Of a stretch of 41,312 nt of DNA, positions 1 to 41,312 are shown piece by piece. This DNA comes from Clostridia bacterium (GTDB lineage Bacteria > Bacillota > Clostridia > UMGS1840): positions 1 through 41,312 of the forward strand of contig JAFYVF010000035.1 in assembly GCA_017549265.1 (NCBI GenBank). The letters run 5' to 3'. The notes under the pieces were generated by a model. It worked only from the letters and a program-made list of their open reading frames with translations, was not told the origin of the DNA and did no database searches. Both the position numbers and the translations under genes were made by a program. The number at the start of each line of letters is the position of its first letter. Positions within the stretch are counted from its first letter, which is position 1.

Positions 1-293
1 CCAAAACCGTGACCAAAATGCTTTTGGATCCGTTTTTTAAACTGGCAAAAGAAAAAGGTATCAAAAACGTTTGTATGGCAGGCGGTGTGAGTGCCAATTC
101 TTTCCTTCGAAAAGAATTTTTTGCCCGTGGAGAAAAACTGGGCTTAAAAACCGTTTGTCCCCATATTTCCTTATGTGGTGATAATGCCGCTATGATTGGC
201 AGTTTTGCTTATTTTAAATACGAAAAAGAACTGTTTTCCGACAGTACCTTAAATGCCATTCCCTACATCAGCATTGAGGAGGAATACCGATGA
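1..293 (+). CDS. tsaD: tRNA N6-adenosine threonylcarbamoyltransferase TsaD (Gcp/Kae1 family), C-terminal fragment running off the window start
   Basis: The frame is open to position 1. The C-terminal motifs MAGGVSANSFLRKEF and CGDNAAMIG are typical of TsaD. The TGA stop (291-293) overlaps the next ATG (ATGA coupling). Confidence 0.85.
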   Translation, partial: KTVTKMLLDPFFKLAKEKGIKNVCMAGGVSANSFLRKEFFARGEKLGLKTVCPHISLCGDNAAMIGSFAYFKYEKELFSDSTLNAIPYISIEEEYR

Positions 294-1546
294 TCAAAAC
301 AAAGGAATCTATCAAAAAGATTCAGAAAAATGCAGATATTTTTATCTTACCTGCGGATAAATTTAAAACCTTTTCCGTAACTTTCAACTTTTTCACCGAG
401 CTTACCGAAGATAGCGTTACCAAAAATGCGCTGTTTCCCTTTCTTTTGAAGCTGGGCAGCAAAAACTATCCCGATATGCTGTCAGTAAACAAGCGTTTGC
501 AGGAATTATACGGTGGCGTGTTTGAATGCCGTGTGGCAAAGCGTGGCGATATGCATATGTTAAGCTTCGTGTTTGAATTTTTGCGTCCCGAATATTCCGA
601 TGGCGAACAACTGGAAAACTCGTTGGCATTTATGAAAGAAATGCTCACCAATCCGTTGGTGAAAGACGGCGGATTCTGCGAAGAATTTGTGAACCGTGAA
701 AAAGAAAACTTAACCGACTATATCAACGGCATCATCAACGATAAAAGAGAATATACCACCCTTCGTCTGGTGGAAGAAATGTTTGAGGGCGACAGTTATA
801 GTCTGTATGAATACGGCAAAGTGGCAGATTTGGCAAACATTTCCGCTAAGGATTTATACGACGCTTATTGTGACATTTTAAAAACAGCTCCCTTGATGAT
901 TTTCATTTCAGGTAATCTGGACGAAAACCGTTTTATGGACGCTTTTTCTGTGCTTTTGGAAGAGAAAAGAAAATCTCTTCCCCAAAATACCATTTATCAG
1001 AGAAATCTGTCTGTACCCAAAAAAGTGGAAGAAAATCAGGATTTGGTGCAGGGCAAATTTGCGTTGGGATTTTCCACCGGGATTGCTCCCGAAGAGGAAG
1101 ACTATTATGCCCTAAACCTGTTAAACAGCGTGTTCGGTTCCGGTCCTCATTCCAAGCTCTTTATGAATGTGCGTGAAAAGATGTCTCTTTGCTACTATGT
1201 GTATTCCCGCCTGAATCGGTTAAAAGGCACGATGCAGGTGGGCATCGGTACCGATAAAGAAAACTTCAAAAAGGCATATGACGCTATTTTAGAGCAGTTA
1301 AATCTGTGCAAAAAAGGCGAAATCACAGAGGAAGAAATTGCTTTCTCCAAAAAGTTTATTGTGGGCATTTTAAAACAAACAGCCGACAATCAGCATAATA
1401 TTGCCGATTTTTATATGACAGGTATTTTAGCGGGCAGAGTCCTTTCTCCCGAAGAATATATCGAAAAAATTGAAGCGCTCACCAAAGAAGATTTAGTAAG
1501 AGTGGCGCAGAATATCACTTTGCAGACTGAATATTATCTGTCTTAA
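290..1546 (+). CDS. M16 (pitrilysin/insulinase) family protein, probably the non-catalytic subunit because it lacks HxxEH
   Basis: 418-aa ORF with M16-type architecture. It is translationally coupled to tsaD and sits directly upstream of an HxxEH-bearing M16 paralog. The position where HxxEH normally occurs reads ALFPFLLKLGS, with no histidines. Confidence 0.7.
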   Translation: MIKTKESIKKIQKNADIFILPADKFKTFSVTFNFFTELTEDSVTKNALFPFLLKLGSKNYPDMLSVNKRLQELYGGVFECRVAKRGDMHMLSFVFEFLRPEYSDGEQLENSLAFMKEMLTNPLVKDGGFCEEFVNREKENLTDYINGIINDKREYTTLRLVEEMFEGDSYSLYEYGKVADLANISAKDLYDAYCDILKTAPLMIFISGNLDENRFMDAFSVLLEEKRKSLPQNTIYQRNLSVPKKVEENQDLVQGKFALGFSTGIAPEEEDYYALNLLNSVFGSGPHSKLFMNVREKMSLCYYVYSRLNRLKGTMQVGIGTDKENFKKAYDAILEQLNLCKKGEITEEEIAFSKKFIVGILKQTADNQHNIADFYMTGILAGRVLSPEEYIEKIEALTKEDLVRVAQNITLQTEYYLS

Positions 1547-1562
1547 GAAAGGAGGAATCAGC

Positions 1563-2846
1563 TTGCAGTTTCAAAAACATGTAGAAGAACGATTAGGAGA
1601 AACGCTGTATTTTGGTACTCACGAAAGCGGTCTGGACGTATTCGTGCTTCCCAAAAAAGGATTTTCTAAAAAATATGCGATTTATTCCGTAAAATACGGT
1701 TCCATTGATACCTCCTACACCGTAGGCGGGAAATTGGTGAATGACCCTATGGGGATTGCTCACTTTTTAGAGCATAAACTCTTTGAATTACCCGGTGGTG
1801 GAAATGCTTTTGATTTATTTTCCAAAACCGGAGGTAATGCCAATGCATTCACCTCTCACGATATGACAGGGTATCTGTTTTCCTGCAGTGACCATTTTAA
1901 TGAAAACTTAGACATTTTGCTGTCCTATGTGAATGACCCGTATTTCACCGTGGAAAATGTGGCAAAAGAGCAGGGAATTATCGCTCAGGAAATCAAAATG
2001 TATGATGATGACCCCGAATGGAGACTTTTTAATAATGCATTAGAGGCTCTTTATCACAATAATCCTGTGAGAAACGATATCGCGGGTACAGTGGAATCTA
2101 TTGCACAGATTGATAAAGATTTACTCTATCAGATTTATAACACCTTCTATCATCCCGAAAATATGGTGCTTTTTGTGGCAGGGGATGTGAATTTGGAGGA
2201 TGTTGCAAAGCTGGTGGACAAAAACGTGAAGAAAAGAGAAACACCTTTTTTGGTGGAGAGAACCTCTTATTCGGAACCGGAATGCGTTCATCAGAAAACA
2301 ATCCGAAAAGAGATGAGTGTTTCCAAACCCAGCTTTATTTTGGGGTTTAAAGAAAATCACGTGGGTCTTTTGGGAAAGGAACTGCTCAAAAAGACCATGG
2401 AAACAGGTCTGATTTTAAAAATGCTCTTTTCACAGTCTGCTCCGTTATACAACGAACTGTATCAGAAGGGTCTTATCAACGATACCTTTGGCTTTGACTG
2501 CTTAAACGGTGACCATTATTATGCAACCTTGTTAAACGGGGAAGCAAGCAATATTGACGCTACCTGCGAAGCCATCTTAAAAGGCATTGAAAAAGCGAAG
2601 CAGGAAGGCTTTTTAAAGGCAGATGTGGATCGCTATAAAAAGGCGTCACTGGGCAGACAAATTCGTGCATACGATTCTTTGGAATCGGTTGCCAACAACT
2701 TTTCTTCCAATTATTTTTACGGCATCGGTGCTTTTGATTTCTTGGAAATCTACCCCACTATCACAGAAGAAAGTTTGCTTTCCCGCATGAAAGAAATTTT
2801 CAGTGAACATTATGCTGTTTCCGAAATGCATCCTGTTTTAAAATAA
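1563..2846 (+). CDS. M16 family zinc metallopeptidase (active-site HxxEH present)
   Basis: 427-aa ORF with a TTG start preceded by AAGGAGGA. The HFLEH zinc-binding motif (GIAHFLEHKLFE) is characteristic of M16 peptidases. Confidence 0.8.
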   Translation: MQFQKHVEERLGETLYFGTHESGLDVFVLPKKGFSKKYAIYSVKYGSIDTSYTVGGKLVNDPMGIAHFLEHKLFELPGGGNAFDLFSKTGGNANAFTSHDMTGYLFSCSDHFNENLDILLSYVNDPYFTVENVAKEQGIIAQEIKMYDDDPEWRLFNNALEALYHNNPVRNDIAGTVESIAQIDKDLLYQIYNTFYHPENMVLFVAGDVNLEDVAKLVDKNVKKRETPFLVERTSYSEPECVHQKTIRKEMSVSKPSFILGFKENHVGLLGKELLKKTMETGLILKMLFSQSAPLYNELYQKGLINDTFGFDCLNGDHYYATLLNGEASNIDATCEAILKGIEKAKQEGFLKADVDRYKKASLGRQIRAYDSLESVANNFSSNYFYGIGAFDFLEIYPTITEESLLSRMKEIFSEHYAVSEMHPVLK

Positions 2847-2874
2847 CATGCAATGATAAAGGAGTAAATATACT

Positions 2875-3753
2875 ATGAACACGGTAACGTTTCCAAATCT
2901 TGGATTATCATTTCAGGTGAATAAAATTGCATTTAGCATCGGAGCCATTCAAGTGCATTGGTATGCACTGATTATCTTAACCGGCGTGATTTTAGGGTTT
3001 TTATATGCGTCCATTTTTGCCAAACGGGAAAAATTAGATGTTGACTGTTTGTATGATGTGTTGCTTTGGGGACTTCCCACTGCATTGATTTTTGCAAGAT
3101 TATATTACGTGATTTTTAATTTTTCTGTTTTTCAGAACAATCTTGGATCTGTTTTTCACATCTGGGAGGGCGGTCTTGCCATTTACGGTGGAATCATCGG
3201 AGCGGCAATCTCCACCTACATATATGCCAGAGTGAAAAAAATCCCTGTTTTGCAGTTGTTTGATATGGGTGCCTTTGGCTTAATCGTAGGGCAGTCAGTG
3301 GGCAGATGGGGTAACTTTGTGAATGAGGAAGCCTACGGTTCGGTAACCAATTCTCTGTTTGCCATGACCAGTGACCAAATCCAAAGAGAAATGTCGTTAT
3401 TCGGTGCGAATGTGGCTGTGCACCCCACCTTCCTGTATGAATCGGTTTGGAACCTTGTGGGAGCAGTTCTTTTAGGATTGTTCCATAAACACAAAAAACA
3501 TCATGGACAGGTATTCTTCTTGTATCTTACCTGGTATGGTATCGGCAGATTCTTCATTGAAGGTCTTCGTATGGACAGTTTATACTGGGGGACTCTCCGC
3601 ATTTCTCAGGTAGTAGGACTGGTCACTGCGGTAATTGGTGTTGCAATGCTTGTGTATTTCTTCCGAAAACCCGCAACCTTTTCTTTGCAGACAGTTTGCA
3701 AGGACGCTGAAAAATTAACTGAAGAAACCAATCACAACGAATCTAATCAGTAA
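2875..3753 (+). CDS. lgt: Prolipoprotein diacylglyceryl transferase
   Basis: Polytopic 292-aa ORF with the Lgt signatures GGLAIYGGIIG and GRWGNFVNEEAYG. RBS AAGGAG lies upstream. Confidence 0.9.
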   Translation: MNTVTFPNLGLSFQVNKIAFSIGAIQVHWYALIILTGVILGFLYASIFAKREKLDVDCLYDVLLWGLPTALIFARLYYVIFNFSVFQNNLGSVFHIWEGGLAIYGGIIGAAISTYIYARVKKIPVLQLFDMGAFGLIVGQSVGRWGNFVNEEAYGSVTNSLFAMTSDQIQREMSLFGANVAVHPTFLYESVWNLVGAVLLGLFHKHKKHHGQVFFLYLTWYGIGRFFIEGLRMDSLYWGTLRISQVVGLVTAVIGVAMLVYFFRKPATFSLQTVCKDAEKLTEETNHNESNQ

Positions 3754-3772
3754 AAAGGAGATATCTTTCGAA

Positions 3773-4903
3773 ATGAAAATATCAGATAATGCACCATACG
3801 CTATCTGGATGAATCAAATGCTGGGATACGGAAATCAGTGCACGAAACAGTTGGTAATGCAATTTGGTTCTCCCAGAGCGGTGTTTGATTTAACTTCGGA
3901 TGAAATTGAGCATATTCAGTTTTTAAATAAAAAGCAAAAATCTATGCTTTACAATAAAAATTTGGAGTATGCATATTCCGTGATTGAAACCTGCAAGGAG
4001 AAACGGATTTCTGTGTACTGCTTTGGCGATGAAGATTATCCTGATTGTTTGTCGGTGATTTATGCACCGCCCATGGTTCTTTATGAAAAAGGGAAGCACT
4101 TTGATTATGATAAAATTCCTGCCTTTGCGGTAGTTGGTACCCGTTATTTAACCGAATACGGAAGACGCACTGCCTTTGATTTTGCAAAAGATCTGGCAAA
4201 AAGCGGACTTCTGGTAGTGAGCGGTATGGCAGACGGGTGCGATGCTCAGGCGCATTTGGGTGCTTTAAAAGCAGGAAAACCCACCGTGGCGGTATTGGGC
4301 ACAGGGGTGGATGTGATTTATCCGAAAGTGAATCGTGAGTTGTATGAATATATTGTGGATTATGGTGCAGTGTTAAGTGAGTATCCGCCCGGAACAAAGG
4401 CTACTCACTATGCATTCCCGCAAAGAAACCGTATCATCAGTGCTCTCACAATGGGCACACTGGTGGTAGAAGGGGATTTAGACAGCGGTTCTTTGTATAC
4501 GGCAGACCATGCCAACAACCAGGGAAAAGACGTGTTCGCCATTCCCAACAACATCTATGCGGAAAACAGTCGTGGAACCAATCAGTTGTTAAAAGAATTT
4601 GCATTGATGGCAATTTGCCCCTCCGATATTGTGGAGCGTTATGTGGATCGTTTCCCTGAGTATTTGTATCAGGAAGCGAAGAAACACACCGTTCCTCACG
4701 AAAAGTACTTAGAATTTCTTAAAAATCTTACCGATGACCAAAAGCTGGTTGTTGCAGAACTTTCCCACAAACCGAAATATATTGATGAAATTGTCAGAAA
4801 AACCGGTATGCCTGCAGGCAAAGTGAACGGTATTTTGACCATCTTAATGCTGAACGATATTGTCTATATGGTACCGGGCAATTCCTATGCATTGAAGCTT
4901 TAG
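3773..4903 (+). CDS. dprA: DNA-processing protein DprA (Smf)
   Basis: Rossmann-like core motifs SGMADGCDAQAH, VLGTGVDVIYP and FPQRNRIISAL. It keeps the conserved dprA-topA-trmFO order seen in Bacillus. Confidence 0.9.
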   Translation: MKISDNAPYAIWMNQMLGYGNQCTKQLVMQFGSPRAVFDLTSDEIEHIQFLNKKQKSMLYNKNLEYAYSVIETCKEKRISVYCFGDEDYPDCLSVIYAPPMVLYEKGKHFDYDKIPAFAVVGTRYLTEYGRRTAFDFAKDLAKSGLLVVSGMADGCDAQAHLGALKAGKPTVAVLGTGVDVIYPKVNRELYEYIVDYGAVLSEYPPGTKATHYAFPQRNRIISALTMGTLVVEGDLDSGSLYTADHANNQGKDVFAIPNNIYAENSRGTNQLLKEFALMAICPSDIVERYVDRFPEYLYQEAKKHTVPHEKYLEFLKNLTDDQKLVVAELSHKPKYIDEIVRKTGMPAGKVNGILTILMLNDIVYMVPGNSYALKL

Positions 4904-4926
4904 TAACAAAAAGGAGAATGAATCCA

Positions 4927-7122
4927 ATGGCACAGAACTTAATTATTGTAGAATCCCCTGCCAAGGCGAAAACCATTGAAAAATATCTTGGCAGTGAATA
5001 TGAGGTAATTGCCTCCATGGGGCATTTAAGAGATTTGCCCAAGAAAACCATGGGGGTGGATATTGAAAATAATTTTACTCCCAAATATCAGATTATGCCC
5101 GAACGTAAAGATTTGGTGAAAAAACTCAGTCAGCTTGCCAAAGAGGCAGACCGTGTTTATTTAGCGACTGACCCTGACCGTGAAGGGGAAGCAATCAGCT
5201 GGCATATTGCCACTTTATTAAATATCGACGAAAAAGACCCGTGCCGTGTAACCTTTAATGAAATTACCAAAACCGCTGTTACCGAAGCGATGAAAGCTCC
5301 TCGTGCCATTGATTTAGACTTGGTGGATGCTCAGCAGGCACGACGTGTTTTAGATAGAATTGTGGGTTACAAATTGAGCCCGTTCCTTTGGAAAAAAATC
5401 AGAAAAGGGTTATCCGCAGGTCGTGTGCAGTCTGTTACCGTTCGTATGATTTGTGACCGTGAGGATGAAATTAACCGTTTCGTCCCCGAAGAATACTGGA
5501 CTTTGGATGCTGAATTTTTAACAAAAGATAAGAAAAAACTGGTATCCCGTTTCTATGGAAAAAACGGCAAGAAATTTGACATTAAAAATGCCGAAGTGGC
5601 GTCCATGGTGGCAAATGAATTAAAATCCTCCGATATTACCGTAAAAAGCGTGAAGAAAACCGTGAAAAAGCGGCAGGCATTTCCGCCGTACAGCACCAGT
5701 ACCTTGCAGCAGGATGCATCCCGTAAACTGAATTTTACTTCCCGTAAAACCATGTCTGTGGCACAGACCCTGTACGAAGGGGTTGAAGTGGCAGGAAAAG
5801 GACTGCTTGGTTTAATCACCTATATGAGAACCGACAGCTTACGAGTGTCTCAGGATGCGATTGCAGCTGCAAAAGAATACACCATTGCCAACATCGGTAA
5901 AGAATATTATCCCGATAAACCCAATGTGTATAAGAAAAAAGGTGCCAACACTCAGGATGCCCACGAAGCAATCCGTCCCACCTACATCGATTTAGAACCC
6001 GACCAGATCAAAGGTTCTTTAACCAACGACCAGTACAAATTATATAAACTCATCTGGAACCGTTTCTTATCTTCTCAGCTAAAACCTGCGTTGTTTGACG
6101 TTATCACCGTGGAAGTGGAAGCAAATGGGGAAAGTGCGGTCTATAACTTCCGTTCTTCTGCACAAAATATGACCTTTGACGGTTGTATGAAATTCTATCT
6201 GTCCCCCGATGAGGAAGAAGACGACAAAGTAAAAATTCCCCCCGTGGCAGATGGCGACCCGTTAACCTTATCCAAATTAAAGGATAAACAGAATTTTACC
6301 ACTCCGCCTTCCCGTTATACTGAAGCAAGCTTGATTAAAGCGTTGGAAGAAAAGGGAATCGGACGTCCGTCTACCTATGCACCCACCATTTTCACCGTGT
6401 TAAGCCGTGAGTACATCGAAAAAGAAGGCAAAGCGTTAAAACCCACTTCTTTGGGTACATTAGTGACCGATGTGATGAAAAAAAGCTTTGCTAATATTGT
6501 AGACGAAAAATTTACTGCTACCATGGAAGAAGAACTGGACGGAATTGAATCCGGCAAATATTGGAAAGACGTGTTAGGTGCTTTTTACAAAGATTTCCAG
6601 AAAGAACTTTCCCAGGCAGATGAAACCGTGGAGAAAACCCCTGAGGTGACCGATGTGCTTTGTGATAAGTGCGGTGCCAATATGGTGATTAAAAGCGGTA
6701 AATTCGGAAAATTTTTGGCTTGTCCCAATTATCCTGACTGCAAAACAACCAAGCCTTTAATCAAGGAAATTGAAAATATTGCTTGTCCCAAATGCGGCAA
6801 TAAGCTTTTGGAAAGAAAATCCCGTACGGGCAAAATTTTCTATGGTTGCGAAAAATACCCCGAATGTGATTTTGCATCCTGGGATAAACCCACAGGCAAA
6901 ACCTGTGAAAAATGCGGTAGCTATATGATTGTGAAAAAATATCAGCGAGGCGGCAAGGAATACTGTTCCAATGAAGCTTGCGAACTGAGTGCACCTAAGC
7001 CGAAGGTTAAAACCGAAAAAGCAACCAAAACAACCAAAGCAACAAAAACTGCAAAAAAAACAACAACCAAAACAACAAAAACAACAAAAAAAACCGGTCA
7101 GAAAAAATCTGAAAAGGAATAA
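4927..7122 (+). CDS. topA: DNA topoisomerase I, with four C-terminal Cys4 zinc ribbons and a Lys/Thr-rich tail
   Basis: TOPRIM N-terminus NLIIVESPAKAKTIEKYLG, the catalytic-Tyr region GLITYMRTDS, and repeated CxxC...CxxC zinc ribbons. The ATG at 4927 has better spacing from AAGGAG than the in-frame ATG at 4918. Confidence 0.95.
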   Translation: MAQNLIIVESPAKAKTIEKYLGSEYEVIASMGHLRDLPKKTMGVDIENNFTPKYQIMPERKDLVKKLSQLAKEADRVYLATDPDREGEAISWHIATLLNIDEKDPCRVTFNEITKTAVTEAMKAPRAIDLDLVDAQQARRVLDRIVGYKLSPFLWKKIRKGLSAGRVQSVTVRMICDREDEINRFVPEEYWTLDAEFLTKDKKKLVSRFYGKNGKKFDIKNAEVASMVANELKSSDITVKSVKKTVKKRQAFPPYSTSTLQQDASRKLNFTSRKTMSVAQTLYEGVEVAGKGLLGLITYMRTDSLRVSQDAIAAAKEYTIANIGKEYYPDKPNVYKKKGANTQDAHEAIRPTYIDLEPDQIKGSLTNDQYKLYKLIWNRFLSSQLKPALFDVITVEVEANGESAVYNFRSSAQNMTFDGCMKFYLSPDEEEDDKVKIPPVADGDPLTLSKLKDKQNFTTPPSRYTEASLIKALEEKGIGRPSTYAPTIFTVLSREYIEKEGKALKPTSLGTLVTDVMKKSFANIVDEKFTATMEEELDGIESGKYWKDVLGAFYKDFQKELSQADETVEKTPEVTDVLCDKCGANMVIKSGKFGKFLACPNYPDCKTTKPLIKEIENIACPKCGNKLLERKSRTGKIFYGCEKYPECDFASWDKPTGKTCEKCGSYMIVKKYQRGGKEYCSNEACELSAPKPKVKTEKATKTTKATKTAKKTTTKTTKTTKKTGQKKSEKE

Positions 7123-7125
7123 ACT

Positions 7126-8457
7126 ATGAATCAAACCATTCATATTGTGGGCGGTGGCTTAGCAGGCGTGGAAGCAGCTTATGCCATTGCTAAGTTAGGC
7201 GGAAACGTGAAGCTTTACGAAATGAAGCCTCATAAAAAGTCACCTGCTCATCATAGCGACGATTTGGCAGAGCTTGTCTGCTCCAATTCGTTAAAGGGAA
7301 ACAGGATTTCCAATGCCTGCGGACTCTTAAAAGAAGAGCTTCGTATGCTTGGGTCTCTGTGTATGGAAAGCGCAGAATTATCCCGTGTTCCTGCAGGGGA
7401 TGCCTTGGCAGTGGATCGTGACAAATTTTCCCGTTATATTACCGATGTGATTAAAAATCATCCCAATATTGAGGTGATTTCCGAAGAAATTACCAAAATT
7501 CCCGATGGTGTTTGTATTTTAGCAACGGGACCGTTAACTTCAGAACCTTTAGCACAAGAAATTGCCAAACTTTTGGGCGAAGAAAGTTTGTACTTTTTTG
7601 ATGCTGCAGCGCCTGTTGTGGCAAAAGACAGTATTGATATGTCGGTTTGTTACAAAATGGCACGTTACGGGAAAGGGACTGACGATTATATCAACTGTCC
7701 TTTTACCAAAGAGCAGTATGACGCTTTTTATCAGGAACTGATGAATGCAAAATTAGCTCCTTTGCACTTGGAAGAAGAAAAGAAAATTAAAGTGTTTGAA
7801 GGATGCATGCCTATTGAAGTAATGGCAAAAAGAGGGGAGAAAACCTTGCTTTTTGGTCCGATGAAACCTGTGGGATTGCCTGACCCTGTAACAGGTAAGG
7901 AATATCACGCGGTGGTGCAGCTTCGTCAGGAAAATGCAGAAGATACCATGTATAATCTGGTGGGATTTCAGACCAATCTGACTTTTCCTGAGCAAAAAAG
8001 AGTGTTCTCTATGATTCCGGGATTAGAACATGCAGAATTTCTGCGCTATGGGGTGATGCACCGAAATACTTATATCAATGCTCCCAAAAATCTGTTACCC
8101 ACCAATCAGTTAAAACGGCATCCAAACCTGTTTTTGGCAGGACAGATGACCGGAGTGGAAGGGTATGTAGAATCTATGGCATCCGGCTTTTTGGCAGGAA
8201 TCAACGCCTTCTTATACATTCACGAAGAGGAGCCGATTGTGTTCCCGAAAGAAACGGCACTTGGCTCACTTTTGGCTTATATTACCGACGAAACCATCGG
8301 AAATTTCCAACCGATGAATATGAACTTCGGCATTTTACCGAAGTTAAACGAACGAATTAAATCCAAGCAGGAGCGATACGAAAAAATCGCTACCATCGCT
8401 TTGGAAAAAATGAAAGAATTTATCCAAGAAAACCATATCTTACAAGGGGATTTATAA
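7126..8457 (+). CDS. trmFO: Methylenetetrahydrofolate--tRNA-(uracil54-C5)-methyltransferase TrmFO (Gid)
   Basis: FAD-binding N-terminus IHIVGGGLAGVEAAY, plus LVCSNSLK and GFQTNL motifs. It is located after topA as in Bacillus. Confidence 0.93.
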   Translation: MNQTIHIVGGGLAGVEAAYAIAKLGGNVKLYEMKPHKKSPAHHSDDLAELVCSNSLKGNRISNACGLLKEELRMLGSLCMESAELSRVPAGDALAVDRDKFSRYITDVIKNHPNIEVISEEITKIPDGVCILATGPLTSEPLAQEIAKLLGEESLYFFDAAAPVVAKDSIDMSVCYKMARYGKGTDDYINCPFTKEQYDAFYQELMNAKLAPLHLEEEKKIKVFEGCMPIEVMAKRGEKTLLFGPMKPVGLPDPVTGKEYHAVVQLRQENAEDTMYNLVGFQTNLTFPEQKRVFSMIPGLEHAEFLRYGVMHRNTYINAPKNLLPTNQLKRHPNLFLAGQMTGVEGYVESMASGFLAGINAFLYIHEEEPIVFPKETALGSLLAYITDETIGNFQPMNMNFGILPKLNERIKSKQERYEKIATIALEKMKEFIQENHILQGDL

Positions 8458-10299
8458 ATGGCAACAGAAAACTTACAGAAACGTCTGGACGAAATTTTAT
8501 GCGAGGTGGAAAAACCTGCCCGCTACGCAGGTGGAGAATTTAACAGCGTGGTAAAAGATTGGGACAACACCGATTTGCATTTTACCTTCTGTTTTCCTGA
8601 TTTATATGAAATCGGGATGTCTCATCTTGGCATCAAAATTTTATATGATATCTTAAACCGTCGGGACGATATTTGGGCGGAACGCGCCTTTATGGTGGCG
8701 CAAGATATGGAAGACAAACTTCGCAAAAAGGAAATTTCGCTCTATTCTTTAGAAAGCAAAATGCCCTTAAAAGACCACGATATAATTGGGTTTACCTTAC
8801 AGTATGAACTTTCTTATTCCTCCATTTTATCTATGCTGTCTTTAGCTGAGATTCCGGTTCTAGCAAAGGATAGAGATGATACTTATCCCTTGGTTTGTGC
8901 AGGCGGTCCCTGTGCATTTAACCCCGAACCCTTAGCCGATTTTATTGATTTCTTTATGATTGGCGAAGGGGAAGATGTGATTGTAAAAGTGTCTGACATT
9001 GTGTTAAAAGGCAAGAAAAATGGCACATCCAAAGCAGACATTTTAAAAGAACTGTCCGAACTTCAGGGCGTTTATGTTCCTTCTTTGGTGGATGTTACCT
9101 ACAATGAAGATGGCACCGTGAAATCCATTTCCAAAACCGTGGAAAAAACAGTAATTGAGAATCTGTCCGACGCTATTTTTCCCACGAAATTGGTTGTTCC
9201 TTTTGTGGAAGCAGTGCACGATAGAATCACCTTAGAAGTGATGCGTGGATGTATGAGAGGTTGCCGGTTCTGTCAGGCGGGTTACATCTACCGTCCCAAA
9301 CGGGAAAAAGATGCGGACAAGTTATCTGAAATTGCTAAGCTTTCTTTTTGTAATACAGGTTACGAAGAAATTTCTCTTTCTTCTTTGTCCACCAGTGACT
9401 ATTTACAACTTAAGGATTTAAAAGGAAAACTCAACACCTTTACCAAAGAAAATATGATTAACTTGGCGCTCCCGTCTCTTCGTATTGACAATTTCCATGA
9501 AGAAGCGCTGGAAAGCTTATCTGAAGTGCGAAAAAGTTCTCTCACCTTTGCTCCCGAAGCGGGAACTCAGAGAATGAGAGACATTATCAATAAAAACATT
9601 TCTGAAGAAACCATTTTAAACACCATGCAGTTTGCCTACGAAAACGGTTGGTCTACCGTAAAACTCTATTTTATGATTGGTCTGCCTTTTGAAACGGATG
9701 AAGACGTTTTAGGCATCTGCGAGTTGGTGAAAAAAATTGAATCTATTTATTACAGTGTTCCCAAGGAAAAACGTGGCAAACGTTTCGGTATCACCGTGTC
9801 GGTTTCCACTTTTGTTCCCAAGCCCCACACCCCCTTTCAGTGGGCACCTCAGGATTCTTTTGAAACTATTTTGCATAAGCAGAATCTGCTTAAGGAAAAC
9901 TTGCGTTCCAAAAATATCCGCTTAAATTGGCACGATGCGGAAACTTCCGTGTTAGAGGCTGTGTTTGCCCGTGGTGACAGAAAATTAGGAAAGGTTATCT
10001 TAGAGGCACACAAGCTCGGTTGTAAGCTGGATGGCTGGAACGAATATTTTTCCTATGAAACCTGGCAAAAAGCATTTGAAAATGCGGGGATAGATATGAA
10101 ATTCTATAGCGAACGAGAACGCTCTTTGGACGAGGTTCTTCCCTGGGATGTTACCTTCTGTGGCGTGACCAAAGAATTTTTCAAACGGGAACTGTTAACC
10201 GCCAAAGAAGCACTTACCACCCCCAACTGTCAGGACAAGTGTGCAGGTTGCGGTGCCAACCGTTATCAATGTAACAGTGTCTGTCATAACAGAGGATAA
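8458..10299 (+). CDS. B12-binding-domain radical SAM protein (TIGR03960-like large uncharacterised radical SAM family)
   Basis: 613-aa ORF with the radical-SAM cluster motif CMRGCRFCQAGY (CxxxCxxC). The length and N-terminal domain resemble the TIGR03960 family as I recall it. A Cys-rich C-terminus (CQDKCAGCG...C..VC) is present. Confidence 0.75.
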   Translation: MATENLQKRLDEILCEVEKPARYAGGEFNSVVKDWDNTDLHFTFCFPDLYEIGMSHLGIKILYDILNRRDDIWAERAFMVAQDMEDKLRKKEISLYSLESKMPLKDHDIIGFTLQYELSYSSILSMLSLAEIPVLAKDRDDTYPLVCAGGPCAFNPEPLADFIDFFMIGEGEDVIVKVSDIVLKGKKNGTSKADILKELSELQGVYVPSLVDVTYNEDGTVKSISKTVEKTVIENLSDAIFPTKLVVPFVEAVHDRITLEVMRGCMRGCRFCQAGYIYRPKREKDADKLSEIAKLSFCNTGYEEISLSSLSTSDYLQLKDLKGKLNTFTKENMINLALPSLRIDNFHEEALESLSEVRKSSLTFAPEAGTQRMRDIINKNISEETILNTMQFAYENGWSTVKLYFMIGLPFETDEDVLGICELVKKIESIYYSVPKEKRGKRFGITVSVSTFVPKPHTPFQWAPQDSFETILHKQNLLKENLRSKNIRLNWHDAETSVLEAVFARGDRKLGKVILEAHKLGCKLDGWNEYFSYETWQKAFENAGIDMKFYSERERSLDEVLPWDVTFCGVTKEFFKRELLTAKEALTTPNCQDKCAGCGANRYQCNSVCHNRG

Positions 10300-10303
10300 T
10301 AAT

Positions 10304-11401
10304 ATGAAAAAACTGATTATTGAAACCGATAAATTAGCGGAAAATATTCAAAATATCCAAACATTCTGTAAGGATAATACCATTTTTGCAGTGGTAAAAG
10401 GGGATGGCTACGGGTTATCGTTGCTTCCTTATGCTCGCTTTTTGTTAAAACAGGGGATTACCCATTTTGCAGTGTCGGAATCTATGGAAGCCATTGCCCT
10501 AAAAAGTGACGAGGATTTTTCGGATGCAACTGTTTTACTGTTAACTCCTGAAAACAATCCCGATATTGTGAAAGAGTTATTGCAAAAAGGGGTTACCTTA
10601 ACCGTGGGAGCAACTGCTCACTTGGAACTCATTGCAAAAGTTTCCAAAGAAACGGAACTTGCACCCTCGGTTCATATTAAAGTGGACACAGGATTTGGAA
10701 GATTCGGTTTTTCCTATCGGGATGAAAAAGCCATTCTGTCCGCTTTCGAAAAACACGGAAAAACCGTGAATATTACAGGGGTTTTTACCCATTATTCCTG
10801 TTCCTTTGAACCCAAATATCAAATCACTAAAATGCAGGACGAGCGTTTTGATGTGATTTTAGACAAAGTAAAAGCACAAAATCCCGATTTGTTTTCCAAA
10901 CTCACTATCCATAGCGCCAACTCCTGCGGTGCATTGTTATATCCCAACAAAAACCGCAATGCCGTTCGGATTGGCTCCGCGTTTTTGGGACGTCTTCCTA
11001 TGAAAGCACCCGTAAAATTAAATCGGATTGCTTATCTTGAGGTGCGAGTGCTGGATGTAAACTCCTTACAAAAAGGGGATAATGTTGCTTACGGAAATAC
11101 CTACAAAGCAAAAGAAGATATCAACACTGCTGTCATCGGAATTGGTTATAAAGACGGATTTTTCACCACCAAGTTAAACGATGCATACCGTCCCATCGAT
11201 GTGCTTCGTTATCTGGTTACCGACCTTCGTTCCATCGGGAAAAAACAGTATTTATATCAGGGAAAATATGAAATTTTAGGACGTGTGGGAATGTATTGTG
11301 CTATCGTGAGAAACGACGGCACGCTTCACACAGGGGATCTTGTAAAAGTGGATTGTAATCCCTTGTTTATTGATTCTTCTATCCAAAGAGAATACCGCTA
11401 A
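10304..11401 (+). CDS. Alanine racemase family (fold-type III PLP) protein, atypical
   Basis: ATG at 10304 is preceded by AGAGGA. The PLP-lysine context is AVVKGDGYG (compare VVKANAYGHG), with IHSANS, the tyrosine region VAYGNTY, and GRVGMY (compare GRVSMD). The longer ORF starting at 10241 overlaps the radical SAM gene and has no RBS. Confidence 0.65.
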   Translation: MKKLIIETDKLAENIQNIQTFCKDNTIFAVVKGDGYGLSLLPYARFLLKQGITHFAVSESMEAIALKSDEDFSDATVLLLTPENNPDIVKELLQKGVTLTVGATAHLELIAKVSKETELAPSVHIKVDTGFGRFGFSYRDEKAILSAFEKHGKTVNITGVFTHYSCSFEPKYQITKMQDERFDVILDKVKAQNPDLFSKLTIHSANSCGALLYPNKNRNAVRIGSAFLGRLPMKAPVKLNRIAYLEVRVLDVNSLQKGDNVAYGNTYKAKEDINTAVIGIGYKDGFFTTKLNDAYRPIDVLRYLVTDLRSIGKKQYLYQGKYEILGRVGMYCAIVRNDGTLHTGDLVKVDCNPLFIDSSIQREYR

Positions 11402-11424
11402 AACCTTGAAAGGAGAAGCGATTT

Positions 11425-12702
11425 ATGGAATATATTTTATTGGCATTATCCTTGGTGATTCTGGTGCTTCTGATTGTGCTTTTGGTGTCTAAAAACAATC
11501 AGAATGATTTTTCCAATCTCCGTATGGAACTTATCAATCAGATGAAAAATATGTCTGATATGTTATCAGAATCCCAAAAACAGAGTTCCCAGCATCAGGA
11601 TGACCGTATCAAAGATTTGAATAACCGTTTTGAATCCTTTCAGAAAGATGTGTCCGAACGGTTAAAATCTTCCGAAGAGCGTTTGAATCAGTTTTCACTA
11701 AACAATGAGAAGAAACTGGAGCAGATTCGTGAAACGGTGGAAAACAAATTAACCCATATGCAGGAAGACAACAATAAAAAACTGGAAAAAATGCGGGAAA
11801 CCGTGGACGAAAAACTGCAGAAAACCTTAGAAGACCGTATCGGAAAATCCTTCCAGTTGGTATCAGAACGGCTGGAAGAAGTGTATAAAGGCTTAGGGGA
11901 AATGAAAACCCTGGCGTCAGGTGTGGGGGACTTAAAGAAAGTGCTCTCCAATGTAAAAACCCGTGGTATTTTAGGGGAAATTCAGCTTGGAGCTATCCTG
12001 GAGCAGATGTTCTCGCCCGACCAGTATGAGCAAAATGTGGCGGTGAAAAAGGGAAGCGCCAATGTGGTGGAATTTGCTATCCGTTTACCGGGTGACGGGG
12101 AAGAACCCCTCTATTTACCCATCGACGCCAAATTCCCTGTGGATGCCTATACTCAGTTAACCGATGCATACGACAGTGGCGATGTTTCTCAGATTGAAAC
12201 AGCAAAAACCGCATTGGACCGTCGTATCAAACAGTTTGCGAAAGACATCAGCGAAAAATACATATCCCCTCCGGAAACCACTGATTTTGCCATTATGTTT
12301 TTGCCTGTGGAAGGTTTGTATGCAGAGGTGGTACGTCACGGTATGGTGGAAGTGTTACAGCGTGATTATAAAGTGAATATTGCAGGCCCCACCACCATTT
12401 GTGCTTTCCTTCAGAGTTTGCAGATGGGCTTTAAGACTTTGGCAATTCAGAAACGTTCCGGTGAAGTGTGGAATGTACTGGGTGCCGTAAAATCCGAATT
12501 TCAGAAATTCTCCGATGTGATTAAACAAGCTCAGCAACGCTTAGACCAGGCACACGGAGAACTGGAAAAATTAGTGGGAGTAAGAACCCGTGCCATTGTG
12601 CGTAAATTAAACAGCGTTTCTTCTTTATCGGAAGAAGAAACCAAAAAGATATTACCCGATGTTCCCGAATTTTTGGATGCAAATGAACCGATAGAAGAAT
12701 AA
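11425..12702 (+). CDS. rmuC: DNA recombination protein RmuC
   Basis: N-terminal TM helix, a long coiled coil, and a conserved C-terminal nuclease-like domain (GILGEIQLG..., DFAIMFLPVEGLY). RBS GAAAGGAG. Confidence 0.85.
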   Translation: MEYILLALSLVILVLLIVLLVSKNNQNDFSNLRMELINQMKNMSDMLSESQKQSSQHQDDRIKDLNNRFESFQKDVSERLKSSEERLNQFSLNNEKKLEQIRETVENKLTHMQEDNNKKLEKMRETVDEKLQKTLEDRIGKSFQLVSERLEEVYKGLGEMKTLASGVGDLKKVLSNVKTRGILGEIQLGAILEQMFSPDQYEQNVAVKKGSANVVEFAIRLPGDGEEPLYLPIDAKFPVDAYTQLTDAYDSGDVSQIETAKTALDRRIKQFAKDISEKYISPPETTDFAIMFLPVEGLYAEVVRHGMVEVLQRDYKVNIAGPTTICAFLQSLQMGFKTLAIQKRSGEVWNVLGAVKSEFQKFSDVIKQAQQRLDQAHGELEKLVGVRTRAIVRKLNSVSSLSEEETKKILPDVPEFLDANEPIEE

Positions 12703-12706
12703 GAAG

Positions 12707-14164
12707 GTGTGTTTTTTGAAATTTAATCCCAACATCAATTTGTCTATGCTGACGGACTTTTATGAATTCACCATGTCCAACGGTTATTTTAAAAACGGTA
12801 TGAAAGATACCGAGGTTGCTTTTGATTTGTTTTTCAGAAAAGTCCCCAACGACGGTGGTTACGCCATTATGGCAGGGCTTGAGCAGATGATTGAGTATAT
12901 CAACAATCTGCATTTTTCCGAAGAAGACGTGGCATATTTACGTGGGAAAGGTATTTTTTCAGAGGAGTTTTTAGAATATCTTTCAAACTTTTCTTTTTCC
13001 TGCTCTGTTTGGGCAATTCCCGAGGGAACGCCTATTTTCCCCATGGAACCCGTGGTTACGGTTCGTGGTCCTGTGATTGAAGCACAGCTGATGGAAACGA
13101 TGCTACTGTTAACCGTGAACCATCAGTCGTTGATTGCCACCAAAGCAAACAGAATTGTGCAGGCTTCCGAGGGAAGAGCAGTGATGGAATTCGGCTCCCG
13201 CCGTGCCCAGGGTTATGACGGTGCCATCTACGGAGCAAGAGCTGCATATATTGGCGGATGCGCAGGAACTGCCTGCACCGTGACTGACCAGCTGTTTGAC
13301 ATTCCTGCTTTGGGAACGATGGCACATAGCTGGGTGCAGATGTTTGACACTGAACTGGAAGCATTCCAAACTTATGCAAGATGTTATCCCAATGATTGCA
13401 CCTTGCTTGTGGATACCTACAATGTGCTAAAATCCGGGATTCCCAATGCCATTAAGGCATTTGATACCGAGGTAGTGCCCCGGGGATTTCGTCCCAAAGG
13501 CATCCGTATAGACAGCGGCGATATCACCTATTTATCCAAAAAAGCAAGAAAAATGCTGGATGACGCAGGGTATCCCGATGTAAAGATTGTGGCATCCAAC
13601 TCTTTGGATGAATATATCATCCGTGATATGCTAAATCAGGGTGCAAAAGTGGATACCTTCGGCGTTGGGGAACGCCTTATCACATCCAAATCCGAACCCG
13701 TTTTCGGTGGTGTGTATAAATTAGTGTCCGTGTTCCGAGACGGTGAAGAAATTCCCAAAATTAAACTGTCGGAAAATGTATCGAAAATTACTATTCCGGG
13801 ATTCAAAAGTCTGTATCGCCTATATTCCAACGAAACAGGAAAAGCGATTGCAGATGTTATCACAAAGTATGAAGAAAATTTTGACGGCGTGACTGAGTAC
13901 GAGCTTTTTGACCCCCAGTATACCTGGAAAAGAAAAATCGTAACCAACTTTACTGCCAAAAAATTATTATTGCCCATTTTTGAAAACGGGAAACAGGTGT
14001 ATACCTCTCCCACCTTAAAAGAGTTAAAAAATTATTGCCAAAACGAGGTGGCAACCCTTTGGGATGAAGTCACCCGATTTGAAAATCCCCATACTTATTA
14101 TGTGGATTTATCTCCCGATTTATGGCAAATTCGGGAAAACATGCTCCAGCATCACAACGCATAA
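12707..14164 (+). CDS. pncB: Nicotinate phosphoribosyltransferase
   Basis: The N-terminus SMLTDFYEFTMSNGYF, plus EFGSRRAQG, GTMAHSWVQ and GIRIDSGD, are NAPRTase signatures. The start is ambiguous: GTG 12707, TTG 12716 or ATG 12746. Confidence 0.85.
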   Translation: MCFLKFNPNINLSMLTDFYEFTMSNGYFKNGMKDTEVAFDLFFRKVPNDGGYAIMAGLEQMIEYINNLHFSEEDVAYLRGKGIFSEEFLEYLSNFSFSCSVWAIPEGTPIFPMEPVVTVRGPVIEAQLMETMLLLTVNHQSLIATKANRIVQASEGRAVMEFGSRRAQGYDGAIYGARAAYIGGCAGTACTVTDQLFDIPALGTMAHSWVQMFDTELEAFQTYARCYPNDCTLLVDTYNVLKSGIPNAIKAFDTEVVPRGFRPKGIRIDSGDITYLSKKARKMLDDAGYPDVKIVASNSLDEYIIRDMLNQGAKVDTFGVGERLITSKSEPVFGGVYKLVSVFRDGEEIPKIKLSENVSKITIPGFKSLYRLYSNETGKAIADVITKYEENFDGVTEYELFDPQYTWKRKIVTNFTAKKLLLPIFENGKQVYTSPTLKELKNYCQNEVATLWDEVTRFENPHTYYVDLSPDLWQIRENMLQHHNA

Positions 14165-14262
14165 CTTTCATCAGTTGAGCATATCATTAGCGTAAAATAG
14201 GGAAATCACGATAAGATTTTCTTTTTATGCTGTAAAAGTCTACTGGTGAAAGGAGGGAAATT

Positions 14263-14919
14263 ATGGACCAGGTTTTTTTAAATCAAAGCTTAATGTATCT
14301 TGCACGATTGGTTGTTGCAGGTTTGTGTGGTGTAGTTATCGGTTTTGAAAGAACCAACCGTGCCAAAGAAGCGGGGCTTCGAACTCACTGTATTGTAGCG
14401 ATTGCATCCTGCCTTATGATGTTGGTTTCCATTTATGGCTTTATGAACATTGAAGGCGTTACTACCCGTGATCCTGCCCGTATTGCGGCGCAGATTGTCA
14501 GCGGGATTGGTTTTTTGGGTGCCGGTATGGTATTTGTGAAGCATCAGATGATTAGCGGCTTAACCACAGCAGCGGGAATCTGGGCAACTGCGGGAATTGG
14601 TATGGCAATTGGTTGTGGCATGTATGTGGTAGGTGTTGCTGGTACACTTCTTATTTTGTTGGCACAAACCGTTTTGCATTTTCGCGGCAGATTTACTGCC
14701 AAACCGAGAAGTAAGATTCTCACTGTCAAAAACATTGAGAATGCAGACGTGATTAAAGAACGTTTTCAGGACAACAAAATCATTGTTTTTGATACCAATG
14801 TGGTTAAGAAAAACGGAATGTTTACTTATGTGTTTTATGTTGACATTCCTTACGATTTGAATGAAGAAGAGTTTCTTCGTTCCATTCCCTATGATTGCGG
14901 ATTAAAAAGCGAATTGTAA
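14263..14919 (+). CDS. MgtC/SapB family membrane protein
   Basis: GFERTNRAKEAGLRTH and GIWATAGIGMAIG motifs, 4-5 TM helices and a soluble C-terminal domain. Strong RBS GAAAGGAGGG. Confidence 0.8.
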   Translation: MDQVFLNQSLMYLARLVVAGLCGVVIGFERTNRAKEAGLRTHCIVAIASCLMMLVSIYGFMNIEGVTTRDPARIAAQIVSGIGFLGAGMVFVKHQMISGLTTAAGIWATAGIGMAIGCGMYVVGVAGTLLILLAQTVLHFRGRFTAKPRSKILTVKNIENADVIKERFQDNKIIVFDTNVVKKNGMFTYVFYVDIPYDLNEEEFLRSIPYDCGLKSEL

Positions 14920-14930
14920 AACCAAAAGAG

Positions 14931-14969
14931 AAAAAAGGAACTGCTCCCAAGGGAGACAGTTCCTTTTTT
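14931..14969. terminator. Bidirectional rho-independent terminator between convergent units
   Basis: A6 run, a GC-rich stem GGAACTGCTCC/GGAG(A)CAGTTCC, then a T6 run. It lies between the mgtC-family stop (14919) and the stop of the minus-strand YaaL-like ORF (15022). Confidence 0.75.
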
Positions 14970-15021
14970 CTTAAGAGAGGATTTAAAAAATTGAGATAGA
15001 AATGGTTCGTGTAAGAAACGC

Positions 15022-15252
15022 TTAAGAATGCACTGCCACTGCCTCTTTGGATTCCTTAATGGCAACATCCAGTCGTTTCTTTGCTAAGTTTAAATTCATA
15101 ATGGCAATGTCGATATATTCGTCTCGGGTTGCCTCGTTGAATTTGTTCCAGGCAACGGCAACTTCCTGCCTTGCTTCCATCACCGCATCCAAGGAAGGGT
15201 TTTCTTCCGGCTTTTGGAACAGGGCTGCAATTTTTTTTAAGAGCTTTTCCAC
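15022..15252 (-). CDS. YaaL/DUF2508-like small protein
   Basis: 76-aa ORF with a GTG start preceded by AAAGGCGGA. The pattern EARQEVAVAWNKFNEATRDEYIDIAIMNLNLAKKRLDVAIKESKE matches my recollection of the DUF2508 profile (..eW...F......IDyaIy.l.Aae.ry..Llkeak). Confidence 0.55.
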   Translation of the reverse strand: MEKLLKKIAALFQKPEENPSLDAVMEARQEVAVAWNKFNEATRDEYIDIAIMNLNLAKKRLDVAIKESKEAVAVHS

Positions 15253-15319
15253 AACAGATCCGCCTTTCTGATATTTTTTCTATCTAAAGTATATTCCTGA
15301 TTGCTAAAAAATATACCTT

Positions 15320-17188
15320 TTAGAAAGTAGTTTCTTTTTCTTTTGTCAGGTAATTTTCGTGAGCTTGTAAATGTTCTTCCCAAAGGTTAGCAATTTGGGG
15401 ATCTTTTTCCTCCAATTCTTCAAATTCCTGCGTCATCAGGTATTTGGTGTGTTCTTCAATATGAATTTCGTGATGGTCACGTGCTTTCACGGGACATAAA
15501 ATTTTTTCGCGCATTTTCAGGTTTTCACGGGATGCTTTTGTTGCGTGAAGGGTTTCTGTTTCCATTTTGTTTTCCCAGTCACCCATTTTCAGCATAGAAA
15601 GAATTTTGGATTTTGCGCAGGGGGTGATTTTGCCTGTTTTTGGGTCGGTAAAAAGTCCCATAGAATACAGTTCACGAATCAGTTCTCGTTTTACTGTCAG
15701 TGAATTTTCAATTTCATTCTGGGTGGTGAGTTCCAACTGTTCGGGAAGCAAATTGGCTTTGCTCCAACGAATGAGGGCGTTATCCGTATCATCACCGCCT
15801 AAATGAAGCATTCTTTCAAACAGTGCAAACTGACGGTATAACCGTAACCAGTGTTTGCCAACCTCCAACACTGCATTCCGAATATTTTCCGCACTGACCG
15901 CCAGACGGTTGTCATCCTGCTGAGACAAAATGCTTAACGCTGTTCCTGAAATAACGTTGGTTGGAGTGGAAGAATAACGGGACAGTTCCGAAATACCTGA
16001 AATAGAAACAAACGCTTCTTCCAGACGATCCTGTTTGGATAAGAAACTGTAGGGCAGGGCAGGAGTGTCCATAAATCGAGGCGGCTCGCTTCCTCTTAAG
16101 TACACAATGGGCATTCCGGGCGGCATACCGTAGTATTCTAAGCTATCCACATCCACACTGCCGTCTTCTATCACGGGAATGCCCAAAGCGGCACGATTCA
16201 AATATTCATTGATTCGATTTTGAATTGCGTTGTAATCTCGTTGAATGGGAATTAAGCGTTCAATGATACTGGTTCCGAAAAAACAGCCGGGACGGGCTAC
16301 GGATACCTGTTTTACAAAAGGATAGCCCCTGGTGTGATATTTCGCATTCAGATAGGGGAGCGGTCCTTCGTACAAAAGAATTTGATTATAATATGCCACA
16401 ATCAGAAGGCGTCCGTCCGGATGTTTTTTTGTGGGCTTTTCGTAGTATTCCAACACAATGTCGTATCCGTCTTTTACCTCCTGACCAACACTTTCCAGAC
16501 TACCGGTCCAACCAAGACCACCCGTTACGTTGGTCACGTTTGTCATAGAAAACAAATTGACGGGATGCCCTTTTAATTCCTGTCCCCACTTTTCTTTGAT
16601 TTCGTCCACATGATAAGGATGCGCGTGGATGATGCTTCTTTGTTCGACAATCTGTTCCGTGTAAAGGCTTTCAGGGTAAATTTCATACGGGCTTAACACA
16701 ACGGTATCCACTTCACCTGCCTTTATCGGCTCTTTTTCATCCAGATACAGAAAATCTCCCTGGTCTTTTTGCCAGACAGTTTTGTAAAATGCAGTGCCGA
16801 GCATTTCTGAAATAGCAACAGCATTTGCAATTTTTTCAGAGAAGTTTAACTGTTTGGAAACGGTGTTTAAAACAGCTGTGGAAATTTTTGCATTGGCAAT
16901 ATCGTTTAAATCGGAGCTGTCTGTAAAAGCGCCAATCTGGGGAACCACTCCCGACAGTTTTGCAATTCTGGTTTCCATAATGGGCGCAATATTGTTATAA
17001 ACTGCTCGTTCCTGGTAATCGTAGAGTTTTTCCACCGAATAGATTTTTCTGCCGTTATAATCCACGTCACAATATTGGTTTCCGTTTAAAAAGTTAATGT
17101 TTAAGTTCCATTTTAATTCTAAAGAACTTCGTTTTTCTTTTCTGTCGTGAAACTCATTACACACAAAAATTGGCAGTGTATCAGGCAT
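15320..17188 (-). CDS. Phage portal-like protein (orphan; no other virion genes in the window)
   Basis: 622-aa soluble ORF. The N-terminal WNLNINFLNGNQY, the following NNIAPIMETRIAKL...VPQ region, a central DYNAIQNRINEYLNRAA...PPGMPIVY...P..MD segment and an acidic helical C-terminus resemble tailed-phage portal proteins. This is by-eye recognition only. Confidence 0.5.
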   Translation of the reverse strand: MPDTLPIFVCNEFHDRKEKRSSLELKWNLNINFLNGNQYCDVDYNGRKIYSVEKLYDYQERAVYNNIAPIMETRIAKLSGVVPQIGAFTDSSDLNDIANAKISTAVLNTVSKQLNFSEKIANAVAISEMLGTAFYKTVWQKDQGDFLYLDEKEPIKAGEVDTVVLSPYEIYPESLYTEQIVEQRSIIHAHPYHVDEIKEKWGQELKGHPVNLFSMTNVTNVTGGLGWTGSLESVGQEVKDGYDIVLEYYEKPTKKHPDGRLLIVAYYNQILLYEGPLPYLNAKYHTRGYPFVKQVSVARPGCFFGTSIIERLIPIQRDYNAIQNRINEYLNRAALGIPVIEDGSVDVDSLEYYGMPPGMPIVYLRGSEPPRFMDTPALPYSFLSKQDRLEEAFVSISGISELSRYSSTPTNVISGTALSILSQQDDNRLAVSAENIRNAVLEVGKHWLRLYRQFALFERMLHLGGDDTDNALIRWSKANLLPEQLELTTQNEIENSLTVKRELIRELYSMGLFTDPKTGKITPCAKSKILSMLKMGDWENKMETETLHATKASRENLKMREKILCPVKARDHHEIHIEEHTKYLMTQEFEELEEKDPQIANLWEEHLQAHENYLTKEKETTF

Positions 17189-17432
17189 TTTTAGATTCCT
17201 CAGCCACTTGTGCTTTATAGGGATTCTGATGATACATTCCGCGTTTTACAGCAGATTTTTTTAAATCTTTTAAACGGGTTAAAAGTTTTTGCGCACGCTT
17301 TTTCTTTTCTTCTTCCTCTTTTTTTCGTTGCTGTGCAGCTGCTTTATCGTACTGATTATGATTGGGGCTGTACAGATTATAGGCACGATTGTAGGATTTG
17401 AATTTTTCGTTTTCTTCTTTGGTAAAGTTCAT
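17181..17432 (-). CDS. Hypothetical Lys/Glu-rich small protein
   Basis: 83-aa ORF with RBS GAGGTGA upstream. Its stop overlaps the portal-like start by 8 nt. A charged coiled-coil-like core (QQRKKEEEEKKKRAQKLL) is present. No family recognised. Confidence 0.45.
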   Translation of the reverse strand: MNFTKEENEKFKSYNRAYNLYSPNHNQYDKAAAQQRKKEEEEKKKRAQKLLTRLKDLKKSAVKRGMYHQNPYKAQVAEESKNA

Positions 17433-17478
17433 AGGTTCACCTCAAATAAAATAAGATTTTAGGACACTACTCACTGAA

Positions 17479-17508
17479 AGCATACCAAAGAAAGAATCCA
17501 TTTGGCAA
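17479..17508 (-). promoter_or_regulatory. Candidate sigma-A-type promoter upstream of the 83-aa/portal-like/YaaL-like genes
   Basis: Read on the minus strand: TTGCCA, an 18-nt spacer, then TATGCT with an extended -10 TG (TGgTATGCT). This lies about 45 nt upstream of the ATG at 17432. I found no convincing terminator between spoIIIAH and this site. Confidence 0.3.
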
Positions 17509-17533
17509 GGTCAGATTTTTCTCTTTGTTTTGG

Positions 17534-18040
17534 TTAATTTGTTTCAATAATTTTTAAGTTTTTCGGGTCGATGCCGGCTTCACTTTTCATGGTATCTCGA
17601 ATTTTGGCAAGTTCCTGGGGTGTTAAGCCATCTGATTTAACACTAACTGTGGCATCCGGTGAACTTAAAAATACGTTTACATTGGTAAAGCCTTTTTCGG
17701 TGAGAATTTGTTCTGCAATGGTTTCCTTTTCCATATCTTGGGCAATTCGGATAATTTCGCCTTGGGCTTCTGCTTTTTTCTCCGGGTCTGCATTTTCATC
17801 TTCAGATACAATTTGCAAAAGTGATACCGCTTCGCTGCGTTCTTTTTCCAATGTAACATCTGAAGACACATATTTAGCTTCTCCGTATGTGGTTCCTTCG
17901 TCATAGCTTTCATTGGCAGGTGGCAGGGTTAAGGACACGGTCTGTACTTCTGAGTGATTGATGTAGTTGACTACCCCTGCGGTTGCCAAAAGAGCGGTGC
18001 ACACCACTGCCGCAATTTTTCGTTTGTGCAATAAAATCAT
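17534..18040 (-). CDS. spoIIIAH: Stage III sporulation protein AH
   Basis: Last gene of the spoIIIA operon. N-terminal TM anchor plus a YscJ/FliF-like C-terminal domain (FTNVNVFLSSPDATVSVKSDGLTPQELAKIRD). Confidence 0.8.
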   Translation of the reverse strand: MILLHKRKIAAVVCTALLATAGVVNYINHSEVQTVSLTLPPANESYDEGTTYGEAKYVSSDVTLEKERSEAVSLLQIVSEDENADPEKKAEAQGEIIRIAQDMEKETIAEQILTEKGFTNVNVFLSSPDATVSVKSDGLTPQELAKIRDTMKSEAGIDPKNLKIIETN

Positions 18041-18067
18041 AGTTACTTTTCCTTTCTGATTGTCTTT

Positions 18068-18598
18068 TTAATGGGCTGGATAAGAATCGAAAATCACCTC
18101 CACAGTGTGTAAATCTGCTCCGAGAGAGCCTCTTGCTGCCCGATATAACAGTTCCTCGGTTTCTCTGCTGTAAGGAGCAAAGCAAAAGACACAAACGCCC
18201 TTAATGCGTGGCTGATGCTTGTTTTTTATCTGAATATTTTTATTGGCATCCAAAACGGGCTTTTGATCTTTTTTCTGTTGTAATGCTCCCGTGGCACTTT
18301 TGGTTTCTGCAGTTACGGTTTCCTCACTTACAACTTCCACTTCGCCCGTGTCGGCATATGCAATCAGCACACGAACTTCATGACCTGTTATTTTGCTTAG
18401 AAGTTCTTCAAATTCTCGGGTTGGCAAGTTCTGTTGGTTTATCATATTCGTTGGGGGAGAATTTGATGCTTTTTTGGAGGGGGAAGATGGAAATAAAAGC
18501 AGAATTGTGCCTATGAGTAACAGCATCACAATCAGTTTGATTCGTTTGCCTTTAGGACATTTCGTCCAGAAATTCTTCAGTGGGGTAAACCACTTCAT
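18068..18598 (-). CDS. spoIIIAG: Stage III sporulation protein AG
   Basis: Single N-terminal TM helix followed by a ring-building-motif-like domain (VRVLIAYADTGEVEVV..., IKGVCVFC). Operon position between AF and AH. Confidence 0.8.
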   Translation of the reverse strand: MKWFTPLKNFWTKCPKGKRIKLIVMLLLIGTILLLFPSSPSKKASNSPPTNMINQQNLPTREFEELLSKITGHEVRVLIAYADTGEVEVVSEETVTAETKSATGALQQKKDQKPVLDANKNIQIKNKHQPRIKGVCVFCFAPYSRETEELLYRAARGSLGADLHTVEVIFDSYPAH

Positions 18599-19004
18599 AA
18601 GGAAAGTCTCCTTTCAGTACTGCTTGAATTTTTGCAGATTCTTCTTTGGTGAACACGGTGACACAGAGGATTTCATATTGGTCGTTTAATTGAACCGTAA
18701 CCTGCGAAACAGATAGATTATTTCGGGAAAGTTCCTCTGTAATCTGAGTGGCAATTTGGGTTTCGTATTCTTGGAGTAACAAATTTTCTTCCTCGGTTTC
18801 ATATTCGGTAAAGGTGAATTCGGGGAGTGCAAACTTTATGCCAAACAGTGAGGATAACAGGAATAAAAATAAGAATAAACGAATGGAAAATTGTACATAT
18901 TTCCGAAAGGAATCGGTGGATAACAGTTCTTTTAAAAATTCACACACCAAAACAATCAGCACAACCTGTTTTAAATTGGAAATCCATTCAGACACTGATA
19001 TCAC
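18552..19004 (-). CDS. spoIIIAF: Stage III sporulation protein AF
   Basis: Two N-terminal TM helices (MISVSEWISNLKQVVLIVLVCEFLKELL resembles the Bacillus SpoIIIAF N-terminus). Operon position. Its end overlaps the spoIIIAG start. Confidence 0.7.
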   Translation of the reverse strand: MISVSEWISNLKQVVLIVLVCEFLKELLSTDSFRKYVQFSIRLFLFLFLLSSLFGIKFALPEFTFTEYETEEENLLLQEYETQIATQITEELSRNNLSVSQVTVQLNDQYEILCVTVFTKEESAKIQAVLKGDFPYEVVYPTEEFLDEMS

Positions 19005-19010
19005 TTCCTT

Positions 19011-20027
19011 CTATATTCCCATCACAATCATAATTCCAAGCACAGCAATTACGGAAACTGTCCCGACAACACCTGCCAGCATCCCCAGGGCGGTAGCCGT
19101 TTCCTGAAAAAAATGCTCTGTGCTTTCGTCCGACAGGAATCCTGCGCACACCGACAATCCCTGAAAGGTTAAAAATCCGGCAATCAGTTTTATTAGCGGA
19201 GATAAAAAAGCATAGGAAACGGTAATGACACCTGCCAGCCCCGCTTTGGATTTGATATGACTGATGGTTTGAATCAGGTATTCTCCTGAATTGGTGAGGC
19301 TTCCACCCAAAAAGGGAATGCAGTTGCCGAGAGCCAATTTGGCAGATTGAAGTGCAAACGAATCCGAAGCCTTGGTAACCGTGGTAAGTAGTGTGAAAAT
19401 GGTCATAAAAATTCCGATGATAATGGGAAGTACTGTTTTTACACTCCATAAAATTACTTTTTTCAAAGCACCAAAATAATCCTTTTCCAACAACGGTGAC
19501 AGGGCGGCGCACATAAAATAAATGAGAATTCCGGGTAGAAAAATATGTTTGATGAGAAATACCAGAATGCTCATAAAACCTAACAGGAAATAGGAGGATT
19601 TCGCAGCAGATAAAACTCTGCCACTGTTGGCGATGAACCCTGTTAATACCGGAACGGTCAAAATCATCAATTCCGAAAGATGGGTGATGCAGGCTTCCGC
19701 CACTGTCGACAGCTCCCGAAACAGTTCTCCTGAACCCAGTGCCAATGCACAAAAAATACCCAGATGAACCGTTCGATTGAGACTAATTGGAAATTCCATA
19801 CAGTTTTTGATACCAATGAGCAATATGAGAAGTATCATAGACGGAATTTTAGAGCGAAGCAGAATCAATTCTCCAAACAGTAAATCACTGATTGTTTCCC
19901 ATACTTGCTGAAAAGAAAAATCAAAGGTTTCTATGGTGCTTGCATCTGTGGCATACACTTTTTGGGAACAGATGAATAATATCATCAGAAGAAAGCAGGA
20001 AAGGCGTTTTATCCGAATACAGACCAT
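19011..20027 (-). CDS. spoIIIAE: Stage III sporulation protein AE
   Basis: Signal-peptide-like N-terminus (MVCIRIKRLSCFLLMILFICSQKVYA) followed by a polytopic permease-like body. The ATG at 20027 is preceded by GGTGG. The longer ORF to 20144 overlaps spoIIIAD and is Arg/Cys-rich junk. Confidence 0.85.
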   Translation of the reverse strand: MVCIRIKRLSCFLLMILFICSQKVYATDASTIETFDFSFQQVWETISDLLFGELILLRSKIPSMILLILLIGIKNCMEFPISLNRTVHLGIFCALALGSGELFRELSTVAEACITHLSELMILTVPVLTGFIANSGRVLSAAKSSYFLLGFMSILVFLIKHIFLPGILIYFMCAALSPLLEKDYFGALKKVILWSVKTVLPIIIGIFMTIFTLLTTVTKASDSFALQSAKLALGNCIPFLGGSLTNSGEYLIQTISHIKSKAGLAGVITVSYAFLSPLIKLIAGFLTFQGLSVCAGFLSDESTEHFFQETATALGMLAGVVGTVSVIAVLGIMIVMGI

Positions 20028-20398
20028 ACGGTATCCACCACCTTTCCGATCAGAGGTAACAGAAGCATCAAAATGACCACTTTTGCGGCAAATTCCGCTT
20101 TTTTTGCAATAGCGGTTTCTCCTGCGTCGGCAATCACGTTGCAAAAATATTCTGCTCCGATTCCAATTCCTAAAATCCGAAGTACCGTGGAAAAAGTTTC
20201 AGGGTCTAACCCCGAGACGTTCATAAAGTCAGACAGCATTCCGATAATGCCGGAGAGTTCTCTTGCAATCAAGGAAAATATCACAATTCCCGTTGCAAGG
20301 GCAATCATCATTGAAAAATGGGGAGCCTTTTCCCGCAAAAATACTGCCGATATGGCCCCTGCAAAGGCAATTCCCATGAGCTTGGCAACCGTATCCAT
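20009..20398 (-). CDS. spoIIIAD: Stage III sporulation protein AD
   Basis: 129-aa four-TM protein. ILGIGIGAEYFCNVIADAGETAIAKKAEFAAKVVIL aligns with Bacillus SpoIIIAD (IIGIAYIAEFGAQLTKDAGQGAIASKIELAGKILIL). Confidence 0.85.
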   Translation of the reverse strand: MDTVAKLMGIAFAGAISAVFLREKAPHFSMMIALATGIVIFSLIARELSGIIGMLSDFMNVSGLDPETFSTVLRILGIGIGAEYFCNVIADAGETAIAKKAEFAAKVVILMLLLPLIGKVVDTVWSVFG

Positions 20399-20410
20399 AA
20401 AGGTACCTCT

Positions 20411-20605
20411 CTAAAAGTGAAATAAGCTTTTAATGGTTTCAAATAAATAGGCAATTTCCTGCACAATCACAATCAGCACCACCACAAGACCGGCAAGCGT
20501 AACCATGGTGGCTTGTTCGTCTCGTCCTGATTTGGCAAGCAATTGATTTAGGATGGCAACAATAATGCCGATTGCAGCAATTTTAAAGATTAATTCAACG
20601 TTCAT
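20411..20605 (-). CDS. spoIIIAC: Stage III sporulation protein AC
   Basis: 64-aa two-TM protein (MNVELIFKIAAIGIIVAILNQLLAKSGRDEQA...) with RBS GAGAGGT. The tracked ORF's 60-codon N-terminal extension overlaps spoIIIAB. Confidence 0.85.
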   Translation of the reverse strand: MNVELIFKIAAIGIIVAILNQLLAKSGRDEQATMVTLAGLVVVLIVIVQEIAYLFETIKSLFHF

Positions 20606-20616
20606 AATAAAACCTC

Positions 20617-21111
20617 TCAAAATAACAAAATTGCCACCATCGCACTGATGGAGTATACCCCTGAAGTAATCAGTTTTTTGGCTTTCGGAAGTTCTTTTTG
20701 CATTGATTTTAAGAGTTCTTCCAATCGTAGCCGGGTGAATCGGAACTGTTCTTCTGTGTCTTTGTTGGTGGTTTTTCCCATGCAATCAAAATAATGGGAG
20801 ATGACTTCCATTGCTTCTGGTGGAAGCGGAAGGGATTCCAATGATTTGTTCAAAGCATCACGCAGGGGAAGTTCTTTTTGGTATTTTACAAAATTTCTCT
20901 GAAATAGCTTGGGGAATACTCCCGGTTGATTTTCCTCCAAAACAGCTTTTTTCAGCGTCCGTTTCCATTCGGTAACGCCACAGGTAACACTTCTTAAAAA
21001 TCTCATCATCTCCCATAGGCATTGTACCGGTTTTTGTTTGCGGTCTGTGAAATAACCAACCAGTAGCATATCTCCTGCGATAATGCATGCCAGTCCCCAC
21101 AGTTTCACCAT
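20617..21111 (-). CDS. spoIIIAB: Stage III sporulation protein AB
   Basis: The N-terminus MVKLWGLACIIAGDMLLVGYF parallels Bacillus MLKLLGAVFIVVATTWTGF, and there is a C-terminal TM helix. The ATG at 21111 is preceded by AAGGTG. An alternative GTG at 21120 overlaps the spoIIIAA stop. Confidence 0.8.
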   Translation of the reverse strand: MVKLWGLACIIAGDMLLVGYFTDRKQKPVQCLWEMMRFLRSVTCGVTEWKRTLKKAVLEENQPGVFPKLFQRNFVKYQKELPLRDALNKSLESLPLPPEAMEVISHYFDCMGKTTNKDTEEQFRFTRLRLEELLKSMQKELPKAKKLITSGVYSISAMVAILLF

Positions 21112-21116
21112 ATTTT

Positions 21117-21992
21117 TCACACCTTCACAATGGTTTGAATACGGTCTTGGGAACTGTTTTTAGAAAGATAAACTTCATAAGAAAACACTTGTTCGGCGGT
21201 TAGCCTGCCAATGTTTTTTCTGAAATTTCCTTCGCAGTCCCCGTGGATGGTTGCCACAACAGATACACCGGCATGATACGCATAAAGCAGGCTTTTCTCA
21301 TCTTCCTCAGTTCCGATTTCATCCACGGCGATTACGTTAGGAGATAGACTTCTGATCGCCATAGAAATTCCGTCTGATTTTTGATATCCGTTTAACACAT
21401 CACACCGAAATCCCAAGTTGTTTTGCATTTCTCCCTGATAGGAAGCAGCAAGCTCACCTCGTTCATCCACTACCGAGATACGTATCCCGGGGCTTTTTTC
21501 CGATAATTGACGGATAAAATCCCGAAGCAGTGTGGTTTTTCCGTGCCCGGGAGGAGAAATTATGAGAATTCCCGGGAGAGGGGTGATGTGACCCACCGCT
21601 TGAAATAAGCGGTCTGCAGAGCCTGTTACTTCGCGTGCAATTCGTAGGTTGACAGAGGAGATATCCTTAAGGTAAGTCAAGCGGTTATCTTCATACACTG
21701 CGGTGCCTGCAAGACCTACCCGATGTCCTCCTTGGATGGTGATATAGCCTGTTTTTATGGATTCAAAAAAAGAGGACAGAGAACCTTCTGTCAGGCGGTC
21801 TATCAGATGTTCCAATTCTTTGGATTGGTACCGATAAGGGGTGATCAATTCCCGACCGTTTTCTATAAAAATTACCGGAAGATTTTTGCGAAAGCGGATT
21901 TCTTCTGTCTGTGGCGTCAGATATTCGCTCAGACATGCAGGGAGCAAGTGTAAGATTTCTTGTTGTTTGGGAAAAAATTCGGATTGTATCAT
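21117..21992 (-). CDS. spoIIIAA: Stage III sporulation protein AA (secretion-type ATPase)
   Basis: Walker A ISPPGHGKTTLLRD, Walker B VIAVDEIG, and length/order typical of SpoIIIAA as the first gene of the operon. Confidence 0.9.
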   Translation of the reverse strand: MIQSEFFPKQQEILHLLPACLSEYLTPQTEEIRFRKNLPVIFIENGRELITPYRYQSKELEHLIDRLTEGSLSSFFESIKTGYITIQGGHRVGLAGTAVYEDNRLTYLKDISSVNLRIAREVTGSADRLFQAVGHITPLPGILIISPPGHGKTTLLRDFIRQLSEKSPGIRISVVDERGELAASYQGEMQNNLGFRCDVLNGYQKSDGISMAIRSLSPNVIAVDEIGTEEDEKSLLYAYHAGVSVVATIHGDCEGNFRKNIGRLTAEQVFSYEVYLSKNSSQDRIQTIVKV

Positions 21993-22015
21993 TTGGTTTC
22001 ACCTCGTTTTTTATC

Positions 22016-22044
22016 ACTATATGTGAGGCTGTCCCAAAGTATGA
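22016..22044 (-). promoter_or_regulatory. Candidate sigma-E-type promoter for spoIIIA
   Basis: Minus strand reads TCATACTT-N13-CATATAGT, that is ATA-N16-CATAtAgT. This resembles the Bacillus sigma-E consensus (ATA...CATACAnT). The -10 element ends about 24 nt upstream of the spoIIIAA ATG. spoIIIA is sigma-E dependent in B. subtilis. Confidence 0.35.
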
Positions 22045-22083
22045 CAAACCATCTGCATTTGTTTTTTTTGTTTGTAAAATTGG

Positions 22084-22112
22084 TTGACTTTTTTTACAAA
22101 ATATGTTATGAT
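22084..22112 (+). promoter_or_regulatory. Candidate sigma-A promoter for maf
   Basis: TTGACT, 17-nt spacer, TATGAT with extended -10 TG (TGtTATGAT). About 30 nt upstream of the maf ATG. Confidence 0.4.
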
Positions 22113-22143
22113 AATCAAAAGTTTGAAAGAGGAGGGGCTCCCT

Positions 22144-22740
22144 ATGAGTCAATCAAAAATCATTTTAGCATCTCAGTCTCCCAGACGCAAAGAACTGTTG
22201 GCAAGAGAAAAAATTGCATTTTCGGTGCATGTGACCGATGCAGATGAAACGGTTCGTGAGAAAATGTCTCCACGGGATCTGGTGGAGGAGTTATCACACC
22301 GAAAAGCCAAGAGCGCCGCAGCGGATTTTTCCCGGGAGAAGGTATTGATTATTGCGGCAGATACCGTGGTCGCCTTAGGGGATGAAATTTTCGGAAAACC
22401 TGAGGACGAAGAAGATGCCCGTCGGATGCTTCGTTCCTTAAGCGGAAAGGCACACAGTGTGTTTACCGGGGTTACCTTGGCATATGTGGAAGATGGAGAG
22501 GTTTCTTATCGGAAAACAGTTTGTGAAACCAAAGTGTATTTTCGTTCCGTCAGCGAGGATGAAATTACTGATTATATCAACACCCGTGAACCTTTTGACA
22601 AAGCCGGTTCGTATGCTATCCAGGGAATTGCCTCCAAATTTGTGGAAAAAATTGATGGGGATTTTGATAACGTGGTGGGGCTTCCGGTTTCTGCCATTTT
22701 GCAAGATGTGAATGCCTATTTGCAAAAGGAGGAGAAGTGA
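22144..22740 (+). CDS. maf: Maf-like nucleoside triphosphate pyrophosphatase (septum formation inhibitor family)
   Basis: The N-terminus IILASQSPRRKELL, ADTVV and GAYAIQG-like (GSYAIQG) motifs. The ATG at 22144 is preceded by AGGAGGGG. The tracked 22084 start is an extension through the promoter. Confidence 0.9.
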   Translation: MSQSKIILASQSPRRKELLAREKIAFSVHVTDADETVREKMSPRDLVEELSHRKAKSAAADFSREKVLIIAADTVVALGDEIFGKPEDEEDARRMLRSLSGKAHSVFTGVTLAYVEDGEVSYRKTVCETKVYFRSVSEDEITDYINTREPFDKAGSYAIQGIASKFVEKIDGDFDNVVGLPVSAILQDVNAYLQKEEK

Positions 22741-23636
22741 TGGGAACTCGTGACGCTTACACCCCCCTTCGTTTTAAAGAAGAATTTGTGATAAAAAATG
22801 TGGTGACGATTCATTACCTGGAATATGCAAAAGATTTTAAGTTCACGGGAGAAAAGCATGATTTCTGGGAATTTATCTATGTGGATAAAGGGGAAATCAA
22901 TGCGATTGCAGAGGATACTACCCACCGTTTGCAACAAGGCGATGTTTTGTTTCACAAGCCGGGAGAATTTCATAATGTGTATTCCAATGGTGTGATTGCC
23001 CCCAACATTGCCATTGTTTCCTTTGTATGCAAGTCCAAGGCAATGAGTTTCTTTCAAAACAAGGTCTTTCATGTGACCAAAGAGGAAAAAAATCTGCTTT
23101 CTTCTATCATCAAAGAGGCAACCAAAGCTTTTTGCACGCCGTTAAACGACCCGTTTACCAATGGCCTGAAACGCAAAGCAGAGCCATCTTTCGGTGCAGA
23201 ACAGATGATTCTTCTGCATTTGACTCAGTTTCTGCTGTCACTGTATCGAAACAATTCCATTTCTTATACGCCGAAAGCCTCTCTTTCTGTATTAAAAGAA
23301 CGGATGGATAACGACATCGTGGAAGATGTGATTGAATTTTTAAACGAAAATATCGGAAACACCTTAAGTTTTTCGGACGTATTAAAATATTCCAAAACCA
23401 ACAGCACAGGCTTGAAGATGTTGTTTAAGGAAAAGACCGGAATGGGCGTTATGCAATATTTTAATTATCTGAAAATTGAACGTGCTAAAATGCTGATTCG
23501 TGAAGATAACTATAACTTTACCCAGATTGCAGGGATTTTGGCATATGACAGTATCCATTATTTTTCCAAGCAGTTTAAAAAAATTGCTAAAATGACACCG
23601 TCGGAGTATGCTTCCTCGGTGAAGATTGCGTTGTAA
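22740..23636 (+). CDS. AraC family transcriptional regulator (N-terminal cupin plus C-terminal HTH)
   Basis: Cupin-like N-terminus (GDVLFHKPGEFHNV) and an AraC HTH C-terminus (IAGILAYDSIHYFSKQFKKIAKMTPSEY). The ATG lies 7 nt after GGAGG and overlaps the maf stop (TGATG). Confidence 0.8.
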   Translation: MGTRDAYTPLRFKEEFVIKNVVTIHYLEYAKDFKFTGEKHDFWEFIYVDKGEINAIAEDTTHRLQQGDVLFHKPGEFHNVYSNGVIAPNIAIVSFVCKSKAMSFFQNKVFHVTKEEKNLLSSIIKEATKAFCTPLNDPFTNGLKRKAEPSFGAEQMILLHLTQFLLSLYRNNSISYTPKASLSVLKERMDNDIVEDVIEFLNENIGNTLSFSDVLKYSKTNSTGLKMLFKEKTGMGVMQYFNYLKIERAKMLIREDNYNFTQIAGILAYDSIHYFSKQFKKIAKMTPSEYASSVKIAL

Positions 23637-23722
23637 GATGTCTGTTTTTTTATTAGATAGCTGAGAAAAATTGGTAAATTGTAATAAAAATACAAAAATC
23701 CGAATAAATTTTCTAAAATCTA

Positions 23723-23751
23723 TTGAAAAAAAATACTTGTTATAGTATAAT
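23723..23751 (+). promoter_or_regulatory. Near-consensus sigma-A promoter for the amino-acid ABC transporter operon
   Basis: TTGAAA, exactly 17 nt, TATAAT, with an A-rich upstream tract. About 58 nt upstream of the ATG at 23810. Confidence 0.5.
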
Positions 23752-23809
23752 ATTATAGCAAATCTATAAAAAACATTTCAAAGCACAAATGTGCAAGGAG
23801 GAAAACAAC

Positions 23810-24667
23810 ATGAAAAAACTCATCACTCTTTTGTTAGCTGCAGTAATGCTGCTGACCGTTTTCACCGCTTGTCAAACGAATAAAGCGGATGAAGGCGCAC
23901 CTGCTACCAACGTTGAAGAAAACGCAGAAACAAACGACACCGAAGCTACCGGTGACGAGACTGAGGAAGACGTTCCTGCTACAGACGGACAGATCGTTAT
24001 GGCTACCAATGCGGAATTCCCTCCCTATGAATTCATGGAAAACGGCGAAATTGTAGGTATTGATGCTGACATTGCTCGTGAAATTGCAAAAAAATTGAAC
24101 AAAGAACTGGTAATCGAAAACGTGGATTTTGATTCCTTAATTCCCGGCGTTTCTACCGGTAAATACGATTTCGTTATGGCAGGTCTGACTGTTACCGAAG
24201 AAAGAATGAACGCAGTGAACTTCACTCAGACCTATGCTACCGGCGTTCAGGTTATCATCGTAAAAGAAGATTCTCCCATTACCAGCGCAGATGACTTGTT
24301 TGCAGAAGGTGCAAACACCGTAGTCGGCGTTCAGATGGCTACCACCGGTGACTTATATTGTACTTGGGATATTGAAGATGAAGGCTTAGGTACTGTTGAA
24401 CGTTACAACAAAGGTGCAGATGCAGTTATGGCATTAAACACCGGCAAAGTTGATTGTGTTGTTATCGACAATGAACCTGCAAAAGTATTTGTTGCAAACA
24501 ACCCCGGCTTAAAAATCTTAGACACTGAATATGTTACCGAAGATTATGCAGCAGCAATTTCTAAAAACAATCCGGATTTAACCGAACAGATTGATGAAGC
24601 TTTAGGCGAATTGATTGAAGACGGCACTGTTGATGCAATCATTGAAAAATACATCCCTGCTGAATAA
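23810..24667 (+). CDS. Amino-acid ABC transporter substrate-binding lipoprotein (PBP family 3)
   Basis: Lipobox LTVFTAC after a hydrophobic signal, an acidic linker, then the family-3 SBP core (ATNAEFPPYEF, FDSLIPGVSTGKYDFVMAGLT). RBS AAGGAGGA. Confidence 0.85.
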   Translation: MKKLITLLLAAVMLLTVFTACQTNKADEGAPATNVEENAETNDTEATGDETEEDVPATDGQIVMATNAEFPPYEFMENGEIVGIDADIAREIAKKLNKELVIENVDFDSLIPGVSTGKYDFVMAGLTVTEERMNAVNFTQTYATGVQVIIVKEDSPITSADDLFAEGANTVVGVQMATTGDLYCTWDIEDEGLGTVERYNKGADAVMALNTGKVDCVVIDNEPAKVFVANNPGLKILDTEYVTEDYAAAISKNNPDLTEQIDEALGELIEDGTVDAIIEKYIPAE

Positions 24668-24791
24668 GAGATTCTCTCTTAGGTAAGCAAAATTCGATTT
24701 ACAGAATTTTACGGTAATCATTTGTCAATCGGGGTAACAATTTTGTTTCTCCGATTGACACTTACCGATTCATCGGAAAGGAATTTGAAAC

Positions 24792-25574
24792 ATGGCGGAA
24801 TGGTTCGCAGGATACTGCTCTTGGCTTTGTGACTGTTATGCAAGCTTTAATGGCTGGCTATATGGTTTGCAAAAGGAATTTACAACGGCTTTTATCGTGG
24901 ATGATCGTTGGAAATACATATTGAAAGGCGTGCAAAACACCCTGATTCTTACTTTCTATGCATTGATTTTAGGGGTAGTTTTAGGTGTTATTGTAGCAGC
25001 TATTAGAACTTCATATGATAAGCAGTACCGTGAAATGAAAAATCCCATTGCAAAATTTTTCCTTTGGATCGGAAATGCAATTTCTAAAATTTATCTGACT
25101 GTGATTCGCGGAACTCCCGTTATGGTTCAGATTTTGATTATCTTTTTTATCATTATGGCAAGCTCCCGTGATAAGATGCTTTGCGCTGTTATTGCGTTCG
25201 GTATCAATTCGGGTGCTTATGTTGCCGAAATTGTTCGTGCAGGTATTATGAGTATTGATGCAGGGCAGAATGAAGCAGGTCGCTCTTTAGGGCTTAATTA
25301 TATGCAAACCATGTGGTTTATCATTCTTCCCCAGGCATTTAAAAATATTTTGCCTTCCTTGGCAAATGAATTCATCGTTCTTTTGAAGGAAACTTCCATT
25401 GCGGGTTATGTGGGTGTAACCGATTTAACCCGTGCAGGCAATCAGATTCGTAGCGTTACTTATCAGGATTTTATGCCTCTTTTAGCAGTTGCATTGATTT
25501 ATCTGGTATTGGTAATGTTCTTTACCTGGTTGGTAGGCCTTTTGGAAAGGAGACTGAGAAAGAATGAGCGCTAA
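24792..25574 (+). CDS. Amino-acid ABC transporter permease (HisMQ/GlnP type)
   Basis: EAA-loop region [34 protein letters not shown]. It has an unusual extra Cys/Trp-rich N-terminal segment of about 45 aa. Confidence 0.85.
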
Positions 25575-26307
25575 TTATATCATCAGTGTTCGCGGTTTGA
25601 AAAAGCATTATAACCGCGGCAAAATCAAAGCATTAAACGGCGTTGATTTAGATGTAAAAAAAGGGGAAGTGATTGTAATCATCGGCCCCTCAGGATGTGG
25701 AAAATCCACATTACTGCGTTCCTTAAATTTATTGGAACAACCCACAGAAGGACAGATTTTCTTAGAAAATGTGGATATCACCGACCGCAATACCAATATC
25801 AATTTGCACAGACGTAAGGTTGGAATGGTATTTCAGCATTTTAATCTGTTTCCCAATATGACGATTTTAAAAAATATGACCTTAGCTCCCATACAGCTAA
25901 AAAAAGTGAAAAAAGCAGAGGCTGAGAAAAAAGCACTGGAGCTTCTTCGTGTAGTTGGCTTAGAAGATAGAGCCAACGCATATCCTTCTCAGTTGTCGGG
26001 CGGTCAGAAACAGCGTGTTGCCATTGTGCGTGCTCTTTGCATGGAGCCTGATGTAATGCTGTTTGACGAGCCTACCTCCGCATTAGACCCGGAAATGGTA
26101 GGCGAAGTGCTGGACGTTATGAAGAAGCTGGCAAGAGAAGGTATGACCATGCTTGTGGTAACGCACGAAATGGGCTTTGCCCGTGAAGTTGCCGACAGAG
26201 TTATCTTTATGGATGAAGGAACAATCTTGGAAGAAGGAACTCCGGCAGATATTTTCAGTCAGCCCCAGCATGAAAGAACAAAGGCTTTCTTAAATAAAGT
26301 ATTATAA
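25564..26307 (+). CDS. Amino-acid ABC transporter ATP-binding protein (GlnQ type)
   Basis: Walker [10 protein letters not shown], signature [11 protein letters not shown], Walker [12 protein letters not shown]. Overlaps the permease end by 11 nt. Confidence 0.92.
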
Positions 26308-26320
26308 GTTTGAAAATGAC

Positions 26321-26347
26321 AAAAACCGTATCCATACGGTTTGTTTG
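26321..26347 (+). terminator. Rho-independent terminator after the ABC operon
   Basis: Stem AAACCGTAT/ATACGGTTT with a short loop, followed by a T-rich tract (TTGTTTG). Confidence 0.55.
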
Positions 26348-26380
26348 ATAGAATCATAGAAAAGAAAGGAAGGTACGAAT

Positions 26381-26737
26381 ATGCCGTTAAAAAAATTGAG
26401 CGATGTAGGCGAAATTACCGTAACCGAAAAAGCTATTGAAGAAATTGCAGGTCATGTTGCAACCCATTGTTATGGTGTGGTTGGAATGTGTGTGAAAAGC
26501 AAAGCAGAAGTGTTGAAACGGGTGTTTGGTTCCGATAGCTTAAGAAAAGGAATCAAGGTTGTGTGCCGTGATAATACTGTCAGCATTGAAATTCACATTA
26601 AAGTGACTTACGGCGTGAATATTAAAGTGTTGGCTGAAAATGTGAAACAGGATATTACCTATGCTGTAGAAAAAATGACAGGCGCAAAAATCAAGGATGT
26701 TACCGTTTGTGTAGACGATATTGTGGTGAATAAATAA
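26381..26737 (+). CDS. Asp23/Gls24 family envelope stress protein (YloU-like)
   Basis: IAGHVATHCYGVVGM and the overall 118-aa size. It precedes yloV and recG, as in the Bacillus yloU-yloV-recG arrangement. Confidence 0.85.
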   Translation: MPLKKLSDVGEITVTEKAIEEIAGHVATHCYGVVGMCVKSKAEVLKRVFGSDSLRKGIKVVCRDNTVSIEIHIKVTYGVNIKVLAENVKQDITYAVEKMTGAKIKDVTVCVDDIVVNK

Positions 26738-26796
26738 GTCATTGATTTGATTTCATTCGTCACAGCATCAACTTTGAAAAAGGGAGAAAACATTTC

Positions 26797-28392
26797 ATGA
26801 ATAAAACAATCAATGGTGTGCTGCTTGCCAATATGCTGGAAGCGGCAAAAATCCATTTATGTAACAACAAGGAAGAGCTGAATGCTTTAAATGTGTTTCC
26901 GGTGCCCGACGGTGATACCGGAACCAATATGTCAATGACTTTTACCTCTGCAGCATCTGCGGCACATAGCCGTACTGACTCTGCAGGGAATGTTTTAGAT
27001 GGTGTTTCTATGTCTGCGCTTCGCGGTGCAAGAGGAAATTCCGGGGTAATTCTTTCCCAGATTTTAAGAGGTATGTCCAAAGCTGCAAAAGGAAAGAAAG
27101 AACTGGAAGTTTCGGATATGGTGAATGCCTTTCGTTTAGGTTCCAAAACTGCTTACGAAGCAATTATGAAGCCCACCGAAGGTACCATCTTAACTGTTAT
27201 CCGTATGACTGCAGAGCATCTGGAAGAGATTCAGGAAGAAATTACGGACCTGGATATGTTATTCACCGAAGCCGTGCGAGCTGCTTATGAGGCGTTGGCG
27301 CAAACCCCCGAAATGCTTCCGAAATTGAAACAGGCAGGGGTAGTGGATTCCGGTGGGAAAGGGATTTGCTATATCATCGAAGGTATGGCAAATTACTATA
27401 AATCCGGAATTATGCCGGAAGAATCGGTTACCAGTGTGGAAAAAACCTCCGAAGTATTTTCAGATAATCACGAAAATGTAAACTTCCAGTACTGCACTGA
27501 GTTTATCATTCAGAATCCGGAACGCAAAAAAAATCAGTTAACCCAGCGCTATGAATCCTTAGGGGATTCTATCGTTGTGGTTGCAATGGAAGATATTATC
27601 AAAGTGCATATTCATACCAATGACCCCGGTATTGTAATTTCTGAAGCGTTAAAAATCGGTAGCCTCATTGATATTAAAATTGATAATATGAAATACCAGA
27701 ACGAGAATATTCAAAATGCAATTCCGAAGGAACGTCAGCCCCATGCTTTTGTTGCTGTGGCAGCAGGGGAAGGTTTTGCGAATATCTATAAAGAGCTGGG
27801 AATTGAACATATCGTTTCCGGTGGGCAGTCGATGAATCCTTCTTCTGATGATATTTTAAATGCTGCAAACCGCACCAATGCTGATGTGGTTTACGTGTTC
27901 CCCAACAATAAAAATATTATCCTGGCAGCCGAACAGGCAGCAGAGTTGTATGACGGTCAGATGGTGGTAATTCCCACCACCAATATGTCTGACGTACTTC
28001 CTTGTATGGTTTGCTTTGATGAATCTATGTCAGCCGAAGAAAACCTGCAGCAAATGAAAGATGTGATTGCTTCTTTGAAATCTGCTCAGATTACCTATGC
28101 TGTAAGAGATTCCGTGTTTGATAACATCGAAATCAAAGAAGGCGAAATCATGGCATTAAGTGGAAGCTCTATCCTGACCAAAGGGAAAGACTACAACAAA
28201 GTTTGTGCTTCTGTGATTGAAAAACTTTGCGATGACACGGTTTCTATGGTAACTGTGTATGCAGGTGCCGATGTGAACAGCGAAGAAATGGAAGAGCTGG
28301 AAAAAACCTTAACCAAAAAATATAAAGATATTGACTTTTCTTTCTATCGCGGTGATCAGCCCGTATATTACTATTTTATTTCCTTAGAATAA
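26797..28392 (+). CDS. DAK2-domain protein YloV (FakA-like)
   Basis: The DAK2 motifs VFPVPDGDTGTNM and GARGNSGVILSQ, and a DegV-like C-terminal half. Conserved position before recG. Confidence 0.85.
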   Translation: MNKTINGVLLANMLEAAKIHLCNNKEELNALNVFPVPDGDTGTNMSMTFTSAASAAHSRTDSAGNVLDGVSMSALRGARGNSGVILSQILRGMSKAAKGKKELEVSDMVNAFRLGSKTAYEAIMKPTEGTILTVIRMTAEHLEEIQEEITDLDMLFTEAVRAAYEALAQTPEMLPKLKQAGVVDSGGKGICYIIEGMANYYKSGIMPEESVTSVEKTSEVFSDNHENVNFQYCTEFIIQNPERKKNQLTQRYESLGDSIVVVAMEDIIKVHIHTNDPGIVISEALKIGSLIDIKIDNMKYQNENIQNAIPKERQPHAFVAVAAGEGFANIYKELGIEHIVSGGQSMNPSSDDILNAANRTNADVVYVFPNNKNIILAAEQAAELYDGQMVVIPTTNMSDVLPCMVCFDESMSAEENLQQMKDVIASLKSAQITYAVRDSVFDNIEIKEGEIMALSGSSILTKGKDYNKVCASVIEKLCDDTVSMVTVYAGADVNSEEMEELEKTLTKKYKDIDFSFYRGDQPVYYYFISLE

Positions 28393-28477
28393 TATAGAAT
28401 CAACGGTATTTTCAATAGTCAAAAATAATCATAACCGAAAACTTTGAGGATAGAAATTTACTGAAAAAGAGGATTGT

Positions 28478-30526
28478 ATGAACCTGTTTTCTACACCTAT
28501 TTCTAATATATCAGGAGTTTCCGATGCCAGGCTTGTGTATTTTCAAAAGCTTGGCATTTTTTCGGTTGCTGATATGCTCTACTATTTTCCGAAAAATTAT
28601 GAAAACCGCATGAATGTGAAAACGGTACATGAGCTTCAGGAAGAAGAACTTGCCACCGTTACCGTGCGGATTTTAGATATTTCTACCCGACGTGTCCGTC
28701 AGAATCTGACACTGATTTCTCTGCTATGTGAGGATGATACGGGAGAACTTAAGGTCACTTTTTTCAATCAGAAGTACCTGACTCAAAAACTGACGGTGGG
28801 AAAAACAGTTACTTTATCCGGAAAAGTTGCTCGTAGAATCGGTTATGTGGAAATGACCAATCCTGCAGTGCAAAAAGAATCTCCTGCAAGCAATTTTTCT
28901 GAAAATTATATCCCAAGATACGCTCTCACAAAAGGACTGACACAAGGTGTGGTTCAAAAAATTGCTTTTGAATGTTTAAAGTTTGCCAAGGAACATCTTG
29001 CAGAAACCCTTCCCATGGAACTTCGTAAAAAATATCATCTTTGTGAACTTTTATATGCTTTGGAAAACATTCATTTTCCAAAAGGAGAAGAAGAACTTTC
29101 GGCAGCAAAAAAACGTTTGGCTTTTGAAGAGCTGTTTTATTTGATGTTGGGACTGGGCAAAATCAAATTGCAGCAAAAAAAAGCCATGGGTCCCAAATTA
29201 ACGAATTATAAAATTGCGGAAGAATTTGCTGAAAAGTTGCCTTTTCCTTTAACCAATGCGCAAAAGAGGGTCACAAGAGAAATTTGCGCTGATTTTAAGG
29301 CAGGACATCAGATGAACCGTTTGGTACAGGGTGACGTGGGTAGCGGAAAAACCATGGTTGCCGCCATGGCAATGCTCATTTGTGCACAAAGCGAGTATCA
29401 GGCAGTTTTGATGGCACCTACGGAAATTTTGGCCCGTCAGCATTATGAAGGATTAAAACCTTATTTGGAAGAATTTCATTTATCATTGGAACTGCTTGTT
29501 GCTTCTATGAAGAAAAAAGAAAAAGACAGGGTGATTTCGGGTCTTGCCACCGGAGAAACTTCTTTGGTGATCGGTACCCACGCACTGTTATATGATAAAG
29601 TGCAGTTTCATAAATTGGGACTGGTAATTACCGATGAACAGCACCGTTTCGGTGTGAAAGCAAGGTCTGTACTGACTGAAAAAGGAGAAAATCCTCATTG
29701 TTTGGTAATGACCGCAACTCCCATTCCCAGAACCTTAGCTTTAATTATTTACGGAGACTTAGACGTTTCTGTGATTGATGAGTTACCGCAAGGCAGAACC
29801 CCTGTGAAGACAAGAATTGCAGGAGAAAAACAGCGGGACAAAGTGTATCAGTTTGTTGTGAAAGAACTTGAAAAAGGGAATCAGGCATTTGTGGTTTGTC
29901 CGCTGATTGAGGAAAGCGAAACCATGGAATTGGAAGATGCTATTCGCCTGCAGGAAGAACTGCAAACTACTTATTTACAAGATTATCAGGTAGGACTTTT
30001 ACACGGCAGAATGAAAGCTGAAGAAAAAGATGCCGTGATGAATGCCTTTTTAAAAGGTGATATTCAGGTGCTTGTTTCCACTACTGTAGTGGAAGTGGGG
30101 GTCAATGTTCCCAATGCCACTGTGATGGTGATTGAAAATGCAGAACGGTTCGGCCTTGCCAGCCTGCATCAGCTTCGTGGACGGGTAGGGCGCAGTAACA
30201 AACAATCCTATTGTTTTTTGAATCTATCTGATGAAAAAGCAAGAAAACGGCTGGAAATTATGGAAAAAACTACCGATGGTTTTGCCATCAGCGAATTTGA
30301 CCTAAAAAACCGCGGGCCCGGAGAATTTTTCGGAATCCGTCAGCATGGACTTCCTTCCACGGTGTTAAGTCGTTTGAGTTATACCATGGAAACGGTTCGT
30401 GCAGCAAAACAAGCTGTTGAATTTTTCCTGGCGAACGACCCCGATTTTCAACGTCCTGAAAATAAGCGGATTTTTGATGCTGTGAACCGTATGTTTTCCC
30501 GCCACCATTATGCAAGCCAATTATAA
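28478..30526 (+). CDS. recG: ATP-dependent DNA helicase RecG
   Basis: Wedge/OB N-terminus and helicase motifs GDVGSGKT, DEQHRFG, MTATPIPRT, QLRGRVGR. Confidence 0.93.
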   Translation: MNLFSTPISNISGVSDARLVYFQKLGIFSVADMLYYFPKNYENRMNVKTVHELQEEELATVTVRILDISTRRVRQNLTLISLLCEDDTGELKVTFFNQKYLTQKLTVGKTVTLSGKVARRIGYVEMTNPAVQKESPASNFSENYIPRYALTKGLTQGVVQKIAFECLKFAKEHLAETLPMELRKKYHLCELLYALENIHFPKGEEELSAAKKRLAFEELFYLMLGLGKIKLQQKKAMGPKLTNYKIAEEFAEKLPFPLTNAQKRVTREICADFKAGHQMNRLVQGDVGSGKTMVAAMAMLICAQSEYQAVLMAPTEILARQHYEGLKPYLEEFHLSLELLVASMKKKEKDRVISGLATGETSLVIGTHALLYDKVQFHKLGLVITDEQHRFGVKARSVLTEKGENPHCLVMTATPIPRTLALIIYGDLDVSVIDELPQGRTPVKTRIAGEKQRDKVYQFVVKELEKGNQAFVVCPLIEESETMELEDAIRLQEELQTTYLQDYQVGLLHGRMKAEEKDAVMNAFLKGDIQVLVSTTVVEVGVNVPNATVMVIENAERFGLASLHQLRGRVGRSNKQSYCFLNLSDEKARKRLEIMEKTTDGFAISEFDLKNRGPGEFFGIRQHGLPSTVLSRLSYTMETVRAAKQAVEFFLANDPDFQRPENKRIFDAVNRMFSRHHYASQL

Positions 30527-30534
30527 GAAAAAGA

Positions 30535-30563
30535 TTGACATTTATTTCTTTTTCATATACAAT
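30535..30563 (+). promoter_or_regulatory. Candidate sigma-A promoter for the membrane-domain::cysE-cysS unit
   Basis: Consensus TTGACA, 17-nt spacer, TACAAT. About 38 nt upstream of the ATG at 30602. Confidence 0.45.
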
Positions 30564-30601
30564 AAATAAAATAAGATTTTTTTAGAAGGGAGGACGACGT
30601 T

Positions 30602-32674
30602 ATGACCCGATTACAACAAAAATCCACCGCAGTTTTCAAATGTTTGTTTGTATTGTTTGCCGTGATGAGCTTTGTTTCGGCGTTTGTTGGTATTTTTGTT
30701 GGCAGCAAAACTTTTTACGGTGGTTCTTTTTGGTTGCCTTTCTTCTATTTAGTGGGATTTTTGGGATTAGGATTTTCCTATTACAAACATTTCAGTGAGA
30801 AAAAAAGTGGTTTTCCGTTAGCGCTTGCTATGTGCTTCGGCTTTCGCCTGTTGGCGGTTTGCCTTTTGCAGTTGGAACCGTTCTCGGATTTTAAGATTTA
30901 TCACGATACGGCACTTCTGTTGGCAGAGGGGACACCGTTTCGCGACGCATACGTTTCTTCTTTCCCTCATATCATCGGTTTTTCTGAGGTGTTAAGCTGG
31001 TGCTACCGTATGTTTGGTGCCAACATTTTTGTTGTGCAACTGGGAAATGTATTGATAGAAACGGCAACCGCTTTGATGTTGTATCTTTGTGTAAAACGGT
31101 TGTTTTCCCGTAAAATTGCTAATTTTACCACATTTTTATATGCGATTTCCCCCTCATTTATATTCTATTCTGAGTTTTTGGCGACAGAGATTTTATTTAC
31201 GTTCTTGTTGATGGTGCTTTTCTATCTTTCCCTTCGTTTTTGGGAAAAGGGAAGCGTCACACTCGGAATTTTATTTGGTATCCTAGCGGCAATTTCCAAT
31301 TGTATTCGTCCATGCGGAATGATACTTCTGCTGGCGTTTGCAATCTATACATTCATTATCGTGATTCCTAAAAAACGGTTCTTGTCCCTGACACTTGCAG
31401 TTCTTTGTTATCTGGGGTGCAACATGGGGTTATACCGTGGCATTGAAATGATAAACGGTCAAAGTATTGCACATATGCCGATTGGCTACAATTTATATAT
31501 TGGTTCCAATGCCGATACCAATGGACAGTGGAATGCAACAGACGATGCTTATGCCAAAGAATTGATTGGTAGTTCTGATATTTCACCCGACCGGATGCAC
31601 AAACGTTTGTGGGAAGAAGGATTTTTAAGATACCGTGAAAACGGAATTTATTCCAATGTCAAGCTCGGATTCTTGAAATTTGGTATTACTTGGGGTACCC
31701 AAATGCAGCCTGCTGTATCTTTGCGACAGAGTAGTGATTTTGCATTTTGGGACGCTATATTCCAGTTTGGAAATTTATCCAATGCATTTCACCTGATTTT
31801 GATGTTCGGTATTTTAGTGGGTGCAGTCAGATTGCGCCGTAAAAAAGAGCACAATGCGGTGATGTTTCTTTGTATTTTCACGTTGGGTGTTGCAGCAGTG
31901 CATCTTCTGGCAGAAACCCAAGAACGTTATTCCTATGGAGCACTTGCTATGATGATGCCCGTTGCCGCATTGGGGCTTTGTCGCAGTTTTGAAGCTTGTC
32001 GAAATGTGTTTTCCCGTCTTCGTGAAGACATCAATGCGGTAATGGAAAAGGATCCTGCCGCTAAAAATAAATTGGAAGTGTTCTTGCTGTCTCCCGGTAT
32101 TCATGCTTTGTTCTGGCATCGGGCAGCGCATCGGTTGTATCTGAAAAAACGGTATTTCTTAGCACGTAGTTTATCGCAGTTGACCCGACTGTTTACCGGC
32201 GTAGAAATTCACCCCGGTGCCAAAATTGGCCGTGGTGTTATGATTGACCACGGGATGGGCGTGGTGATTGGTGAAACCGCTGAGGTTGGTGACGGTTGTA
32301 CCATCTACCAGAATGTAACCTTAGGCGGTACCGGTAAAGATACCGGCAAACGTCATCCCACTATTGGGAAAAACGTGATGATTGGAAGCGGTGCCAAGGT
32401 GCTTGGTCCGTTTACCGTGGGAGATAATTCTAAGATTGCGGCAAATGCTGTGGTACTTCGGGAAGTTCCCGAAAACAGCACATGTGTGGGTGTGCCTGCA
32501 CGAGTGGTTATCCGAAATAACGTGAAAGTTTCCGGAGCGGATTGGCAGACAGACCAGACCCATATTCCCGACCCGTTATCTCAGGAACTGTGCAGAATGC
32601 TTGCCCGCATTGAAAAGCTGGAGGCGGATAACAAAAAACCGGAAGCGGATGTTAAAACAGAGAAAGGAGAATAA
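30602..32674 (+). CDS. cysE: Fusion protein: N-terminal polytopic membrane domain (GT-C/ArnT-PMT-like glycosyltransferase fold suspected) joined in frame to a complete Bacillus-type serine O-acetyltransferase
   Basis: A single uninterrupted 690-codon frame with RBS GGGAGG. Residues 1 to about 465 contain roughly a dozen hydrophobic segments and a first-loop motif, [19 protein letters not shown]. From codon 469 (GTG at 32006), [19 protein letters not shown]...[13 protein letters not shown]...[31 protein letters not shown]...[13 protein letters not shown]...VGVPARVV...PDPLS is collinear with B. subtilis CysE from its first residues to its tail. Confidence 0.75.
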
Positions 32675-32676
32675 CT

Positions 32677-34071
32677 ATGAAGATTTTTAATACATTAACC
32701 ATGCAAAAAGAGGAATTTAAACCTTTAGAAGAAAACAAGGTAAAAATTTATGCGTGCGGACCTACCGTGTATAACTATTTCCATTTGGGAAATGCACGTC
32801 CGTTTATCATTTTTGATACCTTGAGAAGATATTTTGAATATCGTGGCTATGATGTAAAATTCGTGCAGAATTTTACCGATATTGACGATAAAATGATAAA
32901 ACGTGCCAACGAAGAAGGCATCACCGTAAGAGAACTGGCAGACCGTTTCATTAAAGAATACTATACTGATGCCAAAGGTCTGGGTGTAAAAGAAGCGGAC
33001 GTTCATCCCAGAGCAACCGATGTTATCCCCCAGATTATCAAAATGTGCGAAACCTTAATTGAAAAAGGCTATGCATACGAAGCAAACGGAGACGTTTATT
33101 TTGAAACCAAAAAATTCAAAGATTACGGTAAACTGTCTCATCAGCCTTTGGAAGACTTAGAAGCAGGTGCCAGAATCAATGTCAACGAAGATAAAAAAGA
33201 CCCTATGGATTTTGCCATCTGGAAAGCAAAAAAAGAAGGAGAACCCTCCTGGACTTCTCCCTGGGGCGAGGGCCGTCCCGGTTGGCATATCGAATGTAGT
33301 GCCATGGTCAATGAATACTTGGGCGAAACCATTGATATTCATTGCGGCGGTAAGGATTTATCCTTCCCACATCATGAAAATGAAATTGCGCAGTCTGAAG
33401 CAGCAAACGGTGCTCCTTTTGCTAATTATTGGATGCATAACGGCTATATCAATATTGATAACCGAAAGATGTCCAAATCTTTGGGTAATTTCTTCACCGT
33501 GCGTGATTTAGCAGAAAAATTCCCCTATGATGTGCTTCGATTCTTTATGCTGTCTGCTCATTACAGAAGTCCTATCAACTTCTCTGATGAATTGTTGGAA
33601 CAGGCAAAAACCGGATTAGGCAGAATTGTTACCTGTATGAAAAATCTGGACTTTTTAGCCGATAAAGTTGCAGACGAGGCGATTACGGAAGCAGAACAGG
33701 AAACCTTAAATTCCTTCCGTGATAAATTCATCACTGCTATGGATGACGATTTAAATACCGCAGAAGCTATCGGCATCATTTTTGAACTGGTTCGTGAAAT
33801 CAACACCAACACCAAAGAAAATGCCACCAAAGGATACGTAGAAGCTGCGAAAGCGGTGCTCACCGAATTAACAGGTGTGTTAAATATTGCAAGAGAAGAA
33901 GAATCCTCCGATGTGGATGTGGCACTCATTGAAGAAAAAATTGCAGAACGAACCGCTGCCAAAAAAGAGAAAAACTTTGCCCGTGCCGATGAAATCCGTG
34001 CAGAACTTCTTTCTATGGGAATCGTGATAGAAGATACCCGTGAGGGAGTAAAATGGCATAAAGCAGACTAA
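32677..34071 (+). CDS. cysS: Cysteine--tRNA ligase
   Basis: Class I motifs HLGNARP (HIGH) and KMSKS, plus the Zn-site region WHIECS. It starts 2 nt after the preceding stop. Confidence 0.95.
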
Positions 34072-34106
34072 ATTGATACAAAAATAAAATAATTTGGCAA
34101 AAACAC

Positions 34107-34135
34107 TTGAAAATCAGAAGAGAATAGTGTATAAT
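34107..34135 (+). promoter_or_regulatory. Near-consensus sigma-A promoter for yajC
   Basis: TTGAAA, 17 nt, TATAAT. About 35 nt upstream of the yajC start. Confidence 0.5.
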
Positions 34136-34170
34136 GATATGCGAAAATCAAAACGACTAAAGGAAAGTAG

Positions 34171-34476
34171 GTGAACGAAATGCCTGATACTATGGCACTC
34201 ATCGGTTCTTTTCTTCCGCTGATTCTGATGTTAGTTTTATTCTATCTGATGATTATGTTACCGGAAAAAAAGAGAAAGAAAAAATTTAATGAAATGGTTG
34301 CTGCAATTGAGAAAGGTGACCAGATTATCACCATTGGCGGTATCGAAGGGAAAGTGATTCAGTTAAAAGACACTACCATCGTAATCGAAACCGGCAAAGG
34401 CAGCGAAAACGAAAAAACTACTCTTACTTTGCACAAATGGGCAATTAAAGATGTAAAACAGAAAGAAAAGGCATAA
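34171..34476 (+). CDS. yajC: Preprotein translocase subunit YajC
   Basis: Single TM helix followed by MLPEKKRKKKFNEMVAAIEKGDQIITIGGIEGKV, the YajC signature. The start is either GTG 34171 or ATG 34180. Confidence 0.85.
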   Translation: MNEMPDTMALIGSFLPLILMLVLFYLMIMLPEKKRKKKFNEMVAAIEKGDQIITIGGIEGKVIQLKDTTIVIETGKGSENEKTTLTLHKWAIKDVKQKEKA

Positions 34477-34531
34477 AGTCATCTGCTCACTCATAAGATA
34501 TGATATCTGATATCATAAGGAGTGACGGTAG

Positions 34532-34924
34532 ATGAACGGTTCCGAAAGAGAAGGTGTTTCTTCCGTGAGTAAACGGGTGATTGGTGCAGCTATCACAGGT
34601 TGGCTGTTTTTAATCCTGACAGTGGCAGTGTCCGCGCTGGTCTTTTATATGTTCACCTTGCCGATGGAGATTGCTCCCTGGGTGGTCGGAACCCTTACAT
34701 ACCTTGCAGCTTTTTTGACAGGGTTCTTGAGCGCAAAACGTGCTCTTAAAAAAGGCTTTGTCAATGGCTTTTGGGGAGGAGTTTTATTTGTAGCGGTTTA
34801 CTTTGCGGTAAATCTGATTGCAGGAAATGCTCTTCGCCTTTTAAACGGCTTAGTTCTTTTGATTTTGTCTATGATTGGCGGAATCTTTGGGATTAATGCG
34901 AAAAAAACACAACGCAGAAGATAA
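34532..34924 (+). CDS. TIGR04086/YrzE-like small membrane protein
   Basis: 130-aa four-TM protein containing FLTGFLSAKRALKKGFVNGFWGG. Its position between yajC and the SCIFF gene is typical for this family as I recall it. Confidence 0.55.
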   Translation: MNGSEREGVSSVSKRVIGAAITGWLFLILTVAVSALVFYMFTLPMEIAPWVVGTLTYLAAFLTGFLSAKRALKKGFVNGFWGGVLFVAVYFAVNLIAGNALRLLNGLVLLILSMIGGIFGINAKKTQRRR

Positions 34925-34941
34925 GAAAGGAAGAAATCATT

Positions 34942-35082
34942 ATGAAACAGATTAAAACCTTAACTACCAAAAACTTAGCTGAAAACTTAGCAAAAAAAGG
35001 TTGTGGCGAATGTCAGACTTCTTGCCAGTCTGCTTGCAAAACTTCTTGCACCGTTGCAAACCAGAAATGCGAACAGAAATAA
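34942..35082 (+). CDS. scfA: SCIFF (six-cysteine-in-forty-five) ranthipeptide precursor
   Basis: Not in the ORF track because it is 46 aa. My own translation is MKQIKTLTTKNLAENLAKKGCGECQTSCQSACKTSCTVANQKCEQK. The GCGECQTSCQSACKTSCTV core is the near-invariant SCIFF signature (TIGR03973). RBS GAAAGGAAG. Confidence 0.85.
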   Translation: MKQIKTLTTKNLAENLAKKGCGECQTSCQSACKTSCTVANQKCEQK

Positions 35083-35100
35083 TTTCTTATGGAAAATAAA

Positions 35101-35127
35101 AAAGGACGGGATTTCCCGTCTTTTTTT
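35101..35127 (+). terminator. Rho-independent terminator after scfA
   Basis: Stem GACGGG/CCCGTC flanked by an A-run and a T7 run, 19 nt after the scfA stop. Confidence 0.7.
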
Positions 35128-35142
35128 GTAGGAGCAGATGTT

Positions 35143-35685
35143 ATGAATAAAGAAGTTTTGCGAAAAGAACTGCGTGAAAAACGGAATCTTTTATGTGAAA
35201 AAGACATCAAATCCCAAAAGATCACCGGTCGTTTATTGGCAAGTGAAGTGTTTCAAAATGCCGAGGTTGTTATGTTATACCGTAGTGCCAAAGGGGAAGT
35301 AGATACCGATGCTATTTGGGAAGCCTGCAAAAAAGCAGGAAAAGTGTGCGTGTTCCCAAAATGTGTTGCCGATGGGGAAATGATAGCCGTGATGGCAGAG
35401 GAGGAAACCGATTTTATCAAATCTTCTTTCGGTATTATGGAGCCTGCCTCCGACCGGGTTTTTCCCAAGGAATTAATTGATTTAATTGTGGTGCCTGCTT
35501 TGGGATATGACCAACATAATTTTCGTATGGGATACGGCGGCGGATATTACGACCGTTATTTGGAAGATTTCTATGGCATCACCATGGGATTATGTTATCA
35601 GGAACTTCTGGTGGAAACGGTTTATCCCGGTGTGTGGGATGTTCCTGTCAATTTTGTGATAACCGAATGCGACATTTTTTCGTGA
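35143..35685 (+). CDS. 5-formyltetrahydrofolate cyclo-ligase
   Basis: MNKEVLRKELREKR N-terminus, GIMEP, and the GYGGGYYDR signature. The ATG at 35143 follows GGAGCA. The tracked extension from 35089 runs through the terminator. Confidence 0.85.
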   Translation: MNKEVLRKELREKRNLLCEKDIKSQKITGRLLASEVFQNAEVVMLYRSAKGEVDTDAIWEACKKAGKVCVFPKCVADGEMIAVMAEEETDFIKSSFGIMEPASDRVFPKELIDLIVVPALGYDQHNFRMGYGGGYYDRYLEDFYGITMGLCYQELLVETVYPGVWDVPVNFVITECDIFS

Positions 35686-35718
35686 ATAAGAAAGTTTTTT
35701 TGAAATTTTCAAAAACTA

Positions 35719-35747
35719 TTGAAAAATCAAACTCGTTTTAGTATAAT
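35719..35747 (+). promoter_or_regulatory. Near-consensus sigma-A promoter for the PRTase gene
   Basis: TTGAAA, 17 nt, TATAAT, preceded by AAAAACTA. Confidence 0.5.
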
Positions 35748-35768
35748 AAAGAAAAGGAGTTGATACCT

Positions 35769-36326
35769 ATGAAAACATCTTATCAAATGACAATTGCAGG
35801 TTGCATGAGAGATTTAATTCTTTGTCCCATCGGAGACAACTTATATATTGGTGCCTTTATTATGTTTGGTGATGTGGAATTAACCGAGAATTGCGCCCGA
35901 GAACTTTTAAAAAAGGCTCCCGAACATGATGTTTTAGTCACTGCAGAAGCCAAGGGAATTCCGTTAATTTGTGAAATGGCACGTCAGGAAGGTGTCAATC
36001 ATTATGTGGTTGCCAGAAAAGGTCCCAAACTATATATGAAAAATCTTCTTACCACCGATGTGGATTCCATTACCACTGCAAAAACTCAGACCCTATGTAT
36101 CGGAGAGAGAGAAACCGAAATGCTTCGTGGAAAACGGGTGCTGATTGTGGACGATGTAATCAGTACGGGAGAATCCCTTCGTGCTTTGGAAAAACTTGTC
36201 ACCTTAGCAGGAGGTAATATTGTGGGAAGAATGGCAGTCTTGGCAGAGGGGGACGCTATTGGCAATCCGGATTATATTTACTTAGAACCGCTCCCACTTT
36301 TTGACGGGGAAGGTAATCCTATTTAA
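35769..36326 (+). CDS. Phosphoribosyltransferase family protein (purine/adenine PRT-like)
   Basis: PRPP-binding motif VLIVDDVISTGES. The ATG at 35769 lies 9 nt after AAAGGAG. Confidence 0.75.
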   Translation: MKTSYQMTIAGCMRDLILCPIGDNLYIGAFIMFGDVELTENCARELLKKAPEHDVLVTAEAKGIPLICEMARQEGVNHYVVARKGPKLYMKNLLTTDVDSITTAKTQTLCIGERETEMLRGKRVLIVDDVISTGESLRALEKLVTLAGGNIVGRMAVLAEGDAIGNPDYIYLEPLPLFDGEGNPI

Positions 36327-36482
36327 AATAAAAAACGAAAAGAAAAACTGTTGTCAAATGGTATAGAAGTGTAGCTACAAATAATTGATGTAGTCAATGT
36401 ATAGGATACAAAATAAATTTGCATTTCGGAATCGAGTTTCCGGTACCATCCAATAAAGGGATTTGTGTATTAGGAGGAAAAA

Positions 36483-37166
36483 ATGATTAGAGTAGGGACA
36501 GTTTATCAAAAAGAAATCATGGATATGACCATACCCAATGTGACATGTCCATGCTGTAACTCGGTGTTTACTGCAAATTTAAGCAGAAGTGTGCAAACAG
36601 CAACGATATTATTTATTCCATGTATGAAAAAGTCATTGCTGTACTATAGTGTATGTCCGAATTGCGGTATGAAATATATTCTGAATAAAACAGATTATGC
36701 ACAAATACTGCAATCTTCTTTAGCTTCATGCAGTAATGAATGGAATAAAATATGTAGTGGAAGCTTTGAAAAGCAAATAAAAAAAATAAATAATCGTGTG
36801 ATACGGTCCCCTAAAAGTGCTTTGTTGGCATCTGTTTTATCGTTAATCTTCGGCTTATTAGGACTCCAGAATTTGTATATGGGACACAAAAAAAGATTTT
36901 TAATGAACATCTTGTTTTTTATACTATCCATAGTTATGTTTGCATTAGCTTTAGTTTTAAATCTATTAGTTTTGTGTGTTCCTTGCGCATTACTTTTAGC
37001 TACCAATGTATATTGGGGTATTATAGATTTAGTCCGTATTTTATCAGGTCATGCGAAAGATTTAAAAGGTGCATATTTGCTTACTGACTCACAGTATAAA
37101 AAAAGATGGATAGCATATACTGAGTTGCGCGACAAGATAAATGAGTATAGCACTGTGCAATATTAA
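36483..37166 (+). CDS. Zinc-ribbon plus TM2-domain membrane protein
   Basis: Strong RBS AGGAGG. The N-terminus has CPCC...CPNC (a Cys4 ribbon). The C-terminal half has TM2-like features (LLGLQNLYMGHKKRF ... WGIIDLVRILSG). The region is visibly more AT-rich than its flanks. Confidence 0.6.
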   Translation: MIRVGTVYQKEIMDMTIPNVTCPCCNSVFTANLSRSVQTATILFIPCMKKSLLYYSVCPNCGMKYILNKTDYAQILQSSLASCSNEWNKICSGSFEKQIKKINNRVIRSPKSALLASVLSLIFGLLGLQNLYMGHKKRFLMNILFFILSIVMFALALVLNLLVLCVPCALLLATNVYWGIIDLVRILSGHAKDLKGAYLLTDSQYKKRWIAYTELRDKINEYSTVQY

Positions 37167-37393
37167 AATTTCTTCCAATTTTTAATATTAAAAAGATAAC
37201 CCATATTTTGTAGACAGGATGAAAGGATTTTCAGAACATGTTCTTTCTTGAATGACAAATAAGGAACGAATAGAAGGAAATGTGTTAAAAGTCAATGATT
37301 TAAGGCATAGTGTTTGCTACTGCAACAAGCATTAAAAAATATATTATGGTCCTAACATTTAGGATTATCCTGCAATTTTATAAAAATTATTGC

Positions 37394-37427
37394 AAAAGGC
37401 TGAACGATTGATTTTGTTCAGCCTTTT
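37394..37427. terminator. Bidirectional rho-independent terminator
   Basis: Perfect 12-bp stem AAAAGGCTGAAC/GTTCAGCCTTTT with a 10-nt loop. The A/T runs are part of the arms. It lies downstream of the minus-strand yqzL and, at 230 nt distance, of the plus-strand TM2 gene. Confidence 0.65.
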
Positions 37428-37471
37428 AATATTGTGCTCCGTTAGAGCAAATGAAAAAAGCAACAGTTTTT

Positions 37472-37627
37472 TTATGTTTTAGGTTCTTTGTTCTGCTCAG
37501 ATTCTTCCTCTTTTAACAGAAGATAGGCATCAATTCTGCCGGTTTCTAAAAATAAATTCCAGAAAAAATTTTCGTTGTTTTCAATCGCTTGGATACTTCT
37601 GTTTCGTTCCCCTTTTTTAGAAAGCAT
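37472..37627 (-). CDS. yqzL: YqzL-family small protein
   Basis: Not in the ORF track because it is 51 aa. My own translation is MLSKKGERNRSIQAIENNENFFWNLFLETGRIDAYLLLKEEESEQNKEPKT. The F.W..F..TG.IDAYLL.KE core matches my recollection of B. subtilis YqzL. RBS AAAGGAGA. Confidence 0.7.
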   Translation of the reverse strand: MLSKKGERNRSIQAIENNENFFWNLFLETGRIDAYLLLKEEESEQNKEPKT

Positions 37628-37737
37628 ATCTTCCGTCTCCTTTTGTGATTTTGTTAATAATATTCTTTCCGTATGACCATCTTTTTATAACAAAACGAAC
37701 GATTTGGCATATCTTGTAAATGAAAGGGGGCGACACT

Positions 37738-37797
37738 ATGAAAGGCGATACCTCATTGTTATTCTTTATTTTAGTTTTTTTATTATTGTTCTATTAA
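37738..37797 (+). CDS. Candidate 19-aa hydrophobic micro-ORF
   Basis: GGGGG lies 7 nt upstream of the ATG. Translation is MKGDTSLLFFILVFLLLFY, a single hydrophobic stretch. The only support is the RBS and its position at the head of the small-ORF cluster. Confidence 0.2.
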   Translation: MKGDTSLLFFILVFLLLFY

Positions 37798-37901
37798 AAA
37801 CATATTGAGAAAGAGCGCGGCATATACTGTAGCAAGACACGTAATGAAGAAAAAATCAGTTTATGCCGCCCTCTTTGTTCATAAAAAAGGAGGGAACCCG
37901 A

Positions 37902-38141
37902 GTGGCGGGATGGGAAGAACTTTTTCGTGGAATGGATCAGACAAAAGTAAAATCGGCAATGGAGAGAGCAAAGGCATTGTCGGAGAATCCAACGGTTCAG
38001 CAGGCTTTTGCCCGTATGGACCAGCAGGAGATTATTGGTGCAATCCGTTCCCTATCCAATCAGGATAAAAATCGGCTGTTAAAAATCTTATTTCAATCAA
38101 AAAATAAAGATTTTCTTCAGATGATTGAGCAGCTGAAATAA
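37902..38141 (+). CDS. Hypothetical small helical protein (79 aa)
   Basis: GTG start 6-7 nt after the strong SD AAGGAGGG. The composition is helical (MAGWEELFRGMDQTKVKSAMERAKALSENPTVQQAF...). The tracked ATG at 37863 lacks an RBS. No family recognised. Confidence 0.5.
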   Translation: MAGWEELFRGMDQTKVKSAMERAKALSENPTVQQAFARMDQQEIIGAIRSLSNQDKNRLLKILFQSKNKDFLQMIEQLK

Positions 38142-38164
38142 AAAAGGAGATGTAAAAAAAGGAT

Positions 38165-38539
38165 ATGGCAGAATTTGATAAAAATCTTGTGATGGGAATG
38201 CTGCAGAGTTTGTTAGGAGAAGGGGAGCAGAAGAATTTATCCGCTGAGAATTCGATTCCCGATTCTTCTCAGTCTTCTGCTTCTTCGGCACAGCCTGTTT
38301 CATTACCGGTGTCTCCATCCGAAAAAGATGTGGATGATTTGATGAATACGGCAGAAATCATGAGCCGTTTTACCGATATCATGGGGAGATTCCGTCAGGC
38401 AAATAATACGAAAGAAGCAGCGCTTCTTTCGGCACTCCGACCTTATCTTCGTGCCTCCCGTCAGCCAAAAGTGGATACGATGCTTCGGGCATTGCAGGCA
38501 TACCGTGTTTTTTCTGAAATGAAAAAAAGCAATTCATAA
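38165..38539 (+). CDS. Hypothetical protein (124 aa), Ser/Pro-rich linker plus conserved-looking basic C-terminal helices
   Basis: RBS AAAAGGAGA upstream. The C-terminal LLSALRPYLRASRQPKVDTMLRALQAY looks like a conserved module. No family assignment possible by eye. Confidence 0.5.
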   Translation: MAEFDKNLVMGMLQSLLGEGEQKNLSAENSIPDSSQSSASSAQPVSLPVSPSEKDVDDLMNTAEIMSRFTDIMGRFRQANNTKEAALLSALRPYLRASRQPKVDTMLRALQAYRVFSEMKKSNS

Positions 38540-38566
38540 AGATACATAGGGATAGGAGCGAAAAAG

Positions 38567-38872
38567 ATGTATCAATCGATTCCCAAACGGGTGTATACCA
38601 CCAAAGAAAGCGCCATGCCAAAGATGGCGGTTCCGCCTTCATTTTTTGCCGAAAAAAACGAATGTCATGCATCATCAGACATCTTACAAATGTGTCATAG
38701 CCAAGATATAACATCGAAACCAAATACGTCAAATATAGTAAAAAAATCATCAATACTAAAAAATATGGAAATGGACGATTTGCTTTTAATCGGTCTGTTG
38801 CTTCTTTTCATTTCGGAAGACTCAGACCAGCAACTTCTGACTGCGGTTATAGCATTTTTGTTGTTTTCATAA
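38567..38872 (+). CDS. Hypothetical protein (101 aa) with a C-terminal hydrophobic/acidic DDLLLIGLLLLF...SDQQLLTAVIAFLLF segment
   Basis: RBS GGGATAGGAG upstream. Same strand and tight spacing with the two preceding ORFs. Confidence 0.45.
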   Translation: MYQSIPKRVYTTKESAMPKMAVPPSFFAEKNECHASSDILQMCHSQDITSKPNTSNIVKKSSILKNMEMDDLLLIGLLLLFISEDSDQQLLTAVIAFLLFS

Positions 38873-38980
38873 GTTTTTTTCATAAGAAAGTATATTTTCA
38901 TTTGAAAAAGCCAATAGTAAAAGTGAAAAGAATGTTCTTTTCGAAAACGAAATTATCAAAAAACAAGGAGGCATTTTCTT

Positions 38981-39142
38981 ATGAATCAGGCAAATCATGC
39001 GATCAAATGCACCGTACAGCAGTGTAAACATCATTGCAATTCCGAAAACTACTGTTCTTTGGATTGCGTTACCATCGGTACTCACGAAATGAACCCTGCC
39101 ATGGACCAGTGTACTGACTGCAAATCTTTTGCAAAGAAATAA
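38981..39142 (+). CDS. DUF1540-domain small Cys-rich protein
   Basis: Not in the ORF track because it is 53 aa. My own translation is MNQANHAIKCTVQQCKHHCNSENYCSLDCVTIGTHEMNPAMDQCTDCKSFAKK. The pattern I.C.V..C...C.L..v.iG...T.C.SF is as recalled for DUF1540. RBS AAGGAGG. Confidence 0.7.
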   Translation: MNQANHAIKCTVQQCKHHCNSENYCSLDCVTIGTHEMNPAMDQCTDCKSFAKK

Positions 39143-39205
39143 GCTTTTTAGCGAACAAAAACACCATTCATACTTTTTTCATCCTTTTTTTACTACCACA
39201 TTTGG

Positions 39206-39247
39206 AAAAAGAACGGTTTTTTATAAAAAACTGTTCTTTTTTCTTTT
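39206..39247 (+). terminator. Rho-independent terminator after the DUF1540 gene
   Basis: A stem of about 17 bp, AAAAAGAACGGTTTTTT/AAAAAACTGTTCTTTTT (one G-U pair), with a short loop and a trailing T-run. Confidence 0.6.
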
Positions 39248-39327
39248 TGATGACATTATGAAATTTCCTCTATACAAATGCAAAAATGTATGGTATACTG
39301 AATGTACGAAAAAGGAGGATCAAAACT

Positions 39328-40074
39328 ATGAAACTCATTTCCTGGAACGTAAACGGACTTCGTGCGTGCCTAACCAAAGGTTTTTTAGATTTCTTTTCTT
39401 CGGAAAATGCAGATATTTTTTGTATTCAGGAAACCAAAATGCAGGAAGGACAAGCAGAACTTAGTTTAGAAGGATACCATCAGTATTGGCACAGTGCCGA
39501 AAAAAAAGGATATAGCGGAACGGCTGTGTTTACCAAAGAAAAACCCTTAAGTGTTGCCTATGGGATTGGAGATAAACACAACGATGAGGGTAGAGTAATT
39601 ACCTTGGAATTTGATGATTTTTACCTGGTGAATTGTTATACCCCAAATGCTCAGCAGGAATTAAAACGTTTGGACTATCGTATGGAATTTGAAGACGATT
39701 TTCGTGCATACTTAAATAGTTTACCAAAACCTGTTATCTTATGCGGGGACTTAAATGTTGCTCACCAGGAAATTGACTTAAAAAATCCCAAAACCAACCG
39801 TCAGAATGCAGGCTTTTCCGATGAAGAACGTGGCAAAATGACCGAGCTTTTGGCATCAGGTTTTTCGGATACTTTCCGTACCCTATATCCCGATACAACC
39901 GATGCATACACATGGTGGTCTTATCGGTTTTCGGCAAGAGCAAAAAATGTGGGATGGCGGATTGACTATTTTATTGTGTCATCCTCTGTGATGAACGAGG
40001 TTTCAGATAGCGTGATTTACCCGGATGTGTTTGGCAGTGACCATTGTCCGATCGGATTAACCATAAATTTGTGA
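39328..40074 (+). CDS. xth: Exodeoxyribonuclease III
   Basis: MKLISWNVNGLRA, FCIQETK, GDLNVAH and SDHCP are Xth/ExoA signatures. The ATG at 39328 follows AAGGAGGA. The tracked start at 39286 lies in the promoter region. Confidence 0.92.
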   Translation: MKLISWNVNGLRACLTKGFLDFFSSENADIFCIQETKMQEGQAELSLEGYHQYWHSAEKKGYSGTAVFTKEKPLSVAYGIGDKHNDEGRVITLEFDDFYLVNCYTPNAQQELKRLDYRMEFEDDFRAYLNSLPKPVILCGDLNVAHQEIDLKNPKTNRQNAGFSDEERGKMTELLASGFSDTFRTLYPDTTDAYTWWSYRFSARAKNVGWRIDYFIVSSSVMNEVSDSVIYPDVFGSDHCPIGLTINL

Positions 40075-40101
40075 GAAAAATAAAAAAAATCAAAAAAACT
40101 A

Positions 40102-40130
40102 TTGAAATTTTAAAAAAAGTGTAGTAAGAT
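40102..40130 (+). promoter_or_regulatory. Candidate sigma-A promoter for ferredoxin
   Basis: TTGAAA, 17 nt, TAAGAT, preceded by AAAAAACTA. Confidence 0.4.
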
Positions 40131-40161
40131 ATAACCAACAATATGAGGAGGTGTTTTCCCA

Positions 40162-40332
40162 ATGGCTTTTAAAATTACTGACGAATGCATCAGCTGTGGT
40201 GCATGTGAAGCGGAATGCCCGGTAAGCTGTATTACCGCAGGTGACAGCAAATATGAAATTGATGCAGATGCTTGTATCGATTGCGGTACTTGCGCAGGCG
40301 TTTGCCCCGTAGGTGCTCCTGTTGAAGGCTAA
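40162..40332 (+). CDS. fdx: Clostridial-type 2x[4Fe-4S] ferredoxin
   Basis: Not in the ORF track because it is 56 aa. My own translation is MAFKITDECISCGACEAECPVSCITAGDSKYEIDADACIDCGTCAGVCPVGAPVEG, with two CxxCxxCxxxCP motifs. RBS GAGGAGG. Confidence 0.9.
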   Translation: MAFKITDECISCGACEAECPVSCITAGDSKYEIDADACIDCGTCAGVCPVGAPVEG

Positions 40333-40342
40333 TCCCAAACAT

Positions 40343-40377
40343 AAAAAACCGTAAGAGTTTTGCTCTTACGGTTTTTT
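40343..40377. terminator. Bidirectional rho-independent terminator
   Basis: A6 run, stem CCGTAAGAG/CTCTTACGG with a 5-nt loop, then a T6 run. It lies between the convergent ferredoxin gene and the 153-aa minus-strand gene. Confidence 0.75.
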
Positions 40378-40410
40378 GTTTTTATAGGAATTTTTTAAAA
40401 TCAGTTCTGA

Positions 40411-40872
40411 TTAAAGCATGTTATGCTTTTTCAGATACTTATATTTTTTTTCACTGAAATAAGGGTACTTCTTTTTAAAGATACAAAACACAGCAAGTGT
40501 GCTAACGAGACCAATCGCACCGCCAACTACCAGTGTTCCGAATTTTGCTAAGCTCATATTCTGATATTTTTCACGTGCAGCTGCAACTTCAGGAACTTCA
40601 TATGAATTTGGCCCGATATACATTTCACCGTTTATTTCTGCGAGTTGTTCCTTGAATTGGTTATCCAGCTCAATGGTGGTTACCTTGTAATCGTAGATTG
40701 CTTTTGCCTTTTGTTCCTCCTTGGAAAAATATCCGAATCCTGCTATCATTATTATCACAAATATGATACATATACAAGTCGTACAACAGAAGTATTTTTT
40801 ATAAATTGTTTTCATATTGCTTTTTTGTTCCGGGGTTAATTCGGCGATTTGTTCTTCTAATGTTTTTTTCAT
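40411..40872 (-). CDS. Hypothetical two-TM membrane protein
   Basis: 153-aa ORF with RBS AAGGAAG upstream. Two hydrophobic helices flank a soluble loop of about 70 aa. No family recognised. Confidence 0.45.
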   Translation of the reverse strand: MKKTLEEQIAELTPEQKSNMKTIYKKYFCCTTCICIIFVIIMIAGFGYFSKEEQKAKAIYDYKVTTIELDNQFKEQLAEINGEMYIGPNSYEVPEVAAAREKYQNMSLAKFGTLVVGGAIGLVSTLAVFCIFKKKYPYFSEKKYKYLKKHNML

Positions 40873-40984
40873 GTTTGAAACTTCCTTTCTTGATGGATTA
40901 TTTGTGATATGAACTTGAAAGAAAAATATATGATATGTGCATTATATAAGATTTCTTTGGAAAATCAATCTGTTTTTTTATCAT

Positions 40985-41312
40985 TTATTGTTCTAAAGTC
41001 ATTTGCTCGTAGGGGAGAATGTCAAATCCAAAACTACGGTACAGCTTTTTTGCACCTTCGTTTTCTTCGGTTACCTCCAGACGGAATCGCTTTGTGGTTT
41101 CTTTGTATTCCTTGATAATCCAACCAAGTGCCTGCTTTCCAAGTCCCGAATTCCGATATGCTTCTTTCACATAAAGCTCTTCAATCCAGACTACCATTCC
41201 GCCCACCTCGTTGGAATAGGTGAAAGATAACAACACATATCCCAATGTGCTTTCGCCATCCGCCATCACAAGTCCCCGAAGATAAGGAGAACCTTTTACG
41301 GCAAGGTCAAAG
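40985..41312 (-). CDS. GNAT family N-acetyltransferase, N-terminus beyond the window end
   Basis: The frame stays open to the window edge. The acetyl-CoA binding region EELYVKEAYRNSGLGKQAL (Q/RxxGxG/A type) and the C-terminal KLYRSFGF are GNAT hallmarks. Confidence 0.8.
   Translation of the reverse strand, partial: FDLAVKGSPYLRGLVMADGESTLGYVLLSFTYSNEVGGMVVWIEELYVKEAYRNSGLGKQALGWIIKEYKETTKRFRLEVTEENEGAKKLYRSFGFDILPYEQMTLEQ

Follow-up and report, generated by a model that had tools for sequence, protein, structure and literature searches.

A portal gene in a sporulation neighborhood

What is a bacteriophage portal gene doing directly behind spoIIIAH, in a 41,312-nt stretch of Clostridia DNA (hereafter, the window) that holds no other virion gene? 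The layout itself is as the original prediction described it. The eight genes spoIIIAA-AH occupy positions 17534..21992 of the minus strand (Pfam and annotation), with Spore_III_AA, AB, AC, AD, AE, AF, and AH annotated in an identical contig (L179) and in syntenic loci. Directly downstream of spoIIIAH (17534-18040, minus strand; Pfam SpoIIIAH, 4.5e-23) follow three more minus-strand ORFs of 83 aa (17181..17432), 622 aa (15320..17188), and 76 aa (15022..15252), the first two of which overlap by 8 nt (17181-17188), the stop of the 83-aa ORF lying over the start of the 622-aa gene. The 101-nt gap between spoIIIAH and the 83-aa ORF was predicted to lack a convincing terminator, and we found no terminator-like site in it, nor a fold better than those of shuffled sequences (z = +0.42). 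The first terminator on this strand after spoIIIAH is the predicted hairpin at 14931..14969, a strong intrinsic terminator identified by sequence and fold (-28.7 kcal/mol; z = -6.0; 0 of 200 shuffles folded equally well) that is followed by a U run, acts on both strands, and closes the portal unit convergently with mgtC.

The 622-aa protein is an intact, true portal homologue of the podovirus (P22/SU10-like) type. It matched Pfam P22_portal (1.1e-12; 47.7 bits against a cut-off of 26.1) and SU10_portal (8e-8; 31.6 bits against a cut-off of 30), as well as the portal family PHROG_156 (3.2e-26; residues 12-498). Its AF2 model (pLDDT 77.4; pTM 0.71) drew 165 Foldseek matches in the PDB with E <= 0.001 (best E = 9e-15), the top 50 of which were without exception portals of phages, short-tailed ones in nearly every case (probability 1.00; TM 0.35-0.68; 506-739 aligned columns). 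The motifs from which a portal had been suspected, WNLNINFLNGNQY, DYNAIQNRINEYL, and PPGMPIVY, are present and fall in columns that are invariant across the family alignment. Direct sequence searches came back empty, with no match by phmmer among PDB sequences and no family in NCBIfam, so that the identification rests on Pfam, PHROG, and the predicted fold. Relative to P22/SU10-type portals (PF16510, PF23899; PDB 7z44 from SU10, 9vyf from Pan3, and 9jga from P22), the fold is the same over nearly the full length, but structural alignments show just 10-15% identity, and the best GenBank phage portals, from Microbacterium phage Shocker and Arthrobacter phage Jasmine, reach 22-23%. Unlike the P22/SU10-type portals, the one in the window does not lie in a phage genome. 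Searches of the window by tblastn with all proteins of the related cassettes described below matched the portal alone, four cassette gene sets compared with both the window and the clade loci gave nothing beyond it, the remaining ORFs of the window belong to housekeeping families (Pfam), and the window contains no tRNA genes. Further, the gene has the host-like base composition that was claimed for it (GC of 42.1% versus 41-42% in the flanks).

Conservation and constraint within one clade

The placement behind spoIIIAH is not peculiar to the window. The order spoIIIAH, small ORF, portal, and ~76-81-aa ORF recurs in all sampled loci with 66-91% portal identity, again without adjacent phage genes, and the portals of the spoIIIAH-linked loci (L007-L011, L013-L018, and L179-L181) form a monophyletic clade that is sister to a lineage represented by L012. 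The whole region is syntenic within the clade, and L011 keeps the spoIIIAH/portal order, though its downstream neighbors differ. The clade comprises animal-gut, spore-forming Clostridia.

Selection on the portal is strongly purifying, not relaxed. Its dN/dS of 0.04-0.09 is like those of TrmFO, a radical-SAM protein, and MgtC, while the 83-aa ORF gave 0.12-0.38 and the 76-aa ORF 0.04-0.16, all of these values being only approximate because dS is saturated (>1 in all pairs). Portal amino acid identity (75-91%) equals or exceeds that of SpoIIIAH (73-88%) except in L018 (75% versus 77%), and every other SpoIIIA protein (25-72%) falls below the portal. Within the portal, 75 of the 81 columns conserved in the cassettes (93%) are kept, the channel and stem positions are still conserved, and no domain has been deleted. 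There are 48 clade-specific fixed substitutions, 14 of which cluster at residues 351-400, a segment that in the model lies between the long stem helices and is probably the clip.

These data bear on the more mundane alternative offered in the original prediction, namely that the portal is all that survives of a decayed prophage. Such an inert relic, whether of a prophage or of a cassette, would be kept by chance and would fit the lack of any other virion gene across the 41 kb of the window and, in relatives, within +-10 kb. However, the ORFs are intact and full-length in 18 of 18 protein clusters (66-91% identity) and in all loci, family-conserved residues are retained, a promoter is conserved, and a partner operon survives elsewhere (see below). 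Given the low, if approximate, dN/dS, the portal is not a decaying remnant, and we find its survival by chance scarcely credible.

Cassette relatives and the two small ORFs

Beyond the clade, at least 577 species-level genomes encode related portals, at ~40% identity. Of the 80 best species loci, just 6 (to which metagenomic loci add), all from the one clade, show the linkage to spoIIIA; each of the other 74 has a ~9-kb chromosomal cassette and no spoIIIA gene within 10 kb. TerL, a small TerS-like ORF, and the portal come in this order in the cassette, which also has genes for the scaffold, the major capsid protein, an adaptor, the tail, a lysin, and a holin. Annotated matches include TerL, the TerS-like ORF (phrog_309), a major head protein (phrog_14242; 1.6e-42), a virion structural protein, and a BhlA holin, and core genes border the three cassettes that were annotated, which have no integrase or replication genes. 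TerL is found in most cassettes, and in ~20 otherwise complete-looking loci it is displaced by 3-8 kb or lies >10 kb off. In the cassettes of Christensenellales-like Clostridia, the portal is homologous to that of the window over its full length, at 38-46% identity; no description of the cassette was found in the literature searched.

In contrast to these cassettes, the portal of the window's clade has no adjoining TerL, TerS-like ORF, scaffold, capsid, tail, or lysis genes; it stands behind spoIIIAH between two small ORFs that are clade-specific and replace its cassette neighbors. The first, of 83 aa, is basic (net +10), keeps the C-terminal motif KKSAIKRGMYNQKPY, and has the same 8-nt overlap with the portal in all clade loci. 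Homology to the TerS-like ORF found at the same position in the cassettes was considered and rejected (hhalign probability of 0.4%). The second, a helical ORF of 76 aa 3' of the portal, is kept in all clade loci (66-88% identity; 41% in L011). Its likeness to YaaL/DUF2508, as originally suggested, is weak. Specifically, the divergent L011 orthologue gave one sub-threshold match to PF10704 (E = 0.0026; 18.3 bits against a cut-off of 22.5; positions 20-68 of the 71-position model), while the window protein itself gave none. The 76-aa ORF also matched PHROG_27515 (6.9e-4), a family with no assigned function. A scaffold fragment was another candidate for this ORF, which was dropped, as tblastn matched it to neither of the scaffold proteins p183 and p154.

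The original prediction further read the gene as perhaps a domesticated portal homologue that is part of, or co-expressed with, the mother-cell SpoIIIA-SpoIIQ channel. Homology, clade conservation, constraint, and host-like GC uphold the domesticated portal, but not the role in the channel. Under such an exaptation, the portal ring would be a part or partner of the channel and would no longer serve a capsid. The portal is indeed co-oriented with spoIIIA with no terminator after spoIIIAH, the linkage is conserved, purifying selection equals or exceeds that on most SpoIIIA proteins, and two clade-specific small ORFs, potential partners, stand where cassette neighbors would be. However, the linkage is limited to one clade, with the other relatives residing in phage-type cassettes, and 93% of the family-conserved portal positions are kept with no domain lost. 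The portal also has no signal-like or transmembrane segment, its maximum 19-residue Kyte-Doolittle score being 0.97, compared with 2.02 for SpoIIIAH and 2.43 for SpoIIIAG (-0.60 and 0.77 for the 83-aa and 76-aa ORFs, respectively). Moreover, capsid, scaffold, and tail genes persist in the same lineage under the same promoter, the unit has a promoter of its own, and the literature searched has no link between portals and spoIIIA. We consider this role very unlikely.

A capsid operon at a second locus with a shared candidate promoter

The missing partners of the portal lie elsewhere in the genome. In assembly GCA_045638525.1, the portal locus L007 is on contig JAZUBQ010000019.1 and a major capsid protein (MCP; P0128) is on JAZUBQ010000023.1. 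The operon at this second locus (locus 2) consists of scaffold, capsid, adaptor, p176, p597, and p61 and recurs in L093-L096 and L098. It is syntenic with the genes that follow the portal in L012, the sister lineage, and both homologous to and syntenic with those 3' of the portal in the cassettes (TerL/TerS-like/portal/scaffold/MCP/tail/DUF7934/holin), and its MCP matches NF033394 capsid_maj_Podo at 213 bits. Hence, the original label of an orphan is right as far as the window and, in relatives, the surrounding +-10 kb go, but at the scale of the genome it fails. Each locus has core genes on its flanks, spoIIIA and mgtC at the portal and serC/serA-like and leu genes at locus 2. Beside locus 2 there are no sporulation genes, within it there are no recognizable lysis genes, and its conserved leader yielded nothing credible in Rfam (E = 0.52). 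Another MCP, P0131, was found in a third assembly; P0132 and P0003 have differing accession prefixes and were hence taken to belong to different MAGs.

The same-genome linkage of the portal and locus 2 comes from one MAG, for which a binning error is possible, but such an error is less likely because the two loci share a promoter and the portal and MCP identity matrices are parallel in structure. The promoter candidate, which had been noted as weak and sigma-A-like in the gap after spoIIIAH, exists and is conserved. It occupies 17479..17513 on the minus strand (scan and conservation), with the TTGCCA-18-TATGCT core and its upstream TG at 17508-17479, and consists of TGACCTTG, a -35-like TTGCCA, an 18-nt spacer, and a TG-extended -10 TATGCT (promoter scan). 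Its position is conserved in 9 of 9 clade loci, and in L007, L008, L011, and L018 it directly adjoins the stop codon of spoIIIAH. At the capsid operon, the promoter bears the composite motif as well (L093, L097, and L098), such that promoter architecture and start-region sequence agree between the two loci, and the motif has just two other matches in ~250 kb, both strands included. From its sequence, this putative promoter would drive the portal unit independently of spoIIIA, and it appears unlike the sigma-E or sigma-K consensus. Two broader uses of the motif were tried and rejected: as a general cassette feature, given that 49 of 51 cassettes lack it upstream of TerL, and as the bare 7-mer GAACTTG, which is too common a signal (0.24 per kb).

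No TerL, scaffold, or MCP gene was found in the window or within +-10 kb of the portal in 11 related loci, and no TerL was found within +-10 kb of either locus in the clade, nor upstream of the portal in L012. A wider search with the TerL of L023, the nearest TerL-bearing lineage, gave 4809 matches, among the 120 listed of which none was tied to a clade contig, which is no proof of absence. One could imagine that L012 and the orphan lineage have lost the terminase and that their portal, scaffold, and capsid genes make a DNA-free, phage-derived shell or a bacteriocin-like particle. The nearby absence of TerL in both lineages is consistent with this, as are the replacement of the TerS-like ORF by an unrelated small ORF and the 14 of 48 clade-specific substitutions that fall at residues 351-400, in the putative clip of the model. 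However, TerL lies 3-8 kb away or >10 kb off in ~20 complete-looking cassettes, which makes its absence nearby weak evidence, and the channel and stem positions of the portal are still conserved. A DNA-free particle is, in our view, unlikely.

A probable split, domesticated GTA-like system

Taken together, the portal probably belongs to a chromosomally fixed, split, and domesticated podovirus-like system of the gene transfer agent (GTA) kind. One mark of a GTA, phage structural genes fixed without integrase, replication, or lysogeny modules, is seen in the core-gene flanks at both clade loci and in the three annotated cassette loci, which are free of integrase. Another, conservation under purifying selection, is seen in the at least 577 species genomes, the synteny, the portal dN/dS of 0.04-0.09 (with dS saturated), and the parallel divergence of portal and MCP. 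A portal would be looked for beside terminase and head genes, but here, in the one assembly that has both, the scaffold and MCP lie on a contig apart from it. In such a system, the particle genes of the clade would be divided between at least two loci that are co-regulated by their common promoter. The portal would still form the dodecameric vertex on which a small capsid is built from capsid protein with the help of the scaffold, and DNA would be packaged through it if a terminase exists elsewhere in the genome. The separation of the portal from its capsid genes, with both under strong constraint and a promoter common to them, clearly marks domestication under host control rather than the decay of a prophage. 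The lesson for annotation is that seemingly orphan virion genes in core neighborhoods can belong to dispersed systems.

Such an arrangement has precedents. FpGTA of Faecalibacterium prausnitzii is a podovirus-like GTA-like element encoded in two operons 125 kb apart (PMC12946183). It, too, comprises phage-derived structural genes fixed in the chromosome of a gut Firmicute without replication or integration genes, with podovirus-type head genes, a size of ~10 kb, two unlinked operons, and a TerS-like protein without a DNA-binding domain (PMC12946183). FpGTA differs in that its portal is in operon I with TerL and MCP, the tail and lysis genes being in the second, whereas here the portal is detached from scaffold and MCP. 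Further, the FpGTA MCP is annotated to the N4-gp56 family and that described here matches NF033394 capsid_maj_Podo; going by these families, the likeness of the two systems does not extend to homology of their capsids. GTA-like packaging of DNA from Christensenellaceae MAGs has been observed in human fecal virus-like particles, although the loci were not identified there (PMC12946183). The cassette family, with a capsid family unlike that of FpGTA, is a candidate for the genes behind it. RcGTA of Rhodobacter capsulatus likewise consists of domesticated phage particle genes that are under host control and spread over several loci (PMC12946183). The likeness to the system here is in this encoding of domesticated particle components at several loci under host control; the lineages are unrelated, RcGTA being siphovirus-like and alphaproteobacterial and the system here podovirus-like and clostridial. 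The RcGTA portal stays in the main head-tail cluster.

A possible link to sporulation

Why the portal, of all components, sits behind spoIIIAH is a separate question. The spot would stem from a rearrangement in the ancestor of the clade, and, because there is no terminator after spoIIIAH, mother-cell spoIIIA transcripts would probably read through into the portal unit. Under the split GTA-like reading, the adjacency is possibly a historical accident with, perhaps, some read-through.

Alternatively, production of the particles could be coupled to sporulation, with sigma-E read-through from spoIIIA supplying or boosting the portal, which initiates assembly, and the particles being made in the lysing mother cell. 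In no locus is spoIIIAH set off from the portal unit by a terminator or stable structure, in four of them the promoter directly adjoins the spoIIIAH stop, the adjacency has survived a change of downstream neighbors (L011), and locus 2 is without the recognizable lysin and holin that end the cassettes of other lineages. However, the unit has its own sigma-A-like promoter in common with locus 2, apparently unlike those of sigma-E or sigma-K, and locus 2 is not beside sporulation genes. The 74 cassette loci all lie away from spoIIIA, and with the whole region syntenic in the clade, the adjacency may be neutral. We regard this coupling as unlikely. It is quite unlikely, although conceivable, that the split serves regulation and that the portal, placed behind spoIIIAH with no terminator between them, ties a GTA-like particle to the sigma-E program as a sporulation-coupled gene transfer agent; the literature searched has no paper linking GTAs with mother-cell sporulation. 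If it were true, DNA-carrying particles would be assembled in, and released by, the lysing mother cell, and lysis genes of their own would be dispensable. The terminator-less junction behind spoIIIAH makes a link between the particle and sporulation testable.

A portal gene conserved behind spoIIIAH

The 622-aa protein encoded on the minus strand at 15320-17188 is a portal protein, as the original prediction had proposed from motifs that proved to be invariant columns of the family. It scored above the Pfam thresholds for both P22_portal and SU10_portal, and its residues 12-498 matched PHROG_156 ("portal protein"; 3.2e-26). An AlphaFold2 model (70 homologues as input; pLDDT 77, pTM 0.71) likewise retrieved phage portals as its 50 best matches in the PDB (best E-value 9e-15, probability 1.00), almost all of them from short-tailed phages and including those of Pan3, SU10, Pa223, N4, GP4, P22, and T7. 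The closest GenBank phage portals reach 22-23% identity and no higher.

The portal ORF is the second of three minus-strand ORFs behind spoIIIAH (17534-18040, minus strand; Pfam SpoIIIAH, 4.5e-23), being preceded by an 83-aa ORF (17181-17432), which it overlaps by 8 nt, and followed by a 76-aa ORF (15022-15252). The first strong terminator hairpin after spoIIIAH lies at ~14931-14969 (-28.7 kcal/mol, z = -6.0); no terminator-like site was found in the 101-nt gap after spoIIIAH, which is no more stably folded than shuffled sequence (z = +0.42). All eight spoIIIA genes are recognizable in the window and are so annotated in an identical metagenomic contig (L179). No tRNA gene and no other virion-like gene was found in the window, where tblastn with four full protein sets of the phage-like cassette described below matched the portal alone; the remaining ORFs belong to housekeeping families, and the GC content of the portal gene (42.1%) equals that of its flanks. 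The earlier description of this layout and of its host-like composition was accurate. Its "DUF2508-like" label for the 76-aa ORF is weaker: a single divergent orthologue reaches that family, with a score below threshold.

The gap separating the portal stop codon from the 76-aa ORF (15253-15319) contains an AU-rich hairpin (-16.5 kcal/mol, z = -2.5) that has no U tract and is therefore not a typical terminator; it may affect processing or translation. In one metagenomic copy, whose portal protein is identical, this gap is 192 nt (L180:4683-4874) versus 67 nt in the window, which indicates a small insertion. Elsewhere in the window, no phage signal was seen in an AT-rich stretch at 36300-39500 (33-36% GC), which encodes a TM2/zinc-ribbon-like membrane protein (36483-37166) and two ORFs without a Pfam match (38165-38539 and 39129-39464).

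In the protein database, 18 portal clusters at 66-91% identity were followed by a gap to identities of at most 45%. In the loci compared from this orphan clade (L007-L011, L013-L018, and L179-L181, among them six GTDB species representatives), the order spoIIIAA-AH, small ORF, portal, and ~76-81-aa ORF was constant wherever readable, and no TerL or capsid gene lay within 10 kb of the portal in any locus read. L011, at 66% identity, has different downstream neighbors, with spoIIIAH still upstream of the portal. Assemblies of the clade include GCA_045638525.1, GCA_045540295.1, and GCA_052848735.1 and the MAGs RGIG8521 and RGIG4526. Portal identity within the clade (75-91%) equaled or exceeded that of SpoIIIAH except in L018, the other SpoIIIA proteins were less conserved (25-72%), and portal dN/dS was 0.04-0.09, the same as in neighboring housekeeping genes, with dS saturated and the ratios approximate. 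Given the strong constraint on a portal kept intact across the clade, the alternative reading, that it is an inert relic or the last gene of a decaying prophage, is effectively excluded.

A candidate GTA-like cassette in distant relatives

Portal relatives are encoded in at least 577 species-level genomes, whose MAG names, such as Christensenella and Christensenellaceae, suggest that the carriers are mostly Christensenellales-like Clostridia. Among the best 80 species loci, 74 of the 74 outside the orphan clade carry a ~9-kb chromosomal cassette (non-clade cassette loci L001-L006 and L019-L092; for example, L002:8289-17321), in the order TerL, a ~60-110-aa ORF, portal, p183 (scaffold), major head protein, p107/120, p176, p493, DUF7934 (with or without LysM), and a BhlA holin; adaptor and tail genes thus lie between the head protein and DUF7934. 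TerL combines an ATPase with a nuclease domain. The head protein has a phrog_14242 match (1.6e-42), and the small ORF resembles the C terminus of small terminases (phrog_309, 1.2e-6) and is termed TerS-like. The window's 83-aa protein, which is basic and carries a conserved KKSAIKRGMYNQKPY motif, was rejected as its counterpart; it has the same position in its unit but is unrelated in sequence.

The three annotated cassette loci are flanked by core genes that differ by lineage (groEL, fusA, cdaA), and they contain neither integrase nor replication genes. The architecture makes the cassette a candidate domesticated, GTA-like element and parallels that of FpGTA, the recently described GTA-like element of Faecalibacterium prausnitzii. 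FpGTA particles have podovirus-like 40-nm capsids containing 8.4-8.9 kb of DNA, and the FpGTA genes lie in two operons 125 kb apart; GTA-like packaging has also been reported, with the genes not named, for Christensenellaceae MAGs (PMC12946183). By capsid protein, the two systems are of different families, that of FpGTA being annotated as N4-gp56, while the capsid protein here matches NF033394 capsid_maj_Podo. We found no description of this portal/capsid cassette in the papers searched.

In several cassettes (L046, L050, L057, L058, L060, L069, L071, and L074), TerL lies 3-8 kb from the TerS-like ORF and portal, with inserted DNA between, and in ~13 further loci (for example, L034, L036-L038, L059, L067, L087, and L090), TerL is absent within 10 kb upstream. 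Cassette fragmentation is thus a repeated event, seen outside the window's clade as well.

The orphan clade keeps 75 of the 81 columns that show at least 95% conservation in cassette portals, and alignment with the cassette portals revealed no deleted segments. The 48 fixed residues specific to the clade cluster at residues 351-400, which sit between the long stem helices of the AlphaFold2 model and are probably the clip, the region of terminase/adaptor contact. To judge from its sequence, the orphan-clade portal looks like a working portal.

Two further observations concern the wider family. In some cassettes, two homologues of the major capsid protein (MCP) occur in tandem, at L091:6647-9100, L114:3693-6080, L116:4177-6500, and L119:6166-8500. 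IMG/VR loci (L099-L103, L105, L106, and L128) encode portal relatives with 38-44% identity to the window portal, beside far more divergent TerL (23-27% identity to cassette TerL) and with wider portal-MCP spacing. The contigs of some of these loci measure 35-65 kb, and the group may represent free phage or prophage members of the family.

A capsid operon at a second chromosomal site

In a neighbor-joining tree (no support values), the orphan clade is monophyletic, and L012 is its sister. The L012 contig encodes a portal, scaffold, MCP, adaptor, p175, p667, tail protein, amidase, and holin; TerL is missing upstream of the portal. When the capsid protein of L012 was used as query, a separate group at 60-63% identity was returned. 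One of its members (MCP P0128) is encoded on contig JAZUBQ010000023.1 of assembly GCA_045638525.1; the same assembly contains the spoIIIAH-linked portal locus L007 on contig JAZUBQ010000019.1, this linkage coming from one MAG. The second locus, which encodes scaffold-like p177, MCP, the adaptor p129, p176, p597, and p61 between serC/serA-like genes on one side and leu genes on the other, recurs in L093-L096 and L098 and is collinear with the genes downstream of the portal in L012. The portal and capsid-protein identity matrices are alike (a core group, one outlying lineage, L012, and then all others), which is the pattern that co-inheritance predicts. The portal is orphan locally only, and a capsid locus in the same assembly, collinear with L012, indicates that the ancestral cassette was broken between the portal and scaffold genes.

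A predicted promoter common to both loci

In all clade loci, the gap between spoIIIAH and the 83-aa ORF contains TGAmCTTG, overlapping a -35-like hexamer, followed 17-18 nt on by an extended -10, TTTGnTAnnnT, and then a GAGTAGTGCGGAA-like sequence. These elements recur, identically spaced, in the capsid operon (for example, TGAACTTGTAAA-N-TTTGACATACT, then GGTGCGGAAGCC). The promoter can be written as TGAACTTG-N20-TAnnnT followed by GTGCGGAA. A composite pattern matched seven of nine portal loci and three of three capsid loci, with only two other matches in ~250 kb on both strands; upstream of TerL, the pattern was missing in 49 of 51 cassettes. From these conserved elements, the portal unit is predicted to have a promoter of its own, which presumably places it under common control with the capsid operon. 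In four loci, this promoter begins directly at the stop codon of spoIIIAH and, with no terminator between, read-through from spoIIIA is also likely. That the terminator-less junction couples particle production to sporulation is, in our view, improbable.

The original prediction had suggested that the portal ring may belong to the SpoIIIA channel machinery or be co-expressed with it. We consider a use of the ring in the channel very unlikely, since no membrane segment was found in the portal, 83-aa, or 76-aa proteins, unlike SpoIIIAG and SpoIIIAH, the unit appears to have its own promoter, and the capsid operon is kept. We favor, with some reservation, a portal gene that is detached from, but may still serve, a domesticated podovirus-like, GTA-like particle system. 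Depending on whether the clade encodes a terminase, the particles would carry DNA or be empty shells. The ancestral cassette would have split between portal and scaffold, leaving the portal behind spoIIIAH and the capsid operon elsewhere, and the common promoter would drive the two together.

The capsid operon also has a conserved leader of ~130-150 nt (L093:9265-9414, L097:9282-9426, and L098:9263-9413) that contains a GGAAGCCGA...TCGGTTTTCC hairpin and, in L093 and L098, a terminator-like GCCGAC...GTCGGCTTTTTT immediately before the RBS. Rfam returned nothing credible for this leader (E = 0.52), which could be an attenuator or other regulatory RNA. In L012, a 500-bp gap before the portal (3533-4039) holds two tiny ORFs, one of them Cys-rich and zinc-ribbon-like, and an ECF sigma factor and zf-HC2 anti-sigma pair (172-1627) lies ~2.4 kb upstream of the cassette.

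Follow-up and report, generated by a model that had tools for sequence, protein, structure and literature searches.

Serine acetyltransferase (SAT, CysE) is regarded as a soluble cytoplasmic enzyme whose control involves feedback by cysteine and the formation of a complex with CysK. No relevant report of a membrane-tethered SAT was found in a search of the full-text literature. A parallel is provided by the CysE-CysS fusions of approximately 707 aa in Nitrospirota records, named 'cysteine--tRNA ligase (modular protein)', which likewise join two operon neighbours in frame. There the partner of CysE is the downstream cytoplasmic CysS and the product is soluble, whereas in the gene described here the partner is an upstream membrane protein. 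This gene lies in a 41,312 nt stretch of DNA from a Clostridia bacterium, the whole of which was analysed and is referred to below as the window. It encodes a new domain architecture built from two known families. We consider it probable that the product is a real two-part membrane protein, composed of a GT-C-fold domain and a housekeeping SAT, which originated as a labile fusion from a GT-C-cysE-cysS operon and is tethered in the window.

Table 1. Features of the fusion locus (positions within the window)
Feature	Position	Strand	Basis
recG, 682 aa, conserved 5' neighbour	28478..30526	+	Open reading frame; RecG Pfam architecture on the syntenic genes of relatives
Candidate sigma-70-like promoter TTGACA-17-TACAAT of the fusion-cysS unit	30535..30563	+	Consensus match only, 11/12
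Shine-Dalgarno sequence (SD) AGGGAGG of the full-length ORF	30587..30593	+	Sequence; pairing energy -11.6 kcal/mol
Fusion ORF P0001	30602..32674	+	690 aa, one frame, stop codon included
Predicted GT-C-fold (PMT_2 family) membrane domain, residues 1-468	30602..32005	+	Pfam, AF2, Foldseek against PDB, charge and conservation, dN/dS
First long extracytoplasmic loop, residues 91-123, putative catalytic loop	30872..30970	+	Invariant residues, from which catalysis is suggested
Large extracytoplasmic loop, residues 282-388, 107 aa	31445..31765	+	15 invariant residues, including GYNLY.G.N....G.WN..D
Junction codon GTG (V469)	32006..32008	+	Start position of free CysE in relatives; without SD here
Complete short-type serine O-acetyltransferase (CysE), residues 469-690, predicted cytoplasmic	32006..32671	+	TIGR01172, NF041874, PDB SATs
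cysS, 464 aa	32677..34071	+	ATG 2 nt past the fusion stop; SD pairing -9.0 kcal/mol

The layout of the locus agrees with that given in the first-pass annotation, which was made from the letters of the sequence alone. The frame runs without interruption through 690 codons to a TAA stop (32672-32674), cysS follows at the spacing listed in Table 1, and the recG stop leaves a 75 nt spacer before the fusion, within which the promoter-like sequence is found. This spacer had also been judged too short for the T-box leader that controls cysE-cysS in Bacillus, and an Rfam search indeed placed neither a T-box nor any other family above threshold in the window. The missing leader is not special to the fusion: the same search found no T-box at 13 related loci either, free-cysE relatives included. 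Neither cysK nor any glycan gene near the fusion was found within the 41 kb of the window.

An assembly artefact or a lost stop codon had been raised as an explanation for the joined frame. The source is indeed a metagenome assembly, and the split relatives described below differ by a mere 1 nt in the linker. Nevertheless, no indel is seen in the contigs that cross the junction, which come from runs X1 and X2 of study P1 and run X4 of study P2, and the linker of the window has no homopolymer run. Independent NCBI, ENA, JGI and Logan assemblies also contain the fused frame, in no fewer than 16 homologues with 42-82% identity. A chimera, or a sequencing error that erased a stop or frameshift between two genes, consequently has a negligible probability, and the fusion is genuine and conserved. 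The carriers belong to an uncultured clade of gut Clostridia, and no database names are attached to the fused proteins. Of 12 related fused loci that were examined, 11 have cysS directly after the fusion, and the twelfth (L081) stops at a contig end; L002 is not part of this count. In the examined loci where the contig runs on past the fusion, the order is either recG-fusion-cysS-yajC or folC-fusion-cysS. Both halves are under purifying selection: comparison of the window with L001 gives pN/pS values of 0.228/0.739 for the N-terminal domain (dN/dS = 0.086) and 0.035/0.635 for CysE (dN/dS = 0.025).

The C-terminal part had been described as collinear with an entire CysE from codon 469 onwards, and the profile searches bear this out. 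The TIGR01172 match spans positions 2-162 of the 162 in the model, starting at residue 474, and the free CysE genes of relatives begin exactly at the codon aligned with V469. TIGR01172 scores 241.4 bits on the full protein and 245.1 bits on the domain alone (cut-off 210.65), NF041874 also scores above its cut-off on the domain, SATs in the PDB are matched with E values down to 2e-43, and hexapep repeats are detected in the C-terminal part. All 16 homologues share D484-P485-A486, E535, D549-H550 (32246-32251) and R584-H585, and these residues can be aligned with solved SATs; at position 535 the aligned fused homologues likewise have a Glu, within an 'EIHP'. We take D484, E535, D549, H550, R584 and H585 to be the equivalents of E. 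coli D92, D143, D157, H158, R192 and H193, which comprise the catalytic dyad of His with Asp or Glu and the residues binding serine or cysteine. The AF2 monomer is poor over the LbetaH part (pLDDT < 50 over 549-664), and the SAT half would be expected to form trimers.

The free CysE proteins retrieved from related genomes, cultured Anaerotruncus and Acetanaerobacterium among them, share 59-72% identity with this domain; adjacency of the free genes to cysS was checked in L004, L006 and L007. Among the best CysE loci listed from genome contigs, none of the 77 others came from the three fusion-carrying metagenome-assembled genomes, although this is a weak substitute for a search for a second cysE. 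The CysE half is a true orthologue of SAT, encoded at the canonical place next to cysS, and, judged by synteny and orthology, would be the housekeeping SAT of the lineage. In common with the short-type CysE of Bacillus and Clostridia, it is collinear from the first residue, retains the catalytic and substrate residues as well as the conserved C-terminal tail with its IPDP motif, and is encoded directly upstream of cysS. It differs in having no SD of its own and in being preceded covalently by a 468 aa polytopic domain. The terminal Ile of E. coli SAT is needed for CysK binding; by contrast, the C-terminus of the fusion ends ...KGE.

The first-pass assignment of residues 1 to about 465 to the GT-C class also proved right. 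Pfam places PMT_2 (PF13231) on residues 132-270 (E = 7e-13; 49.5 bits, cut-off 26.1), while the TIGR03663 and PMT models score under their cut-offs on the fusion protein. The AF2 model has a pLDDT of about 90 across residues 1-480, and when it was compared with the PDB using Foldseek the matches with E <= 0.001 were exclusively to GT-C enzymes, namely STT3, AglB and ArnT (best match E = 3.6e-5, probability 1.0), with weaker matches to PglB, ALG3/9, PimE, Emb and Pmt4. The TM-scores are low, at about 0.33 when the full 690 aa are used for normalisation, and no sequence-level match to the family of the N-terminal domain was found in the PDB, even with the family profile. The structural model indicates that the membrane domain has a GT-C fold.

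Approximately 12 helices and a loop of about 110 aa had been counted by eye; the predicted topology has 12 transmembrane (TM) helices with both termini inside, and the large loop is that listed in Table 1. Every one of the predicted cytoplasmic loops has a net positive charge across 16 homologues, and this positive-inside analysis would place the first long loop, with D96, on the outside. Of the 40 invariant residues in the domain, 30 are in predicted outer loops and none is in a cytoplasmic loop. The motif noticed in the early loop corresponds to an SDF motif, of which D96 (30887-30889) is kept without exception by fused, split and stand-alone relatives alike. Y100, Y117 and F121-P122-H123 are likewise invariant in the 16 fused proteins, and Y117, P122 and H123 remain so, with D96, in 22 stand-alone or split relatives with only about 25% identity. 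The conserved outward-facing residues are probably catalytic.

The likeness to ArnT, PMT, STT3, PglB and AglB lies in a PMT_2 match above the gathering score, the matches to the GT-C fold, an invariant Asp where the first long outer loop begins and, late in the chain, a large outer loop. On the other hand, identity to solved GT-C structures is only about 12-17%, at the TM-score given above, there is a single Asp in place of a DE or DxD motif, and there are two extra N-terminal helices (missing in P0010). The domain also has stand-alone homologues (P0129-P0276), which are about 480-510 aa long and form 585 representative clusters at E <= 1e-30. The fusion domain is collinear with them over its full length, and 26 invariant residues, D96 included, are common to it and the 22 stand-alone or split relatives. 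One member of this family is fused to a Glyco_tran_28_C domain. A link between the wider stand-alone family and cysE was looked for and not found: neither cysE nor cysS occurs within 5 kb of the family gene at any of 12 metagenome loci, and the neighbours scanned at three of them are unrelated housekeeping genes (pyrD, pcrA, motAB, dnaB/dnaI). The exception is L006, in which a stand-alone GT-C homologue lies right after cysS. This suggests that the association of cysE-cysS with GT-C proteins may not be purely accidental.

Relatives in which the two parts are separated by a frameshift had been named in advance as evidence against a fusion, and four such cases were found. In L086, L087, L088 and L089 the membrane part and cysE are encoded apart, as two overlapping genes whose frames are offset by 1 nt, and cysE has its own SD (pairing -10 to -11 kcal/mol) and a TTG start. 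Programmed frameshifting was considered for these split genes and rejected, as a T7 run is present at the overlap in L086 but not in the other three; since all four have an SD and TTG, separate initiation explains them. In L004 there is no membrane domain, and a free cysE lies behind a homologous promoter. The homology of this locus to the window DNA breaks at 30586 and resumes exactly at the junction GTG. The idea that the 87 nt leader of L004 is homologous to the linker, and so left over from the deleted domain, was discarded, since its scores in local alignment lie within the range of shuffled sequences. L004 is nested within the fused clade in the CysE tree (SH-aLRT 97 and 99), while the deep branching of the N-domain tree is not resolved; an ancestral fused state with derived split forms would be only the more parsimonious reading. 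Together with the fused homologues that have an SD at the junction, the split relatives and L004 make the covalent tether look optional, that is, facultative and evolutionarily labile across the clade. Such a pattern speaks against neofunctionalisation or a functional coupling that is obligatory.

A history consistent with these observations can be proposed. In the ancestor of the gut Clostridia clade, a GT-C gene would have come to lie between the promoter and cysE, giving an operon GT-C-cysE-cysS. As a 1 nt indel is all that separates the frames, and it falls in the short purine-rich linker containing the SD and start of cysE, lineages may have moved between fused and split, overlapping states, and one lineage would have deleted the GT-C part. 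In the subclade of the window the internal SD would have decayed to leave the GTG alone, such that SAT would be expected mainly or only as the membrane-tethered 690 aa protein, whose translation would start behind the strong SD at 30587 and whose gene would share a transcript with cysS. The N-terminal 468 residues of this protein would form 12 TM helices with both ends cytoplasmic and the conserved residues facing outward. The C-terminal 222 residues would place an SAT in the cytoplasm directly under the membrane, making O-acetylserine from serine and acetyl-CoA. Both halves are presumably active, as far as can be judged from the sequence.

The product of the locus depends on whether translation also begins at the junction. 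Codon 469 had been noted as a GTG lacking an SD, and SD:anti-SD pairing before it is indeed at background (-0.6 kcal/mol, with 65% of in-frame positions being as strong). The window, L001, L002, L102 and L103 all have a GTG with pairing of -0.6 to +0.6 kcal/mol, in contrast to the other 8 of 13 fused genes, in which the junction SD pairs at -5.7 to -12.5 kcal/mol. The relevant SAT could then be a free 222 aa CysE initiated at GTG 32006, the tethered form being a tolerated by-product. Besides the strong SD in these eight genes, this would fit with the junction codon being start-capable (GTG, TTG or ATG) in every fused homologue, with the ATG of L082 one codon upstream, and with free CysE being viable in the split relatives and L004. 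The GTG is retained in all five subclade genes, whereas among 23 conserved Val columns just 2 are all-GTG. This hints weakly at continued use of the internal start, but the excess is not statistically significant. Furthermore, Firmicutes in general rely on an SD, the pairing in the window and its four closest fused relatives is no better than at random in-frame positions, and promoter-like sites inside the N-domain coding region, none of which exceeds 9/12, are not above shuffle expectation in number. Internal initiation as the source of the relevant enzyme is hence considered fairly unlikely. With no SD before the internal GTG, the tethered SAT would be expected as the main product in the window, where internal initiation is probably absent and SAT is probably made mainly as the tethered protein.

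What the joined halves might do together is a separate question. The LbetaH domain could have been neofunctionalised as a cytoplasmic O-acetyltransferase that, jointly with the GT-C domain, modifies an envelope glycan or lipid-linked sugar instead of taking part in cysteine synthesis, a suggestion already made at first pass. Rosetta-stone logic, the second type of linkage in L006 and the family member fused to Glyco_tran_28_C would be in keeping with this, as would the slightly higher score of the EpsC model of NCBIfam, for an exopolysaccharide-locus SAT-like protein, than of the cysE model (250 against 241 bits). Yet every residue known from solved SATs to contact serine or cysteine is invariant, the identity to free CysE of related genomes is high, the dN/dS of CysE is below that of the N-domain, no glycan genes are nearby, and the stand-alone family lacks cysE or cysS neighbours at the 12 loci. 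The occurrence of the same domain free in L004 and split in L086-L089, and of a junction SD in most other fused homologues, weakens the proposal further, and we regard it as highly improbable. Scarcely more probable is that the membrane domain has degenerated into a non-catalytic anchor or scaffold with the sole role of localising SAT. The lack of adjoining glycan genes, the single acidic D96 in the first loop and the loss of the domain in L004 are compatible with an anchor, but all 26 positions invariant across the divergent stand-alone members are kept, the invariant residues are concentrated in extracytoplasmic loops, the N-domain dN/dS is low, and a conserved 107 aa outer loop would be needless. 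The GT-C member and SAT may instead constitute a functional membrane unit, the repeated linkage (as a fusion, a translationally coupled overlap and cysE-cysS-GT-C in L006) having been selected rather than being accidental. Supply of O-acetylserine or cysteine could, for example, be coupled to or sensed by extracytoplasmic glycosylation, or a cysteine- or serine-derived envelope conjugate could be made; such a unit is considered unlikely. The labile fusion of a GT-C-fold domain to a housekeeping SAT remains the preferred reading.

A lineage whose sole recognisable cysE in the canonical position is joined to a predicted 12-TM protein would provide the first membrane-tethered SAT, as far as the literature searched shows. 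Its significance is tempered by the comparison with relatives, which shows the link to be facultative. Such genes are easily mis-annotated as 'glycosyltransferase' or 'serine acetyltransferase' alone. The fusion also provides a handle on a large GT-C family, of at least 585 clusters, that is without a solved structure. Finally, the clade constitutes a natural series, running from split genes through fusions that have and then fusions that lack an internal start to the domain-less form, which allows one to ask whether tethering alters the regulation of SAT or localises O-acetylserine synthesis.

The membrane domain and CysE share one uninterrupted frame, as the first-pass annotation had described; its ATG is preceded by a strong SD sequence, AGGGAGG (anti-SD pairing -11.6 kcal/mol). 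The end of recG lies upstream at 30526, the promoter-like site is present as described, and cysS starts 2 nt past the stop. The absence of a T-box leader also stands: no Rfam family, T-box included, reached threshold in the whole 41-kb window. T-boxes were likewise absent, at the Rfam gathering threshold, from all 13 cysE loci surveyed in this Oscillospiraceae-like group (L001, L003-L008, L010, L012, L019, L060, L083 and L086, including cultured Anaerotruncus and Acetanaerobacterium); regulation of cysE-cysS here differs from the Bacillus model. Otherwise the window is unremarkable chromosomal DNA from a spore-forming bacterium (spoIIIA operon, topA, lgt, dprA, fakA, recG). Beside the sporulation operon spoIIIA and a gene for MgtC lies an ORF whose product has a phage portal domain of the P22 or SU10 type (E 1e-12). 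The ORFs scanned included no further obvious phage genes; this one may be what is left of a prophage, or a portal protein that has been domesticated.

Coordinates of features in the window and at related loci
Feature	Location	Strand	Detail
Fusion ORF	30602-32674	+	690 aa, uninterrupted frame
Promoter-like site TTGACA-17-TACAAT	30535-30563	+	consensus match
Portal-domain ORF	15320-17188	-	622 aa
cysE, cysS, 477-aa GT-C homologue	L006:3321-6804		homologue starts right after cysS
Split-gene overlap region	L086:7290-7500		
Split-gene overlap region	L087:4990-5200		
Split-gene overlap region	L089:4300-4480		
87-nt leader replacing the whole membrane domain	L004:2510-2596		between shared promoter and GTG-cysE

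The fusion is real rather than artefactual, and selection acts on each of its halves. In Logan data, contigs from two sequencing runs of one study (X1, X2) span the junction with zero differences, and a spanning contig from another study (X4) shows two substitutions but no indel. Independent fused homologues, sought among 5.8 billion proteins, are present in NCBI, ENA, JGI and Logan assemblies at 82% down to 42% identity; they are 609-709 aa long, carry PMT_2 plus Hexapep domains, and 16 were aligned end to end. An assembly error or lost stop codon, as the first-pass annotation had entertained, can accordingly be given almost no weight. Between the window and the related locus L001, pN/pS is 0.228/0.739 in the N-domain (dN/dS 0.086) and 0.035/0.635 in CysE (dN/dS 0.025). 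Wherever the contig of a related fused locus continues, cysS lies directly 3' of the fusion, the order being recG-fusion-cysS-yajC-DUF3792 or folC-fusion-cysS; the sequences come from MAGs of uncultured 'Clostridia bacterium', most of them recovered from metagenomes of animal guts.

The C-terminal part is a complete CysE, as first proposed: residues 469-690 match TIGR01172 across the entire model at 241-245 bits (cut-off 210.65), and solved SATs in the PDB at E 2e-43. D484-P485-A486, E535, D549-H550 and R584-H585, which are serine/cysteine-binding and catalytic positions of solved SATs (D92, D143, D157, H158, R192 and H193 in E. coli), are invariant in the 16 homologues. The AF2 monomer model is poor over the left-handed beta-helix part (pLDDT below 50). 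Against the longer enterobacterial SAT chains of solved structures, short-type CysE aligns only from approximately residue 91 of the latter, so the window's CysE lacks their N-terminal segment. As this segment builds the enterobacterial hexamer, the window's CysE would be expected to form a trimer, and each of its N-termini could then face the membrane. Elsewhere, many in-frame CysE-CysS fusions of ~700-725 aa (P0020, P0032-P0120; 'cysteine--tRNA ligase (modular protein)') were encountered, some named as Nitrospirota records; these differ from the window fusion in that cysE is joined to its downstream neighbour, in another phylum.

The GT-C-like character ascribed to the N-terminal domain is borne out by a match of residues 132-270 to Pfam PMT_2 (49.5 bits, cut-off 26.1) and by an AlphaFold2 model built on the 16 homologues (pLDDT about 90 for residues 1-480). 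At E <= 0.001, Foldseek against the PDB retrieves exclusively the GT-C enzymes STT3, AglB and ArnT, with PglB, ALG3/9, PimE, Emb and Pmt4 just below; the probability of these GT-C matches is 1.0, with a TM of only about 0.33. Model helices and charge counts over the 16 homologues suggest a 12-TM, N-in/C-in topology in which every predicted cytoplasmic loop is net positive. This would place CysE in the cytoplasm, the site of acetyl-CoA, a location that the first-pass annotation had asked about. Of 40 invariant N-domain residues, 30 fall in predicted extracytoplasmic loops and none in cytoplasmic ones; D96 belongs to the first long loop on the outer side. This distribution argues that the membrane part retains an outward-facing active or binding site. 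One unbroken helix crosses residues 452-483 in the model.

An exhaustive profile search over 1.84 billion representatives placed 585 clusters in the membrane-domain family at E <= 1e-30. Almost all of these are proteins of 450-530 aa that stand alone and span the full profile; by sequence, nothing in the PDB matches the family. At 12 metagenome loci with stand-alone members, cysE, cysS and recG are all absent within 5 kb, and the neighbours scanned at three are unrelated housekeeping genes. L006, a relative with free cysE that falls just beyond the fused clade, is an exception: there the homologue that follows cysS matches the membrane domain with an hhalign probability of 99.95% (E 3e-38, 27% identity); this is a second, different kind of linkage of the GT-C family to the cysE-cysS operon. 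Additional domains, an N-terminal Glyco_tran_28_C in the homologue P0244 and a C-terminal Cu_amine_oxidN1 in P0245 and P0251, point tentatively to a function of this family in glycans or the cell wall.

Whether orthologues are fused or separate has no single answer. Set against the 16 end-to-end homologues, L086 (GCA_052848735.1), L087, L088 and L089 have a separate PMT_2 gene (482-489 aa) and cysE (215-217 aa) at the same locus, and L004 has no membrane domain. A frameshift between the domains, envisaged by the first-pass annotation, thus exists in L086-L089, but not at the window's junction. In L086-L088 the two genes overlap by 59 nt in frames 1 nt apart; the split-state cysE has a TTG start behind an AAGGGGG SD (-10 to -11 kcal/mol), and the linker differs in length from that of the fused L085 by one nucleotide. 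Programmed frameshifting in the split relatives seems unlikely, because the T7 run at the L086 overlap is not conserved among them.

At the DNA level L004 is 83% identical to the window across recG and 89% across cysE-cysS, and by eye its partial CysS looks the same as the window's. The same promoter is followed by an unrelated leader with GGAG, then GTG-cysE; homology ends at 30586 and restarts exactly at 32006. The leader has no Rfam match and is not significantly similar to the fused genes. In the tree built from 96 CysE domains, L004 is nested within the fused clade (SH-aLRT 97 and 99), hence loss of its membrane domain is the parsimonious reading; the near-clade comprises 19 fused and 3 free sequences and requires three state changes.

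The junction itself bears on whether internal initiation supplies the real SAT. Of the 13 fused genes for which DNA sequence was available, eight (L003, L084, L085, L083, L104, L081, L082, L105) have an ATG or TTG there with strong anti-SD pairing (-5.7 to -12.5 kcal/mol), in the top 0-7% of in-frame positions and often exceeding the pairing ahead of the full-length start codon, which favours such initiation. In the window's subclade (the window, L001, L002, L102, L103), however, the SD is absent (-0.6 to +0.6 kcal/mol). As the first-pass annotation had noted, the window's GTG at 32006 lacks an SD: the 17 nt upstream pair at -0.6 kcal/mol, a value that 65% of the gene's in-frame positions equal or surpass. 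Retention of this GTG in 5/5 subclade genes also speaks for internal initiation; with only 2 of 23 conserved Val columns all-GTG across the five, it is mildly unusual, though not significant. Overall, internal initiation is considered unlikely. That the membrane domain is a degenerate anchor is improbable: 26 positions, including P93, D96, Y117, P122-H123, N233, R236-P237, W310-N311, D314, E438 and R442-Y443, are invariant between it and 22 family members at about 25% identity, so it appears not to have degenerated. Neofunctionalisation of the acetyltransferase is likewise improbable.

The likely explanation is instead a labile fusion encoding a 690-aa inner-membrane protein, whose SAT domain would hang in the cytoplasm from TM12. 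It would have arisen from an operon pair, and would flip back, via insertion or deletion of 1 nt in the purine-rich linker, which also serves as the cysE ribosome-binding site. This internal site would have decayed in the window's subclade, which probably makes SAT mainly or only in tethered form. Each half clearly belongs to a known family, and their combination is a new domain architecture, already in public protein sets, unnamed; in keeping with the initial remark that no membrane-tethered SAT was known, searches of full-text literature turned up neither a membrane-bound SAT nor this fusion. Given that some relatives have the parts split or lack the membrane domain, independent function of the two halves is most likely; the tether is most likely something the cell tolerates or gains slightly from, and not a mechanistic necessity.
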